From Klebsormidium nitens (lineage: Eukaryota > Plantae > Klebsormidiophyceae), in assembly GCA_000708835.1 (NCBI GenBank), contig DF237050.1, forward strand, positions 57,919 to 121,918: a stretch of DNA of 64,000 nucleotides, written 5' to 3'. The position numbers and the translations under genes were made by a program. The notes beneath the pieces are model-generated. The model worked only from the letters and a program-made list of their open reading frames with translations. It did not search any database and was not told where the DNA came from. This document shows, in pieces, positions 1-64,000 of this stretch (the first letter of the stretch is position 1; the number at the start of each line of letters is the position of its first letter).

Positions 1-19
1 GCCAGTGTAGCCCGAGTGG

Positions 20-103
20 CTGTTAGAAGTATTTGCGCACTGCCACTCGGGCTACACTGGCGCCAGTGTAGCCCGAGTGGCAGTGCGCAAATACTTCTAA
101 CAG
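20..103. repeat. Perfect 84-bp spacerless palindrome (42+42 bp), plus a third 20-bp arm at 1-20
   Basis: 62-103 (gccagtgtagcccgagtggcagtgcgcaaatacttctaacag) is the exact reverse complement of 20-61. Positions 1-20 are a direct copy of 62-81. Confidence 0.95.
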
Positions 104-3100
104 GCTTTCCCGTGGGCAGTCGACGGTACGAGTTTTTGGCATTCTCGACGAGCCAGGTGCGCGAGCAGGCGGTGTGGTTTTATGCACCCGAGGAGGAGGA
201 GACGGCGGATGGCGTGAGAAAGAGACTGGGGCAGTTTGAGGGTATCAACAATGTCGGTGAGTCAGCGAAGGAAAGATTTTGATGCTAAAACTTCTTCTCG
301 CTATCCTTGAATCGACTGCCGTTAAAGTATCTTGAAATTACTGAGAAACTCTGTCAAATCTAGTAAAATGAAAGGATGCACGCAACTGCGCTTCATCGAA
401 ATTATCCAGCGTGCCATCCCCCAGAGTCTGCAACTATACTTCATCAAGATACAATCTGACGACCTGATTACGACCATTCCGTAAGACCCTGGTCATGAGC
501 AATTATGAAGGATCCTGTCCGCATTCACACCCATGACAAAAAGAGATATTGAAGCTCTATTCTTTTCGGCATACTGATCATCCAATTCTCGCAGAATTTT
601 TTTTCTTGAGGGGACCGCTGCACTTGATTCCTCCTAATTTACAATCTCTCAACCACGTTTAAACTCGTCTTCCAGCCAAGAATGGGTCAGTGCTTCTCCG
701 ACACGCGCGCCACGGTCGACTTCCACCAGGAAGAGCGGATTCCGGACATCCAGCGGAACGGGTGCTGTTTCTCAGACGGGATCGGCCGCGTATCACCGGA
801 CCTCGCGGACGACATGGCGCGCGCGCTGGGCCGTCCCACGCCATCCGCATTCCAGATACGCTATGGCGGGTACAAAGGGGTTATTGCTGTATATCCCCCC
901 TGGGCAGGCCAAAAGCGGCTGGGCCTGCGCAAGAGCATGGAGAAATTCAAGAGCGCGGACAAGAACCTGGAAGTCATAACCTGGTCGCGTTTCCTGCCCG
1001 CGTTTCTCAACCGCCAGATCATCACCCTGCTCTCGACACTAGGCGTGCCGACCTCTCTCTTCCAGCAGCTGCAAGAAGACATGGTGTCAAAGCTGGGGGC
1101 GATGATGGAAAGCCGGGCGGCAGCCCTCCGGTTGCTGTGCGCCACGTGTCCCGGGGACGGCCAGTGGACGGCCAAGATGATGCTGGAGGCGGGCTTCGAC
1201 CCGCGCGGGGAGCCACACCTGTGCGCGATGCTGCGCGCGATTCAGGCGGACCAGCTGCGCGAGCTGAGGACGCGCGCGCGCATCTTCGTGCCCAGAGGGG
1301 CGTGCCTTCTAGGTGAGCCATCTGGCACTGTTTTGGTTGCAATGCATTACAGTCAGTTAACGTCAGTTAACGTCATATAACGTCAGATAACGTCATAAAT
1401 GCGAAACGCTCTCAAGATGTTCGTCAGACAAGATACAACGGTCTCTCCAAAAGAATAAACTTCTAAGAGAGGGTTTTGAATGCCTTCAAGTTCTCGCTGT
1501 GCTCTGGGTGAGAGCAGTACATCAGAGACCGGTTCCCAATCTCTCAGAGGCTTTGAATATCTGCGTCAGAACCCGGGTAGTTTAGAGATGTCGCCCTTAA
1601 AATCAAATTTCTCATCTTGGAAAGCTTGCAAAATGGTCCAGAAAGGTCTCGGAATGGCAATGTGTTCTGATAACGGCAGCAAGCCAGATTCAGGGATGTG
1701 ACCTTTGCGTGTTCTGGCAGGGTGCTTAGACGAAGACGGCGTGTTGGAAGAAGACAAAGTGTTCGTACAGCTCAGATGGCCGGAAGAAGGCGACGGGCTG
1801 GCGGGACATGTACCCACGTGGGTCAGAACGTCGAAGGGCTCGATCGCACCAAAGGTATGACGTCAGAAAGCCATAATATAAACGCTCTAATACGATCCTG
1901 TGTCTGTTCTAGATAGAAAGGTTTATCGAGGGAGGTTGATTAGTTGCGATTTCTGTAGGGTGTGGATCTGACAGTGATTTATATGCTTAGTCCTAGCGTG
2001 TCTTGGCAATCAAGCTTAAAACCCAGACTCTCAAACAATATGTTGTCTGCTAACCGATTCAATATCAACTTGGCCACAATTCTCGGAAAGAAATCGAGGC
2101 GGATCAAAGATGGCTTATATTTCTCGTCTTTCTTGACAATTTCAGTTCACGAAGTTGACGCCGCTTACGTGTGTGCAGGTTCTCACAGGCGAGGTCACAG
2201 TAGTAAAGAATCCGTGCCTGTGGCCGGGGGACGTGCGCAAGCTGACAGCTGTCGACCGGCCCCAACTGCGCCATCACATGAACACCGTCGTCTTCTCACA
2301 GAAGGTGATCTCACGACTTCAGCTGCCTGAGATCAGCTTCTTTCTTTCTTGAGAAGAGAAGATTGGGAGGGGTCAGCACGTTGTAACAGACCTGAAAGAA
2401 TGTTTATTGGTGTGAATTATTTCTGCTCCCAAGCTGAACCGTGTCCCTTCTTGAAAGTTGTAGCAAAAACATCCGTCATGTTCTTTCTCAAACGTGCACG
2501 CCATGATATGGAAACCGCTTCGCACTTACACCACTTCTTCCCGAGAGCGAAGGTAAGTTTCCCGGCAGGGCCCAAAAACGGTGTACGAACACTGTTTTCC
2601 AAGAAAAGCTGCGGGCACTTTACTGTGTCCAGTCCTTTGTTGTTCAGAGCTTCCCAGATCCTTCCACCCGCTCCAGAGTTTGAGCTTTTCACGGCAGGGT
2701 GCTCGCCCGACCCCCAGCCTGCTGTCGGACGGCGATCTGGACGGCGACAAGTTCTTTGTCTTCTGGGAGCCTGCGCTCGTGTTCCCGGGGGAGAACTGGC
2801 AGGCCCTGGACTCGCCCTGGACTACCGACCGCAACCACCCACCGTCAAAGACAAGGTGTCCGTCGAAGTAAGCTTCTGACCCGCCTCTGCAATCAAGCAA
2901 ATCTCAGACGGGAGCGGCTAAGGAACTGCATATAGTAGAAAAGACTAGTCTATGTAACTTTGTGGACCCCAATGAAAGTATCTGCTTCGTAAGGAGGCTC
3001 GGTGTTTCCTGGTCTTACAATCTGCCTGCAAGGAAGAAGCGTCGCAATAAGTCCTCGAGAGCGGGCCAGGCGATTATGAGGATTCTGTGAAGAAGAGACG

Positions 3101-4222
3101 AGAAGGCTCTCACTTTGGTTTGGCGAGCGCTGCGCAATAGGTGCTGTTTTCAGGCTGTCGAAGCAGTAGCCTCTGCTTGCTTTTTGAAGTCCTTGGATCG
3201 ATCTGTCGGGGGAGGCGATGAGTTCTTCTGTTGCGACTTCCTCTCTTCAAAGAAAGCTCAAAAAATCTCGGACATCTCTCTTCGATATGTTCGACTACTT
3301 CTTCTCTCAAGAGTACCAAGTTACAAAACTCCTGACCAATCATTGTTCCGGCTCGCTTTGACCCCTTTGAAACCGGGTACAAAGCATCTGCTCTTTTTGC
3401 CATCCCCCGCAGGACATCCAGCACTTCTTTTTGGAGTACCTAGTCAACGACAGCTTGGGCCTCATCTGCAACGCCCACGTGGTAATCGCCGACCGAGACC
3501 CCCGGGGCGCAGCGTCCGACCAGTGCCGCCAGCTGGCAGCCCTGGCGTGTACAGCTGTCGACTACCCCAAGACAGGGCACCCGGCCGTCTTGCCGCGGGA
3601 GCTGCGATCGGTACAGTACCCCGTCTTCATGGAGAAGGAAGATAAGCCCGTGTATCAATCGCAGAGCGTCCTGGGTCAGCTGTACCGGGCAGTGAAGGAG
3701 AGAACGGCGGGGGGAGGTCTAGAGCTTTCCGGTCCGAGCGCGGGAGAACTGGTGTTGGACGGAGATCTAGAGGTTCCGGGGTTCAAGGAGCACTTGGACG
3801 AAGCGTGGATTGCCAAGGGCTTTTACGACCAGGAGCTGACTGAGAGCATGCACAAGTATCGGATCGAAAGCGAGGTCCAGGTGGTGACGGGCTGCATCGG
3901 TTCGATGTCGACGTTCCACCGAGTGAAGCCCATCAAGATCAAGGAAAGGATCCGGGAAGCATTTGGTGCCGTCACTAAGAAGGCGCGGGAGGTTTTCGAG
4001 TACGGTCTCGGGGTAGTGGACCGAGAGGAGCCCCGCCCGGAAGAGAGAATAAGAGATGAGGAGCGGGTGGCGAAAGCGTATGCGTATTACTACGTGACGT
4101 ACAGCCGGGATTGGCGGGAGCGGAAGATTGCGGAGGGGGAGGTCGAAGAGTCGGACAGTGTTCTGCTGAGCTTTCCTTGGGTTGTGGCCGATGTGCTGGG
4201 AAGCCTGAAAGCTCGAAAGTAG
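84..4222 (+). CDS. RDR: RNA-dependent RNA polymerase, eukaryotic RDR-alpha (RDR1/2/6-like), 5'-partial; two frameshifts as written (possible pseudogene or assembly error)
   Basis: Exons at about 84/104-256, 676-1312, 1721-1854, 2179-2304, 2698-2867 and 3413-4222, with GT/AG ends. Motifs: RRYEFLAFSTSQVR, RMGQCFS, SAFQIRYGGYKGV, FLNRQIITLLS, GCLDEDG, KNPCLWPGD, DGDLDGD, NDSLGLICNAH, AVDYPKTG, LSFPW. Confidence 0.93.
1351..1398. repeat. 10-bp tandem repeat, about 5 copies (cgtcagttaa), in an RDR intron
   Basis: agtcagttaa cgtcagttaa cgtcatataa cgtcagataa cgtcataa. Confidence 0.9.
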
Positions 4223-5469
4223 GCAGATCAGCCCCAGATCAGAAGAAAAAGCCGCTTCCGGGTTAACTTGTGGGTAACAGCTTGAAGGGCGAGCCGATTG
4301 AGGGGTCGACAGGGTAAGCGGGTTCAGTGGGGTTATCGTGAGCGAAATCTTCTTGGAGTCAAGCGGGCTAGGAAAGACGTCGATCGGCTGCCTAAGCATG
4401 ACGAGTAACTCAACAATGATACACTGGTCACACCGTAGGAAAGCCTTTTCAGGCCGAGGACTTGAGTCTGGATCAGAACATGTGCACACGGCCATCTTTT
4501 TATGATTACCTGCAAGGTAGTCAAGCGCACCTATAAAAGCTGCTCGATCGTTCATCTGACAACATGAATCAGTCAGAGCATAGAAAACGACCTGTTGTAA
4601 CAAGGAGCATAAAACAGAAGCACAGGCCCAAGTGTACGTGCAGTAGTAAAAAGATATTGCGATATTGCTGTACAGATCTCCCACATTTGTTCAGCAGGCC
4701 CCTGACCGGATTAGTAACACATCTACATGGCATGGACAGACGTCGTGCGTACATGATGCATGTCATGCGGACGCTGCATATAGACAGCATGATGCACAGC
4801 ATAAGTGTGTTGCATACCGTGCTATATCAGCAACAGGCGGAGCTGCCGCAGCGCGGAGGCCCGGGTTGCACGCTCTCATGTCGTCACATGTACACCGGTG
4901 GCCGCCCGTTTCTTTACAATAATATGCACGCCGGTTGGAGTCTGCCACCATATGAGAGAGGGAGTCATTGGCATAGCTGATGGATTCTGTGACCCTCTCT
5001 AGGTCATGATGCATTCACTCGGGCGCAATCGAACATGTCGCTGTAAGCTAGTACGATTCGTTTGAAAGAAGTGCGTGTATATTTGACTTAAGGTCTGACT
5101 CTTGCGGCGGGACCGTTCTTCTGCAATGCAGCTGAGCCTATAATATTTGCAACAAGTCCTGGAAGTCTTGACTTTCGGCACACACTGTACATGCTCAAGC
5201 TCACTTGGAACTTGGACGCCAAAACTTGATTCTTGAACTATTTTGGCCTCGCACAGATGTTAATATTTTACAGACTGCTTCACAATCTTCGACTACGAAG
5301 CGACATATATGTCATTGCTACAGCCATCATTGTGTGGCAAAACACTCGAGCTGCCCGGCACCTACACATGGTTGTTTCCAAAAAGCAGCGGCAAGCCAAG
5401 TAAGAACAGAGCCAAGAGGTCAGTATCGGCATGTCTCCGTCAGCTCTGAACAAAAGTCTGGTCGCTCAG

Positions 5470-7068
5470 CTAGTGCGAGGATGTGAAGTATCCTGCCATA
5501 ACGGGCGCCGCAACCGCGCTGGACATGAGGAAGCTGCTCATTTTGAACTGTCTGCGATCGTCGGTGGAGGGGATGTCGAGGACCGCGGTCGGACGCTGAC
5601 GGAAGAGCACGAAAGCGTAGCGGTGCGGCAGGTCGCCTTTGGGCTGGATGGGCTCATAGGAGGCGACCACTTTGCCAACCTTTGCCGGATCTGAAAGCAA
5701 GGTCAGTGAGTAGGCAATTAGTTTGTGATGACTTGGATGAAACATAGCGTGGATGAAACATAGGTGACAATATAATACTGGAATCGGGTACACGCAGGGA
5801 CAAAAAGAGTACGAAGAAGCTTTGCACATTAGGCGAAGCAACTGATGACGCAACCTCAGACGAGGAGAAGATTTTCCGAGTACTATGCAAGGAACAGATA
5901 TGCCTTCTCAAAGTATATTTCATGGCAATCCCTATTTCCATCTCAAAGGCCAATCTCGCATGTCTTATGATGATTTCCCTGCTTTCAACGAGCCTGATGG
6001 AACGGGCGACTTCTCACCCATCAGAGCTGCGTCGCTGGTCGCTTGGGGCCCCGGGATGTTGGTCACGAGCCAGTGCAGGTATTCGCCGTTCCCCGGGTTG
6101 GTCGGGTCGGGGGAGTCCAGGTCGACGAGCACCACAGTGTACAGGTGGGACTGCGCCTCGACGAAGTTCTCGTGGATGCTCAGCATGGGGGAGGACTTGA
6201 GATCAGCGGAGGCGTACCTCTCGCCGTTCTCGATCTGTAGAGTGAAACGCAAAGACTCCATCAATGCTTTGGCCATCAATGTATCGACACACTTTTCATG
6301 GATGCTCGTGAATATAACACAACGACTCCATCCGTTGTTTGATCACCATACAAAATTTTGTAGTATTCTATATATGAGAGGAAGAATTTCTATTTCCTTT
6401 CGAAGCTCAATCTGCGGTTGAACCATCGAGACATCGGTTCCCTCTTTGCTTTCCGTTCGTTTGTGGGGTTTGAAAGTCACCAACGAACGGAACTCTGTTT
6501 GTTTTCTGTTTCTCGGCGGATGTTTGCATTTCTGTGGTTTGTCATCCTCCATCTGTTGATAAACTGTGACAAACTGACGTCCTCTTTTCGGTCTGCGGAC
6601 TGGTCAGCATCCCAAGATTGAACCTCCTCGGCACAGGAAAAAATCAGCTAGGGTCTTCAGCGACGAGGCTTTCAGAGAATATCTGACAGAACGACCATTT
6701 CACAGGACTCAACTTTCTTGCATGCTCCTCGACGCTAGTCAATCAAGAACTCAGAAGCTCACTTTATTCTTCGTCAGCATCTCACAGGTGCTCTCAAGCG
6801 CCGACAAGATCTTGATTGCAGGATATCATCCCATATGCAAACCAAATGGGAAGTTCCTGCTGGCCACTTTTACCTGCAAGGTTCCCTTGTCTGTTCCAAA
6901 GACCAGATTCAGTTGTGCGCTCGGGTTGAACGTGTCCAAGACGTCTGGAACGATTCCTGCCGCTTCCAGTTCGCTCATCAACGTTGGAGAGGCAGTTGTG
7001 CTGGCGAACGGTGTTGACGGAGCTGCCGGAACGACGGAAGCAACTTGAGTTGCGATCGGTGGCAACAT
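5470..7068 (-). CDS. Phosphatidylethanolamine-binding protein (PEBP) family; 3 exons; start codon uncertain
   Basis: Exons about 7068-6874, 6234-6018 and 5690-5470, with compatible phases. Motifs: GIVPDVLDTF, YTVVLVDLDSP, EYLHWLVTNIPG, HRYAFVLFRQ. Confidence 0.9.
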
Positions 7069-8350
7069 GGTTTGGCAAAACCTCTCAGCATAGAGAAACA
7101 ACTTTTTCAGGTAATAGTGAAGAGCACACGCACACCTTTTAAATGCTTGGGCAAAGAATGTTTCCCTGACTTAACTGGATAGAGTGTGGGCAGCATTTGA
7201 GTACAGACGCCTCCAACCAAATTTGCTGCTGAGGCGATTATCAGAGGACTGGTGCCAGTTGAGAATGGAGCATGTACCAGACCTAAGGGCAAATAGAAAG
7301 GCTCTGTGAAGCACACGAACTAGTCTTCATGTTGCTTCATGTGGCGGGACAACTTTTTAGTCCAGATATTTGCACAGCCAAATAAGAAGATCTTTTCCTG
7401 GATCATTCCTAAACAGCCGAGAGAGAAATACCCCAACCTCATCAACTGAGCCTTAATGTGATGCTGGCCGTCACTTCAACGAAGATCCACATAAGTTTGT
7501 AATGCACATATTGACGCTCTCAGGTTGTTGGTGTTTCCAATTGAGCAACCATGCCAAAAGTTAAGTGCACAGACCTGGTTGGTCAGTCTGACTGGATTCC
7601 TCTACTTGAGTCCGCGGACCAGCGCTTGTTGCAGTTCCTCCTGCGAGAATCATCTTGCACATTATGATGAAGTCCAATTCACACAGAATTGATGGAAACT
7701 CCACCTATGTCAGCTTCTGATTACACGAGTAGCTGCAGGCTGCGCTGAATATCCAGCATCTATGAAGGCCAGCGACCGCCTGCAAAACCGAAGCCACCGT
7801 CCGTAGCCAAATGGAACTGGAATTCAGACCATTGCTCCTGTCCAAAAGTTCTATATTACGATTTTGCACATGAATCTACTTCTTGCACGACCTCCTCTTC
7901 TATCAGAAAGTTCAAGCTAACTCATGCCAAATAGCGAGCAAAGCTAGATCAGGAAATGTAGAATCCAAAGTGGTCAACATTTGCAACTCACCCTGCGTTG
8001 ATGCAGCCGTCTGTTCTTCAATTCTCCCCTGTGTGGAAGCTTCTTCCCCTGCCATCTCTGACTTTTCTCCTCCCGGGTGAGCCATTGGCACAGTTTGCAG
8101 CTGCAAATGATGATTTTTTCAAGTTGCTCCTTCTCAGATGACTTGCGCTCTTCTAGATTGCAGCTCACGTTCGGAGGTGATGGTCACAATGTGTCAACAC
8201 AAAGCAGGGCGCTGCAGCATCTGTGCCTTCGCTTCCAAAGCAACTTCCTTCTTCTGAAGTCTGCTCAGACTGCTGCATTGGACACCAGTTCTGCGCTCCA
8301 AGCAAGCGGCGCCAGGGTTTCCCACAGCCGGCAGCTACACTTGGACCTGG

Positions 8351-8506
8351 CCGGCCGAGAAGAGACCCCGGCCGGTGCCGAAGGCACCCTGCCGGCTGGT
8401 CAGCCGGCAGAAAATGCAGGCAAAAAGTGGGCTCAGCCGGCCGGTAAACCAAATGCTGGCTACCGAGCCGGCAGAACCGGGGGCGCGCCGGCAGCTGGCC
8501 GGCCGG
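8351..8506. repeat. CCGG-dense GC-rich patch (12 CCGG in ~156 bp)
   Basis: CCGG counted directly at 8351, 8368, 8372, 8392, 8404, 8437, 8441, 8468, 8477, 8488, 8499 and 8503. Confidence 0.8.
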
Positions 8507-8740
8507 GACAAAAGTCCGTGGGAAACCCTGAGCGGCGCCCATCATCATGGTTGCATGCGCGGTGCGGGCGCCATGCCAAGTCATCAACCGTGCGTCACCT
8601 TGCTGGCGTCATCCGCCGACCAGTCCAAAACCCCGAACCTTCTGAGTCAAGTTTCGGACGGCGCACGACCGCCCGCGGCCCGCGACCATTTATAGCGCTT
8701 GACTCGATCTGAGGTGACTCGGATGCGACCGGCCGTCCAT

Positions 8741-9338
8741 GGCATCGTGTCAAAACATATGTGCAGTGGCGTCCGGACCTCCGCGCTTTTCTGAATTTCC
8801 TTGGTGGGGCCAGTGGCCGGTTCTCGGAGCTCCGTGGCGAAGAGTCGAGGGGGCTGGTGGCCGGTGCCCGGTTGACGGACCACTTTCACAGCATTTTATA
8901 AGTCACATTTCTGAAATAGTCCGCCTATATAGATAATGGACTTCGTATACATGTACCTACCCTCGCCTGCCCCCTGCAAGAAGCCAGGCCACACCAACCG
9001 ACCGGTCGAGTCGAAGACAATGGTCAAACGGGTTTTGTCAAAAATGACAATGGCCCAGACGCATATAGCAGGATTATCGCCTTATACAGCTTCAAATTGG
9101 CTCCTATGGGCCTCGGGCCTGTTCCTATTGAAATGCATCTAACCTAGTTATGCTTTAAACATATTTTGCAGACCACATCCTCCTATCTGAATCTGATTTC
9201 GACTTATGTTCTGTCGGGGCCCATGGGCACCCCTGGTGGCCGGTGTTTTTTGAGTCAATTTCTGGCCGTACCCCCCTGGTGGCCGGTTCTTTTTTCGGAG
9301 GTCCGGACGCACTTGCACAAGTGTTTTGACACGATGCC
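8741..9338. mobile_element. Putative non-autonomous DNA transposon (MITE), ~598 bp, possibly PIF/Harbinger-like
   Basis: 43-bp terminal inverted repeats at 8741-8783 and 9296-9338, 38/43 identical, starting GGCATCGTGTCAAAAC. Flanked by a CAT direct repeat (8738-8740 and 9339-9341). Four subterminal (c/ca)tggtggccggt-like motifs at about 8811, 8854, 9233 and 9276. No credible ORF. Confidence 0.7.
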
Positions 9339-10132
9339 CATACATCCGAACGTATCACTGGCACATGAGGCGGTCAGCATACCTCTATAGAAATCTTTCG
9401 TCCGACAGCTGCTGCAAATCACCCGTCCTTGAGCGGGCGCCGCGTAAGGTGGGCCATAGAAAATGCAGCCCCTCCCGTTGCGCAACAGCGAGCGCCTTCA
9501 TGCTCATGATTGTGAAACAGCGATGTTCCGTGCTCGTGGTCACACCGGCCCGCAGGCTGGTATGCAGCACACGAAGATGCATGAAGAGAGCTGCCTCTTG
9601 GTCTGAGAGCTTGCACTTGAGATCCGTTAATTCATTGACCCGAGCTGGCTATACTTATGCAGAACAGTGTCTACAATCTACCATGTGATGATGAATGCTG
9701 GAGACCTTGGACCTTGGAGACCGTCTATCTTCATATGATAGACGCACTACAAGCGGCAACCGTCACGCACATATGACAGAATCACATAAAGAGACCAAGA
9801 TTGTAGGATAGAAACAGTATGTGCGCAATCCCCGCCTAAGGACAATACTGTGGAGATCGCATTCAATGATTGCAATCACTCGACACATTTCACTTCATAG
9901 TCGCTATTGGATCTTAGCCTCGGGCTTGGGGTATGAATGATGAAAGGTTACCATCAGCAATTGGATCCAGAGCAGCCAACCTTTGAAGGCGTGGTTTGGT
10001 TGCAGAGCTACCAGATGAAGTGCTGACAACTGCCTTTCGTGTCAATGGGTTTGCTCGAGGAGACGCAAGCTGCAACATATGAAGAGCCCCCCATTCCAGT
10101 TTATGATAAACGTCATCGCGGACTAGACGAGG

Positions 10133-13123
10133 TCAGCCCGTGGGTTTCTTTCTGGCTGCAGATAGCTTCTTATCTCGTTCTACCTCGTACTCTCGCAACT
10201 CCGCTCGTTGCAAGAATGCAACTTTGTCGAGGTACTTGTCGTTGCTCTTTTTGTACTCTTCTAGTTGGTCGGTTACCCCTTGCTCGTCCTTGTACTCGCC
10301 CCAGTCCTTGCGGCTCTTGTCGAGAACGTTCATCTTCTTCTGCACTCAGAGAAAAAGGACGCAGTCAAAAGGTGCGAGGATAACGAGCAGGCACTTACAC
10401 GCTCCAACCGGAGAATGACAAGCGAGGAAAAGAACCATAAAATGAACAAGCCGGTTGCAGTGACACACAATTGCTGTCTCTTGATCACGTCTGTGTTCGA
10501 AGGACACCAGCGTCATTCGTTTATTTTTGCGCTTCAACCACCTCGGTTCGAACAAAGTTGCTCCGTTTACCAGCGTGATTAGCTGATTTAGCAGCGAATA
10601 CAAATTGCACAAGGGAATGCGATGACCAGGAGGACATTTTTACCAAGTATATTGTTGAGACTGGCACTGCACCTGAGCGTGGTCTAACCCTTCAGAAGTG
10701 GGACTAGTCCAGAGATGCCCCTTACCTTTTTCTCTATTTGTTGTATGAGCGCATCTAAGCCGCTCACTGCTTTTTCCCTGCAAACAAGAAACCGCAAACA
10801 ATTCTTAGCAGTGAACGCCCGTCTAAACATTGAAAGTTAAGCACGAACCCTGTCGTGGATGATGAACAATGCGCGAGCGAGATCCCTCCAGCAAAAGAGA
10901 CAAACGCGAGGACAAGGCACGTAAGAAGGAGGATGGTCTCAAGCGCTGCTGCTTATCAACACCCGGCGGCAGTTTACACAATCAGCGAGACTACTTTACA
11001 ATCTACCCGCAAACTCTAATGACCATTTGGCCTGTTACGAAAAGTCGCCCGAAGCTCTCTAGGCTGCACAACTTACTTCCGTTTGGCAGCTGCGTTTGGG
11101 TCTACAGTCCGAGTTACTCTGCAAAGGGTATAGACAATCTTTCTGAGCAACTTCGTTAGGAAAATCTGCCATGACATCCATTTACATTGTGATCTCAAGG
11201 GTGTCAACAGAAAAACAATTGGACAGTCGGAGTTCATACTTCTAGGACATTCAAGACGGCAAGAATGAAACCCATTCCTACAGAGTATGGGAACTAGGAC
11301 CCATTCAAGAGCAGTTATGCTCTTAACGACTTAGAAGCAGGCTTGTCGATGGAGCTCAGAAACGCTTTGAACGTGATAGATTCTGTCTCTCTCTCTGTCT
11401 CTCTCTCTTGCAACGTGCTGTCAGCTTTTCCACACCATTGAAAAGAGGAACCCGACTCATGGAAAAAGCATGAAGACTCACTCTACTTTTTCTCCTGCAA
11501 AGTCACGCACTTCCGTTACTTGTGGACGGCCCTCGAGGTCTGTCCCCACCTGAGCCGCTCGGGCAGCCGCAATCGCTGCCGCAGCGATGGCCCGCGCCTC
11601 TTCCCGGGCTCTCAAATCTTCACCATCCTGTCAAAACGGTAAGATTGCATGAGGGGCACAGTCTGGCAAGTGCTGAATTTCTGCGCAGTCTCTGCCGCGT
11701 GCAACTGAGCACTTCCGCTTGAGGACGTTTATTCTGCATATAGCAAATCTTGGTTACGTATATAAGCTTGTTATGCATCCCCTCAAACGAATCCAACCAT
11801 TAAGCCTGGAAGTCACACCTCAGGGACAAACAGGCCAGCTCTGCCGTTTGCCCGACATCTCCAAACAAGCGCCAAAATTAATCATGAGCGTTATCTTTTT
11901 TCACAAATGGAGGCAGAAGAAAACGAGACCCTGTCGACTTGGTGACGGCAGATCACCATATACTGCAACATTTCGTGCATACGACTCATGCTGGCTGACA
12001 TCAGTGACCCCCTGGTCCTCCTTAGCATCATGCACTTAAAAAGGTCGAACCTCCGGAAGTACTCAACCTAAACTTCACAAGCAGCCCGAAGCCAGTTGCC
12101 AATAATTGTCACAAAGGAGATGAGTTGCTGATGGAATGTCTAGCCTAAGACGTAACGCAGGAAAAGCTAGCACGCTGTTCAGAAATCTTCATGACATGGG
12201 CTTTGCGCGCTATATCACGGAACAATGGACACTGGGGGTCAATGAGCACCGAGAACAAGGACCCTGTGGGTTTTCATACTTGCTAAGCATACACAACAAC
12301 AACCCAAAACCTTCAACAAGCAGACATCTAGACAGCTGCTGTTCTGGCAATCTGGATTTGACGACTTCTGTGAAAAGACTTGATTGGCCTGATCGCTTGA
12401 CATTCTTTCTGACTGACGAACGCCCAAAAGGTTCCTCAAACCGAGGTTGGTTTTTCAAGCATAGAGTGAGATGCCACTTATTATGTTTTGCAAGGCCCAG
12501 TGCGCAAGGTCACGCCATGAGTAGGAGATATCATTACTTGATATCAAAAACTATAAAACACGAGCGAAGACTTCTCAAACTCTGCCCTGAAATTCATAGG
12601 TGCTCAGCAAGAGGTTTTGTAAACACCCAATCATATCCCCAGCTCGTCAATCCCCAACTTGTCAGCTCACCTTAGATTCAGCCTTCTCTTCTTGGCCCCC
12701 AGTGACCTGCCCTGCGGCCCCATCTGCAACCCTCGTAGCCAGCCCTGTTCTTCCATTCTTTGCACCTGGTTTTGCTAACCCTAAACTGATCATCCACTCT
12801 GGGATGCTCTTGGCGCCACCTTGCTGCTCCTTCTTAACCACCCCCGGTAACCCATTTGACGTGCTCTTGACCACTGCCTTTGGAGCATTCAACAGCGCCC
12901 ACGCCGCTTCTACTTTTGCTTTTTTGGACCGCTCTTTCAACTCCGCCAGGGGGTCTGCTTCTCCTGCATTTTGGCCCCCGTTTCGTCCCCCTGGTGCACC
13001 AGGGAGCTCTGCTTGCTCGACCACAGACTCCTTCGATTTCCTCTTCTGACCCTTCTTTCGGCTGCCAGCTTCTGGGTCATAGTCTTCGTCCTCCTCTGAT
13101 AGATACTCATCATCCGCCTCCAT
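10133..13123 (-). CDS. SWC5: SWR1-complex subunit SWC5 / CFDP1 (BCNT-C domain protein)
   Basis: Exons 13123-12671, 11627-11482, 11118-11077, 10777-10726 and 10339-10133 join in frame. Acidic N-terminus (DDEYLSEEDEDYDPE), VTEVRDFAGEKVEVTRTV, SGLDALIQQIEKKKKMNVLDKSRKDW, YLDKVAFLQRAELREYE. Confidence 0.9.
11386..11409. repeat. Imperfect (CT)n microsatellite in a SWC5 intron
   Basis: tctctctctctgtctctctctctt. Confidence 0.7.
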
Positions 13124-14014
13124 TGCGCGAGCTGAGCAAAGAGCAGAGCGCTCGTCCCCGCTCAAATCTAAGGGACACCTGTATGTGAGATAAACAGAAT
13201 GGACAAGGAGGGAACAGGGCGGAGCGTGAAACTACTGCACCTGAAGGCTGATGCACAAAAGAGAGAAATTGAAGTGGAGGTGAGAGGAGCTAGAGGAATT
13301 TCAATGCGAGCTTTCAACCTTGGAGCTATCTAGAGAAGCCTTGGATTTCGCAGACGAACGCGATCGGGAGCAGAGGCTGCATGTCATTGTGAGCCCTTTC
13401 TCCAACGGTGACAGAAATTGGGCCGTGCAACAGGCACAAGTTTAGAACTCGGCGTTTGCTTCTTCCGAAGCTGGCCTTGGGCTGCTCGCGCTCACCAGCT
13501 GTATTGAGGGGCTGCCGGCGGAACAGGCAATGGTTGGTCCTTGGATCGGCTAGTGATACTGCACTGTGCAGCCTCAGGGCTAGGTCACTCCCTCCATGAT
13601 CCATTATCCATCCCAGGCTCGGGGCCGGGCCCGGCTTTCAATATGGGCGTCACGTTGCGTTCACGTGGCCGTTTGGGGGAAGGCATGCCGCCTGTTTGCC
13701 GATGCTAGACATCGCAGCGCTCCAATCACCAATGATGTTTTTAGAGAGCTGGCAGTCCGACACCCCTCATGGTTGCTTCAAGAGTTGTCCGCAGGACCAG
13801 TGCCCTTCACAATGACTTCCTAGCTCACTTTCCCAGCGTTCCAGGGTTGAGTACGTGACGTCTTGCAAGGTCCGCTTGCAAAGGCCCTACATTCGACCTC
13901 TGTGCGCAGCTGATTGCTCTCCGCGCCGTCAATCTTTCTTTCCTCTCCACCATCTTCCCGTGGCAGGCTTGAATGCAGACTAGCTGACCTCCAATCTTGG
14001 GTCTTCCAGTGAAA

Positions 14015-17000
14015 ATGCCGCCATCCGACGGGCCCCCGCTCGTTCCCTCCCTCAATCTACACAGCTCTAGTCTCAGAAAGTCCAGCCTGTCTAGTGGCAG
14101 CAGCAGCGAGCGCCGGCGCACGTCGACCTTCCGCGTACGCTACTCTGAGGACAACTCCAATGCTATTCCCCCAGCTAGTTCTAGCTCCGAAGATGGCGAC
14201 TCTCCACCCCAATCCGCCAGGAGACAATCCCTGTCCTTGGGCCAGCTCCGCTCGTCAGCTGAGGGCGTTTTGCTCAACTCAAATGCTGGTAGCAGGCTCA
14301 ATAGCTCGGAGGCTCCCCATTCACTCCGCTCGAGCCTTGAAGCGTCAAGGCAGGCGCTGCGAGACTCGGCGCAGTCTGCGGGTAATGAGACGGCTCCAGA
14401 GCGGTTAGCGAGGATTACGCAAGAAAGTAGCCGGCACAGCACGCCGCTTGCGGGCCCTAATGAGGTCAAAGAAGAGAAGAAAGTTGAAGCAGAGGGGGAG
14501 AGCTCGGACTCAGACTTGATTGAAGAGCGGCGAAACTCACAGTAAGCAAGGCAGAATGTGGTCGAAATCTGGACAAGGGCGGTGGTACAGGTGGTGTTAT
14601 AGGAGAGTGGCAAATCTGCTCTTTGCATCCGCATGGCAATGCCGCCAAGATATGCGAATTCAGCAATAAAGACAAGGAAAGAAGATCTAAGGGGGAAGAT
14701 TTTGGAGGGAGATTTAAAGGGGTTTCTGCCAGGTGCGAAAACCTTGTGCTATATAACACAAGGCTTGATTGCCTGGGGAATTGGGCTGCGGTGCAAAAAT
14801 GATCCATGCTTGTACTGTATGCGGAGGGCAAACTTCAGTCCCTGGTCCTTGAACCTGGGGAGTCAACTTTACAACCACCCTGTTCAACAAACTGGCCATC
14901 TATATACCACGCCCCCCGAGCAAGCGACGTTATTTTCGTATTAAGACATTGGCGGCGCGCCCAGTAGGAACTTGATGGACAGCTTTCAGAAGGTTGCACA
15001 AATCTGGAAACACGTTAGGAGCTCTGTCTCTGGGCAAATGAGATTTCGTGACTGTCGTTTTTCAACACACACCGTTCTCACAGCCTGCGTTTCGGTGCTG
15101 AGCTCTTCACAAATCGAGATGGGCAGACTAGACATTGTCCAACTTCCTGAACGGGATCTGCAGGTATTTTGCAACGGTGGCCAAAGTCGCTTTCAACTCG
15201 GAGGAACACAACATCCCCAGCCTAGGCATCGGGCCATCTGTCGACTTCTTCAAACTGATGGTAAGACCATTCTCAAGTCATGTATCAGCTCAGCAAGCTC
15301 TTGAGCCATATTCAGCCCCGTGGGTGGTAGTTTTGCCCGAACGCATCGGCATCGATGGCCGTGCAGTGCAATCCCTTTTTTGTTTGCTGATGCACGTCGA
15401 CTGCATCTGCTGAGAACGTGGGACACGGTGTGACCTGAAGCGTTTTCTGTCAGGCCCCCAGCCCTGATGCAAAATGGAAAGCTCACCCAGACGCGGCCAC
15501 TGGCCGGGGGGAGGACCCCAACGTGGGCCGGCTGCAGCTGCTCATACCCCCCACCGTAATCTACAGTGCTTACGAGGTGGGTGCTTTTAGGGTATTGCTT
15601 GCGCCCAGGAAATGTGGAACAGATGCAAAGAGCTTGGCATGGGAGTCACGGTTTGTGGGGGTTGGGTAGTCAACTCTATGACGGGCAAGGAGGGTTTCAG
15701 CAAGGATATAAGTGGCAGTTTCCGCCCACGGGTTGACACGTGGTGGATAGAGCAAAGCCGTTGCTTCGTCCGTTCCAGAGGCTAAATTTGAGAATGATGA
15801 GATATTGTGTACTGATTAAGCTTCGTGTGTCAGTCCATGTTCTCTTTTTCGTACGAACCCAAACCACAGTCCCATCACAACTTCCCTCCTTTCGGATCTC
15901 CCTTCGAGAAGCTATCAGTGAGTGTCAGAATGTTTAACCAGTCTCCCTGCCCTCAAAGAGTTCTCGCACACTACAGGTGATGGGCTTCTTTACATCAGAA
16001 GACGGATATGTCACCCGAAAAGACGACCTCCACCGGTCCGATATCTTCCAAATGCTTCTACCTAGGTAAATCTCCTTCGCATCAATCCTTCTGCTTTTCT
16101 AAATATCAATCGCCAAGCCGCACAAGCTCTTAAATGAGGAGCGTCAGGAGTGCAGGTGACTGGCCCGTAAGTAGGAACGACTTTTCCTCAGAGTATCTTA
16201 CTAGTTGCTCCGTCGAACTCTCGTCAAGATCGAGCATAACTATTATCGTATCTAATGATCATGAGAATTGACGAAAGACCCATTCACCTGACCCAGTTTG
16301 TGAGAATCCAACTCTGCAAAGCAAGCACAGGCTTCGCGATGTGACTTATCGGTGTTTCCTCGGATGGAATGCACAGACAACATTCTCTACGTTTTGCAGC
16401 TACTCGGAAGGGCGCGCGACCCCTGTATCACTCACCGCCGTGAACCTTCCCGTGGCGGTACAGAAATCGAGAAAGGTGAGCGACCTTCGGATGCAACCGG
16501 GTTGCGAATTTGGAGAGACGGGCGACTCGAACGTGCTGCGACTTGCTGCTTCGAGTCCGCCACTCCCAAGCCTCCCTTCTTTTCTTCATCCCTGTTTGCA
16601 CCGAGCAAAACCATTGTCAGCAGAGCCTCGGACGCTTATATATTACATACGATTCAGAGACCACCAAGCCGGCTGGTAAGCTGACGTCAAATATGACACG
16701 CGGCACCCGCAGGGGCGGTGGCGGACGGAGGCGCAGCTGGTGCTGATGAACGAGCTGAACGCGTACCTGGACAGCAGCAAGCTCAGCGGCAACTGCGCGC
16801 TGCAGCAGTACGTCAAGTGCGCGGGGCCCAAGGTCAGCGCGCGCGCGCTCTTTCAGTCTACCCATGCTGCACTCGATGGGGGGATGTGCGGGGCCCAAGG
16901 GCGGTACACCGCGCGCTCCGAGATGTTGCGCTTCAGCGTGCTTTACACGGTGGATGCAAGGCCGGGTCAGGTCCTATTCAAGGTCGCTCTGGACTTGGAA

Positions 17001-20000
17001 CGTTTAAGACCGTGTTCGTCTTGTAGCGAATTTGAGGGCACTCACATCAAACATCATTGTGTTGTTTCTGACGATTTCAAGGTTGACCTTGTATTTGATT
17101 TGAGAGCCGCTTTCGATGTGAAAGTGTGCCTCGCGCGCTGCGTCGATGAAATCGAAGATTAGGACGTGGGCAGTCTTGGTTGTCGGGAGAAAGGAATGTC
17201 TAGGTTGCTTCAAATGGACTTCGCTTGAGACAGGGTTCGAGATGTAAACGCGTCTGAGAAAGGCGTTTCTGGACAAGTTGGTAATAGATGCGGATGAGCG
17301 ACTGAAGGAAAGTTACTGTGCTTGGAGACGTGCGCATAGGTTCGCCCAACGTGAACATTCATTAAGTCGTGAAGTACATGATCCACTGGAGGACGAGAAG
17401 TGTCTTTGTGTTTCCTTCGAGTGCGCGAGCAGAGGGACGGTGGTCCTACCAAAGAACCGTAAGTGCACCTTCTTGGTACACCATTTCGACGTATCCTCTT
17501 AACAACTTGATTGAGCTGATCAAAGCACCTCCAACCGCAAGCATTATGCGTCCCTCCGCCGGACCTTTCTCCCCGCAGGTCTCGCATCAAGAAACGTATG
17601 CGGCGCCAGTCACATTCGACTAACAACCCAATGCCCCTCCGATTTGGTCTCACACATTTTGAAGTTCCAGAGGGTCAGCTTAGAAAGTAGACAATCTCCC
17701 CGAAGCTGATTTCTCCCCTCCAGGTGTCTCTCGTGCGGTGCGTCTGGCGGTCCGGCGGGCTGCGCCCCTCGCAGGTGTTCATCATCGGGAGCCGGCGGCG
17801 CAAGGGCACGCGGCCGCCCAACGACCTTCCCACGCGCGCGCAGTCCGCGGGCATGGACCTGGACGTCGTTGTCAAAGCGCTCCGCCACGCGGTCATTGTC
17901 CAGGGGTATCTTAACACCGTCGAGGTGCGCGTCAGGCCTTGCCTTTCTGTAAGAATCGAGTGTTAAGTCTGGGGCGGGTTTTGATTCTGGAGCACAGTGG
18001 CGGCGGTTTGCATCGAGAAAGGTGGGTCGCGACTAGTATTCTTCCCTCTCTGTGCTTGTAATTCCCAGAGATTGTTACTGATGAGCCACTACAGTGCACA
18101 CTGCACATCAGTGCAGCTTCTCATCTCCCTTCAAGCCACTCCGATTCTGACTCCAACCTGAGCACCCAAATAACGGTTGCCATTGATCAGAAAGGTGCAG
18201 ATCGTGTTATCCCTGTCGACTCGCGCAGTTTCCGCGCGCGTGCACTGTGCAGCCGGTGTCGGGCCACGGGTGGGCGGAGCCGCTGGCCCTGACCGCGCGG
18301 ATCGCGCGCCACGTGGAGCGCGCGCGCAAGCTGCCCGGGCGCTTCCAGGAGCTGGTCGCCGACTTCATCCACGGGGAGGACGGCCGCTGGTGGTTCCTGC
18401 AGGTGAGCGCCCGGGGAGACTTAAAAAGTGACCGGGACGAGGAAAGCAGGAAAAGATGGGACTGGGCTCCCATTTGAGCTGTCATGAATTTTTCGGCGTC
18501 GCTTCTGCTTGCGGTGATTTTAAGGTGTCCGTTGAGAAGTTGCGAGCGAGGATTAAACGCTGCTCATATATCTATATAAGCTACAGCCGACATTGCCAAG
18601 CGGAAACCAACGGGGCAAGAATGGGGCGCGAGGTCCCTTTGGATTTCAAGAAGTTTCAATCCTGAAAACGCACCTGCTCTGCCCGTCAGGTGAAAGCCTT
18701 CAAGATCGCACCCTTCGAGGCCACCGTCTTGAAGCCGCTGCGCGCGCAAACGGAACGGCGCGCGCAGGAATGCCGAGGGGACTACTGCCGGACGCTGGGC
18801 ATGGACGACAGCATCGATGCGATGAACGAGGTAAGCGGACGGTCCAAATGACTTAATATATATGATTTCGTGCGAGCCCTCCTTCTGGAAGCGGGTTCTT
18901 TTGGCACTTCCTAGTTGGCGACGATCGGGTGCTTCAAAGTGCCACATTTGGACCGTTCCCGTGTAAGTTCCTAAGAGTTCGATTAAAAGACATACGTGGT
19001 CTTCACAGCGGCCGTAGACAAAGAGGCTGTGCCTTGAACGGCTTCAGGTTCCCAATTGTTCTTGAGGGTATGCTGCCTCTTCTCCGGATTTTGAAACCCA
19101 AAGCTTCACCACAATTCCTTTTGCAAAGCTCGTGGATCCGCAAGACCATGCTTGGGCTCGACGTCCCGTTCAATCACACATTGTGGATTTTAAAATTCCT
19201 GACCTTTCGCTCTTACCTTTGATCGACTGATGGGACTTCTGTTCGTTTCCCCTTTTGGAAAAGCCGACTCGTTCCTCAAATCTTCAGAGCGCCCGCTCAC
19301 CGTTCAGAAAACGTGCAGGACGGGCGTGGCGCCGACCGGCGGCGGCCAAAGGGTTTCGACAGTCTCTCCCGAGAGGAGAAGCGCAAGTACTATCTGGACC
19401 AACTGAACGCCGCCAACCGGGACCGGCCAGTCTCCGGCAGGCCCGGGGCAAGGGACCGGGCGGGCCCGGGGAAGGTCTCCCGGGCACTGAGGATGATTCT
19501 GCACAAGAGCATTATTCTGGATCGGACGGAGATGCAAAAGGAGGGCAACAAGTCAGGGTGAGGGCATTCTGCAAAAGCTGTGAATCACGAGTTCTATGCC
19601 GAGATGATGGAAGAAACTTAGGAGCCTCCAAATCGGCAGTGCGTTTGCAGATTTAAACGCCGAGGGCTGGTCAGTTTTGTCCGGCGCTTCGACCTTGGAC
19701 CTCCTTTAATCTTCATTCTACTGACCCTTGTCCGCCATGACCGACGCTTTGACACCTACTTTCGCTGCAGGCCGCATGAGGACAAGCAGGAGGACATGCC
19801 TTCCCCTAGTGGAGGAAGCACAGCGCGATCAAACAAGGTGGGGTTCAATCACGAGCTCATCATACTGTCCCCTTCAGAATCGTGCCTCCAATCCCTTGAT
19901 ATATAAGGACGTAGAGACAATCGAAAAAGAAGAAAGGTATTCGTGGCTCACGTGAGTGGCGCGTAGCGTTACGCGCTCTGGTGCTCTGGACCACCCACTT

Positions 20001-21247
20001 AAACCTCACTGGGCGACTTCACAAAGCTTAGCTGGGAACTATACTATCTTGGCCCGGCCGCTCAAGCCCTCTAGTCCCTAGCAACTCTGTACGAGCTCCC
20101 TTGAACGGCGGGCAGTCCGCGAGCAGCGTTTTCAACGCCTATTACGAACGGCTGAAAGCCTGTCTCAGGTACGTGAGGCTCTCAATGTCTGAAATTGTAC
20201 ACCAATCCCGCCCTTCGAAGTATTCATAAGTTCGACCTAATCGATAGGTGACCGCTGGCCCATCGTGCCCATCAACCGCTGTGCAGACGCCACGTCGCTT
20301 CTCCGACTTTCTGCGCGAGCTCGAGCAGCGGCGCGAGCAGGCCAAGGCGGAGCGGCAGGCGCTGTACAAAGGGAATGCAGAGGAGGACGACCTCGAGCCG
20401 GACCCGCTGCCGAAGCCCCAGCGAACGGTGAGACACGCAGTGAAGGTAGTCTTTTTGCTGGAGTAGAGAACCTTCATTGTCTCTATGGCCCACCATAGGG
20501 GTGATCTGGTGATCGGGTTTGACCACGCGCTTCGTGGGGCACACGCATCTGTTGAGGGTGGAGGCATCTATTGCTGTGTCCTTGCTCTGCTTGTAACTTG
20601 GAGGTTCGCCTTGTCAAAGTCGTTGACTCAATTCTGTTGCAACGCCCGTTTGAGGGCTGGCTTAGGAAGGCTGCTTCCGAGGTGGATCTGCGTCGGTGAG
20701 CTTCCACGAGCCGCCCCGGCTAACCTGTCCATATGATATCCCCCTGGCAGGTGCCCATTCTCCAACACGACAAGCTGCCAGCCTTCTACTACGAACTGGT
20801 GCGTCCCTGCTCTCTGGTTGCTCAAAGCTTGGACCCCAACTCTGCGATGACCTATCGCTGCTCCTTTCGAACAGCATGACACTTCTCGTTTCGAGTCTCT
20901 GTGCTTAGCCCACTGTGAAAACAAAGGTCTTGGAAGCTGTACGATACCAGTGATTGGTCGGGCCCGGAAACTAGATACAATCTGACGTAGTTCCTAGATA
21001 TTGTTCCCAATCTTTGAGCTGACCATGATTCGCGCAGTCCTCACCTGAGCGCTGTCTAAAATGCGTGACCCATCTGAACTTTCATTTTCCGCTCGCGCAG
21101 GTGCCTGTTTGCAGCGACTGCTTCCGCGTGTACCTGGCCAAGGACCACCAGCGGGCGCTCAAAGAAGACGCCGCGCGCCATGCGAGCCCTCTGAAAGACA
21201 AGAAACGCAAAGGAACACGCGACGCGCCCGACACCGCGCGATTCTAA
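14015..21247 (+). CDS. Large uncharacterised multi-exon protein: Ser-rich low-complexity N-terminus, possible divergent ATP-grasp-like core, Cys-pair C-terminus
   Basis: GC3-rich exons with GT/AG ends at about 14015-14541, 15491-15576, 15977-16065, 16400-16455, 16712-16832, 17724-17922, 18253-18402, 18690-18830, 19308-19558, 20288-20427 and 21101-21247. Some internal junctions are unresolved. Peptides: LLIPPTVIY, FFTSEDGYVTRK, CALQQYVKCAGPK, VSLVRCVWR, FQELVADFIHGEDGRWWFLQVKAF, CRGDYC, VCSDCFRVY. Confidence 0.75.
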
Positions 21248-22536
21248 CCGACTATGGATGGACTTCGCGTGCACAATTCTGTGTCAAACACCCTTTGCCT
21301 CGACCCCTTTTATGTTCAAAAGGGTCAAGCAACGAAGCAAGTCAGGTCAAAAGTTTGCTTTTCGGAAAACTGTGTCGCCCGAGCCTGGATACAAGCCAAT
21401 GGTTGGAGGAGTAACAAAAGGGGTTTGCTTAAGAGTGCAGGTGTCTCTTCGCTGCCTGTTGTTAGCGTAGTCGAACGTCAGCGTAAGCAAACGTCGCGAG
21501 GGTCCAAACGCCTATTCATGAAGTCTAAGAGTCTGATCCATCATCAGTACGATTGCTAGGTAGCTGAGTTCGTAGAATGCTATATTCAACGTTAAGCTCG
21601 TCAAAGTCACCTCTAGAAACCTATCGCAACCCATACAAATAAAGAACGGTTTTGTCATGGCTACTAGATCCAGATACTACAACGGGAAATGCTTCATATG
21701 ACCAGAACGATCGCTCTCAACGTCAATGCCGAATCTGCACTTGATCCATGGCCTGCCTGCGGCTTCATAATTCCCATGTCAAGGCACTGTCACACTGTTC
21801 CTCGCGAGATACAAGCCGTTTGATGATTGGAGCTGCGATAAGACCACCCCAACGTATCCAGCATTTAACAATACATGCTATACCATGACGTATATATAAG
21901 ACCAATGAGTTAAATCGGTGACGGGTGACCGCTTGAAACAGGCGCGCCATTCCTGAGATCTGCCCGACGGATTCCTTGATCGCGTGTCGGTCATGGCCCT
22001 TCGCCGATTGCACTGCGTGTTAGTTTTCCTGCTGTCCAACGATGTGCCGATGATCGATCCCTACTTGCTTTGCTTCCAAGCAGCCCAGGCATGATGAGCG
22101 AAGACACACTGACGGCGCGAACGGCCGGGTTGCTGCCGCTGGCCGTCGAGATCGCCCCGCTGCCGCGGCCGCATTTGCTGCCGCGGTCGCAGCCAGCGTT
22201 AACTGTGAAACTGTGCCGGCGCGCGCGCGTGCAGCGATCAGATTTCCGCTAGCGGCTGCAGTTCGGCGCCCACGAGTTAAAATCCAGTGAATCTCGAGGT
22301 ACCTTGGAAGGTGGAGGTTAGGGCGCACAAATGAAAGGAGGTTCGTCCCGCTGATCAACAGTCATTGAGCTTGAAGTGGAGCCTGATTGACGTAGCAATC
22401 CCTCTGCCTGGGTGCGCACAGATTATGGGTGTGGTTGATTGATTGCGCTTCGATGCATTCGGTGACATTTGTGGGACGTGGGCGTTTGCTTCTGAAGAGT
22501 TGCTTCCTCTCAAAACCGCGTGCCGCTTTTGAGGCC

Positions 22537-25500
22537 ATGGCAGAGGCTTTCCTCATCGTAGGGCATGTCTGCACTCAGACAGGAGTATTTGGGGGACCCC
22601 GGCTGAGCTCAGCAGAAGTTTCGCGGAGATTCCATACGCTGCTTTCAGGTTTCCCTGCTGGCACCCCGGGCTCCTTTCTGGGTGGCAGCATTGCACTTCC
22701 AGAGCCCCTCCTTGCTCTTCCCGTGGACTCTCAAGGTAGTCCCTTCCCATATCACTCAACGGCGGCCGTCGCCAGGTTGTCAGAGCGCCCTTTCTTTCCT
22801 CCTTCACGAACTGACACAAGTAAACCTGGGAATTGCTCAGAACTTTTGGCGCCGCAGCATTGCAAATCATGGCCCCTTCTCCGCCGGAAAGGCATCGCGC
22901 CCCTGGCGGCCTTTGGCACTCGCAGCGCATCAACAATGGGGAAGAAGGAGAAGACAATATATGTGTGCAGCGAGTGTGGGGAAGACTTTCTGCAGTGGCA
23001 AGGCCAATGCCCTGCCTGCAAGCAATGGAACTGCCTGAAGCGGTTCAAAGTCGAGAATGATGCAAGCGGGGCCGCCGGGAAAAAGGGTGGGGGGGGTGCA
23101 GGCGCGAGGGCGGTGGCGGGGATTGGAAGCGATATGGAGCTGAGAAAGCCAGGTGGGGGGATGCTCTTTTGTTAGCTGGACTGGAGAAGAATATATTGTG
23201 GGGTTATACTTCGAGTCTGCTAGTGTACACAACAAGTGGGCTTCACTCCTGGGAGCTCATAACCAGCTGCCAGAGAGGACATGAGTTGTCAAGGTGTTCT
23301 ATCCGATTTAAACTTTCTTCTGATCGGATTCTTAAACCCATTGGATCGTTAAGTTGGCTAGCCGGCCACAAACTAAAAACCCTCATAAACACCGTCAGAA
23401 AATGTCTCTCCTGAGAACCAACATTGTTGATGCCAAGGTGGTGTTCTGTTGCAGACGTTACATCTGAAGAGGTGCGGGGGGTAACACGGAGGGGCTCCTG
23501 GCTGACTGACACCAAGGGGGGTCCCCAGACGCTGAGAGAGGCGAAGAGCAGCAAGCCCACCGAGTGGAACAGGCTGCCCCTGTAAGCACTAACGCTGACC
23601 CCATACTTGAAGGGTTGAAAAACTAGAGGAGGACAAATAAAAAGCTTCGCAGTTCTTAATCCAGATTGCAGAAGATATGTGGGCATGGCCTACGTTTGGC
23701 ATGGAGATAGCCGCCTCTAGAAGTTGCGCGGATGATCAGGCTAGCGGGGTGTAACTTATGGTGCATTTAAAAGTCAACTAGTGGCTGGTCCTTATGTTAG
23801 TGTTTCAAGCCCCAGCATCATTGCAAAGTCGTACTTTTCCTCGACTTTGATACTCCGGTCTTACGGCATTTTCTTTTAGGTTGTGCCAGATGAGTCTCGT
23901 CTCTTCAATTCGGCAACACCATACCTCGGCGAATGTCCTTGCGCTGGAGCTTACGTCCCCTTTCTTAAGCCTGATGGGTTTGTGCCTGATTGCAGAATGG
24001 GCCCTACTGGTGCTGAGATGTCGCGCGTCCTTGGCGGGGGGGTCAGCAGAGGCTCCCTCATTCTAGTTGGTGGGGACCCTGGAGTGGGCAAATCGACTTT
24101 GCTGCTCCAAGTAGCCGGGCTGTTGGCAGACGGGAAAGGGGAGGGGGACGCTGCACCGGTCCTGTATGTTTCTGGGGAAGAAAGCGTACCTCAGATCTGT
24201 GGGCGGGCGGAGCGGATGGGGGTCGAGTCTGAAACGCTGTACCTCTTCAGGTGGGTTCGGTGCTCAGCTTCGGGTGGCAAGTTGTTTGCGTCTTTGTGGT
24301 ACATTTGGCGTGTGATTATGGGCTCCGCTCGGGGTTGCGATGAGCAAACAGAGTTCTTCCCTGGGCTTAGTAGGTTTCATGTCACTCAAGTGGAAGCCCT
24401 CAGTTTGAGCATTTTGAAGCATTTTGAAGCGAACGTCCGAGGACCAAGGAGAGATGCAGGGCGTTATGGCCTGTCCTAAGATCCTCTGAAGGCGTAGACA
24501 TAATCTGCATAGCAAAGTCCTGCATGGAATCGGATGCAAAGCATCCCCTTTTGACAACCCTTCTCGCATTGCCGAGTTCAAAGTGCTCAATTCTTTTTGT
24601 CGAAATTAGTGCCAACTCGGTCTCATGATGCTTTCCGTGCTCGGTCCAGTGCCACCAAGCTGGAGGTCATACTCGACTCCATCATGGAGTTGAACCCGCG
24701 CGCCGTTATCATCGACTCCATCCAGACGGTCTACTTGAACGACGCAACGGGGAGCGCGGGCAGCGTCATCCAGGTACGGCCTCTGCTGCTGTCATACTCT
24801 CTGCGAGATTCTCCTTTTTTGGACGCAACTTTGCAATTACCCGTTCGAGGATGTTTTGGGTCTATCGTTTGACTTGTGGGATCCGCATTCTCAGTCAAGC
24901 CAAAGAAGACCCATACAAAGAGGGGTTCCCAGCAAGTAAGTCCACCTCATACGCAACAGAGTTGAACTATAGCTATTCTAAGCTGAACCGCTTCGGAACC
25001 AATTTACGAAGGCTTGAAGTTTTGGATCTAGAATGACTTCTGAGCTTCGGAAAAAGGTTGCCTCCGTGCATTATAAGGCTCCCCTGCCCGCAGGTGCGCG
25101 AGTGTGCAAACGCGCTTCTCCAGGTGGCCAAGCGCACCGGTATGGCCATTTTCTTGGTGGGGCACGTGACTAAGGCGGGCGACATAGCGGGGCCCCGCGT
25201 ATTGGAGCACATCGTGGACACCGTGCTGTATATGGAGGGCGAGAGGCTGCAGGCGCTCAGGTGTGAATGCGCACTTTCACCAGCGTTTGGTGTTGATATT
25301 CATCTTTCTTGAAGAGTACGTGCAGGCCTTCTGGTTTGAAGCATCGTTCGAACCGTCATTCTAGTCAAACACCGGATTGTTTTTCGCTGGCGAGGATCAG
25401 AGTAAAATTTCTCATCGTTCTGAGTGAAGCAAGGATACCCAATGAAAGCTTTGACGCTCGGGACCGTCACGGCTCCTTTGACGGACCTCGCGTGTTTGCA

Positions 25501-27522
25501 AGTCGCAACGGACTTCGATCGCAGTTGCCGGGGCACAGACTGTCCGTTGGGCCGGTTTCACTGTTGCGAACATCTCAGCGGCTTGCTCCAACGGTATCGT
25601 TACTCAGTCATCCAACTGTCTCCAGCCGCCACCTCGGCTTCGATGTCCGAGCAGTTTTTTGGGGATAGAACAAGTTGTTCAAAAATGGCTGCCGCTCGCT
25701 CCATTTCTTGCGGGGCCCAAGAACTTCGATATGGCGACATCCTCTAACCAGCGAAAGCCGCCGGCCTCCCTCAGGCCGAGCTGTCGTGGGCGGCAAAAAC
25801 CGCTAAGAACGACTCTCGCTTCCAAAAAATGGTTGAGTTCCTTCTTCGCGGCATTGATTCTCAGAGGAAGCAACACTCAAAAGCAATAACTCTCAGTAAG
25901 TCCCTTCTTCAACCCGAAAACAGATCCGCTCTTCCTCGTGCGGCAGACTTCTACGCGGCACCAAGAACCGGTTTGGCAGCACTGACGAGGTGGGCGTCTT
26001 CAAAATGGCACAAGAAGGACTTGTCGCTGTGAGCGACCCCAGCGGCTTTCTTCTCGAGGACCGCGACGGCAACGAGTCGCCCACGCCCGTTGCAGTCGCG
26101 GCGCTGCTCGAGGGAACGCGACCCATTCTGGTGGAAATCCAGGTGCGTGGGGGATTGTCACAAGGCGGAATCTAATAGGTTCTTCAAGGCATCCTGAGAA
26201 GGAAAGTGTGATTTTGGTGGTGATGTTGGTCGAATAGTGGGGTCAAAGCCTGGTTGTTAAGAAGCATGCTCTGAGGGACGGCAAGGCAGGATTGTTCTGG
26301 TTTCGACTCGGCGTCGGAATGCGTGCAGCCAGACACAGACCTTTGGGTGTTGTGCATTCTCGCAAATTTCGCATCGGCAAAGGTGGGTCCGGGTCGTCGA
26401 GCTCCTGTCCTGGACTTGCTTTCGATTCATATGAACCCCCAACTTCGCCGAGTGCAGCCTGCCGGGCTTCTAGGGAGGAAAAGCGTGCCAGGCGGGAAGA
26501 GAGCAGAAATACACATTCCACATGCATACGTCCAGAGCTCTGCCAGAAGCTTCTGGCTCAGCCGCATCCGCTGAGCAGATACTCCTTTTCTCGACAGGCC
26601 TTGTGCTCGCCGGTTCCGCAGAACGCGGGGTCTGGTCGGCGGTCCGCGGTGGGCCTCGACACGGAGCGCTTCAACCTGCTGCTGGCCGTACTACGGAAGC
26701 AGGCCGACCTCAAAATCTATAACCAGGTGAGGCGGGGGGACTTGCTATAACAAATGTATTTTTCGCTGCATCAGTAGTGGTACTTAACAACGAAGTACCT
26801 GCTCGTTCAGACAGTGTCGTTTCGGGGCTCAGTAACGGCACTCTGCTCTGTAGAGTTGGCACCCGCATGAATCCTCCTGACAACCCTCCTAAAGGTCTGC
26901 ATCTACTGGTTTTTTGGATCTTTGCACCTCTGTTCACAGCGAAAAAGATAGCTTATTTTAATGCATTTTTCCAGCATACCTCGACTCTCTGCCAAGCGCC
27001 CCTCCGACGTTCGGTCGTTCAAGTCCTTAACGGGTTGCTCAAGCTAGCTCCACCTTCTTCTTTAAGAAGCCACCAGATTCGACAGCTGTGCAGGACGGAC
27101 ATCTACCTGAATGTCATTGCTCCTCCTCCTCTACTTTTCTTGAAGTATCCAAGTCCCGTTTTGTGCAGGACATTTACTTGAATGTCATCGGCGGCCTCAA
27201 GCTGTCCGAAGTCGCGTCGGACCTGGCTGTCGTCATGGCTGTCGCCAGCAGTTTCCTAGAAAAGCCCATCCCACGGGACATCGCGTTCGTTGGAGAGGTT
27301 GGTTTGGGCGGGGAGCTCCGATCGGTGCGACTGATTGAGAGCAGGATAAAGGGCGCCTCTAGTTTAGGATTCAAGCGGATCGTCACACCGAAGTCAGCGG
27401 TAGTAGGGTTGAAACTGCCGGAAGGAATGGCCGAGATCATCCCGTGTGCGACCGTCAAGGAAGCAATCTTGCGGACGTTGGATGTCACCGAGAAAGACCT
27501 GAAAGTGTCGAAGAGTGCTTGA
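22537..27522 (+). CDS. radA: DNA repair protein RadA/Sms, probably organelle-targeted
   Basis: C4 zinc finger CSECG...CPAC, Walker [32 protein letters not shown] motif (about 25958-25975), C-terminal Lon-like domain DIYLNVIGG...[10 protein letters not shown]. Long Ser/Pro/Arg-rich N-terminal extension; start codon uncertain. Confidence 0.95.
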
Positions 27523-28360
27523 TCGACATACGCGCTTGTGTCCTTAATGCTGGGCACGCATTGTTTGTAGTAAGGGCAGTTTGCCGAAGATCCGACATGT
27601 CTTTGTAAGCTGCGCTCTGAGGCGACCGTCTCGTCTTTGTTGTCATGCATGCATCGAGGCGTCGACTCTACACCGTGCGAGGCAGTAAGCTGCATATCCG
27701 ATTCGCATGCAGCCGAGCTCCCAACATAGGATGCGTTGTGATTTTGAGATGTGCAACAGACAGACAATTACTGACTGAAAGCCATGCATACCAGCAAACT
27801 TGCTTGATCACTTGAGAGATACTGCCACGATGTATGGCCATATCCACGACATCTTCTGCGCACCCTTTTGTGACTGTCGCACAGGTCGAAATGGGTGCTC
27901 GGTCGTTTTCGGCGACTCAGTGGAACGAGCAACGCTACTGCCAGTCTAGTCAAGTCTATTGCTGGCAGCCGCCGCTAGAGATTCGGCTGGGGCCACTGCG
28001 GCGGGGCGGCCGCCGGCGCGCCGCGCTACAGTGCCCCACGCGGGCTTGCCAGGCGTATCATCGCGGGGCCACTTCCCACTACGATAGTGTTGGTTTTGTG
28101 ACCGGTTCGGAGGCACAAAAACCCGTCGGTGGGAATACTCGCCCTGCCTCGCAACTTGAAATGTGACAAGCTAGCGAGGTAGCGACTGGATTTCAGAAGC
28201 TCAGTGTGAACTCAGAAGACTCTGAAGAGAACCGAAGAGGCCCTCAAATCAAGGATTCAAAGGGAGGCTGCGACACCTAGAGACGGATTGGCAGCGTATC
28301 AACACTGTGTTCAGCATCAAACTGTTTCTCTAGTTTTGGGGGGGCAGGGCTATAGACAAA

Positions 28361-31300
28361 ATGGCGGCCGATTGTAGAATGTACGAGGCAAAGTTCCCGG
28401 AGGTGGACGATGTGGTGATGGTTCAGGTAAGCTTCGTTCGTGACACTTCTTGGGGAGCATGTGGGTTGGAGAGCAGCCTGGTATTTGGTCATCAGAAGTG
28501 GTAATGGTGCATAATTGTCGGTGGTTGTGGGGTGCAACATTGTCGGTTACAAAATGATGCAAGCAAGTTTGGAGTAGTCGAACCAATTGACAAGCACAGC
28601 TGTATATCAGAAACAGGTGTGCAGCCTGGAACACAACATCTAGTCTCATCTGCTGTCCACTTTGTGAAGCGAGCGGGTCCTAACTGCTGATTCCAACTTC
28701 ACGGTTACCGCCAATATTGAACTTCTTGGATTAACAGCAGATTTGCTAACAACTCAATCTTTTAGGATATTATGAGGGTTTGAATTCGAATAGTCAGCTC
28801 ATTGTGTAAATCAGACCAAGATGATGAGTATCTAATGCATAGGGCAGAGATAGAAGGAATGGAAGAGGTTGGCGACGAATAAAGTCGCAAGGGTTTTTGT
28901 CTTCAGGCAGAGCAAGGTTTGATTGCTTCTGCTGACAACTTCAGCTCAGCTCAAGTTTGGATTCGATGACCCCAGTCTTTAGCGGTGGCTTAGCAGTATC
29001 CAATCAACGCCCGAGGCGGCATGCCCGGTCTAGTAGCACGGCTGATGATCCCTGTCCGTACCACCACTGCAGGTTAAGAACATTGCCGAGATGGGTGCGT
29101 ACGTCTCGCTCCTGGAGTACAACAACATCGAGGGCATGATCTTGCTGTCTGAGCTGTCGCGGCGGCGTATTCGGTCCATTTCCAGCCTGATCAAAGTGGG
29201 AAGGCAGGAGCCAGTCATGGTTCTGCGTGTGGACAAGGAGAAGGGCTACATTGATCTTTCTAAGCGGCGTGTCTCGGAGGAGGACGTGGCAGCGTGCGAG
29301 GAAAGGTCAGGCAACCGGAGAAAATTGCAAGGCTGATGTCGCTGAACACGTCAGTAGAGGATGCGGTGCAGCGAGAGCATTGGGGATTAAATGGTCGTTG
29401 AGTTGCGCCACTTGCGCACAGACTGGGGCAGCGATGTGACTCGGTTCTCCAATCGTCGGGGGACGGCGTGGGAAGCCACTAGGACAATTGTGGTGTGTTA
29501 GGTCCAATGGTTGCTCTTGGAAGGAGCGGTGATCTTTGTGCTGGGTTCCTTCTCGATGAGGCGAGAAGGTTTCTTTTTGTCGGGGGCCAAAGCTGTGTAG
29601 TTGGTAGAGGTGTCGTGCTCTTCTAAGAAACATAAATTGCCGTTGATGCAAGAAGTCCCTTGAAAACATAACCCTGCAAACTGCTGCCAGAAGCTGACTC
29701 AATCCGACCTTCAATGTGCAGGTACAACAAAAGCAAGATGGTGCACAGCATCATGCGGCATGTGGCTAGCACAACGGACGCTGATCTAGAGGTGAGTGTT
29801 GTATGTGGCGAACCAGGTCTTGGCCCCTGGCCCCTGTAATTCAAAGGGTTCCTGAAGGAGGTCGTGAATCCTCATTCAGTCAACGACTTCGCGCCAGAAC
29901 TTTGCCTCCCAGAGCGTGGGCCGATTCGTGGAATCGACGTGATTTCTTTGGTGATGATGTTGAGGCTGCTTCGAAAGCATCGGCAGAACACGCCACCCTT
30001 ATCTTCTTCGACGGTCAGTCCAACACGAGCTTAGAGTCAGACCTTTGGATGGAGACATGTTCAAAGAGATTGCTAACTCGTTGAGCCCTTTGCAGGACTT
30101 GTATGTGCACGTAGGATGGCCCCTGTACAAACGCTTTGGCCACGCTTTTGAAGGGTTCAAGCAAATGGTTGCAAATGCGGACGAGATCCTGAAGACGCTT
30201 ACAAAGGAGGTCAAAGAAACGGACCCAGAGACAGGGAAGGAGGTGAGGCCGAGTGTCCTTTCTTCCTCCTACATCCGCTGGGCGGTTTCCACTTCTTGAG
30301 GGGTGATCATCTCTTCTACTAGCAGTCTTGGCAGAAGCTGTATCAAGCGCTTGTATTTGCAATACTGCAACTTGAGCTTTCTCGCTCTCTCTTCCCTGGT
30401 CTGATCAATATCCATCTTCATATCGAGCACTGTATACGCTATTGAAGCTTGTGTCCCTTGCCAAACGTTCCACCTACGGGTCACCGAAATCAGCACGCCA
30501 ATTGAGATCGCCCTGCTATGCAATTGGCAATCCCTAGCCGCTCGCACCCGCCTTACATTCGTTCGTTTCAGAAAGGATCTAACATCAGAAAACCCTCTTT
30601 GCAGGCGGTGAAGCAAGTCCCCGCTATGACCCCCGACGTGCAGTACGCACTGATCAAGGACATTCGGCGGCGGATGACCCCCCAGCCGCTCAAGATCCGT
30701 GCGGACATCGAGCTCAAGTGCTTCCAGTACGACGGTGTGCTGCACATCCAGGACGCGATGCGCAAGGGCGAGAAGGCCGGCTCCGAAGAGTGCCCCGTCA
30801 AGATCAAGCTCGTCGCGCCGCCGCTCTACGTGCTCACGACGCAGACGCTAGATAAGGTGAGCACCGCCGATTTGTGTTTTCCACTGGTGGGTTCCCCTCT
30901 GCCTGGTTGTTCTCGTGAATGTCTTGTTTTGCTGCGTTGGCTTTCAAATGTGAGGGAGTCGAGCGCTCTCCTTTCTGGGAGGGGAGCTCTCGTTGCGCTT
31001 TTAGTCTCCGTTTGCTAAGTGGACTTCGCCCGAATGTGGACCCTGAACGAGCACGACGGTTTCTGTGTAGGATCTTCTCGAGAGTGCTTGATTTTCTGCT
31101 GATGCCAGTGAGAAGTGTTTCAACCTGGAAGATTCCGGAGTCAGGAAAATTTGATCACCTGGACCGCCGACTGACTCCCCCCAAGCTGCTGTACACCACT
31201 GTCTTGACTGGACAGCCAAAGAAAGGGTTGGTTGGTGTCTGGTAGCTGATGGTCACGTTGTCTTACGTCCGGAAGGAAGTAAAACGATAGGACATCTGCC

Positions 31301-31859
31301 CGCTTTTGGGTTACTTAAGGTTTTGCTGAGTTCATCGGCTAGCTCCACATGTCCTTCGCTTAGAAGGTTGTGTTGGCCCAAACTTAATTCACTTGAAGAG
31401 GGGTTCCCAGAGATTTGATAAGCAGCCAGGCAAACGGGACGGGCGGTGGCGTCCGCGGACCATGGTTCTGTCCTGCCAAATTGTGTGTGTAGAGATCTGC
31501 GGTCTGCGAGGCAGCGTGGCCGACGTTTTGTTGGTCTGTCCCACCAATGAATGTGCTTCGAGCTTATTCGGCAAACACTTTCTTACACCTGGCCTGTTTT
31601 GCAGGATTTGGGCATCGCAGCCTTGGAAGCTGCCATTCAAGCCGCTTCAGACGAGATCGAGAAGCACAAGGGGAAGCTCTTAGTGAAGGAGGCGCCTCGC
31701 GCTGTATCAGAGCGGGACGATCGGTTGTTGGCCGAAAAGTTAGAGAAGCTAGATGCGGCCAACCGTGAAGTCGATGGAGATGAAGACAGTGAAGAGGAGG
31801 AGGACGAAGGCATGGGTGACATTGATGTAGAGGCAGGGCCTGCTTTGTCAGAACCATAA
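28361..31859 (+). CDS. eIF2A: Eukaryotic translation initiation factor 2 subunit alpha
   Basis: Exons 28361-28426, 29073-29305, 29722-29791, 30096-30242, 30605-30856 and 31605-31859. Motifs: [34 protein letters not shown] (regulatory Ser conserved), [21 protein letters not shown], acidic tail. Confidence 0.98.
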
Positions 31860-33536
31860 AATAGTCGAGACGCATGGTTCAAACTTTTTTGGGGACAATA
31901 AACGAAAAGGGAATGGACAATCACACCATTGTAACAAAGCTGATTTCCAGACACGGATTGGAAGGGCTACTAGTACCGCGGCCAACCCGAGCTCGGTCAC
32001 AGTACAATTGTAAGGTTTCCTTGCAAGGTTGGCTTGTGAAGACCAATCCAACCCGTTGATTTTCTCACATGTGGTGCTCCTTAGATTCTTTGTGCTACAT
32101 GCTTAGCTGCACGAACTATACGCTTCCAATCCATAGTAGCTTTGGTTTCGGTTGCTCTCTCTCGTTGCGCTAGAGACAATCCCCTCTGCTTAGCTGTTTG
32201 AAATGCGTGTGCATGCTGTGACTCGGACGCCCTTTGTAATCGAGTTTTCAACTTCGGCATGCTTGGAAGAGAAAATTGTACTAAGATAGTGGCCGCTGCC
32301 CCATTCTCGAGTTTTACGGGCCGTTGGCCATACGGTAGTTTGTATCTTAACAAAGTGGAATTGGCATACGGTACATGAGACTATAGGGCCGCCAAACAGA
32401 GCCCAAGAGCCTGGCGGTTCAACATTAACATCCTTCGCGACCTCTGTTAACTTGCATCATAGACAAATTGAAGTCCTGTACCTCAGTGCACAACGGCGAG
32501 CCTTTAAGTGGCCAAAAAGTCTTGATGGTGCGAAATTAAGGAGCCAAGAGTGAGGGGACCAGGGCATGCTTGAGCTAGCTCGAACACAAGAAGCAGTTTC
32601 GTACCGCCATTGTCAACGTACAGCCATTCTGCACCTTCTTGCTTGGGGTCCCCATGCAGAGCCGTTATTGGCAACAGTGATTGAGCTAAGCGCGCGCGCG
32701 TACCACAGACAGCCGGTACAAATGTCAAAATCTGGAAATATCGCAAGACAGAGCACGTGATTGGCTTGGCATTGAATGTCCACGTTACGGGTCTCTGACA
32801 GTCTTGAAACTCAAGCGAGCTTCGATTGGTTGTACCAATCACATGGTTCAGTCCCAGTCAGCAACTGACCTCACGCGTGAGTGACTTCCAACAGTCCTTT
32901 GGTCGTAAGAGTGAACGGTACGCACCAACAGAGAGACTACCTATGCCCGACTAGGCCACACCCACAGGCTGGGCAGGCCATCGTGCCCGGTAGAAAGTAC
33001 CGGCCCTCTAGGGGACGGACCGAGCACAGGTACCTGTAGAGCTGTACAGCGCAGGCGACCGGACGCGTGCATTCTGGAGAAGGAAGCTTGAAATGTGGGC
33101 AGCAGCTGGCACTGGCAGCAAAAGCAGCAAGCTGGGCAGCCAAGCAAAAGTGCATGCGCACATGGTTGCTGAGCATCCTCCACACTTCAAAAGCTGCAAA
33201 CGCAAACTCTGCACAGGGCTGGCGCAAGAAGCCACAATTGGGCTGATAGCTTCGCTACAAAACATTCTAGTAGTGGCATGTCTGTTTCCAGCAGAAGGTC
33301 TTATGCGCAGGGCCCACAGTTTGGTTAGCATCATCTCAGTCGTGTCAGGTGTTGTCTGAGCGTCCGTGAGCAGGGGGATTACTAACAATTGCTGGCTGTG
33401 GCTGTTATTCTCCGCAAGAAGTGTTGACTTGGTTTACTGTGCCCTATTTGTAATCTGTGAATCAGAGCAGCAGACGGGTCCGTATTTGACGCATGCAAGT
33501 TTTGGCTTATACCTCAGAGCAAGGAGCACTGTGGTC

Positions 33537-36025
33537 ATGAAAGGCGTCCGTGGCCGGCCGTTGCCCCTATCGTCTCTGAATCACATCAGCAGGAATTGCA
33601 GAGACATCCTTGCATCCGTGGCCTTCTATGAGGTGGGTTTGAAATGATGTTGCTGGTTTTGCTATGGCGCATGCGCTGGTTTTGGCTTCCTTGTTCAAAA
33701 TGTAGGAGCCTTTGCAGCTGGGGGGAGCTGTTACGAACCACTCAATGACCGGTTTGTCAGGGAACAGCAACATCAGATGTCCACCAGCCAGTCGCCAGCC
33801 AGTCACCAGCCAATTGCCAGCCAATCAGGTTTTTGACCATATAAAAGCGCATGTGCTGGTTTGCAATGCTGATTGTCATCAGGTATCTCAGTGTTTAAGA
33901 GAATGATCAAAGCAAAAAGTTAATAGTAGCTCAGGGAGCAGGCTATCATGCCATGGAATTTCCACATTTTGGTACGCTATGGAGAGTCCTGGATTTTTCA
34001 ACATTTTCAGGTCATTGATATGTTATGGCCTTCATGCACCTGATGGACTTTACCCTTTTCTTTTGTCCCTTGAATCTACTGCTTGATAGGCCATTGGCAC
34101 CACTGTTGTCTCAAACATTGTTTTGCTGCACAGCTTGGTAAGTTTTGCATATGGAAGCTCGTTGTGAGTCAATGGCTGGGAATGTGGCCCGTGGGCGCTT
34201 TGCCAAGAATGTACAGCAACAGAGGCCCCCTGCTTTGCATTAGCACACGTCAGGTGCCTCTCTCAGCTTTCACTCTCTCGTATACAGGATGTGCTAGGAT
34301 TCATTCAGATTGTGCGTCCATCCAGATTCGACTTTGACGGTGCCTGGTGAGGAATCCTTCTTCCATCTGATTTTAATGCACAATTTGTGCCAGAAGCCTT
34401 CGCCTGTTTCCTAGTGAAGCAGTTTTTCTCACTATTGACGTGATCAGGGTCAGCTGCAATCGCTTTCAGTGAACAGATTTAAGCAAGGGCAGACAAGCGA
34501 TATTGTGGATAAAGAAGGTTTGACCACGTTGGAACATCTGCATTATGCGGAGAAGGTTGCATTTTCCGTTCGTTGAGCACGTTGATGTGGATGGAATAAC
34601 CATTGACGCTATCAGGCAATCTGTACTCTGCACTTTCGGGTGCTCTGTACAATTGGACCTAGCAAGGGTTCTCAGAAACCAACCTGGTGATGCCAATCGC
34701 GTGCAGGTTATTCCAGTATGGCATAGGCCTTCACCTTCTGAAAGAAGAGACCGACGAGGGTCTGGCACTACTTGAGCGCACTCGGTGCAAGGCCATTGAT
34801 CCTAGGGCGGATCATATATCATTCCAGGTGTGTGTCGTGCAGTTAGTGAGCAGGACCTTGTCATATGTGATGATGGTTTCTTGGTTTTCTCTTTCGCTCA
34901 TGCTATCATGAAACACTGGCTCACTAAGTAAGGGCGTCCTATTCTGAATTAAGTGCAACAGAGACTCCGCTTTCATTTTAAAGGTCTCAAATTCTGAATT
35001 TGCAGGCGGACAATACTGGAGTGGTTGAGCAGCGCTTGCGAGAATTTGGAGTCGAGTACAAGAAACAGACAGTGATTGAGGGCAACATTCGGGTGCAGCA
35101 GGTGAGGATCAAAGCGGTGCCTCGAAGTCAGCGAAATGGGGTCATTTGGGTGTTTGTAAGCTTAACTTGTGTGTTGATGTGTTTGGGGATATTTAGAGTT
35201 GTACCGAACACAGTAAAGTTTGTCTTGAAATCTTACTGATGAGGGCATCCAGGCTGGCATGAAAAGAGCTCCAGGACCAGACACTCTTAACTTCCGGACA
35301 ACGTACTTCGACATGCAAATACCACAGGCATCCTTGAGAATCACGAGGTTTGCTCACCAAGTTCCTCTCCTTCGACTCAGTCTATGTCGCCGCCAGTTGC
35401 AGGTAGTTGCAAATCATTTTCGATTCTGACAATAAGGACCTAATAAGAGTTTGGTTGACGATTTCCAATACATTTGACCCCTGCGTCATTCGAGCTGCTT
35501 CGTCCCTTGGTTCCGATTTGAAAGGTTTCTTTTTGAGTTTGGCCATCACTTCAGATCTAGGCATCGTCAAGTTGGAATCAATCTACCTAGAGTCACCACG
35601 CACCTTAGAAGGCTTTCGTTCCCTCAGTCTATCCATCTTCAGCTTGCGACAAATCTGGCCTGCACCTGGCGCACGTGAGAGATTGTTTGTTCCTTCGAGG
35701 CACTTACGAAGTCCCCCGTTTTTTGCTGCAGATTTTCTTCCACGATCCAGACGGCCACATGATCGAGATTTGCGACTGTGAGGCCCTGCCAATCATCCCG
35801 CTGTCAGGAGACTGTTTGACCTGCCCAGCCCGCTTCAAGCAACGGAGGCTTGCGCATGCGAAGGAGGAAAAGATGATCGAGAACGCGCAGAACGAGTCGT
35901 TGGCCGCTACAATCGAGGAAGATTTGAAATGGGGAGTTCGAGCATCACGTCAGGTCGGACTTCCCAAGACGGCAAGTTGTGGGGATATTGCTGGCAACGA
36001 TAGCATGTTTCCTGTGTGTGCTTAG
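33537..36025 (+). CDS. VOC / glyoxalase I-like (lactoylglutathione lyase family) protein; start codon uncertain
   Basis: Exons about 33537-33632, 34288-34346, 34707-34827, 35007-35102 and 35731-36025. Spliced product: LPLSSLNHISRNC..FYE/DVLGF..RPSRFDFDGAW/LFQYGIGLHLL..DHISFQ/..IFFHDPDGHMIEICDC. Confidence 0.9.
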
Positions 36026-37285
36026 GGGACTAGTGCGAAGGGGCTTTGTACATTACGGGGTTATAGAGGTGATAGGTATGGGCCTCGTCGCATGGACGAG
36101 GTTGCCCACGAGACCAGAATCGTTCCAGTTTGAAGAGCTCTCTTATGTTTCACACTCTAGTCATTGCAAAGTTACTTAGACTTAGAAGCATAGACCATAA
36201 CGTCAAAGCCTGGTCGAGCATCCCGAGGCTTTTGGTGTATATTTTAGGTGTTGAAAACAGTTCGATGTTTCTGATGGTACGAAAAATCCGCAGGAGACCA
36301 TTCTAAGTAGGTACTCTACATCTGTATAGACCGTGTAACATACAAGTAGCAAGAGATTGATCGAACAGTCCAAGTCATGGCCAGTAATCAGGGTGGTGTC
36401 CTCCTTAAACTTGAAACACGCATCCGCCTACGTAAGACAGATTTTGAGCTTTTGACTCGCTTTGTCCAAAGGATCAGGATGACATTGTCTCGGAAACTTC
36501 TAGAAGTGAAACGCATCAAATTGCAAAGCATGAGCGTACTTACTCAGGTACCAACTATACACCTCGATCAAGCATTTCACGCGATGATGCTCCATTACAG
36601 CCCCGAACGCAGAGGCCGTAGCATCCATCATTGCTTGCATTATGCACGTACTTACTTCGGAATCATCTATGATCGACACGAATGCAACGGACATGAGATA
36701 GTCATCACAAAGTACTTCTGGAACGCTATGATTTCACGCGACTATGAATCACGGAGTATGCCACACCGTTCGCGGTTTGAGTATACGTGGCTCGAGACAT
36801 GAATGCGATCGTCATGCAATAACGAGCATTGAAATGGCATATTTATTGAAGTGCAGTGTTCTAAATAGGCGACCCGTGTGTCTGCACTGCTCAGCTAAAG
36901 TGGTGAGCTTGTGCGATTGCAATGTAGTTTCAAACCTTTACCAGAGGCCTCAATTAATGTGAGCAAGCAAGCAAGCATGGGCTGTAGAAAGTTTTGCCCG
37001 GGATATGAAAGGGCTTGGCTCCGATTCGAACATATGGACATATATGGACATATGGACTGAATCGCGGATTATCTATATTTGCATTTGCGACAGACACGAA
37101 CGAGGCCAGATCTGCATCATGATTTTCCCAATGGTCATGGTATTACATGAGGAACTATAGAAGATTGGATTACCAGATTTCAACACAAAGCTAATCATTC
37201 ATCGTAGTTTTAACAACTTAGCCAGCTGGATACTTCGGCATGTGGCTATGCTCGAGGACCGGGCGGCTTCCCCTAATATTTCACA

Positions 37286-38838
37286 CTAGTCTGAAATCAC
37301 AGCATCTGCTTCTATTTCAATGAGCATACCTAGGTCCACCAATCCAGAGATCCCAAGCATGGAGGAAGCTGGGGGACAATCTTTGAAGAATTCTCCATGA
37401 GCGCGTGCAAACTCCTGAAATCGACTCACATCAGTCACAAACATCCGTGTCCTGATGACGTGTTTACGTTCAGCCTGCAGCAACAAGAAAGAGTACGCAT
37501 TGTTTGCAGCAGGCAGTGCTCATGTATGTAGTTAAAACTCTAGAGCGCTAAAGCTCTTCCCAAAGACTTGGGTCCACACTCACCTTCTCGATTGTTTAGT
37601 TGGCACAAAACAAAGCCTAAGAAAGCATCCAACCTCACGAATTCCTGGAGGGACTGAAGGCGGGTTTGAATTCAGACAGAATGGCTACAAGTCCTACCAA
37701 TATCCATCACTCCCTGAATCGAAAGCAGCCTCGACTTCCATGCTTCTGACCGTTGATGAACTTACCCCTAGCCCCAGAAGGGCCTTCTCGATAATTTGCA
37801 GGCATCTCTTAGCCTGCTCATAAGGATCCCCTGGGGCGTACAGCTTGCCCTGGTCATCAAGGGAGGTTGTCCCAGAGACTGCGCACATAAGTCGGGATTG
37901 TATGACCATTGAGAAGCAGCATCAAATGATAATGTCTGTTCATCTTGGAGGGCTGCAGCAAAGGGCACTGAAGAGCACCTTGAGCGTCAGGAGCTGTACA
38001 GGGAAGCAATCAATCTTCTGCACCTTCGGATAATCTGTCACAAAGCTGGTTGATCAATATCTACCCTGACGCAGACCTGATGTCTGCTTAAGAGGCCCTC
38101 GCTTGCAGGCTGATTCGGATTTGACATAATGGCATTCATCAAGTCAGGCCCAAAAAGCTGCGACTCGAGAAGTGACGAGCTTATTGGCACCGCAAAAAAG
38201 GCAACAAGCACGTTGCAACTTAAGTCACGCTGTTACAAGATTGCCAGCGCACAGCAGGGGTACCCAGATCAGGTCAATGCTCAAGACATTGAGACTGCAT
38301 TTCAGTGTTCAGCGGCAGCTTTACCTCACACTGATTCAGAAATCAAAGTAGTTTTGGTGCATTATGTACAAGCACTACAGTGCCGCTGCAAAACTTTGCA
38401 TGGGGCTTGCCTGACAAGAGGAGGAGGACTTGCCGCTTGGATTAATAAGAACGTGCTAGGCAGAAAGAAGCTCTGGTTGAAGTGAGAAGGACTTGGAGGA
38501 TGGCGGGCAATTTGTTGCAGCTTCAATCCTGAGGAAGCTTTCTCTTGCAACTTTATGCCTGCTCTTAAGAACATTGTGGAAGGATGCTTTCCAATGAAAA
38601 AGACCAGCTGACCTGCAATTGTTTTTCCTGAGCGTATTCCTCGGCAATAGCCCGCAGACGGCTCCCATACAGCGCCAGAGAACACACGTTGTACGCTCCC
38701 TTCTGGCTTCTCCATGGCTTGGTCCGAGAATGACTTGAAGGCCAAGCTGTTCAACACGAAAGCTGCACTCTGATGAACTCGAAACTGCGCAAGGCCAGTA
38801 TCTAAGATTCTCTGCAATCTAGAATTTGCTTTCCACAT
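37286..38838 (-). CDS. Rid / YjgF / YER057c / UK114 family protein, non-RidA (Rid6-like), with N-terminal extension
   Basis: Exons 38838-38613, 37878-37766 and 37474-37286 join in frame: RVFSGAVWEPSAGYCRGIRSG..VSGTT..DPYEQAKRCLQIIEKAL..VIRTRMFVTD..AHGEFF..PPASSM..LIEIEADAV. Confidence 0.9.
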
Positions 38839-39295
38839 AGTCCTGTAACACCACGGCCCTGCACGAGCACAAACACACAAAGGCTTGATAGGCGGCCAGA
38901 AGTGAGCTGTGCAAATGCAAGCCACCAGCTCTCCCTGAAAAAGGATGCGTTCAATTGACGCGTGCAATGATGCTGTCGCTTTCAGCAGGCAGCGCAGTGC
39001 TGGTTTCAGCTGAAGATTTGCGAACGTTGACCCAAAGCAATCCCCCTGCCAGTTGTTCACCTGTGATTGGTCTGAGCGGGGTTCCAGGTTGCGTCACCTC
39101 ATAGCATTACCGCTCGATAACCGTTACCATGTGCTCGGCTGGGACGGGCCAGCGCGGCTGGCTCCATGGCCCTGCATGGGGCACATCCGCAGCAGCTAGG
39201 ACTCTGCTGTTGACAAGCATATTATTAACACATTCAGCGGCCTCCCGCTTTTGAATCCTTTTCGAGCGCCCTTCAACGTTGCATGTGATTCCACC

Positions 39296-39487
39296 ATGGC
39301 TTCGCAGGCAAGCTCCCTCCGTCTCAAGAACCTGCTTGTGGCTGGGACGCTCTCTGCGTTTGTGGTCGGCGCATATGTCTACTCCATGAAGGCGGTGGGC
39401 ACCACCGACCTTGACCGCGCTGTCGAAAAGGTGGAGAAGGAGATTGCGGCGGAAAGAGCCGCTGCAAAGCAAAACGGGAAGTCATAG
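39296..39487 (+). CDS. COA3: Small single-TM protein resembling cytochrome c oxidase assembly factor 3 (COA3-like), 63 aa, intronless
   Basis: RLKNLLVAGTLSAFVVGAYVYSMKAVGTTDL followed by a coiled-coil-like tail matches my recollection of the plant COA3-like pattern. Good start context (ccaccATGg). Confidence 0.75.
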   Translation: MASQASSLRLKNLLVAGTLSAFVVGAYVYSMKAVGTTDLDRAVEKVEKEIAAERAAAKQNGKS

Positions 39488-39721
39488 CATTCAAGGTCTA
39501 GAAGAGTGCAGAGGAGTGGGTGATGTCTGCGCAGTTATCAAGAGGTGATACTCTAGGTTAAGAGTTGCCCAAATAAAACACCAATTGGTGCAACTAAGTA
39601 CAGCAGGCACTGGATGTGCAGCTTCTGCATCAGAGCTGAACACAGAGAGCGTGTTTGCAACTTCAATCTGGTGAGCAAATCAAGGTGCGAATGAGGATTC
39701 TCAAGCTCATTGAACCTGGTG

Positions 39722-42700
39722 ATGGCACTATCCTCTGTCTGTGATCAGGGCCTGACAAGGCTACTCCCTTGTTCCGCTTACCAGCCAAGTACAGATCACA
39801 AGAGAGCAGCTTGTCGAGGTACATTGTCCAACCAACATGCGGATTTCTACCCCCAGCCAGATAAGATCAGTCCACTTTCGACTACCAACAAGCACAGTCT
39901 CCTTTTCAAGGCCTCAAGTTGCTCTAGATTGGATTCATCCTTCGCCAGAGGGCCCTTACGCAGCGGCTCGGCACTATCAGACGTGGTCGCAACTAGCAGG
40001 GAGACAAATGATGATGGTACAGCTCAAACCAGTGGCTTTGCACGTGTTGGAGGGAAGACGGTGCTCCGGAATCTGTCTCTGAACGAGCTAGAGGTATGTC
40101 CTCACATATAAGAGGCTGTTCCTTCTTATCAACAGTCAGCTTTAGGTCGAAATTTGAGAAAAGCCCACTCCCATGGATAAGGCCACTTTACATCTGAATT
40201 GAAGAACACTTTCCTGTGGTGCGCGAGGGTTTGACATCAAATGCATTTACCGGACGGATGCCTAGAAATGTTCTGTGTTGTTGACCAGGCACGGTGGCAG
40301 GCAGCCGTTGTGAAAGTGCTTTCTCAGTTGCGATTCAACATGCCTGCACATATGTTGCACAGAAGCACCAAAACTTTTGGGAAGGCAATTTCGAGATGCT
40401 TGCGATGAACTTCAAAGCACGTGACATTGATGTCAGTGGATTATCGCTGGGAAATGGCTGTTTCCGTAGCCTCCGTCAGCCCAGGTATGTCCAGCTGATA
40501 GGATCATTCTGAGTATTATTCCAAAACGTACAGAATTCAGCAATTACACATGCTTAACACTCAGTGTCGTTTCCTGAGTGCAGGGATGGCTGCAGAAGCA
40601 TGGCCACCCTGCGCGGCAAGCGGAGCACGTGTGGCGGTGGTTATACAGAGACCTGGCCAAAGATGCCTTCGATGTCCCTGGAGCACCAGGTAAGAGCAAA
40701 TCCCAATCAGCAGCCTTACAGCCTTGCTGCAAACATGGGAATGTTCCTACAGGAGCGGAGGGTCGGCAGTGACAGAACTGATGAGACTACTCCTTCATCT
40801 CCTCACCTCCTTCCTAAAATTCCAGGGCAATCGAGAGCGGTCCGTTGACGAATTCCACTAAGAGGTCTGCTGTGACTACCTGACAATTCGTAAGTACACT
40901 CAAGGGAGTTTTGGTCGACCAAACACGAAAGTTTTGTTCTGTGCGCAGCTTTGCTATTAGTGTCGAGTGGGCCCGAGTACACCCTAAGCCCATCAAACAT
41001 GCTTGACTGATCGCCCCTCGACCCTCTCAGTTTTTTACGCCCATTTGCAGGGATGAACAAGGGCTTCCGGCAATTCCTTGCATCGCACGCCGAGTTCGAC
41101 GTCCTCGTGGTAAAAGAGATCAAGAAAGCCGCCGATGGAACCACGAAGGTGGTTCTTGAGACGAAGGCGGGGGGCAGGGTCGAGACGGTCCTTATCCCGA
41201 CTCCGGGACGGAACACGGTCTGCGTGTCGAGCCAGGTCGGGTGTGCGATGAACTGTCAGTTTTGTTACACGGGAAGGTGAGGCCGTTTGTGATACCACGT
41301 AGAGTTCTCGAATTTGCTGGCCCAATCATCAAACCGTGATTGTCGGTCCCACTCAGTATGCGACATGACATAAGAATTGGCAATTTGATTGGGCCGCGTG
41401 TCAAAATCACCACGTGTCGATCATGGACCAGGGTCCGAGCAGCCGGAAATAGATCTGATGCGACGTCATTTGTTCGTCAGTTCGTGACTTGTCTAGGGAT
41501 CGGACGGTCTCAGTGATTCAATTGCTGTATTGAACGGCCATCTGGGGGCCATTTTCTTTCTTGATTTAATCGTATAAGCGGTCTTTAGTACCCTCTCTTG
41601 TATTTCTCTTTTCCGTCTTTTAACTTTCCTCTTTTCTCACCTAACGGTTTTCCGCTGTATCTCTTGGCTGCCAGTGTGAGTGGGACCCCACCCGTGATTG
41701 CTTTGAAACAATAACGACAGCAAGGGTGGCGCCAAGCATTGCACCTTTATGAACTCTGTCGACTGTGGTAGGCATGTCATCCTTTTACCTGCATGGCTGC
41801 CTATTATGGAGTTTGAACTTCTCACAGATCGCTGTAGTCAAAGGGCGTTATCGCGGGCGAAACTTTGTGGCACAGGTTACCGCAGTCGACATTCGTTCTG
41901 GTGCTTCCGTGGCTTTTCGAGAAAACAGGGGACCGCAGGTGTTCGGCGCCTATTCACATATTCGTCCACTTGCAGGATCGGGCTCAAGGCGAATCTGTCG
42001 ACGGGTGAGATCGTGGAGCAGCTGGTTATCATGCGACGGCTCTTCACCGCCGACGTAGGCCCCATCAACAACGTCGTCTTTATGGTGAGGCGCGAGCTCA
42101 AACATCAGCGGTTCATATTGTCTGTCCATTCAGTACTTGCCGCTTTACTTCCGGAGCTTGGCGAAGCTCACGCAAGGTACGGAATATAGGTGTCAGGCGC
42201 CTGTTCAATCTTACAGCAGCTAAATTGATTTTACAATTGAAGCTCAACGCCTTACTTCCGGAGCTTGTCGAAGCTTATGCGAGGCACGGAAGATTCGGAA
42301 GGATGCCTTAGGACGATTGGAGTCTGCGGACATTTTGGCTGTAGATTTAGAGTTTGTTTCGGCGCTACTTTTCCAGGGTATGGGCGAGCCGATGCACAAC
42401 CTAGATAACGTGATCCGGGCGGTCGACGTCATGGTGCATCAGCAAGGCCTCCACGTGTCTCACAAGAAGGTAATGCGCCTTCTTACTCTCATGACGCCCA
42501 GAATTGAGGAGACTCAGCGAGTGAAGAAAGCGGGCCTCTTGCTCAGGTATCCTGGCGTAGGATAACCTCGTGTCTCACTTACTTTGACATGTGTCCCTTT
42601 CTATGTCTATTTTCCCCCCTTTTCGAGGTTTTCCGCCGGCAGTACTCGGGATCCGAATTGGCAAGGCGCTGACCGCTCAGGCCCCTCGAAGGTCGCGAAC

Positions 42701-45700
42701 ATCTGTGGGCTGGCAGTGTTGTCGTTGATTCGTGACGCGACCAAGGATAAGGCCGCCTTGCGCTCGTGAGGAAATGTTGCACCATGCAGGAAGCTTTTCT
42801 GACAAGTTCGTTTTCTTTCAGCGCATCTCACCTGCTTGTATAGCTGTTGCTGCCCATTTCTTTCTGCCGCGACATCGGGAGCATAAGAAGTGTTCAGAGG
42901 CGTTTTCATTACAATGGTTTTGAAGCGCTCAATCTTTTTGCAGGTGTCCGTATCTACGAGCGGCCTCGTGCCCCAGATCCGGCACTTCTGTCGGACGTCT
43001 CCCGCCAGCTTAGCCGTCAGCCTTAACGCTACGACGGACGAAGTGAGCTTGCTGCTTCTTCTTGGAATGTTCTGTTCTTCGACGTTTCACATTCAGGTGT
43101 TCACTGTCTGCTGCAAGTGTCTCGAGGTTTCTTTTCGGCTTTCTCGTGGTGTCTTGCTAAGTGTGATCAGATGTCCAGAATGCTATTATTATCCAGTATA
43201 CGTTCCTGCGTTCCTGCAAGTAGGAAATAATGCTTCGGGATCGCGGTCAGACAGCCCACCCACGGAGATAAGTCTTCCTGTCCCTTGTGACTTTTTTAAG
43301 CAACAGACTTGCGCCCGAACTCCACAAACGTTGCATTGCAATTGGTTAGATTGTAATCAGTTTGTCATCATTCGTGTGTCAGGCAGACGTTGCTCGGCGA
43401 TTGCAATCGAGATTGAACCCCAGCGCTACTTCTTTACCAAGTCCAATTCCATTCAATTTTCGTAGTCGCAAAGTTGCTGGAGAAATTGCTTCTAGGGACA
43501 TGCATCTCTCGACTCCCTCGTCAACCGAAAGCTGTCCGGACCCATCTTTTAAAGTAACTACAAGTCCGACTTCAAGCTCTGCTCGTCCTATTTGGGTTCA
43601 ACGCTTTGCGTGGCCGGGTGAGCCTGTCATCTGTACAGCCACCTAGCATCACGACAGCTTATCAGATGTCGCGAGAGCCTGGCGCTTCTCCTGGTAAACG
43701 CTTCTACCTAGTTGCCAGGCAGGAGTTGTCTGAGTTTGATTCTTGGGTGCAGTCGAGCGACAACGCTGACGTTTGCATGGTGGCCTGCTGCAGGTGCGCG
43801 ACTGGATCATGCCGATCAACCGGCAGTACAACCTGGAGTCGCTGATTGGCTGTCTGGCGGGCCAGGTGGGCAATGCGTTTGCGTTTTTCGGAAGTCGTTT
43901 CAGTAAGCAACAAGCGTTGGTCCAGAGCGCGAGGGCTGGTACTTCGCTTCATTCAACCTCTTGTGGGTGGCCTTTCTCCCAGCCTCGAAACGCTTGGAAT
44001 GCATTGATCCCGGGTCCTTCTCTTGGTGAACTTCCGAGTTGTTCCTTCAAAAGTTGCAAAAACCCACCACCCTTTCCTGGTTCTTCTGGAAGGTCACTTG
44101 CGTTCTTTTCCCCTTTTCCACAACTTTGCAATGTGACCTCACTCTTTACATTTTGGCACTCTGCAAATTCCGAACTCAGGCCTTTCCCGTCAGCCCTTGG
44201 TGGTTGATACCGAGAGGTCATACGCTGTTGTTGTTGTTGTTGTTGTGCAGTTCCCGAGGGCTAACGGGGGCCAGGACAAGGTGCTCTTTGAGTACGTCCT
44301 GCTCAAGGGGATCAACGACAGGTAGGCCGCACCTTCATCTTGTGCCCTTCTAGTTGTGGAGCTCAGTACAAGGAAACACTGATCATTTTGACGTTGATCG
44401 AAATAGGTAAACGCAGTCCAATACCGAAAGGAATGTTTAGACACAGGGCACAAATGTGGATATGCGCGAAGGTGTTGGTGCAATGTCTTTGAACTTCGAA
44501 CAGTGACAATTGCAGGGATCCCGCGGGTTTAAGCTCTTCCATGGGGGGGGATATGGGGGGGACGCTCTAGTTTCTTTGCTTATCCTGGACTCACAAGATT
44601 TCGACTTTTTGTGCCGCTACCTGAAATCAGCAGCGTGTCTCCGGATAAATTCGGCGACCCTTAAAGCAATGTAATCCAGCTGAAAAACATGACGAACCCG
44701 TCAATCCCAATATTAAATTTTGTTTTGATTTCTTTTAGTTCCAACGTTGCCAGTGTCCTGCGGTCACGGGTTGTGCGTCGCAAAATCGTTTCCTGTCCGA
44801 TCGCCCAATATTCTGTTTAAGCGCTAAAAAAACTCGCGACAAGGTCGTAGACTCTGCTCGAGCTATTAGTGCAAAACATTGTCTTATTGTCAGGACGCTC
44901 GCTGACGGTCCGTCTTGTGTCCTTGCCAGCCTGGACGACGCCCGGCGGTTGATCGAGCTGGTGAAGCCCGTCCCCTGCCGCGTGAACCTCATTGGGTTCA
45001 ATCCACATGCTGGATCGGCCTTCCAGCCCGTGTAAGACCCGACATCGAACTGGGAAACTCTCTGCTCATTTGCAGAGCCGCGTTGTCGAATCAAAGTTGG
45101 GCACGAATTGTGGAATTGAATATCTTTGATGAGGATTTTGGAATCTGTATGGCATTGATACAGCGGGTCGGCCCTTACGCAGGGCAAGAGGTTGAAAGCG
45201 AGTTTTTCTCATTGATGCGCACCCCACCAGAACGATTGCTGCTGTGAAGTTCAGTTCGTCGATGGAGAGTATTGCTTGAAAGATAGCCTCTTAGGAGCCT
45301 TCTCGTCGAATGTCCGCCCCTTGCTTAAAGGTTGAGACTAGAGCAAGTGGGGTGCATCCTGCAGGATCAGCTTCAGGAAGAGTACGCGGGACGGTGTGGG
45401 GCAGACAATCTGACCGTGACCCGTTCTTTGCTTACTAACTTTGCGATTTTCCTTTTGGGTGGCAGGCCCAAACCGCAGATGCTCGAGTTTTTCAGAGTGC
45501 TCGCGGACGCGGGGATGGTTGTCACTTTACGGGAGGTAAGGGCAAATCCTGCATTCTCAAGACTCAGCTCTCTGATCAAGCTACCTATTCATGGTCGCTT
45601 TTCGGGGGGCCAAGAAGCGTCCCAATTTGGCATTTAGAAGTCAGGGTTCGCAAGTCGCTATGGCAGGGTGCCCCGAAGGAGCGTCTCCCTTGTTAATGTG

Positions 45701-46161
45701 GGACGCTGCTCTTCAAACCTTTGACGTTTTAGAGGCCGTCTCTGCTCGGCGTCTTCACCACGATGTGATTAGGTGGCCTACTTTTTGAAAATTGGATGGC
45801 TGTAAAAGAGCTCTTCAAGCCGGGACCAAGCGGCCGCGTACAAAATTGTTGTGACCACTTTTAGTTTATGGCAGACTTCAGCACCTGTACGCTCGAGAGG
45901 CCGCTCAATCGACCTGCGTGCTTTTAGTTATCACCGGATGTTCAGAGTGATAGGATTTGATTCTCAAATGCTATGGACCCTGAACTGAGATGCCAAACCT
46001 CTGGGTCTGAAACTCTCTTGTCTCTGCAACAGAGCCGGGGTGACGACCAGATGGCGGCATGCGGGCAGCTAGGCGAGCTCGGAAGCAACCCCCTCCAGCT
46101 TCTTACCCCGCCCGCCAGGTTCCAGCAAGCACTCGCGGGCGTACCCGCGACAATTGGTTGA
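39722..46161 (+). CDS. rlmN: RlmN/Cfr-family radical SAM RNA methyltransferase, organelle-targeted; start codon uncertain
   Basis: [27 protein letters not shown] (CxxxCxxC), [53 protein letters not shown] (second catalytic Cys). About 11 exons. Confidence 0.95.
44224..44245. repeat. (GTT)n microsatellite upstream of an RlmN splice acceptor
   Basis: ctgttgttgttgttgttgttgtgcag. Confidence 0.75.
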
Positions 46162-47164
46162 TTGCCGTTGGGGGTCGGTTGCATTCGTCATAGGCGCCAC
46201 TTGAGGCCGACAATCCGTGACTGGAGCACACACAGCGAATCCCCGCTTACATAGTTATAAAACAACAGAAGTGCCTCAGTGCCTCCCATTGGACAACAAT
46301 TACGTGGTATGGAGCTGTATATTGACGCACGCCGTTACTTAATCCACACTGTAAGCTCGACGTCCATGCTTCCTATTGTGTTCATTGAATTCGATGGTTG
46401 TCCGTTCCAGCTTTGCCAGGCTTTGAGCTTAGGCCGGCCAGCGCTGGTTTTATAACCAGGAATGGGTGCGACTTACGGCTCAGAGGTCATGGGTCATGCG
46501 TGCGCCGAAGGGCCACGAACCCAGCATAGTATATTCATCAATCCATGCATTACTAAACTGATCCTGCCACACTTGTGCACCGTTGAGCAGGACCGTCTTT
46601 ACATATGCGTACCTGTAGACGCAATTGGATTAATGATAATATCCGCATACGTCGTGCAGTCGCGTTGCAAATACTAGATTTCCATATTGCACTAGGATCC
46701 GTCGTTTTCTCATTGCCGCCTACCCGTTTAGCGGCATATCCTGTCCGCATCTTGATCTGCAATTTCGACGAGCTCAGTAAACGTAAAAAGTAGTGAAGTC
46801 GAAGCTAGTTTCAATGCAGCGATTGGTGCGTACATGAGATCAAACACATGCAATCTAGCGAATTGCTATTTGAAATGCAGAAGCCTGAAGAGCAGCAGAT
46901 AGTGCTACGTCTTGCATATCTCCATGTACGTACAGCGACGGACGGTGGCTCCAGAGCGAAGGACTTTAAAATAGATATACCTGATCGTATTCTGCGACGT
47001 CAACCGTAGCAGAACTGAGAGAGGAATCCGTGACTTGGCGGACTGTGCGCGAACTCGACATTCTATAAGACGTCCGTCCCGTCTTGCAGCGTCCAAATGA
47101 ATCAAATCTCGAACTTAGGAATCTAGCGTCATGGGTTGTTTGCTGCGTGTCGTCGCCCCCGCGG

Positions 47165-50100
47165 CTAGATCTCCTGTATTTCCTCGGTGTCCACGCTCTT
47201 ATGCCTGAGCTGGAACCTCTCCAGCACCTGGTTGTCCGCGAAGCGGTACAGCCGGTCAAAGGTGTCCATGCACGCCTCCTTTTGCCCCTCGTCAGCGTGC
47301 TGCACGTGGCAGAACTTGCACCCCGTGAAGTGGGAGATGAACGGCCGCCACGTGGCTGGCATGCTTGCGTCGGCATCCTCGAGCAGCTGGTCTAGCGGCT
47401 GAGAGACTAAAACCCACCTGGATAAAGCAGATAGGAAGTATCAGAGTGATATTGAAGATGACAAAATCACAGCTGAATCTGCTGGGACCCTGGACTCGTT
47501 CTTGGTTTTGAGGCAGCCGCTGTTCGGATTGCAGTGGACCCACTATAGCCGCAGCTTTGAAGCTTTATTGTAGACGAGCCATCGGATCGAGTAATGATCT
47601 GGTATTGATACACTTCCGCACTGTTTCAAAGAAGGAATCATACCGAAAGTGATGTGTTCCCTGGAAGTAGACGCAACGGCAAACAGAATCGTGCACGTAC
47701 TTAGATCATTCAGTCTTGAGAGCCCAAGTATTGGGGGAGACTGAAAGACAAGAGATATGTATGTCCTTCATGCTCTGCCATACTGATGAGTTTATCCAAT
47801 TATGAAACACCTTCCGGACTTTATGATGAAGAGAACTCGACTGAGTACTTACTGGGTTCCTCGAGCAGTTTGACTCACCAGTTGTGGTACATGCTTGTTG
47901 TGTCTAGTAAAGTCTTCTCCTTCCAGAGATGTGGCTGGGTGGCCATCAGGTAGATAAGGGTCGTCTGATCGTCGGCGGGCCACTCTGGGCACAAAAGAAC
48001 GCTCTGTCAGCATTGTCAGGATCAAACAACAACATATTCAGACTTTACAGCTGATTTCCACGTTGGATCCCAAAAAAGTCTGTATGGACGGAGATTCGTA
48101 AGCGTTCCCTACTCACGGAAAGATGGGCTCAGAGCAACTCGTTGCTCTACAAAAGTTGAAAAGGCACAAACCCAGTCACATTCACGGAGCGCTGCTCACA
48201 ATCTGCGGTCTCAATAGAAATTGTAAGACAGATACAGAGTGCTCGTGTCCTCCCATTCCCATACTTCTCACGTACAACAGCTCCGCATAACAACAAGCAA
48301 ATGACCGCACCTTCGTGCTTTCCTTGCGCAAACTTTTCCGTTGACTTACAGTCAGATCATGCACCAATCTCGGCTGTTGATCCTTCCGGCCGGCTTCAAG
48401 CCGGGGACACATGGGGCTTTGAATGTCAGCCGTGGAGAGCCCAGCAGCCCAAAGTCGATCCTGAGTCGTTGAAGCCGCGAACTGGCGCCCAGCTAAAGCG
48501 GGTCTCACCATGTGAAAAATCGGAATAGAGGTCGACAGATGATAAGGAATCTTCAGGCTTTTAGGCAACCTTTCCCCCCTTGTGAAACCTGTGATAACAC
48601 AAGATTGACTACCAACCCCCCTCAACGAAGAGCACGCGGTTCATTACCTTTGCCGTGGCTCGCTTCCGCCCTGCCTCGGAGCACCTTGTTGAGCAGCAGC
48701 CCGGTGTCCCGCCGCGTGGTGTACCTGTTCCCGAGCGCCATGGTGGCGTCCAGCAGATCCACCGACCACTGACAATTACGAATCAAAAAGGCGCCCGTGT
48801 TCAGGCCCAGCCAGTCGGGCTCCTCAAATACCTGCGGCGCAAGTGGGAGGAAGGCGGGCTGTAGCATTCCGTTTCAACCGTCCGGAAGTAGTACACGTTG
48901 CGAAAACGGAGAAGCGTCCGCGGAAAAACTCCGCGGAAACACGTCCGCAAAAACTTCTCGTTTGAACCTCGATTTGTTGCTCGAATTTGCGACGAGTGGT
49001 CTAGGGCTCATTGGACTGGAGCTTTCCCAGCGACTAGTTCCATGGAGAAGAGTTTCCTCCACGTCCAATCAGACAGACCTTTCTAGTGTGGAACGCGACG
49101 GTTGTGGAGCCCTTGTTATAAGCAGGAAGTGGCCATGGGAAGGTGATATGCGAGGAATATGCGGTCTCGATCGCATTTCCCTAAATGCAGATTCGAAGGA
49201 CGTTAATCTTGAGTTGAGGGGCTAATCTATTGGCAACAAGTTACTTCAATCTCGCTCTAGCAAACAGAATTGTTAAGATCGCTCAGGCCATGATATTCTC
49301 TGGAAACTTGTCGCCCTTGCTTAGAACCAACAGCAGACCCGGGACTGAGGCAACTGGTGACAGCAGCATAGGAGCGGCGGAAGGTGATAACCGCAAAGCT
49401 TCCAGTGTTTGATTAATGCTTGAGCCTCGCTTCAATCCACGATAAAGTTTCTGTGTCCTGAGCTGGTAACTGGTGTCTTGTGCACCGAGGCAGCTCACGG
49501 CTGTGGCGTTCCCCGACAGCACCAGGTTGTAGTCAGTGTACTCGTCCAGAGGGATCCCCCGCGTCATGTCCGTAAAGATGGCGTCGCAGTCCACCCACTG
49601 CACCGACCAGCAGAAAGGATTGCACGTGAGCCCACTTTCTTGAGAAGTTGAAACCCACGCTTTGAAAACCGTGCTTTCATGCCAGGAAAGCCGTATCATT
49701 CTGGCAACCCATTCCAAGCAAAGAACACCGTTGATATACAGGAATCGTGTACGAACGCGTAAACGGGGTGGCACACCAGCCTTGCGGCTTGTCATTCTCC
49801 CAAGACTGGGAAGCTTTTAAGCCGTATCTTAACAATGAAGTCAAACACGTGCCTCTGACGTACTTGTTCAGGCAGCGTGAGGCCAAGCCGACAGAACGCT
49901 CCGTTGAGCCTCTGCTAAAACTGTGACAGATGCAAAAGACGTGGCGGATACAAAGGCCACCAGAGAAGGTTGATAAGAGACGGCGCGTCACCATGAACCA
50001 CTCGATAGTGGGGTGGGTGTGCATCAGTTTCTTGAGCAGCGGCAGCTTGACCCAGTAAATATCGTACGCGTCGTCAAACGTCTCCATGGCGTAGTACAGT

Positions 50101-50866
50101 GGAATGTCGTGCAGCCTGGACCGGAAGGGAATGGACGAGTGCAGATTGAAAACAAAAATAAAGGGTACTCTCCAATGAAAGGGTTTCTTTGATGTTGACT
50201 AGTACCCAGAAAAAGAGATCCGTGATACCGAGAGGACGGAAGGTTGTCCCAGGGATCCTATTCTGGCTCCCCTCGCAGACCAGTGCTTAAGCCGAGTGCT
50301 TTACATGCCGCAATGGCGTTCGTTGCGCGCTTAATCGTGCCTTCAATCTTTTGAGCTTCTAGAATCTACGAGCTTCAAAGACCGACAGCGCAAAGTTATG
50401 CTCAGCGTCATTCTCTGAAGTGTATGGTAACCCAGATCATGACGGTCATAGACAAAACAAAAAGCAGAGGATTAGACTCCAGATTTTCAAGAAGAGTACT
50501 GCCTTGAACCGCTAATTCAGATGGTCAGAATGGCTCGTAAAGGACTTCACACGCTGACCTTGCATAGTCCACCTTGTTCTTGAGCGATCGGATTAGAATC
50601 TCCGCGCCCCGAGCGCTGCTGCACGGCCGTCCGTCCGTCCCGGTCACCAGCATCAGCCTCACGCCATCTGCAGCGTTGTCAGTGCCTCCCTGATCGACGG
50701 TTCCAATCGCGGGAGGAAGCTTTGCACCGATCAAGGCCGGGAGCTTTGATCGCCTGTAGTTAGCAAGCGTGATTGCCCCCACGCATATAACCAGAAACAT
50801 ACAGAAGTGGAAGAACGGCCGCTGCATCTTCTTTTCCTTTGTGAAGAGTGTTGGCTTGAATGCCAT
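47165..50866 (-). CDS. Glycosyltransferase family 34 (xyloglucan xylosyltransferase / galactomannan galactosyltransferase-like), copy B
   Basis: Type II membrane anchor, then LMLVTGT..RSLKNKVDYAR/LH.IPLYY..WVKLPLLKKLM..HPTIEWFM/WVDCDAIFTD..DWLGLNTGAFLIRNCQWS..ADDQ..YHNW/W..WRPFISHFTGCK. Last exon 47417-47165. Confidence 0.93.
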
Positions 50867-51871
50867 GCTGGAAATAGAGTGGAGGGAGCAGAGCTTCTAA
50901 TTACAAGGGGAGCTTCTAGAGAATGCTGAGCTTCGCATGGAGAAGCTTTCGCGATTGCCCGATCTTGACGAGAGACAAAACGCGCAGACTCAATCTGAAA
51001 AGTGAACCTGAGTCGCTCATGCCAGTCGTTCAGACTCGACGTGAATAACAAACAACTAACCGCCCAGAAGCAGAGAGTGCCCAACGAACTGTTCATCATG
51101 TGGTGCGGCGACCTTTTGATCATCTGAAAGTAACCCGCATTATTTAAGTACTGAATCAGGATGCACGCCGTTCGGCTCGTTGCCGTCTTTCTCAAGGAAG
51201 TTCTGAGCCGCACCGTTCAGGTCGAGAACTGACGGACCTCGCGGGTGGTCCATCACGGAGGACTCCGAGAATCAAAGGCGCGGGTGGGCGGTAATATCGA
51301 TGACGGCCGCTCTTTGAAAAGAGCAGCGTATATGCTTGGATTTATAACATAAAGCACCTCGAACGAATCACGGGTGTCACTTTCACGGCGCCCAGCTCAA
51401 TTGCAGACGTCCCCTTCAATTTATGCTTGAGATTGACGTAAGTCAAATATAACCTCATCAGTTGTACTTCGATCACTGAGATTTGTCCTTGATGGACCCA
51501 GAACTGAGATCCTCCTGGTGGTCCGGGAGGAATCGTATTTCACGGCCGAACGGCTCCATTGCGGGAAGAGACGTGGATTGAAGACGAAGAGAGAGTTGGT
51601 TTCATCCGAGCTCTAGCAGAAGAATTTGCCGTTCGGGGCCCCCAGTACATGTGTTTTGCAGTCATACAGACAGGATGTACCAAATGCATATCATGAGTGT
51701 TTGCAATGTGGGGAGCTGATCTGAGCTGATCCCGTCGAAGAAATGATTGTCTATGTATCTTTTCAGAATAATATATTTTTCAGGGAATCTGGGTGTATCT
51801 ATCATCCCCGTCATCGAATCAATCCGCCCACCCTTTTTTATACTGGTCTTACTATCTGATTGAGGGGAAAA

Positions 51872-54800
51872 TTATGCACGCGGCTCAATTGCTTCGATTG
51901 CTTCGTTGTCCACACTCTTGTGCCTGAGCTCAAAGTTCTCCAGCACTTGGTCGTCGGCAAAACGATACAGCCGATCAAAGGTCGTCAAGCAGTTCTCAAC
52001 CTGGCCCTCGTGTGCGTCGGCGTCTTGCATGTTGCAAAACTTGCACCCTGTGAAGTGAGAAATGAACGGTCGCCACTTGGACGGCCCGGGCGCGCCGTCC
52101 TCGCCCGGGAGGATCTGCGGCAGCCGTTGGGCGACTTCGACCCACCTGGAAGACAAGGGGCAATTCTCTGTCTGCTCTAAGTATGGCAGGGGATAACCGT
52201 CCGTTTCCTTGTTCCGTAGAGCTCTTGAAAATTCTAAGTTCTCAACTTCGGAGTCCTTCTTGTCACATTCCGCTCTGCTGCGTTCGCTCTTTGACGGGAT
52301 GTAGCGAACAGGGGCCGTGGCTTCGGAGCACATGTCTCCGCCAATGAAAATTTTCTCGTGTTTGCAGGGTGTGATCTTAGGCCACGGAAGTCGGGGTTGC
52401 GCGTGACCAGACTCAAAACATGCAAGCGCTAAGCGGGAGGGGGGCGAACTAAAGAAAAGAGCAGTCACGACCAAGTTTCACGCTCTGAAACGGACAACTC
52501 AAATTTGCCTGGCAAGTTTGCCACGTGGAGCGACGGAAGAGAAGCTTCGATCCACTATGAAGCTCCGATTGCATAACGAAGCGCAGACTTTCAGATTGTA
52601 AAGATTCTGCAGTTCGGGGATGCCGTTTCCTAGAAAACTTGGCTCACCAGTTGTGGTACATTTTCGTGGTGTCCAAGTACGTCTTTTCTTTCCACAGATG
52701 CGGCTGTGTGGCCAAGAGGTAGATAAGCGTCGTCTGATCGTCAGCGGGCCACTCTGCGAAACGACACAAAGGAACAGCGGTATCAGCGCTTCAGCACACC
52801 AAGGAGTGGGTCAGCACCGTACTGTAAAGCTCCGCTAAAACACTTCGTCGGGCAGCCATTACCAGTTTACATACATACTCGACGCTGAGACCTGGGGGCC
52901 GCTCGTATCTGTCTAGTTAAGCACAAATCGCTTGAAGAGAGCCGCTCGAAGCTAATACATCCGAATCTCATCAGTAGCAAATGGGTCCTTGATTCGGAGG
53001 ACTCATATTTGGCAAGAAGTCTCCACTCCCGCAGGCAAGTGCGCGGCCTTTCAGCTTCCTGCGCGCTTGCGCGTTTCGACTTCCTCACGACCGTGAAATA
53101 GGCCAATCTCGGGTCTGATGAGCACTTCCTATGGGCATTCTTTCTCTTTCTTATGGGCATTTTCTTTTATAGCGAACCAAATCATATAGACAACATGAAG
53201 ACGCGAACTGCTAACCGTGGTCCCCGCTCGCTTCCGCCCTGCCTCGGAGCACCCTGTTGAGCAGCAGTCCGGTGTCCCGCCGCGTGGTGTACCTGTTCCC
53301 GAGCGCCATGGTGGCGTCCAGCAGATCCACCGACCACGCACAGTTGCGGAGCAAAAAGCCGCCCGTGTTCAGGCCCAGCCAGTCGGGCTCCTCAAACACC
53401 TGCCGAGTGACGGACGAGGATCTGGTTCTTTGTATGCAATCTTTTGCAAAGAATCCTGGGAAGAAAGCCCGAGAGCCATGTCCGTCTTTTCAGGAAGATG
53501 ATTACAGGGAGATAATCACGTTGAGCTCGACCCTTGACAAGCTCGTAATGCAGGTACGTACCAACGTCCCGCTCCTCCGTTTCTAGTACGAGACTGAAGA
53601 TATGGCGCCCCAGACAGCGGAAATTGATCGAAATTGTGCAGTTGGGAAGCGCTTTTAAAGGGCGCTGATCAGCTGAGTCCGCCCCGCCGTAGCGATCTGA
53701 GCATCAGACTCGTCCTTACGCTGGTCGAAACAAACAGATGCAGTTACTTACGGCTGTGGCGTTCCCGGAAAGCACCAGGTTGTAGTCGCCATACTCATCC
53801 AGTGGAACGACCCGCGCCATGTCTGTGAAGATGGCATCGCAGTCCACCCACTGCACAAAATCGGAGTGACTGTCAATACTTCAGACTTAGTCGGGTCTCT
53901 TCTAGATGTTGTCTGCAAGCAATATGACATCTTGAGATTTCCTGAACGGAGAAAGCTTCTAACACGACTATTAGAGGTTTGGATGTCAGCGATCGTGCTC
54001 CACAACTTGAAGGAAGTCCTGTGCATACGGTCTACCGGGCCCATTGCTCACTGACAGCACAGCTGCAACCGACGAAGATTGCTCTTCTCGAAACGAACAA
54101 GAAACAGCATTGGAAGAGGGAGCCGCCAGAGGGCTCAAACAGGAAATCTTTTGCCGAAAAAGAACAATAAAGGAGCCGGGAGTCACCATAAACCATTCAA
54201 TAGTGGGGTGGGTTTGCATCAGTTTCTTGAGCAGCGGCAGCTTGACCCAGTAGATGTCGAAAGCGTCGTCGAAAGCCTCCATGGCGTAGTACAGCGGAAT
54301 GCCGTGCAGCCTGCGGGGAGCTTAGAGCCAGATGTGATTACCAGGCTCGGCACTGAGGCGTTCAAAGCAGTCGCGAGCTCGTTCCCAACCCGAACGGTTG
54401 CAGTACGTGGCATGCTTTGAGACCAACTCCGGGCCATTTTGAAGTTTCAAGAAGCGCCGAGGATACACGTTTCTTTGGACCTGCTCAAAAAGCCTAACAA
54501 CTCCCTACAAATCAGCCTTCTGCTGCCATCATTTCTCACGCCTCTACCGCCGATGTTGCAACCATCCGCATCTGGTACAGGAGAGCAACGTACAACGTGA
54601 CTTTCCCGTCAAAGACTGCGTTACTCGGGCAGAACTAGCCAGGGTTATTGTAGCGGCCAGCCCAGCTCACCTAGCATAGTCCACCTTGTTCTTGAGCGAC
54701 CGTGTCAGAACCTCGGCGCCCCGGGTCGTGCTGCACGCCCGGCCGTCCGTCCCGGTCACCAGCATCAGCCTGGTCCTTCCCCCGCCCCGTTCTCCACCGT

Positions 54801-55086
54801 CGATGCTGCCCTCACCCACGGCATCAACGGTCCCAGTCGTTGGAGACCCTTCCCCATCGGTGAGGTCAGGGAAGTGGGCCAACCGCTTATCCATAGCGAG
54901 CGTGATCACAAACGCAACGAGGAGCAGAATGCCAGCAATCTGTAAGAAAGATTGCCTCCTTTTGATCTTTTTGATGTCGTCAGTCACGAACGTCATTCTA
55001 GGTGACATGATGGAGAACAGAACGGACGCCCATTTGAGGTGGGTGCCACTCCGCAGCGGTTTCCGGTCATCTTGTGACGGGGCCAT
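51872..55086 (-). CDS. Glycosyltransferase family 34, copy A (tandem paralogue of copy B)
   Basis: Same motifs and the same intron positions as copy B. Last exon 52145-51872; first exon 55086 to about 54670. Confidence 0.93.
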
Positions 55087-56281
55087 CTTGATCAGAGGGG
55101 GGGCCGGTCTTGCGTGCAGAGACTCACCCAATGGAAAGCGCGTAATGAATCCCTGATTAGTGAGTGCGGACCCACTGCAAGGATAAGTTGCGGCGGCTGA
55201 TTATGGAGCGAGATTGAATGACGAGAGAAAGAGCTGCGAGCGATTGATGGGAAAGGCATACAAATTAGAAAAGACCGGCTCGCCAAACTGGGAGCGAAAG
55301 ATGGCTCGACAGAGATCAACGAATGCCTCGCTCAATACATGATCCACATGAAGTGTGCCAGGCTGCCCGTCACTTTCAATGTCGCCCCCGATATGGAAAG
55401 GCCGAGTCGAATGTTTGTCTCCAGAAACGACGCGACTGGAGCCTCGCTCGAGGTCCAGAATCCCGCACAAGAAAGCGCGCACTGCACTTTTGGGCACAGT
55501 GCCTTGAAAGTATAAGCAGGATACATACGTTCAGGGAATCAGTATCTGGCTTTTTCAAGGCTTGCTGATTGGCCTCGAAAGGTACGTAAATCAGGGTAGA
55601 ACGACAACTATGCTTATGGTACCTTCTGGATGCTGCTACGAATGAAGTCAAAGTCTTAGCTGGGCCGTCCGTAAGCAATAGCTTGCTGCGCACGACAAAC
55701 AGCCGGCCTGGCAGAAGTAGCAAGCCTGATGCGAGGTTGGCAGATCTCGAAAGCCACATCCAGCAGGTCTTGTGCCAGCCCTCCAATGATTCTTCTTCAA
55801 ACGTATAGAAGGTGTGATCAGTCGGCGGGCAGTCGGCCTGGAATTACGCCTCCACGAGGCCGCGCCCGCGCCCGCGTTGGAAGTCCGCGCGGCCGCCGGG
55901 GGTTCCGGCCTAACGCCGACGGGGTGTCCCACCGTACGATTGGCGTAGCTCTAATCTACGGCTTCAGGTTGCTTCTTGTTGGTCTTCGGCACAGACGATC
56001 AGCCGTTGGATTCAGAGTGGTGCGCCAATCGTAGGGCTCCAAGGCGCGCATGGTGAGGCATGGCGACGTGGTCAACCAACGAAGCAGGATTGCAGGGTTG
56101 CGCGCAAACATGGCCGGGGGCTCCGGCTCAAAGCCAACTGCTAAGCCAACGAGAGCCGTGTAGCCTGTAAGATTGCCGCTGTGCGCAGGAAAGCGTTCTC
56201 CTAGGTACCTCCCAACTTAGGTCGTAGACGTCTGTTTGAGTTCATCAACTCAGTCTGCAGGTTCCTCCTGGCAGTGTCACG

Positions 56282-59200
56282 ATGGCCGCAGCGGCGTCCC
56301 TGAGGGGGCTTCAAAGCAGCCCACACTTTTTCAATGGCACGCCAAGGAGGCGGCCCCTGCCTGCGCATGCAGCGCTTGAGCAGGCCTTGCGAAGGACGCC
56401 ACTTTGCGGCGTCTCCAGAAACTTTACTAGCACACACGAAACGGTGTTCCGGAGATCCCCCCTTGTAGAAAAAGCACCACCACTTATTTTGAAAGAGCCC
56501 AATGCTGTGTCTCAGTTCACACGAGAAAGCTTGAATCACACCCATCGTCGCTCCCGGAAAGTGCAGACGTGCGTCGCTTCGGCTTCAGCAGGGGCCGCGG
56601 TCGCAAACGATTTTCAGTATCCAGGGTCCCAACCTGCAATCACACACGCTCTGTCAGACGAGCTTCCCGTCCGCCTGCCCCCGCCCCCGTCAGACTCCTC
56701 TATCCTGAGCATCTTCCCTTATCTGTGGAGACTAGCTACGGCGGACAAATCGCTGCGGTGGAGAGTTGCGTTGTCCCTGATTCTCCTTGTGGGGGGCAAG
56801 GTGCGTCAGTTAACTTCGCGTGTTGTGGTCAACTTTCAGTGGGTGGTTGTGTTGTTGCTCCCGAGTTTGACAGGCCCTGATTAGTTCTCTTTAAAAAAAT
56901 CCATTGGCTTAAAGGCCCTCTTGGGTGTGAATAAGAGCGGTCACCCTGGTCGTTATGTATCTTCTGGAAATGTTTCAACAGGCTTTACGTTCCCTCATGC
57001 CTTCAACTAGTCACCACCTTTTGAGAGCCATGACAAAAAGGGATTGGGGGTGGGGCCCATTTTTAAATTGTCGTTCAATGTTTTCTGGCAATGAGAAGCA
57101 ACACTTTTTGGGGATAAGCTTTTTGATATGTCGTGTCGGGCTAGAAGTCCTTGCAATGATTCAATACTTCTAAAGAATCCTCTGAGATTTTCGAGTCAAC
57201 TTTTGAAGAACCAGAAATCTGGACAGTACTTTGGAAATGACCAGCCGCCCACTTGTTGAGAATGATGCTTGAATCTGACCAGCCATTTGTCATACCTTGA
57301 GATGGGAAGGTCATGGGGCTTGAAATTGTATATCAGCAAATGCCTCCAAGGAACGTAGGGCCTTCCAATTTTCATACCGACAATACTCCAGGCCCCCGCC
57401 GAGCAGCCAAGCGAGCATCACCACAAGACTTTGCAATACGTGTATTGTTGACCTGATGCAGGCGGCCGGTCTGGCGGGCCCAGTGCTGTTCAAGCGGGGT
57501 ATGGATGTTTTGTCAGAGTCTAGCAAGGCGCAAGGGTACTCTCAGGCTACCATGTATGCGGCGGTCTCGGCGCTAGTCCTCTCTGGAGTGTCCAAGGTGA
57601 GAGATTCCTTAGAATTCTTCTGAAGCGAAAGTTCGAGGTTGCGCCCGACTGACGGAGAGAGTCGCACGACCACTTCTTAACAGGTCAATTGAGTCCAGGT
57701 AATTCGAGGCTGGTTGTTACTGAGAAGGAGACCGGCCTCGATAACACGGTTGTAGAACGATAATCATCTCATTTGCAAGCATTAACGTCCACTTTTCACC
57801 CGCTCTGCCCCACTTACTTGTACGGGAACCAAAATCCGCTGTGGATTGAAGCAGGACGGATATGCTGTCTCCTTTTAACATTTTCAGGGCCAAGAATCAA
57901 CAAGCCCGGGGAAGCACGGTTCGTGATCTGTTCTGTCAAGTACAATCAGGTCTGAGTTGAGATTGGGATCCGACAGAGTAAAACAAAAAAGTCGTTATAT
58001 AACACATCAGGTTGACCGAGAGAGAGGATTTGACTTGTCTTCAGCGCAGGTTCTGCACCCGGCGGTTAACTTACAGTAGCGCAGCGTGGCCAGCAATGAG
58101 ATGACGAAGCTACTGTTGCTATCTCAGGGCATCAGCGGCATTTGTAACGAGGCGCGGTACACTGTGTTCAGCCCCGTGGGGCAGGCAACTGGTCGGCGTG
58201 TCGCGATGCACTTCTTCGACCACATTCTGCATCTAGATATGGCGTTTCATCTGGAGCGCAAGACGGGGGCGCTTTCCACGATCATGGAGCGCGGCAAGCG
58301 CAGCGTCACCATGATCTTCCGGGCGATCGGTGAGCCATGCCTGGTTGACGTTTGTCGTCCTTTTCTGGATTTGAAGCTAACTCGAAGGAGACGAATGCTT
58401 GACATGGTAGTTTGAACCCGATGCTGTTGCTGTTTCCGGTTGGGTTCGCAACGTTGTTGTGAGTTTGAATGGTCAACTTTGCGATTCGAGTATTGGTCTA
58501 GCTTGAACACGAGGAAATGTGTGAAGTTTAGAAAAGAAGCAGCGGGAGCTTTGTTGTCCTACGTCGACTTCAAATCTTTTGCTAGCTCCCTTGACGAGCA
58601 AATAGCAATCCATTAATCGAAATGTATATGAACTGACGTCTTCCTGTCATGCATCCGCTCGCTTTGAGGTTAACTCACCCTTGCTCGCTTTAACCTTCTC
58701 TTTCTCTGAAAGCAATAGCTGCCTTCGTTTCTGGCCCCAACGAGTCTCATGGCGCAGGGTCTCAGTGGGAACACCGTGGTCGTATGCAAGTGCAACGCAA
58801 GTAAAGCCCACGCCTCGAATCGGTCTCGTGCAGTGTTTACGCTGGTGCCGACCGTGGTGGAGCTAGTCCTGGTGTGCGGTCTGCTGGCTAAGCAAGTCAG
58901 CACCGCGTTTGCGGGGGTCGTCCTGCTGACGTTTGCTGCTTACGTCGCGTGGACGGTGGCGCTGACGAAAGCGTCCATGGCCAGCAGGAAAGAGGTGGGT
59001 TTTGACTAGCCGGGTTACGCTTCGATACCTCGAGATAACCCAGTTTTTAATCACTGATTCTGTTCGTTGTAATTACTCGAGCAAGCGTCTTGGAAAGGAT
59101 CGCCACTGACGTCTGTTTGCCAAAATCACGGGGTTAAATACGTGGGACCGACCCAACTGCGCCGAAAATCTTTAAAGCCACGTTGTAGACCGTTCAAAGC

Positions 59201-62200
59201 TGCTTTCCATGCTGAAAGAATGTCGACTACTGTAGTGGGATCATCGTGGATCTTTGACCTTATTTATTTGATTTGTGTTCTCAGGCGGATAACCTCCGAA
59301 GCACGAGTGATTGGAATGTCGCGCAGTCCAGACCGGAAAAATGTTATTTATGTTGCCCAGGTGAAAAATCGCCAAAGCATATTAAGTCATGGATAGTCGT
59401 GAAGGCCAGACCTGAGAAGTGGAAGTTGTGATGCTCAGGTGAACAATCTGAACAACCTGACGTCGGGCAAGGTGGTGGATGCGCTGCTCAACTACGAGAC
59501 GGTGGCGCAGTTCAACAACCAGGCGCTCGAGGAGAAGCAGTACGACAGCCTGCTCAAAGACTACCAGGACGCGTCGGTGAGCTCATCATTGCAGAAACGA
59601 TCTCTATCGCATCTCGCAGTTGGTTGCATAAACTTTGTCAGCGCAAGCATTCTCTAGAAACTCGGAGGAAAGTTCAAAATTTCACTGCACACGCCTCGGT
59701 TAAGATCCTGCGCCCCCCTTGGAGAAGTCTACTTTCTGGCTTTAGCGATTGCTTTCAATTTTCTTTTACACATGATGTTATCTGCTGTTTCATAGAAACA
59801 ATGATGAGCAATCTTGAAGGAGGTGCCCCGAGGATTTGTTACTTGAAAAGCCCGTCACGGCACGTTTGCTGTAGCTGTACCTCCGTGCTTGCCGCCAGAT
59901 CAATAGAACAGGAACTGATCCTCTTCCACCTTCCGGCGCTCGCATCTCTCAGAAGTGTGACTCTTTTCTCTCGCTCTGCAGATCAATCTGGAGTATCTCT
60001 CAGCGTCTCTCAACAGCGGTCAGGCGCTCATCCTCGCAACCGGGGTGTCGGCCATCATGGCCATGGCGGGGACAGGTGTCATCCAGGGGCGCATGACAGT
60101 TGGCGACCTCGTACTGGCCAATGGCCTCATCTTGCAGCTGTCGGTGCCGCTCCAGGTGCTGTTACGGTCATGCTTGGAGTTCGGAGACGCGTTCGTGACT
60201 TCTTTCACGAGAAGCTTGAATTCTCTCACTGTTTTGTCCGTTTGTTCTTTCATTAACCTAGTTGCCGGTATCCCCTGTCCCTGCATTCGGAAGGTTGTTA
60301 TCGAAAACCTGCCGGCGGGGCGCAGATCGTCGAGCTTCGTATTTTTACTGACCGCCCTTATTGCATGGAGCTACTGCTCGGCTTCACCGTCACGTCCTGC
60401 CGACTTTTCCTTTCGCCCACTTGGGTATTTTCTGCCCACGTTACGTACTTTTTCAATCCCGTCTGTGGTCCTGTCTTGCGTGCAGTTCCTCGGCTTCTTG
60501 TACCGCGAGCTGCGCACGTCCCTGGTAGACATGGAATCCATGTTCAACACACTTAGGTCAGTCCCTTAACCCACCCTGGTTAGCCCACTTATGCTCGCTT
60601 CTCTGCCCCTCTCTCTGCATGTGCCCAGAAAACCCTGAGCTATCTAAACAAAGACCTCGTCCCGGCGATGGCCGACCTCGAAGAGATCTTCAAGCACCTC
60701 GCGTACGTGCGCCGCCTCCTTATGGATCGGGGTTGCCATTCGCGAGGGTTTTTTGTCTCTTTTGGCGGAATTGTTGCACTGTTGTTTCAGTCGTTATTGC
60801 ATGTTCACAAACACTTTGAGCTCGATGTGAGATCGGGTCAGCAAAGCTCAACGGTCGGAGTATACACGAACCCGGTCTCAAATCTAGGAGCCTCCTATCT
60901 TGGTTTGTTCTGCAACTGGCATGAGCAATCAAGAGACCGCGTCACCAGCATAGTATCTTCAAAGCTTTGCCGCATTTCCTGTGTGCAGTCGGAAGTCTGC
61001 CCTTCCCGATGGCAGTCGCGAGCTGAAAAGGAGTCAAGAGGGCGCCTCCGTCACTGCAAAGGATCTCAAGTTTGGATACAGCGATGCACGCCAGGTGGGC
61101 CGTTTCGTTTCCTCTCTTGCCGCTCTTCTTGTTTAGTCCATAGTGTGGTTGAAAATCGTCCAGCCGAGCAAAGAATGTTACTCACAAGTGGTTGCTTGTC
61201 ACGTATTTCTGACAGGCTTTGGGTTCCGTTAACCGCCACTCCGATTCCGTAATACTTTTGCCGTTGCTTTTGGAACAAGACTGCTGCTTTCGCCACCCAC
61301 CTTTGACACAAAATCTTCATCAATATTGACAAGTTTTCCCCGGTCTTCGCAGGTGCTGAAAGGCGTCTCGTTCAGCATAAAGCCGGGCCAGAGTGTGGCC
61401 ATTGTGGGCCCGTCGGGGAGTGGCAAGTCGACGATTGTGCGGCTGCTGCTGCGGATGTACGACCCGCAGCACGGCAGCATGGCCATCGACGGCGTCGACG
61501 TGCGGGACCTCACGCAGGAGTCGCTGCGCAGCGCCGTCGCGGTCGTGCCGCAAGACACGGTGAGCTTTTAAGAAATGATTGCGGAAGGTTCGTCAGTGTG
61601 TTTTGTGAGATCAGACGTGCGTGAAGAAGCGGGAGATGGAGAAGGCGGGGGGGTTTGCGGTGGGCGGAACACAGTCCACTAGAAGGGTCCTCGAGAAGTC
61701 GGAGCGGGTCTCCAAAGGTCCTTTGAAAAACTGGCAGCTATGGTCGGACACAAGTTCAACAGTCTACTACAAATTGGCTGAAGCACAATCTTCCTTTCAT
61801 ACTCCTGAAGCTTCGATCCAAAAGGATCCGAAGCGTAGAAAAAACTTGGTGTCGTGGCTCAATCCTGATTCAAGAAGACCGCGCTTCGCACCCGAACCAC
61901 CCAGATGGCCAGGCCAACGTCACCCGCCCTCCGAGCATGGCCTCAGAAAGTGATATCTCAACATAAAACCCAAGCTCCCCCCGAGAATCATCACGTGTTC
62001 TGAAACCCAGCATGCTCGATGTGCCGCAGGTGCTGTTCAACGACACCATCTTCTACAATATCGCGTACGGTCGACCTACTGCCAGCAAGGATGACATCAT
62101 CACGGCCGCGAAGATGGCCAAGCTGCACGACGCGATCATGCGCATGCCGGACGGCTACGAGACGCTTGTCGGCGAGCGCGGTCTCAAGGTAAGGCCTCGC

Positions 62201-63738
62201 TGGGTTCTTTGGCCTGCAGAACAAATTTCTGGTATACGTGGTTTCCTGATCCTTGTAAGATGGTTTCATTTCACAACCGACCGTTTTACCGGTACGGGTA
62301 AACAAATTCTCGGTAATGAGAGTTTTGCGAGTCCTGGAAGCAGCCCTATGAAACATTCATGCAAAGCATTTACTGACGACACAACCTAAGCTTTTTCGAG
62401 GTAGGCTTGTGATGTTCCACACAACAAGTCCTCACTTAGGCTAGTATCCTACCCAAGATCCTACATCAAGGCTAGTCTAAGCTAGTCTAGACTAGAAAGC
62501 TCAAGGCGCTGAGTCACAAATCGAGCGGGTTCGATCACTCATCTGGGTGAGGTTGGACTAGCGGAGTATCTGAAGATTATAGTTGAAGTCGAGTTGCGTC
62601 AAGCCGTTGACCGAATGGAATTGTAGCGGGCGGTGCTGACGTGATTCAGTGGAGGCCTGGTCTGGGGTCCGATTTGCTCGGTCGCTGGCGACTCTGGTTG
62701 ATTAATCCGGAAGCAATGAAGTCGCCGATTGCCAGGAGCGAAGCCTCGCTAAGGGTCCGTGAGGCACGAAAGCTTCCAGGAACGAAAGCACGCGCTCTGA
62801 TCCTAGATGCTGGCGGCTCGCGATTCGCCCAAAAGCATTTGTTGACGAAACTTCCGCTTTCTGCAGTTGAGCGGCGGCGAGAAGCAGCGCGTAGCCATTG
62901 CGAGGGCATTCCTGAAGTCGCCCCGCATGCTGTGCTGCGACGAGGCCACGTCAGCCCTTGACTCAGGGACGGAGGTGAGGGCACTTATCAAAGATGGAGG
63001 CCCTTGGTTCAGTTTGTTCGATGCAGCTTTTCTGAACGGCGCATGTTGGTGTTTATGCAGGTTTTAGATAGATGTATTACTTGCAAGGGGGAGGAAAGTT
63101 CGCAGCAGCTGACCGGTAAGAGTTTGACAAGTAGCCGGTTCTACATGGGTTTTGGCCCCCCCAATCTTGGTGCAGGGCTGGTTTGATTGGCATCTTTCTT
63201 GCAGATACGACTCCTCTCAGGAGCTTATGGTTTTGCCTTGCAGGCCGCAATTTTGGACTCTTTGAAAGAGCTGGCCGCCGGTCGCACGTGCCTCTTCGTG
63301 GCCCATCGGTTATCGACGGTGGCCCACTGTGACCACATCCTAGTCATGGACGCGGGGTTGATAGTTGAGGAGGGCACGCATGAAGAACTGGTACAAAAGG
63401 GCGGGGCATATAGCAAGATGTGGTCGTTACAGCAGGCGGAAAAGAAAGAGGATGCCCCCGAGAATGGGCATAACGGTGCTAACGGTGCGGCGAGTGTTAG
63501 TGGGAGAGGACTGGAGTCGGAAGGACTGGCGTCGTCATCTAGGGAAGACAGCGCCCATGTAAATAACGGGACCAACGGTGCGAATGGCGTTGAGAGGAGC
63601 TTGGCCAGCCGAGAACTGAAAGAGGAGATGCAGCGGAGCGAAGAAGTGGGTGTCGTAGTGGAAGAAAGTGCCAAGACTGGAACTGCTGGCTTCAGAGTAG
63701 ACGATCTTTTGCCTGCCACGAGAAGCGAGTCCGAGTAG
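56282..63738 (+). CDS. ATM: ATM1/ABCB7-type half ABC transporter (ABCB subfamily) with long N-terminal targeting peptide
   Basis: TMD peptides: [58 protein letters not shown]: Walker [11 protein letters not shown]-loop VPQDTVLFNDTI, signature [13 protein letters not shown], Walker B/D-loop [10 protein letters not shown]-switch VAHRLST. About 12 exons. Confidence 0.96.
60629..60702 (+). CDS. Candidate alternative (mutually exclusive) exon of the ATM transporter, homologous to exon 60486-60556
   Basis: cccag|AAAACC...CACCTCGC|gtacgt; 74 nt, phase 0 to phase 2 like the 71-nt neighbour. Encodes [24 protein letters not shown](A) versus [23 protein letters not shown](S). Confidence 0.75.
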
Positions 63739-64000
63739 CTAATCTGCACGCTTTGATTGGATATTTTTCTTGGCTCGTTTCGGCTCTTTTCTGTTCATGC
63801 ACGCAAGTACGTTCCTGCACATAGAGTCGGATTTGTTGTCCTCAGCCCCATCCTGCTAAAAAGCAACAAGACGGTCTGCTCTAATTCTTACTTCCACACG
63901 CGTTGTATAGCACAATTTCCGCTCTGATGCATGCAATTTGTGGTCACATTTTGGAAGCAACCCTTTAAGTTTCATGAGCACGTATATAGCACGGTTGCCG

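Follow-up and report, generated by a model that had tools for sequence, protein, structure and literature searches.

Can a polymerase gene whose catalytic core is read in the wrong frame still encode a protein? The question is posed by an RNA-dependent RNA polymerase (RDR) gene at one end of the window, as we call the whole 64,000-nt stretch of Klebsormidium nitens contig DF237050.1 (assembly GCA_000708835.1) that was analyzed. According to a preliminary description of this DNA, the gene lacks about 11 nt where its first two window exons meet and gains 11 nt through a duplication further downstream, such that the spliced mRNA would encode a full-length product with an Arg/Gly-rich peptide from another frame in place of the catalytic core. 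Three explanations were offered: an RDR variant that is catalytically dead, a pseudogene whose state is masked by a compensating indel, and an assembly error.

The window holds the 3' two-thirds of an RDR6-like gene, at positions 1-4222 of the forward strand. An exact cluster look-up returned GAQ82123.1 (KFL_001010085) of K. nitens, which together with GAQ82122.1 makes up the GenBank models covering the gene. To follow the gene upstream of the window we used a fetched stretch of the same locus, L002, which is the same as the window over 14,222 bases (L002 position = window position + 9319). Translated in the RDR frame, the window exons match the Pfam family PF05183 (RdRP) over profile positions 68-582, with E-values of 3e-10, 5e-60, 9e-14, 2e-09 and 2e-27 for the exon pieces. 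Exon 1 ends at profile position 118, and exon 2 alone scores 204 bits over profile positions 127-349; the shifted-frame translation of exon 2 has no match in Pfam. The database searches were made with single exons, and joined exon models were used locally, for frame and stop counts, dN/dS and alignment to fetched loci.

The gene shares its domain order (PF05183 with PH_RDR2, RDR6_2nd and RdRP_head) with plant RDRs of the RDR6/SHL2 type, and the motifs NVAK-x-AAR-MGQ, KNPCLxPGD and DLDGD of these proteins are also encoded in the K. nitens RDR frame. Sequence identity with RDR6/RDR1 proteins of land plants amounts to 40-52%, and the best named matches are in Marchantia, Chara and maize (SHL2). 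Unlike these relatives, the K. nitens copy offers no continuous reading frame, as it carries five small frame-breaking indels and an inserted element.

All splice sites of the window exon model (Table 1) are canonical GT-AG sites. Joined literally (256/676, 1312/1721, 1854/2179, 2304/2698 and 2867/3413), the exons give 675 codons plus a stop with no internal stops, in a spliced sequence whose length is divisible by three. This literal frame reads NNVAK, continues into an Arg/Gly-rich stretch and rejoins the RDR frame at ...LDYRPQPPTVKDKVSVEDIQHFF, and its first AUG does not come before exon 3. In the core (682-2812, 335 codons, including DLDGD), the RDR frame is likewise open; it is discontinuous with the head and tail exons, and the literal ORF reads the DLDGD stretch in the shifted frame. 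The preliminary description had thus correctly traced a shifted frame that is free of stops across the core and rejoins after the duplication, and the four ORFs it named are present in the ORF list. It had also named cryptic in-frame donors at 254 and 261. The GT at 253-254 is indeed in frame and would yield NNPRMGQ, while the GT at 261 is out of frame.

Table 1. Features of the RDR locus in window coordinates.
Feature	Position	Strand	Remarks
Inserted mobile element, right end	1-102		Perfect 84-nt spacerless palindrome, arms 20-61 and 62-103; ends ...CTTCTAACA at 102
Target-site duplication GGCTT, right copy	103-107	+	Left copy at L002 8163-8167; present once in the uninterrupted orthologue
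RDR exon E1, 3' part (...FPVGSRRYEFLAFS...GINNV)	108-256	+	PF05183 68-118; 81% nucleotide identity to L001 5474-5634; donor gtgagt at 257
RDR exon 2	676-1312	+	11-nt deletion between 680 and 681; codons for C-A-A-R of NVAKCAARMGQ lost
RDR exon 3	1721-1854	+	Exon model, orthologue alignment
RDR exon 4 (KNPCLWPGDVR...)	2179-2304	+	PF05183, exon model, orthologue alignment
5' extension of exon 5, 40 nt	2658-2697	+	Used only by GenBank model GAQ82123.1
RDR exon 5	2698-2867	+	Catalytic DLDGD at 2734-2748 in the RDR frame
11-nt tandem duplication (GCCCTGGACT C GCCCTGGACT)	2803-2823	+	Just after DLDGD; absent in L001 and both outgroups
Last RDR exon (RdRP C-terminal part and RdRP_head)	3413-4222	+	Stop at 4220-4222

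The GenBank annotation cuts the RDR gene into two models. GAQ82122.1 is the 5' half-model, and GAQ82123.1 (P0151), with 636 residues, is the exact translation of 682-1312, 1721-1854, 2179-2304, 2658-2867 and 3413-4222. The acceptor that this second model takes at 2658, 40 nt upstream of 2698, puts exon 5 in the shifted frame, and for this reason the deposited protein lacks DLDGD. The catalytic DxDGD loop is therefore found in neither product encoded by the locus, be it the literal ORF or P0151.

The intact state of the gene can be read from an orthologue. Searching with exon 2, we found a 10-kb contig (L001) in Logan SRR23617307, from a related Klebsormidium-like alga, whose exon 2 ORF is 94% identical at the protein level. 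The two loci are syntenic, with the same Clp gene upstream, and they share the same seven exons and splice sites, with exon nucleotide identities of 80-91%. In L001 the homologous GT-AG sites join an uninterrupted ORF of 1199 codons that has none of the lesions of the K. nitens copy. As outgroups we used two metagenome contigs (L003 and L004; JGI 3300060285) with about 65% protein identity. Each of these carries two RDR copies in opposite orientation, and the copies used have frame changes of their own inside exon 2 (at ~7575-7590 and 7841 in L003 and at ~7056-7063 and 7140 in L004), with an in-frame stop as well in L003; these loci are either further RDR pseudogenes or contigs with indel errors.

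Measured against the orthologue, the K. nitens gene is broken in at least six places, and no uninterrupted ORF runs from the N-terminal domains to RdRP_head. The first exon of the gene has a 1-nt deletion at L002 6713, and beyond it the ORF that begins with the native ATG (L002 6132) comes to a stop at codon 209. The second exon of the gene has an 11-nt deletion (L002 7872/7873), an 11-nt tandem duplication (~L002 8110-8131) and a mobile-element insertion with a 5-bp target duplication that extends from L002 8168 to window 102; between the deletion and the duplication, the literal frame is interrupted by a stop at L002 8106. The remaining two lesions are the 11 nt missing at the start of window exon 2 and the duplication after DLDGD. 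The frame accordingly changes at L002 6713, 7872 and 8119 and at window positions 680 and 2813. Both outgroup loci agree with L001 at the site of each of the five small lesions, all of which are hence derived in K. nitens. Next to the 1-nt deletion, an in-frame 6-nt tandem duplication (GAACCA GAACCA, encoding EPEP) lies at ~L002 6637-6648, within a linker in the first RDR exon where conservation is poor.

Both window lesions turned out much as they had first been described. At the exon 2 acceptor, where L001 reads ...cag/CCAAG TGCGCGGCCAG GATGGG (NVAKCAARMGQ) and the outgroups agree, the window reads ...cag/CCAAG AATGGG, so that the missing stretch is indeed 11 nt long. A microexon providing these bases was found nowhere in 257-675, as the preliminary description had already noted, and L001 shows that they belong to exon 2. 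The converse possibility, one extra base in the window rather than 11 missing ones, is ruled out by the true L001 acceptor, which lies 12 nt further upstream. At the second site, GCCCTGGACT occurs at 2803-2812 and again at 2814-2823, which confirms a repeat spacing of 11, and L001 continues as ...NWEALDYRPQPP without the duplication.

The largest lesion lies just outside and at the very edge of the window. Where the RDR exon breaks off, L002 has an 82-nt palindrome (8168-8249) that is identical to the one at the right end of the insert; the insert has TG...CA termini, starting with TGTTAG... and finishing with ...CTAACA. Its interior is a scaffold gap of 1048 N directly upstream of window position 1, and element and gap together span L002 8168-9421. 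The direct 5-bp target duplication is not something that assemblers invent, and at least one disabling lesion thus looks real. The TG...CA ends, the 5-bp target-site duplication and the terminal palindromes (window 1-102, L002 8168-8271) resemble those of an integrase-type (LTR- or Ginger-like) or foldback element; no further copy of the terminal sequence is present within the window. We also considered the insert as an intron; by our own count, splicing at the single plausible GT...AG pair would leave +5 nt, and the frame would stay broken.

Which of the two frames is under purifying selection, a point raised in the preliminary description, has a clear answer. Substitutions between K. nitens and L001 follow the RDR frame, not the shifted frame: RDR-frame dN/dS is 0.141 over 1169 codons and 0.075 in the core (dS 0.405), and no nonsense substitution has occurred in the 1169 codons of the K. 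nitens RDR frame. Polarization of the amino-acid changes placed 29 on the K. nitens branch and 20 on the L001 branch (p = 0.25), with 5 and 7, respectively, in the core, counts that fit either very recent death or no death. Since purifying selection has acted on the RDR frame and changes are not in excess on the K. nitens branch, the lesions must be of very recent origin or in part artefacts of assembly. A rough estimate from the replacement counts suggests that constraint would have been lost in about the final tenth of the K. nitens branch, in which case a handful of indels would be expected and nonsense substitutions would still be absent.

Together, these data suggest that the locus is probably a unitary pseudogene of an RDR6-like gene that was inactivated recently in K. 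nitens NIES-2285 and has been annotated as two genes. Among the three explanations first offered, this one is best supported: the orthologue at this locus is intact, and the disabling lesions are derived relative to it, as is expected of a pseudogene. The lesions would then be real in the organism and the locus presumably translated into nothing useful; as deposited, the sequence cannot yield a functional polymerase. Along the gene the lesions run in the order 1-nt deletion, -11, +11, element insertion, -11, +11. The last -11/+11 pair cancels in length, leaving the head and tail exons of the window in a shared frame, and the gene predictor split the gene in two and took the acceptor at 2658 to keep an ORF. 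Young unitary pseudogenes with frameshifts "rescued" by a predictor likewise have paired indels that restore the frame, and here too the gene was split and an upstream acceptor chosen. Unlike in such pseudogenes, the four larger indels of the K. nitens copy are all 11 nt long, and it has as yet no nonsense substitutions. Ordinary decay does not predict that four of five small indels should measure exactly 11 nt in the order -, +, -, +, and the identical size of these four independent-looking indels is left unexplained by a pseudogene.

A functional gene with assembly errors would look much the same, having no nonsense substitution and no significant excess of replacements. It is accordingly possible, although we think it rather unlikely, that the small lesions, in whole or in part, arose as errors in the 2014 Newbler 454/Illumina assembly and that the organism has a working RDR here. 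With the same reserve, one can picture segments placed 11 nt out of register, losing 11 nt at one edge and repeating 11 at the other: the two -11/+11 pairs have the same orientation, as pasting with an 11-nt offset would give. The low dN/dS and stop-free RDR frame are those of a working gene, the 1-nt deletion sits in an AA run and would be a typical 454 error, and the locus adjoins a scaffold gap with palindromic contig ends on either side, which makes it hard to assemble. The duplicated 11-mers, however, agree at 10 of 11 bases and not at all of them, as a copy-paste overlap would, and the neighboring Clp gene aligns to its orthologue without coding indels. Nor is there a general excess of period-11 duplications in the window, which speaks against a genome-wide +11 duplication artefact, and the target-site duplication of the element is difficult to attribute to an assembler. 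We know of no 11-nt offset artefact of Newbler. The main-text methods of the genome paper give Newbler with 454 and Illumina reads and name no gap-closing tool. Exact-ORF and cluster look-ups, word searches and a metagenome scan found no independent K. nitens reads, contigs, ORFs or transcripts of the locus.

The recurrent 11 nt may have a cause of its own, and we raise as a doubtful suggestion that the indels are scars of a single ruler-like process that struck this locus repeatedly, a candidate being a nuclease or transposase that makes 11-nt staggered breaks followed by fill-in (+11) or trimming (-11). Both lost 11-mers fit NGCGCNNNCAG. We did not find such a signature described, and in the improbable event that this process is real, it would have disabled an RNA-silencing gene. 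The match itself comprises 8 of 11 bases common to AGCGCTTTCAG (lost at L002 7872/7873) and TGCGCGGCCAG (lost at 680/681; taken from L001), each of them followed by G; it could be chance or a target motif.

There remains the open shifted frame itself. Under synonymous shuffles of the sequence, its freedom from stops has P = 0.008, a value to be read with the knowledge that this null is too strict, as it expects 8 stops for the tail exon against an observed 4. In the intact L001, these 335 codons contain only 1 stop in the shifted frame (the whole coding sequence, of 1200 codons, contains 10), and the open frame in K. nitens is therefore unremarkable. The preliminary description had remarked that in GC3-rich DNA chance often leaves this frame open, and our counts bear this out: the 335 shifted codons are free of stops because third positions in the core are about 79% G+C (GC3 = 0.79) and rarely T (T3 = 0.075). 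Given the miscalibrated null and the L001 stop count, we reject the idea that selection holds the frame open. The locus also differs from cases of overprinting or dual coding, in that L001 has a stop in the alternative frame and lacks the connecting indels. The Arg/Gly-rich peptide bears no sign of selection.

The full-length mRNA product without a premature stop that was first proposed does not hold up, as the native ORF ends at codon 209, the element and the 1048-N gap break the exon that feeds the window, and no AUG precedes exon 3. It is thus very improbable that the locus is expressed as a dead RDR variant, a long protein that escapes nonsense-mediated decay with its core replaced by the shifted-frame peptide: its 675 open codons across window exons 1-6 and their shuffle P value would favor it, but the single stop in L001, substitutions that track the RDR frame, the stop enclosed by the upstream -11/+11 pair and a peptide that matches no Pfam family all count against it. 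Almost certainly, the open shifted frame represents no new protein and is a by-product of a gene that died very recently (or that is partly mis-assembled).

The outcome bears on RDR inventories. A published small-RNA survey lists only two RDR homologues for K. nitens, GAQ82122.1 (this locus) and GAQ86307.1 (PMC7994812, supplementary file 3), and a preprint gives the species one RDR6 and one further RDR. GAQ86307.1 is known to us from the literature list only, and no intact K. nitens RDR paralogue was found among ten of the best matches, those with clusters checked. Our literature search found no paper that names the locus or SRA run SRR23617307. If the locus is dead, K. nitens, a widely used reference alga for the streptophytes, has one functional RDR fewer than assumed, and both deposited protein models are artefacts to be kept out of alignments and motif surveys. 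Should the lesions be assembly errors, it is the reference sequence that needs correction, along with both models. Either way, the pattern of a compensated frameshift with an open alternative frame is here no evidence for a new protein, and the practical consequence is a correction to RDR gene counts and alignments.

Two further repeats were seen in the window. A third period-11 match, at 33782, belongs to a non-coding minisatellite (33772-33826, CACCAGCCAGT-like, about 4 copies) that is unrelated to the RDR lesions. In intron 2 of the RDR gene, positions 1347-1396 consist of five tandem 10-nt units of the type TTAACGTCAG / ATAACGTCAT, whose ACGTCA core resembles TGACGTCA.

Follow-up and report, generated by a model that had tools for sequence, protein, structure and literature searches.

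A conserved, putative pair of mutually exclusive exons at the TM6 hinge of the mitochondrial ATM transporter gene of Klebsormidium nitens

Does the gene for the mitochondrial ATM exporter of Klebsormidium nitens encode one version of its glutathione-pocket segment, or two? The question arises in a 64,000-nt stretch of the K. nitens genome (contig DF237050.1, positions 57,919 to 121,918; hereafter the window), where an original prediction placed a second exon-like block shortly downstream of an exon encoding part of TM6 of an ATM-type ABC transporter. The annotated exon is called A (7a) here, and the block B (7b).

ATM1, ABCB7 and AtATM3 (ABCB25) are mitochondrial exporters of glutathione conjugates for which structures are available (4MYC/4MYH, 7VGF and 7N58; PMC9000953, PMC8694623, PMC9329353). 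In AtATM3, the glutathione-pocket residues G437 and R441 lie in the TM6 kink motif PLNFLGSVYR (PMC9000953). In yeast Atm1, this motif contains the hinge residues Y396, R397 and D398, and D398 is the equivalent of E433 in ABCB7 (PMC8694623).

The K. nitens gene belongs to this family, as the original prediction had it. An exon model with GT-AG introns translates exactly into the 824-aa protein P0156, listed at NCBI as "mitochondrial ABC transporter ATM [Klebsormidium nitens]"; this public model contains exon A only and lacks exon B. Pfam finds one ABC_membrane domain and then one ABC_tran domain on the exons, an order identical to that of ATM1, ABCB7 and AtATM3, and these are also the nearest solved relatives, the top PDB matches of the product being Atm1, ABCB7, AtATM3 and NaAtm1. 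Exon 1 encodes a long, poorly conserved N-terminal extension.

On re-reading, the coordinates, lengths, phases, splice dinucleotides and peptides predicted for A and B were all exact; one small correction concerns exon 8, which ends at 61094 (Table 1). The ABC_membrane profile ends at the last residues of exon 6. Exon A then encodes the second half of the kink motif, so that its assignment to the glutathione-pocket part of TM6 holds; where AtATM3 has PLNFLGSVYR, isoform A has [10 protein letters not shown], and the counterpart of exon A in a solved structure of yeast Atm1 is construct residues 293-315. As predicted, either A alone or B alone joins 60155 to 60989 in frame; inclusion of both leads to the TGA listed in Table 1. 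Omission of both results in a frameshift between exons 6 and 8. Since both exons start in phase 0 and end in phase 2, a protein-making mRNA must contain exactly one of the two. Both donors are atypical, with C at +3 for exon A and C at -1 for exon B; in the remaining 10 donors of the gene, position -1 is always G and position +3 always a purine.

Table 1. Features of the ATM gene and of the A-B block (positions in the window)
Feature	Position	Strand	Description
CDS span of the mitochondrial ATM (ATM1/ABCB7/ATM3-type) half-transporter	56282..63738	+	12 coding exons, 11 introns of 258-678 nt
Exon 6	59982..60155	+	TM6, ending with P-L-Q (residues 1-3 of the kink motif PLNFLGSVYR)
Exon A (7a)	60486..60556	+	71 nt, phase 0 to 2; acceptor GTGCAG, donor GTCAGT; TM6 hinge/pocket segment
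Mini-intron between A and B	60557..60628	+	72 nt in K. nitens, 68 nt in relatives
Branch-point-like CCTTAAC	60564..60570	+	12-13 nt from exon A donor, about 60 nt from exon B acceptor
Second branch-point-like motif, CTTAT (CTCAC in relatives)	60588..60592	+	37 nt from exon B acceptor, 35 nt from exon A donor
Exon B (7b), putative	60629..60702	+	74 nt, phase 0 to 2; pyrimidine tract and CCCAG acceptor, donor GTACGT; unannotated
TGA, read in frame when A and B are spliced in together	60636..60638	+	eight bases into exon B
Conserved intron flank 3' of exon B donor	60703..60719	+	blastn block reaches 60719
Exon 8	60989..61094	+	common downstream exon, linker to nucleotide-binding domain

Is exon B related to exon A? 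The gap-free alignment described earlier, with one extra residue in B, was reproduced with 7/23 identical residues and a BLOSUM62 score of 36. Identity is low, at 30% for amino acids and 51% for nucleotides. Among the 60,012 stop-free 23-mers in the six frames of the window, B was nonetheless the top non-self match to A (background mean -22.6, sd 9.8), followed by a segment at position 7588 with a score of 33. A scan with a profile built on 181 different ATM segments of other organisms again placed B as the best non-self match (z about +5), and the segment at 7588 was gone; the score of B on the ATM family profile is negative. The resemblance exceeds chance, and exon B is a diverged homologue of exon A. 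In composition exon B is exon-like, with a GC3 of 0.79 (0.73 for the CDS; GC of the introns, 0.485) and a codon-usage score above that of 96% of intron windows. When compared by itself with solved structures, exon B gave no ABC match.

The residues that B changes are those the family keeps. G3, Y6 and R7 of exon A are invariant in 250/250 homologues, and all 272 homologues that we fetched carry an A-type segment only. Relative to the family motif, B has S for G, N for Y and K for R, a proline at the usual Q and one added residue. The hypothetical isoform B would thus lack the G, Y and R that are invariant in ATM1, ABCB7 and AtATM3, and its motif, [11 protein letters not shown], departs from the PLNFLGSVYR pattern.

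We compared K. nitens with three Klebsormidium-like genomic contigs (L001, L007/L009 and L015), giving four sequences in all. The frame, AG acceptor and GT donor of exon B are kept in each of the three, and L001, L007 and L015 have the same neighbouring geometry of A and B (same phase, AG/GT, length difference a multiple of 3). Between K. nitens and L001, the nine other gap-free exons have a pS of 0.59 (dS about 1.2) and a pN of 0.069. The corresponding values are 0.19 and 0.071 for exon A and 0.21 and 0.077 for exon B, which has no indel and is 89% identical. Silent sites of A and B together show threefold lower divergence than those of the other exons (p = 2e-5), and replacement sites of B are less diverged than gene-wide silent sites, with a Fisher p of 7e-15. 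Exon B differs at three amino acids (L/M, E/G and H/F), each at a family-variable position, and none of the changes touches the residues L, L, D, E, F and L that B has in common with the family.

This conservation extends beyond the exons. Positions 60481-60719 align between K. nitens and L001 as a single 85% block, in which the mini-intron has 12 mismatches and one 4-nt indel, while the long introns of the gene are unalignable. In all four sequences the mini-intron is identical over its first 16 nt and its final 13 nt, and exon B over its first 20 nt, TGA included. L001 and L007 differ at 1/71 positions in exon A, 1/68 in the mini-intron and 0/74 in exon B, against 20-25% mismatch in the flanking introns and 59/1387 in the other exons. 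Exon B likewise has 0/74 differences among L001, L007 and L015, with 10-25% divergence in their introns.

Low silent divergence together with a conserved neighbouring intron is typical of regulated alternative exons. These comparisons show that, within the Klebsormidium lineage, strong purifying selection acts on exon B, on the mini-intron and on silent sites of both exons, with the part specific to coding seen as a trend. When replacement sites of B were set against local silent and intronic sites within the block, the odds ratio was 0.34 (p = 0.08, a trend only), and the same test on exon A also gave p = 0.08. Given this value for B, the constraint could be on the RNA instead of the protein. 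The substitution information on B comes from one deep comparison, that of K. nitens with the L001 group. The corresponding intron contains no B-like exon in a moss-like contig (L003), in a liverwort-like contig (L006), in Closterium (L012) or in Chara braunii (L014); in the last of these, 12 kb of the locus consists of N.

The splicing signals of the block were examined as well. The CCTTAAC motif reported near the exon A donor was located at the predicted position; it is invariant in the four sequences and is a candidate branch point. No clear branch consensus was found in the other introns of the ATM gene, and these introns, at 258-678 nt, are far longer than the one between A and B. Exclusion of alpha-tropomyosin exons 2/3 is of the steric-hindrance type. 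The K. nitens twins are likewise separated by a very short intron, in which a branch-like motif close to the upstream donor is followed by a long pyrimidine tract; unlike alpha-tropomyosin, K. nitens has a second branch candidate nearer to the acceptor. Steric exclusion through the candidate branch point near the exon A donor may operate here. Incompatibility of U2 and U12 splice sites was rejected as the type of exclusion: judged by eye, neither GTCAGT nor GTACGT has the U12 donor consensus, and the acceptors are CAG.

At the level of RNA structure, RNAalifold proposes a helix in which the exon B donor is paired with the 5' part of exon A. The fold energy of the block is no better than that of shuffled sequences (z -0.43), and no compensatory change or covariation was seen. 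A search of 60100-61100 against Rfam gave no match, so no known intronic small RNA accounts for the conservation of the block. An antisense gene across the block was also considered and rejected, the open frames on the minus strand being only short and extending into intron that is not conserved.

Exon B had no match in a set of 5.8 billion proteins (candidates of 122-388 aa only). A query of exon 6 joined to A gave no K. nitens fragment there either, and the blank for exon B therefore says nothing about its expression; the full-length K. nitens ATM cluster has a single, genome-derived member. In metagenome_contigs, the junction of exons 6 and B and a degenerate-codon pattern of the exon B core gave 0 matches each. 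The latter pattern does match L001, which this collection lacks, and the two blanks are void. The main text of the Klebsormidium genome paper gives no intron statistics (PMC4052687). Neither for Klebsormidium nor for ATM transporters did we find a paper on either/or exons, and we found none on an alternative TM6 exon in this family; a search for mutually exclusive exons with ABCB7 returned only cryptic splicing in SF3B1-mutant cells.

What, then, has preserved exon B? Neutral decay, which the original prediction had named as the outcome if the block were not conserved, clearly fails to describe an element conserved across the Klebsormidium-like contigs. That B is a decaying pseudo-exon, or resembles A by chance, might be argued from the few residues that the two share and from the unrelated 23-mer that scores almost as high in the pairwise test. 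This explanation is effectively refuted, since B was top in two independent scans, adjoins A with matching phase and splice sites, still has 89% identity to L001 at a distance that nearly saturates neutral sites, and is 100% identical among L001, L007 and L015 despite the divergence of their introns. A non-coding role deserves more weight, and we still think it unlikely: B would be an old exon duplicate that is kept as an intronic RNA element (for example, a splicing enhancer or a structure that tunes recognition of exon A) and never enters productive mRNA. Replacement sites are only slightly more constrained than silent sites and the mini-intron, which shows selection at the RNA level over the whole block, and the violation of family-invariant G, Y and R, the added proline, the public annotation without B and the predicted helix between A and the donor of B all point the same way. 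Such an element leaves unexplained, however, why B has kept an AG with its pyrimidine tract, a GT, its phase and an indel-free frame at a dS of about 1.2, when the adjoining mini-intron did take an indel. It also leaves aside that pN and pS of B mirror those of coding exon A and that its amino-acid changes are confined to family-variable positions, and the helix itself belongs to a fold like that of shuffles, with neither compensatory change nor Rfam match.

A regulatory use of the pair as a whole is quite improbable. Here B would be a "poison" exon joined to A, its TGA would trigger nonsense-mediated decay, and splicing would set the level of ATM, not its sequence. Inclusion of A and B together does produce an immediate stop, the start of B with this TGA is invariant in the four sequences, and conserved flanks are usual for regulated cassette exons. 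However, this use needs the removal of an intron of 72 nt (68 nt in relatives) in a gene whose 11 other introns are all several times longer, with both branch-like motifs 36 nt or less from the donor. Moreover, a poison exon needs no open frame, no equal phase and no homology to A over its full length.

The reading that we favour, and consider probable, is that a tandem duplication of the 71-nt exon 7, within the Klebsormidium lineage, gave rise to A and B as mutually exclusive coding exons. B would be spliced into the mRNA in place of A, and productive mRNA would carry exactly one of the two, because both together would give a stop and neither a frameshift. At the protein level the frame rule would by itself be enough for exclusivity; a mini-intron too short to be spliced out may contribute. 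Isoform A is the canonical ATM exporter. Isoform B would have another version of the later half of the TM6 kink motif and of the helix after it: one residue would be inserted after P-L-Q, the invariant G, Y and R would become S, N and K and the usual Q would become P, with the acidic and hydrophobic pattern kept in the helix towards the nucleotide-binding domain. Because ATM transporters function as homodimers, A/A, B/B and A/B dimers would be possible; the two isoforms may differ in substrate handling. In favour of the either/or reading are the confirmed anatomy and a homology beyond chance, the upkeep of frame and splice sites in the relatives, the low silent divergence of both exons, the conserved mini-intron, the restriction of amino-acid changes to family-variable positions, the atypical donors of A and B and the exon-like codon usage of B. 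Against it, B breaks residues invariant in 250/250 homologues and puts a proline into the TM6 helix, its family-profile score is negative, by itself it has no match among solved ABC structures, its coding-specific signal within the block is only a trend, and the public annotation and the 272 homologues are A-type only.

How does the putative pair compare with known ones? Pillmann, Hatje, Kollmar and colleagues reportedly set out prediction criteria for mutually exclusive exons derived from tandem exon duplication; the survey for human is PMC5740500. In line with these, A and B are neighbours within one annotated intron, have lengths (71 and 74 nt) that differ by a multiple of three, share the same phase, have their own splice sites and recognisable homology and are conserved in related genomes. 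They differ from the pairs of those authors in belonging to a streptophyte alga and in being predicted here from genomic sequence. Among ABC transporters, Drosophila MRP (CG6214) has clusters of mutually exclusive exons for transmembrane parts. Both it and K. nitens ATM are exporters with a membrane-domain segment in either/or exons, putative ones in K. nitens, whereas MRP is a full transporter of the ABCC type from an animal, with many exon variants documented by RNA.

To our knowledge, mutually exclusive exon pairs are thought to be rare in the green lineage, and the A/B pair, if true, would be a strongly conserved addition to a short list. The public K. nitens annotation may miss an ATM isoform. 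If B never enters mRNA, the block would still be of interest as an exon-derived intronic element with unusual conservation. Going further, we raise as a tentative possibility that one nuclear gene yields two mitochondrial ATM exporters, possibly also A/B heterodimers, whose pockets and TM6 hinges differ at family-invariant residues, with splicing choosing between canonical Fe-S-linked export and a second substrate or gating mode. What ATM1, ABCB7 and ATM3 export from mitochondria is a long-standing question, and the TM6 kink motif is at the heart of the known glutathione site. In A and B, this alga offers ready-made constructs to compare, the second version of TM6 being nearly unchanged where silent sites are close to saturation. 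If the two-exporter reading is true, exon B would be a natural, evolution-tested variant of a motif whose ligand is still debated.

A complete 12-exon ATM gene lies on the + strand within the window. The script-built GT-AG exon model of this gene translates exactly into P0156, an 824-residue database protein named by NCBI "mitochondrial ABC transporter ATM [Klebsormidium nitens]". Pfam places ABC_membrane and ABC_tran domains on its exons, and the solved structures nearest to its product are yeast Atm1, human ABCB7, Arabidopsis ATM3 and bacterial NaAtm1, which bears out the original prediction of an ATM-type ABC transporter. The public annotation contains exon A only, with 11 introns of 258-678 nt. 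The coordinates, splice sites, phases and frame consequences claimed for exon A and its unannotated twin, exon B, are all present in the window sequence, and that observation is confirmed. The reading frame is kept when either exon alone stands between exons 6 and 8, joining both brings in an in-frame TGA, and skipping both causes a frameshift. By this frame rule, the protein is encoded only by mRNAs carrying exactly one of the two exons.

Features of the exon A/exon B region and one further stretch (window positions)
Feature	Position	Strand	Remarks
Exon 6	end at 60155	+	last codons P-L-Q
Conserved block	60481-60719		
Exon A	60486-60556 (71 nt)	+	phase 0 to phase 2
Helix arm, 5' part of exon A	60498-60509		GTACCGCGAG
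Mini-intron	60557-60628 (72 nt)	+	separates exon A from exon B
Exon A donor	60557-60562		C at +3
Exon B	60629-60702 (74 nt)	+	phase 0 to phase 2; pyrimidine tract, CAG acceptor, GTACGT donor
TGA if A and B are joined	60636-60638		in frame
Helix arm, exon B end plus donor	60697-60708		CTCGCGTAC
Exon B donor	60700-60708		C at -1
Exon 8	start at 60989	+	downstream of exon B
23-residue stretch	7588-7656	+	begins LTGFLYLSPRTS

The exon 6/7 junction splits the motif that is best conserved across the family. In AtATM3, P432-R441 (PLNFLGSVYR) form the TM6 kink, which opens the backbone for binding of oxidised glutathione, and G437 and R441 are counted among the conserved pocket residues (Fan and Rees, PMC9000953). 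In yeast Atm1, Y396, R397 and D398 sit at the TM6 hinge, D398 corresponding to the ABCB7 disease residue E433 (Ellinghaus et al., PMC8694623). The K. nitens kink motif takes P-L-Q from exon 6 and F-L-G-F-L-Y-R-E from exon A. Therefore, the proposed location in the TM6 glutathione pocket holds, by motif match to AtATM3 and yeast Atm1. The G, Y and R of the exon A segment are invariant in 250 fetched homologues; exon B replaces them with S, N and K, has a proline where 229 of the 250 carry Q, gains one inserted residue, and retains the helix pattern L, L, D, E, F, L. A B-like segment was absent from every fetched homologue protein, and exon B alone gave no ABC match among solved structures.

As predicted, the two peptides align without internal gaps given one extra N-terminal residue in B (7/23 identical). 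Their score tops all non-self scores among the 60,012 stop-free 23-mers in the six frames of the window. When we scanned with a position-specific profile built on 181 distinct ATM segments, all of them from other organisms, exon B came first after A itself, ~5 sd above the mean. The composition of exon B looks like that of coding sequence: GC3 is 0.79 (CDS, 0.73; intron GC, 0.485), and the codon score exceeds that of 96% of intron windows. Elsewhere in the window, a 23-residue stretch beginning LTGFLYLSPRTS had a pairwise score of 33 against exon A, just under exon B; this likeness was gone under the family profile and is probably a chance match.

Genomic contigs of close relatives were reached through an exon 6 search of protein-cluster representatives. 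Two different Klebsormidium-like contigs, L001 and L015, came from JGI sample 3300060284; they are only 80-86% identical over the exons and introns of the same ATM gene together, so the sample contains either two Klebsormidium-like genomes or two diverged copies. A further Klebsormidium-like relative came from the Logan assemblies of SRR14092358-60 (L007, L008 and L009).

Between K. nitens and L001, exons align and the long introns are unrecognisable, the sole exception being a single block of 85% identity that spans exon A through exon B with the mini-intron between them and extends 17 nt further. Every exon border is preserved in L001, and exon B retains both its AG and its GT and is indel-free. 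In Nei-Gojobori counts, pS and pN were 0.59 (dS ~1.2) and 0.069 for the nine other gap-free exons, 0.19 and 0.071 for exon A, and 0.21 and 0.077 for exon B. On these counts exon B evolves just like exon A, which is certainly coding. Replacement sites in exon B are much better conserved than the gene's neutral sites (p = 7e-15), and silent-site divergence in A and B together is threefold lower than elsewhere in the gene (p = 2e-5). L001 and L007 differ at 59/1387 positions in the other exons, 1/71 in exon A, 1/68 in the mini-intron and 0/74 in exon B, with 20-25% mismatches and many indels in the flanking introns. Long alignments of L015 with L001 show 14-20% differences, yet exon B is identical. 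This conservation despite diverged surroundings excludes a decaying duplicate, the outcome that the original prediction had set against itself, and a neutral relic or chance origin of exon B is effectively excluded.

Regulated alternative exons usually combine low silent divergence with conservation of the flanking intron, a pattern that would be hard to explain were exon A purely constitutive. The donors of both twin exons are atypical, since position -1 is G and position +3 a purine in all 10 remaining ATM donors, and this fits a regulated choice. Joint splicing may plausibly be excluded sterically: the other ATM introns are 4 to 9 times as long as the mini-intron, whose first 16 nt, CCTTAAC included, are invariant. 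On the other hand, another branch-like motif is found 37 nt away from the exon B acceptor, and the other ATM introns have no clear branch consensus and hence provide no calibration for these motifs; U12-type signals were not seen at the A/B introns when the sequence was judged by eye. A helix without statistical or covariation support is also predicted between GTACCGCGAG and CTCGCGTAC, which are complementary with one bulge. All four sequences allow this pairing, and the sole substitution, an A-to-G in the donor, retains a G-U pair.

From these sequence features we consider it rather probable that A and B are an either/or pair of coding exons. It is less likely that exon B descends from an exon duplicate and has been conserved as a non-coding element. 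Within the block, the excess of replacement over silent conservation is only a trend for exon B (odds ratio 0.34, p = 0.08), as it is for A, and the B sequence may act at the RNA level. The original interpretation is thus supported in part: the ATM type, the TM6 placement and a conserved rather than decaying exon B stand, and the use of exon B in mRNA, the branch-point mechanism and two isoforms or heterodimers with different substrate pockets are proposals. That exon B acts as a poison exon is more doubtful still. Protein searches returned no exon B fragment, and equally no K. nitens transcript-derived ATM fragment of any sort.

A separate 71-nt exon A with the same borders occurs in a moss-like contig (L003; peptide identical to Sphagnum protein P0168), a liverwort-like contig (L006; identical to Riccia protein P0174), Closterium (L012) and Chara braunii (L014). 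In the moss-like L002 (JGI 3300052651), the exon 6/exon A intron is gone relative to L003-L005 and neighbouring introns are present; L002 resembles a transcript, spliced only in part, that was assembled from a metatranscriptome. On the Chara contig L014 (BFEA01000368.1), the ATM product P0007 is annotated at only 390 residues over 76 kb, with ~50 residues after the exon A segment that have no counterpart in other ATMs, and the underlying gene model is probably incomplete or incorrect. Exon B is present in the Klebsormidium-like contigs, but L003, L006, L012 and L014 carry no B-like exon, either in the intron downstream of exon A or elsewhere in the locus fetched. Exon B is thus an invention of the Klebsormidium lineage and is older than a split with dS ~1.2.
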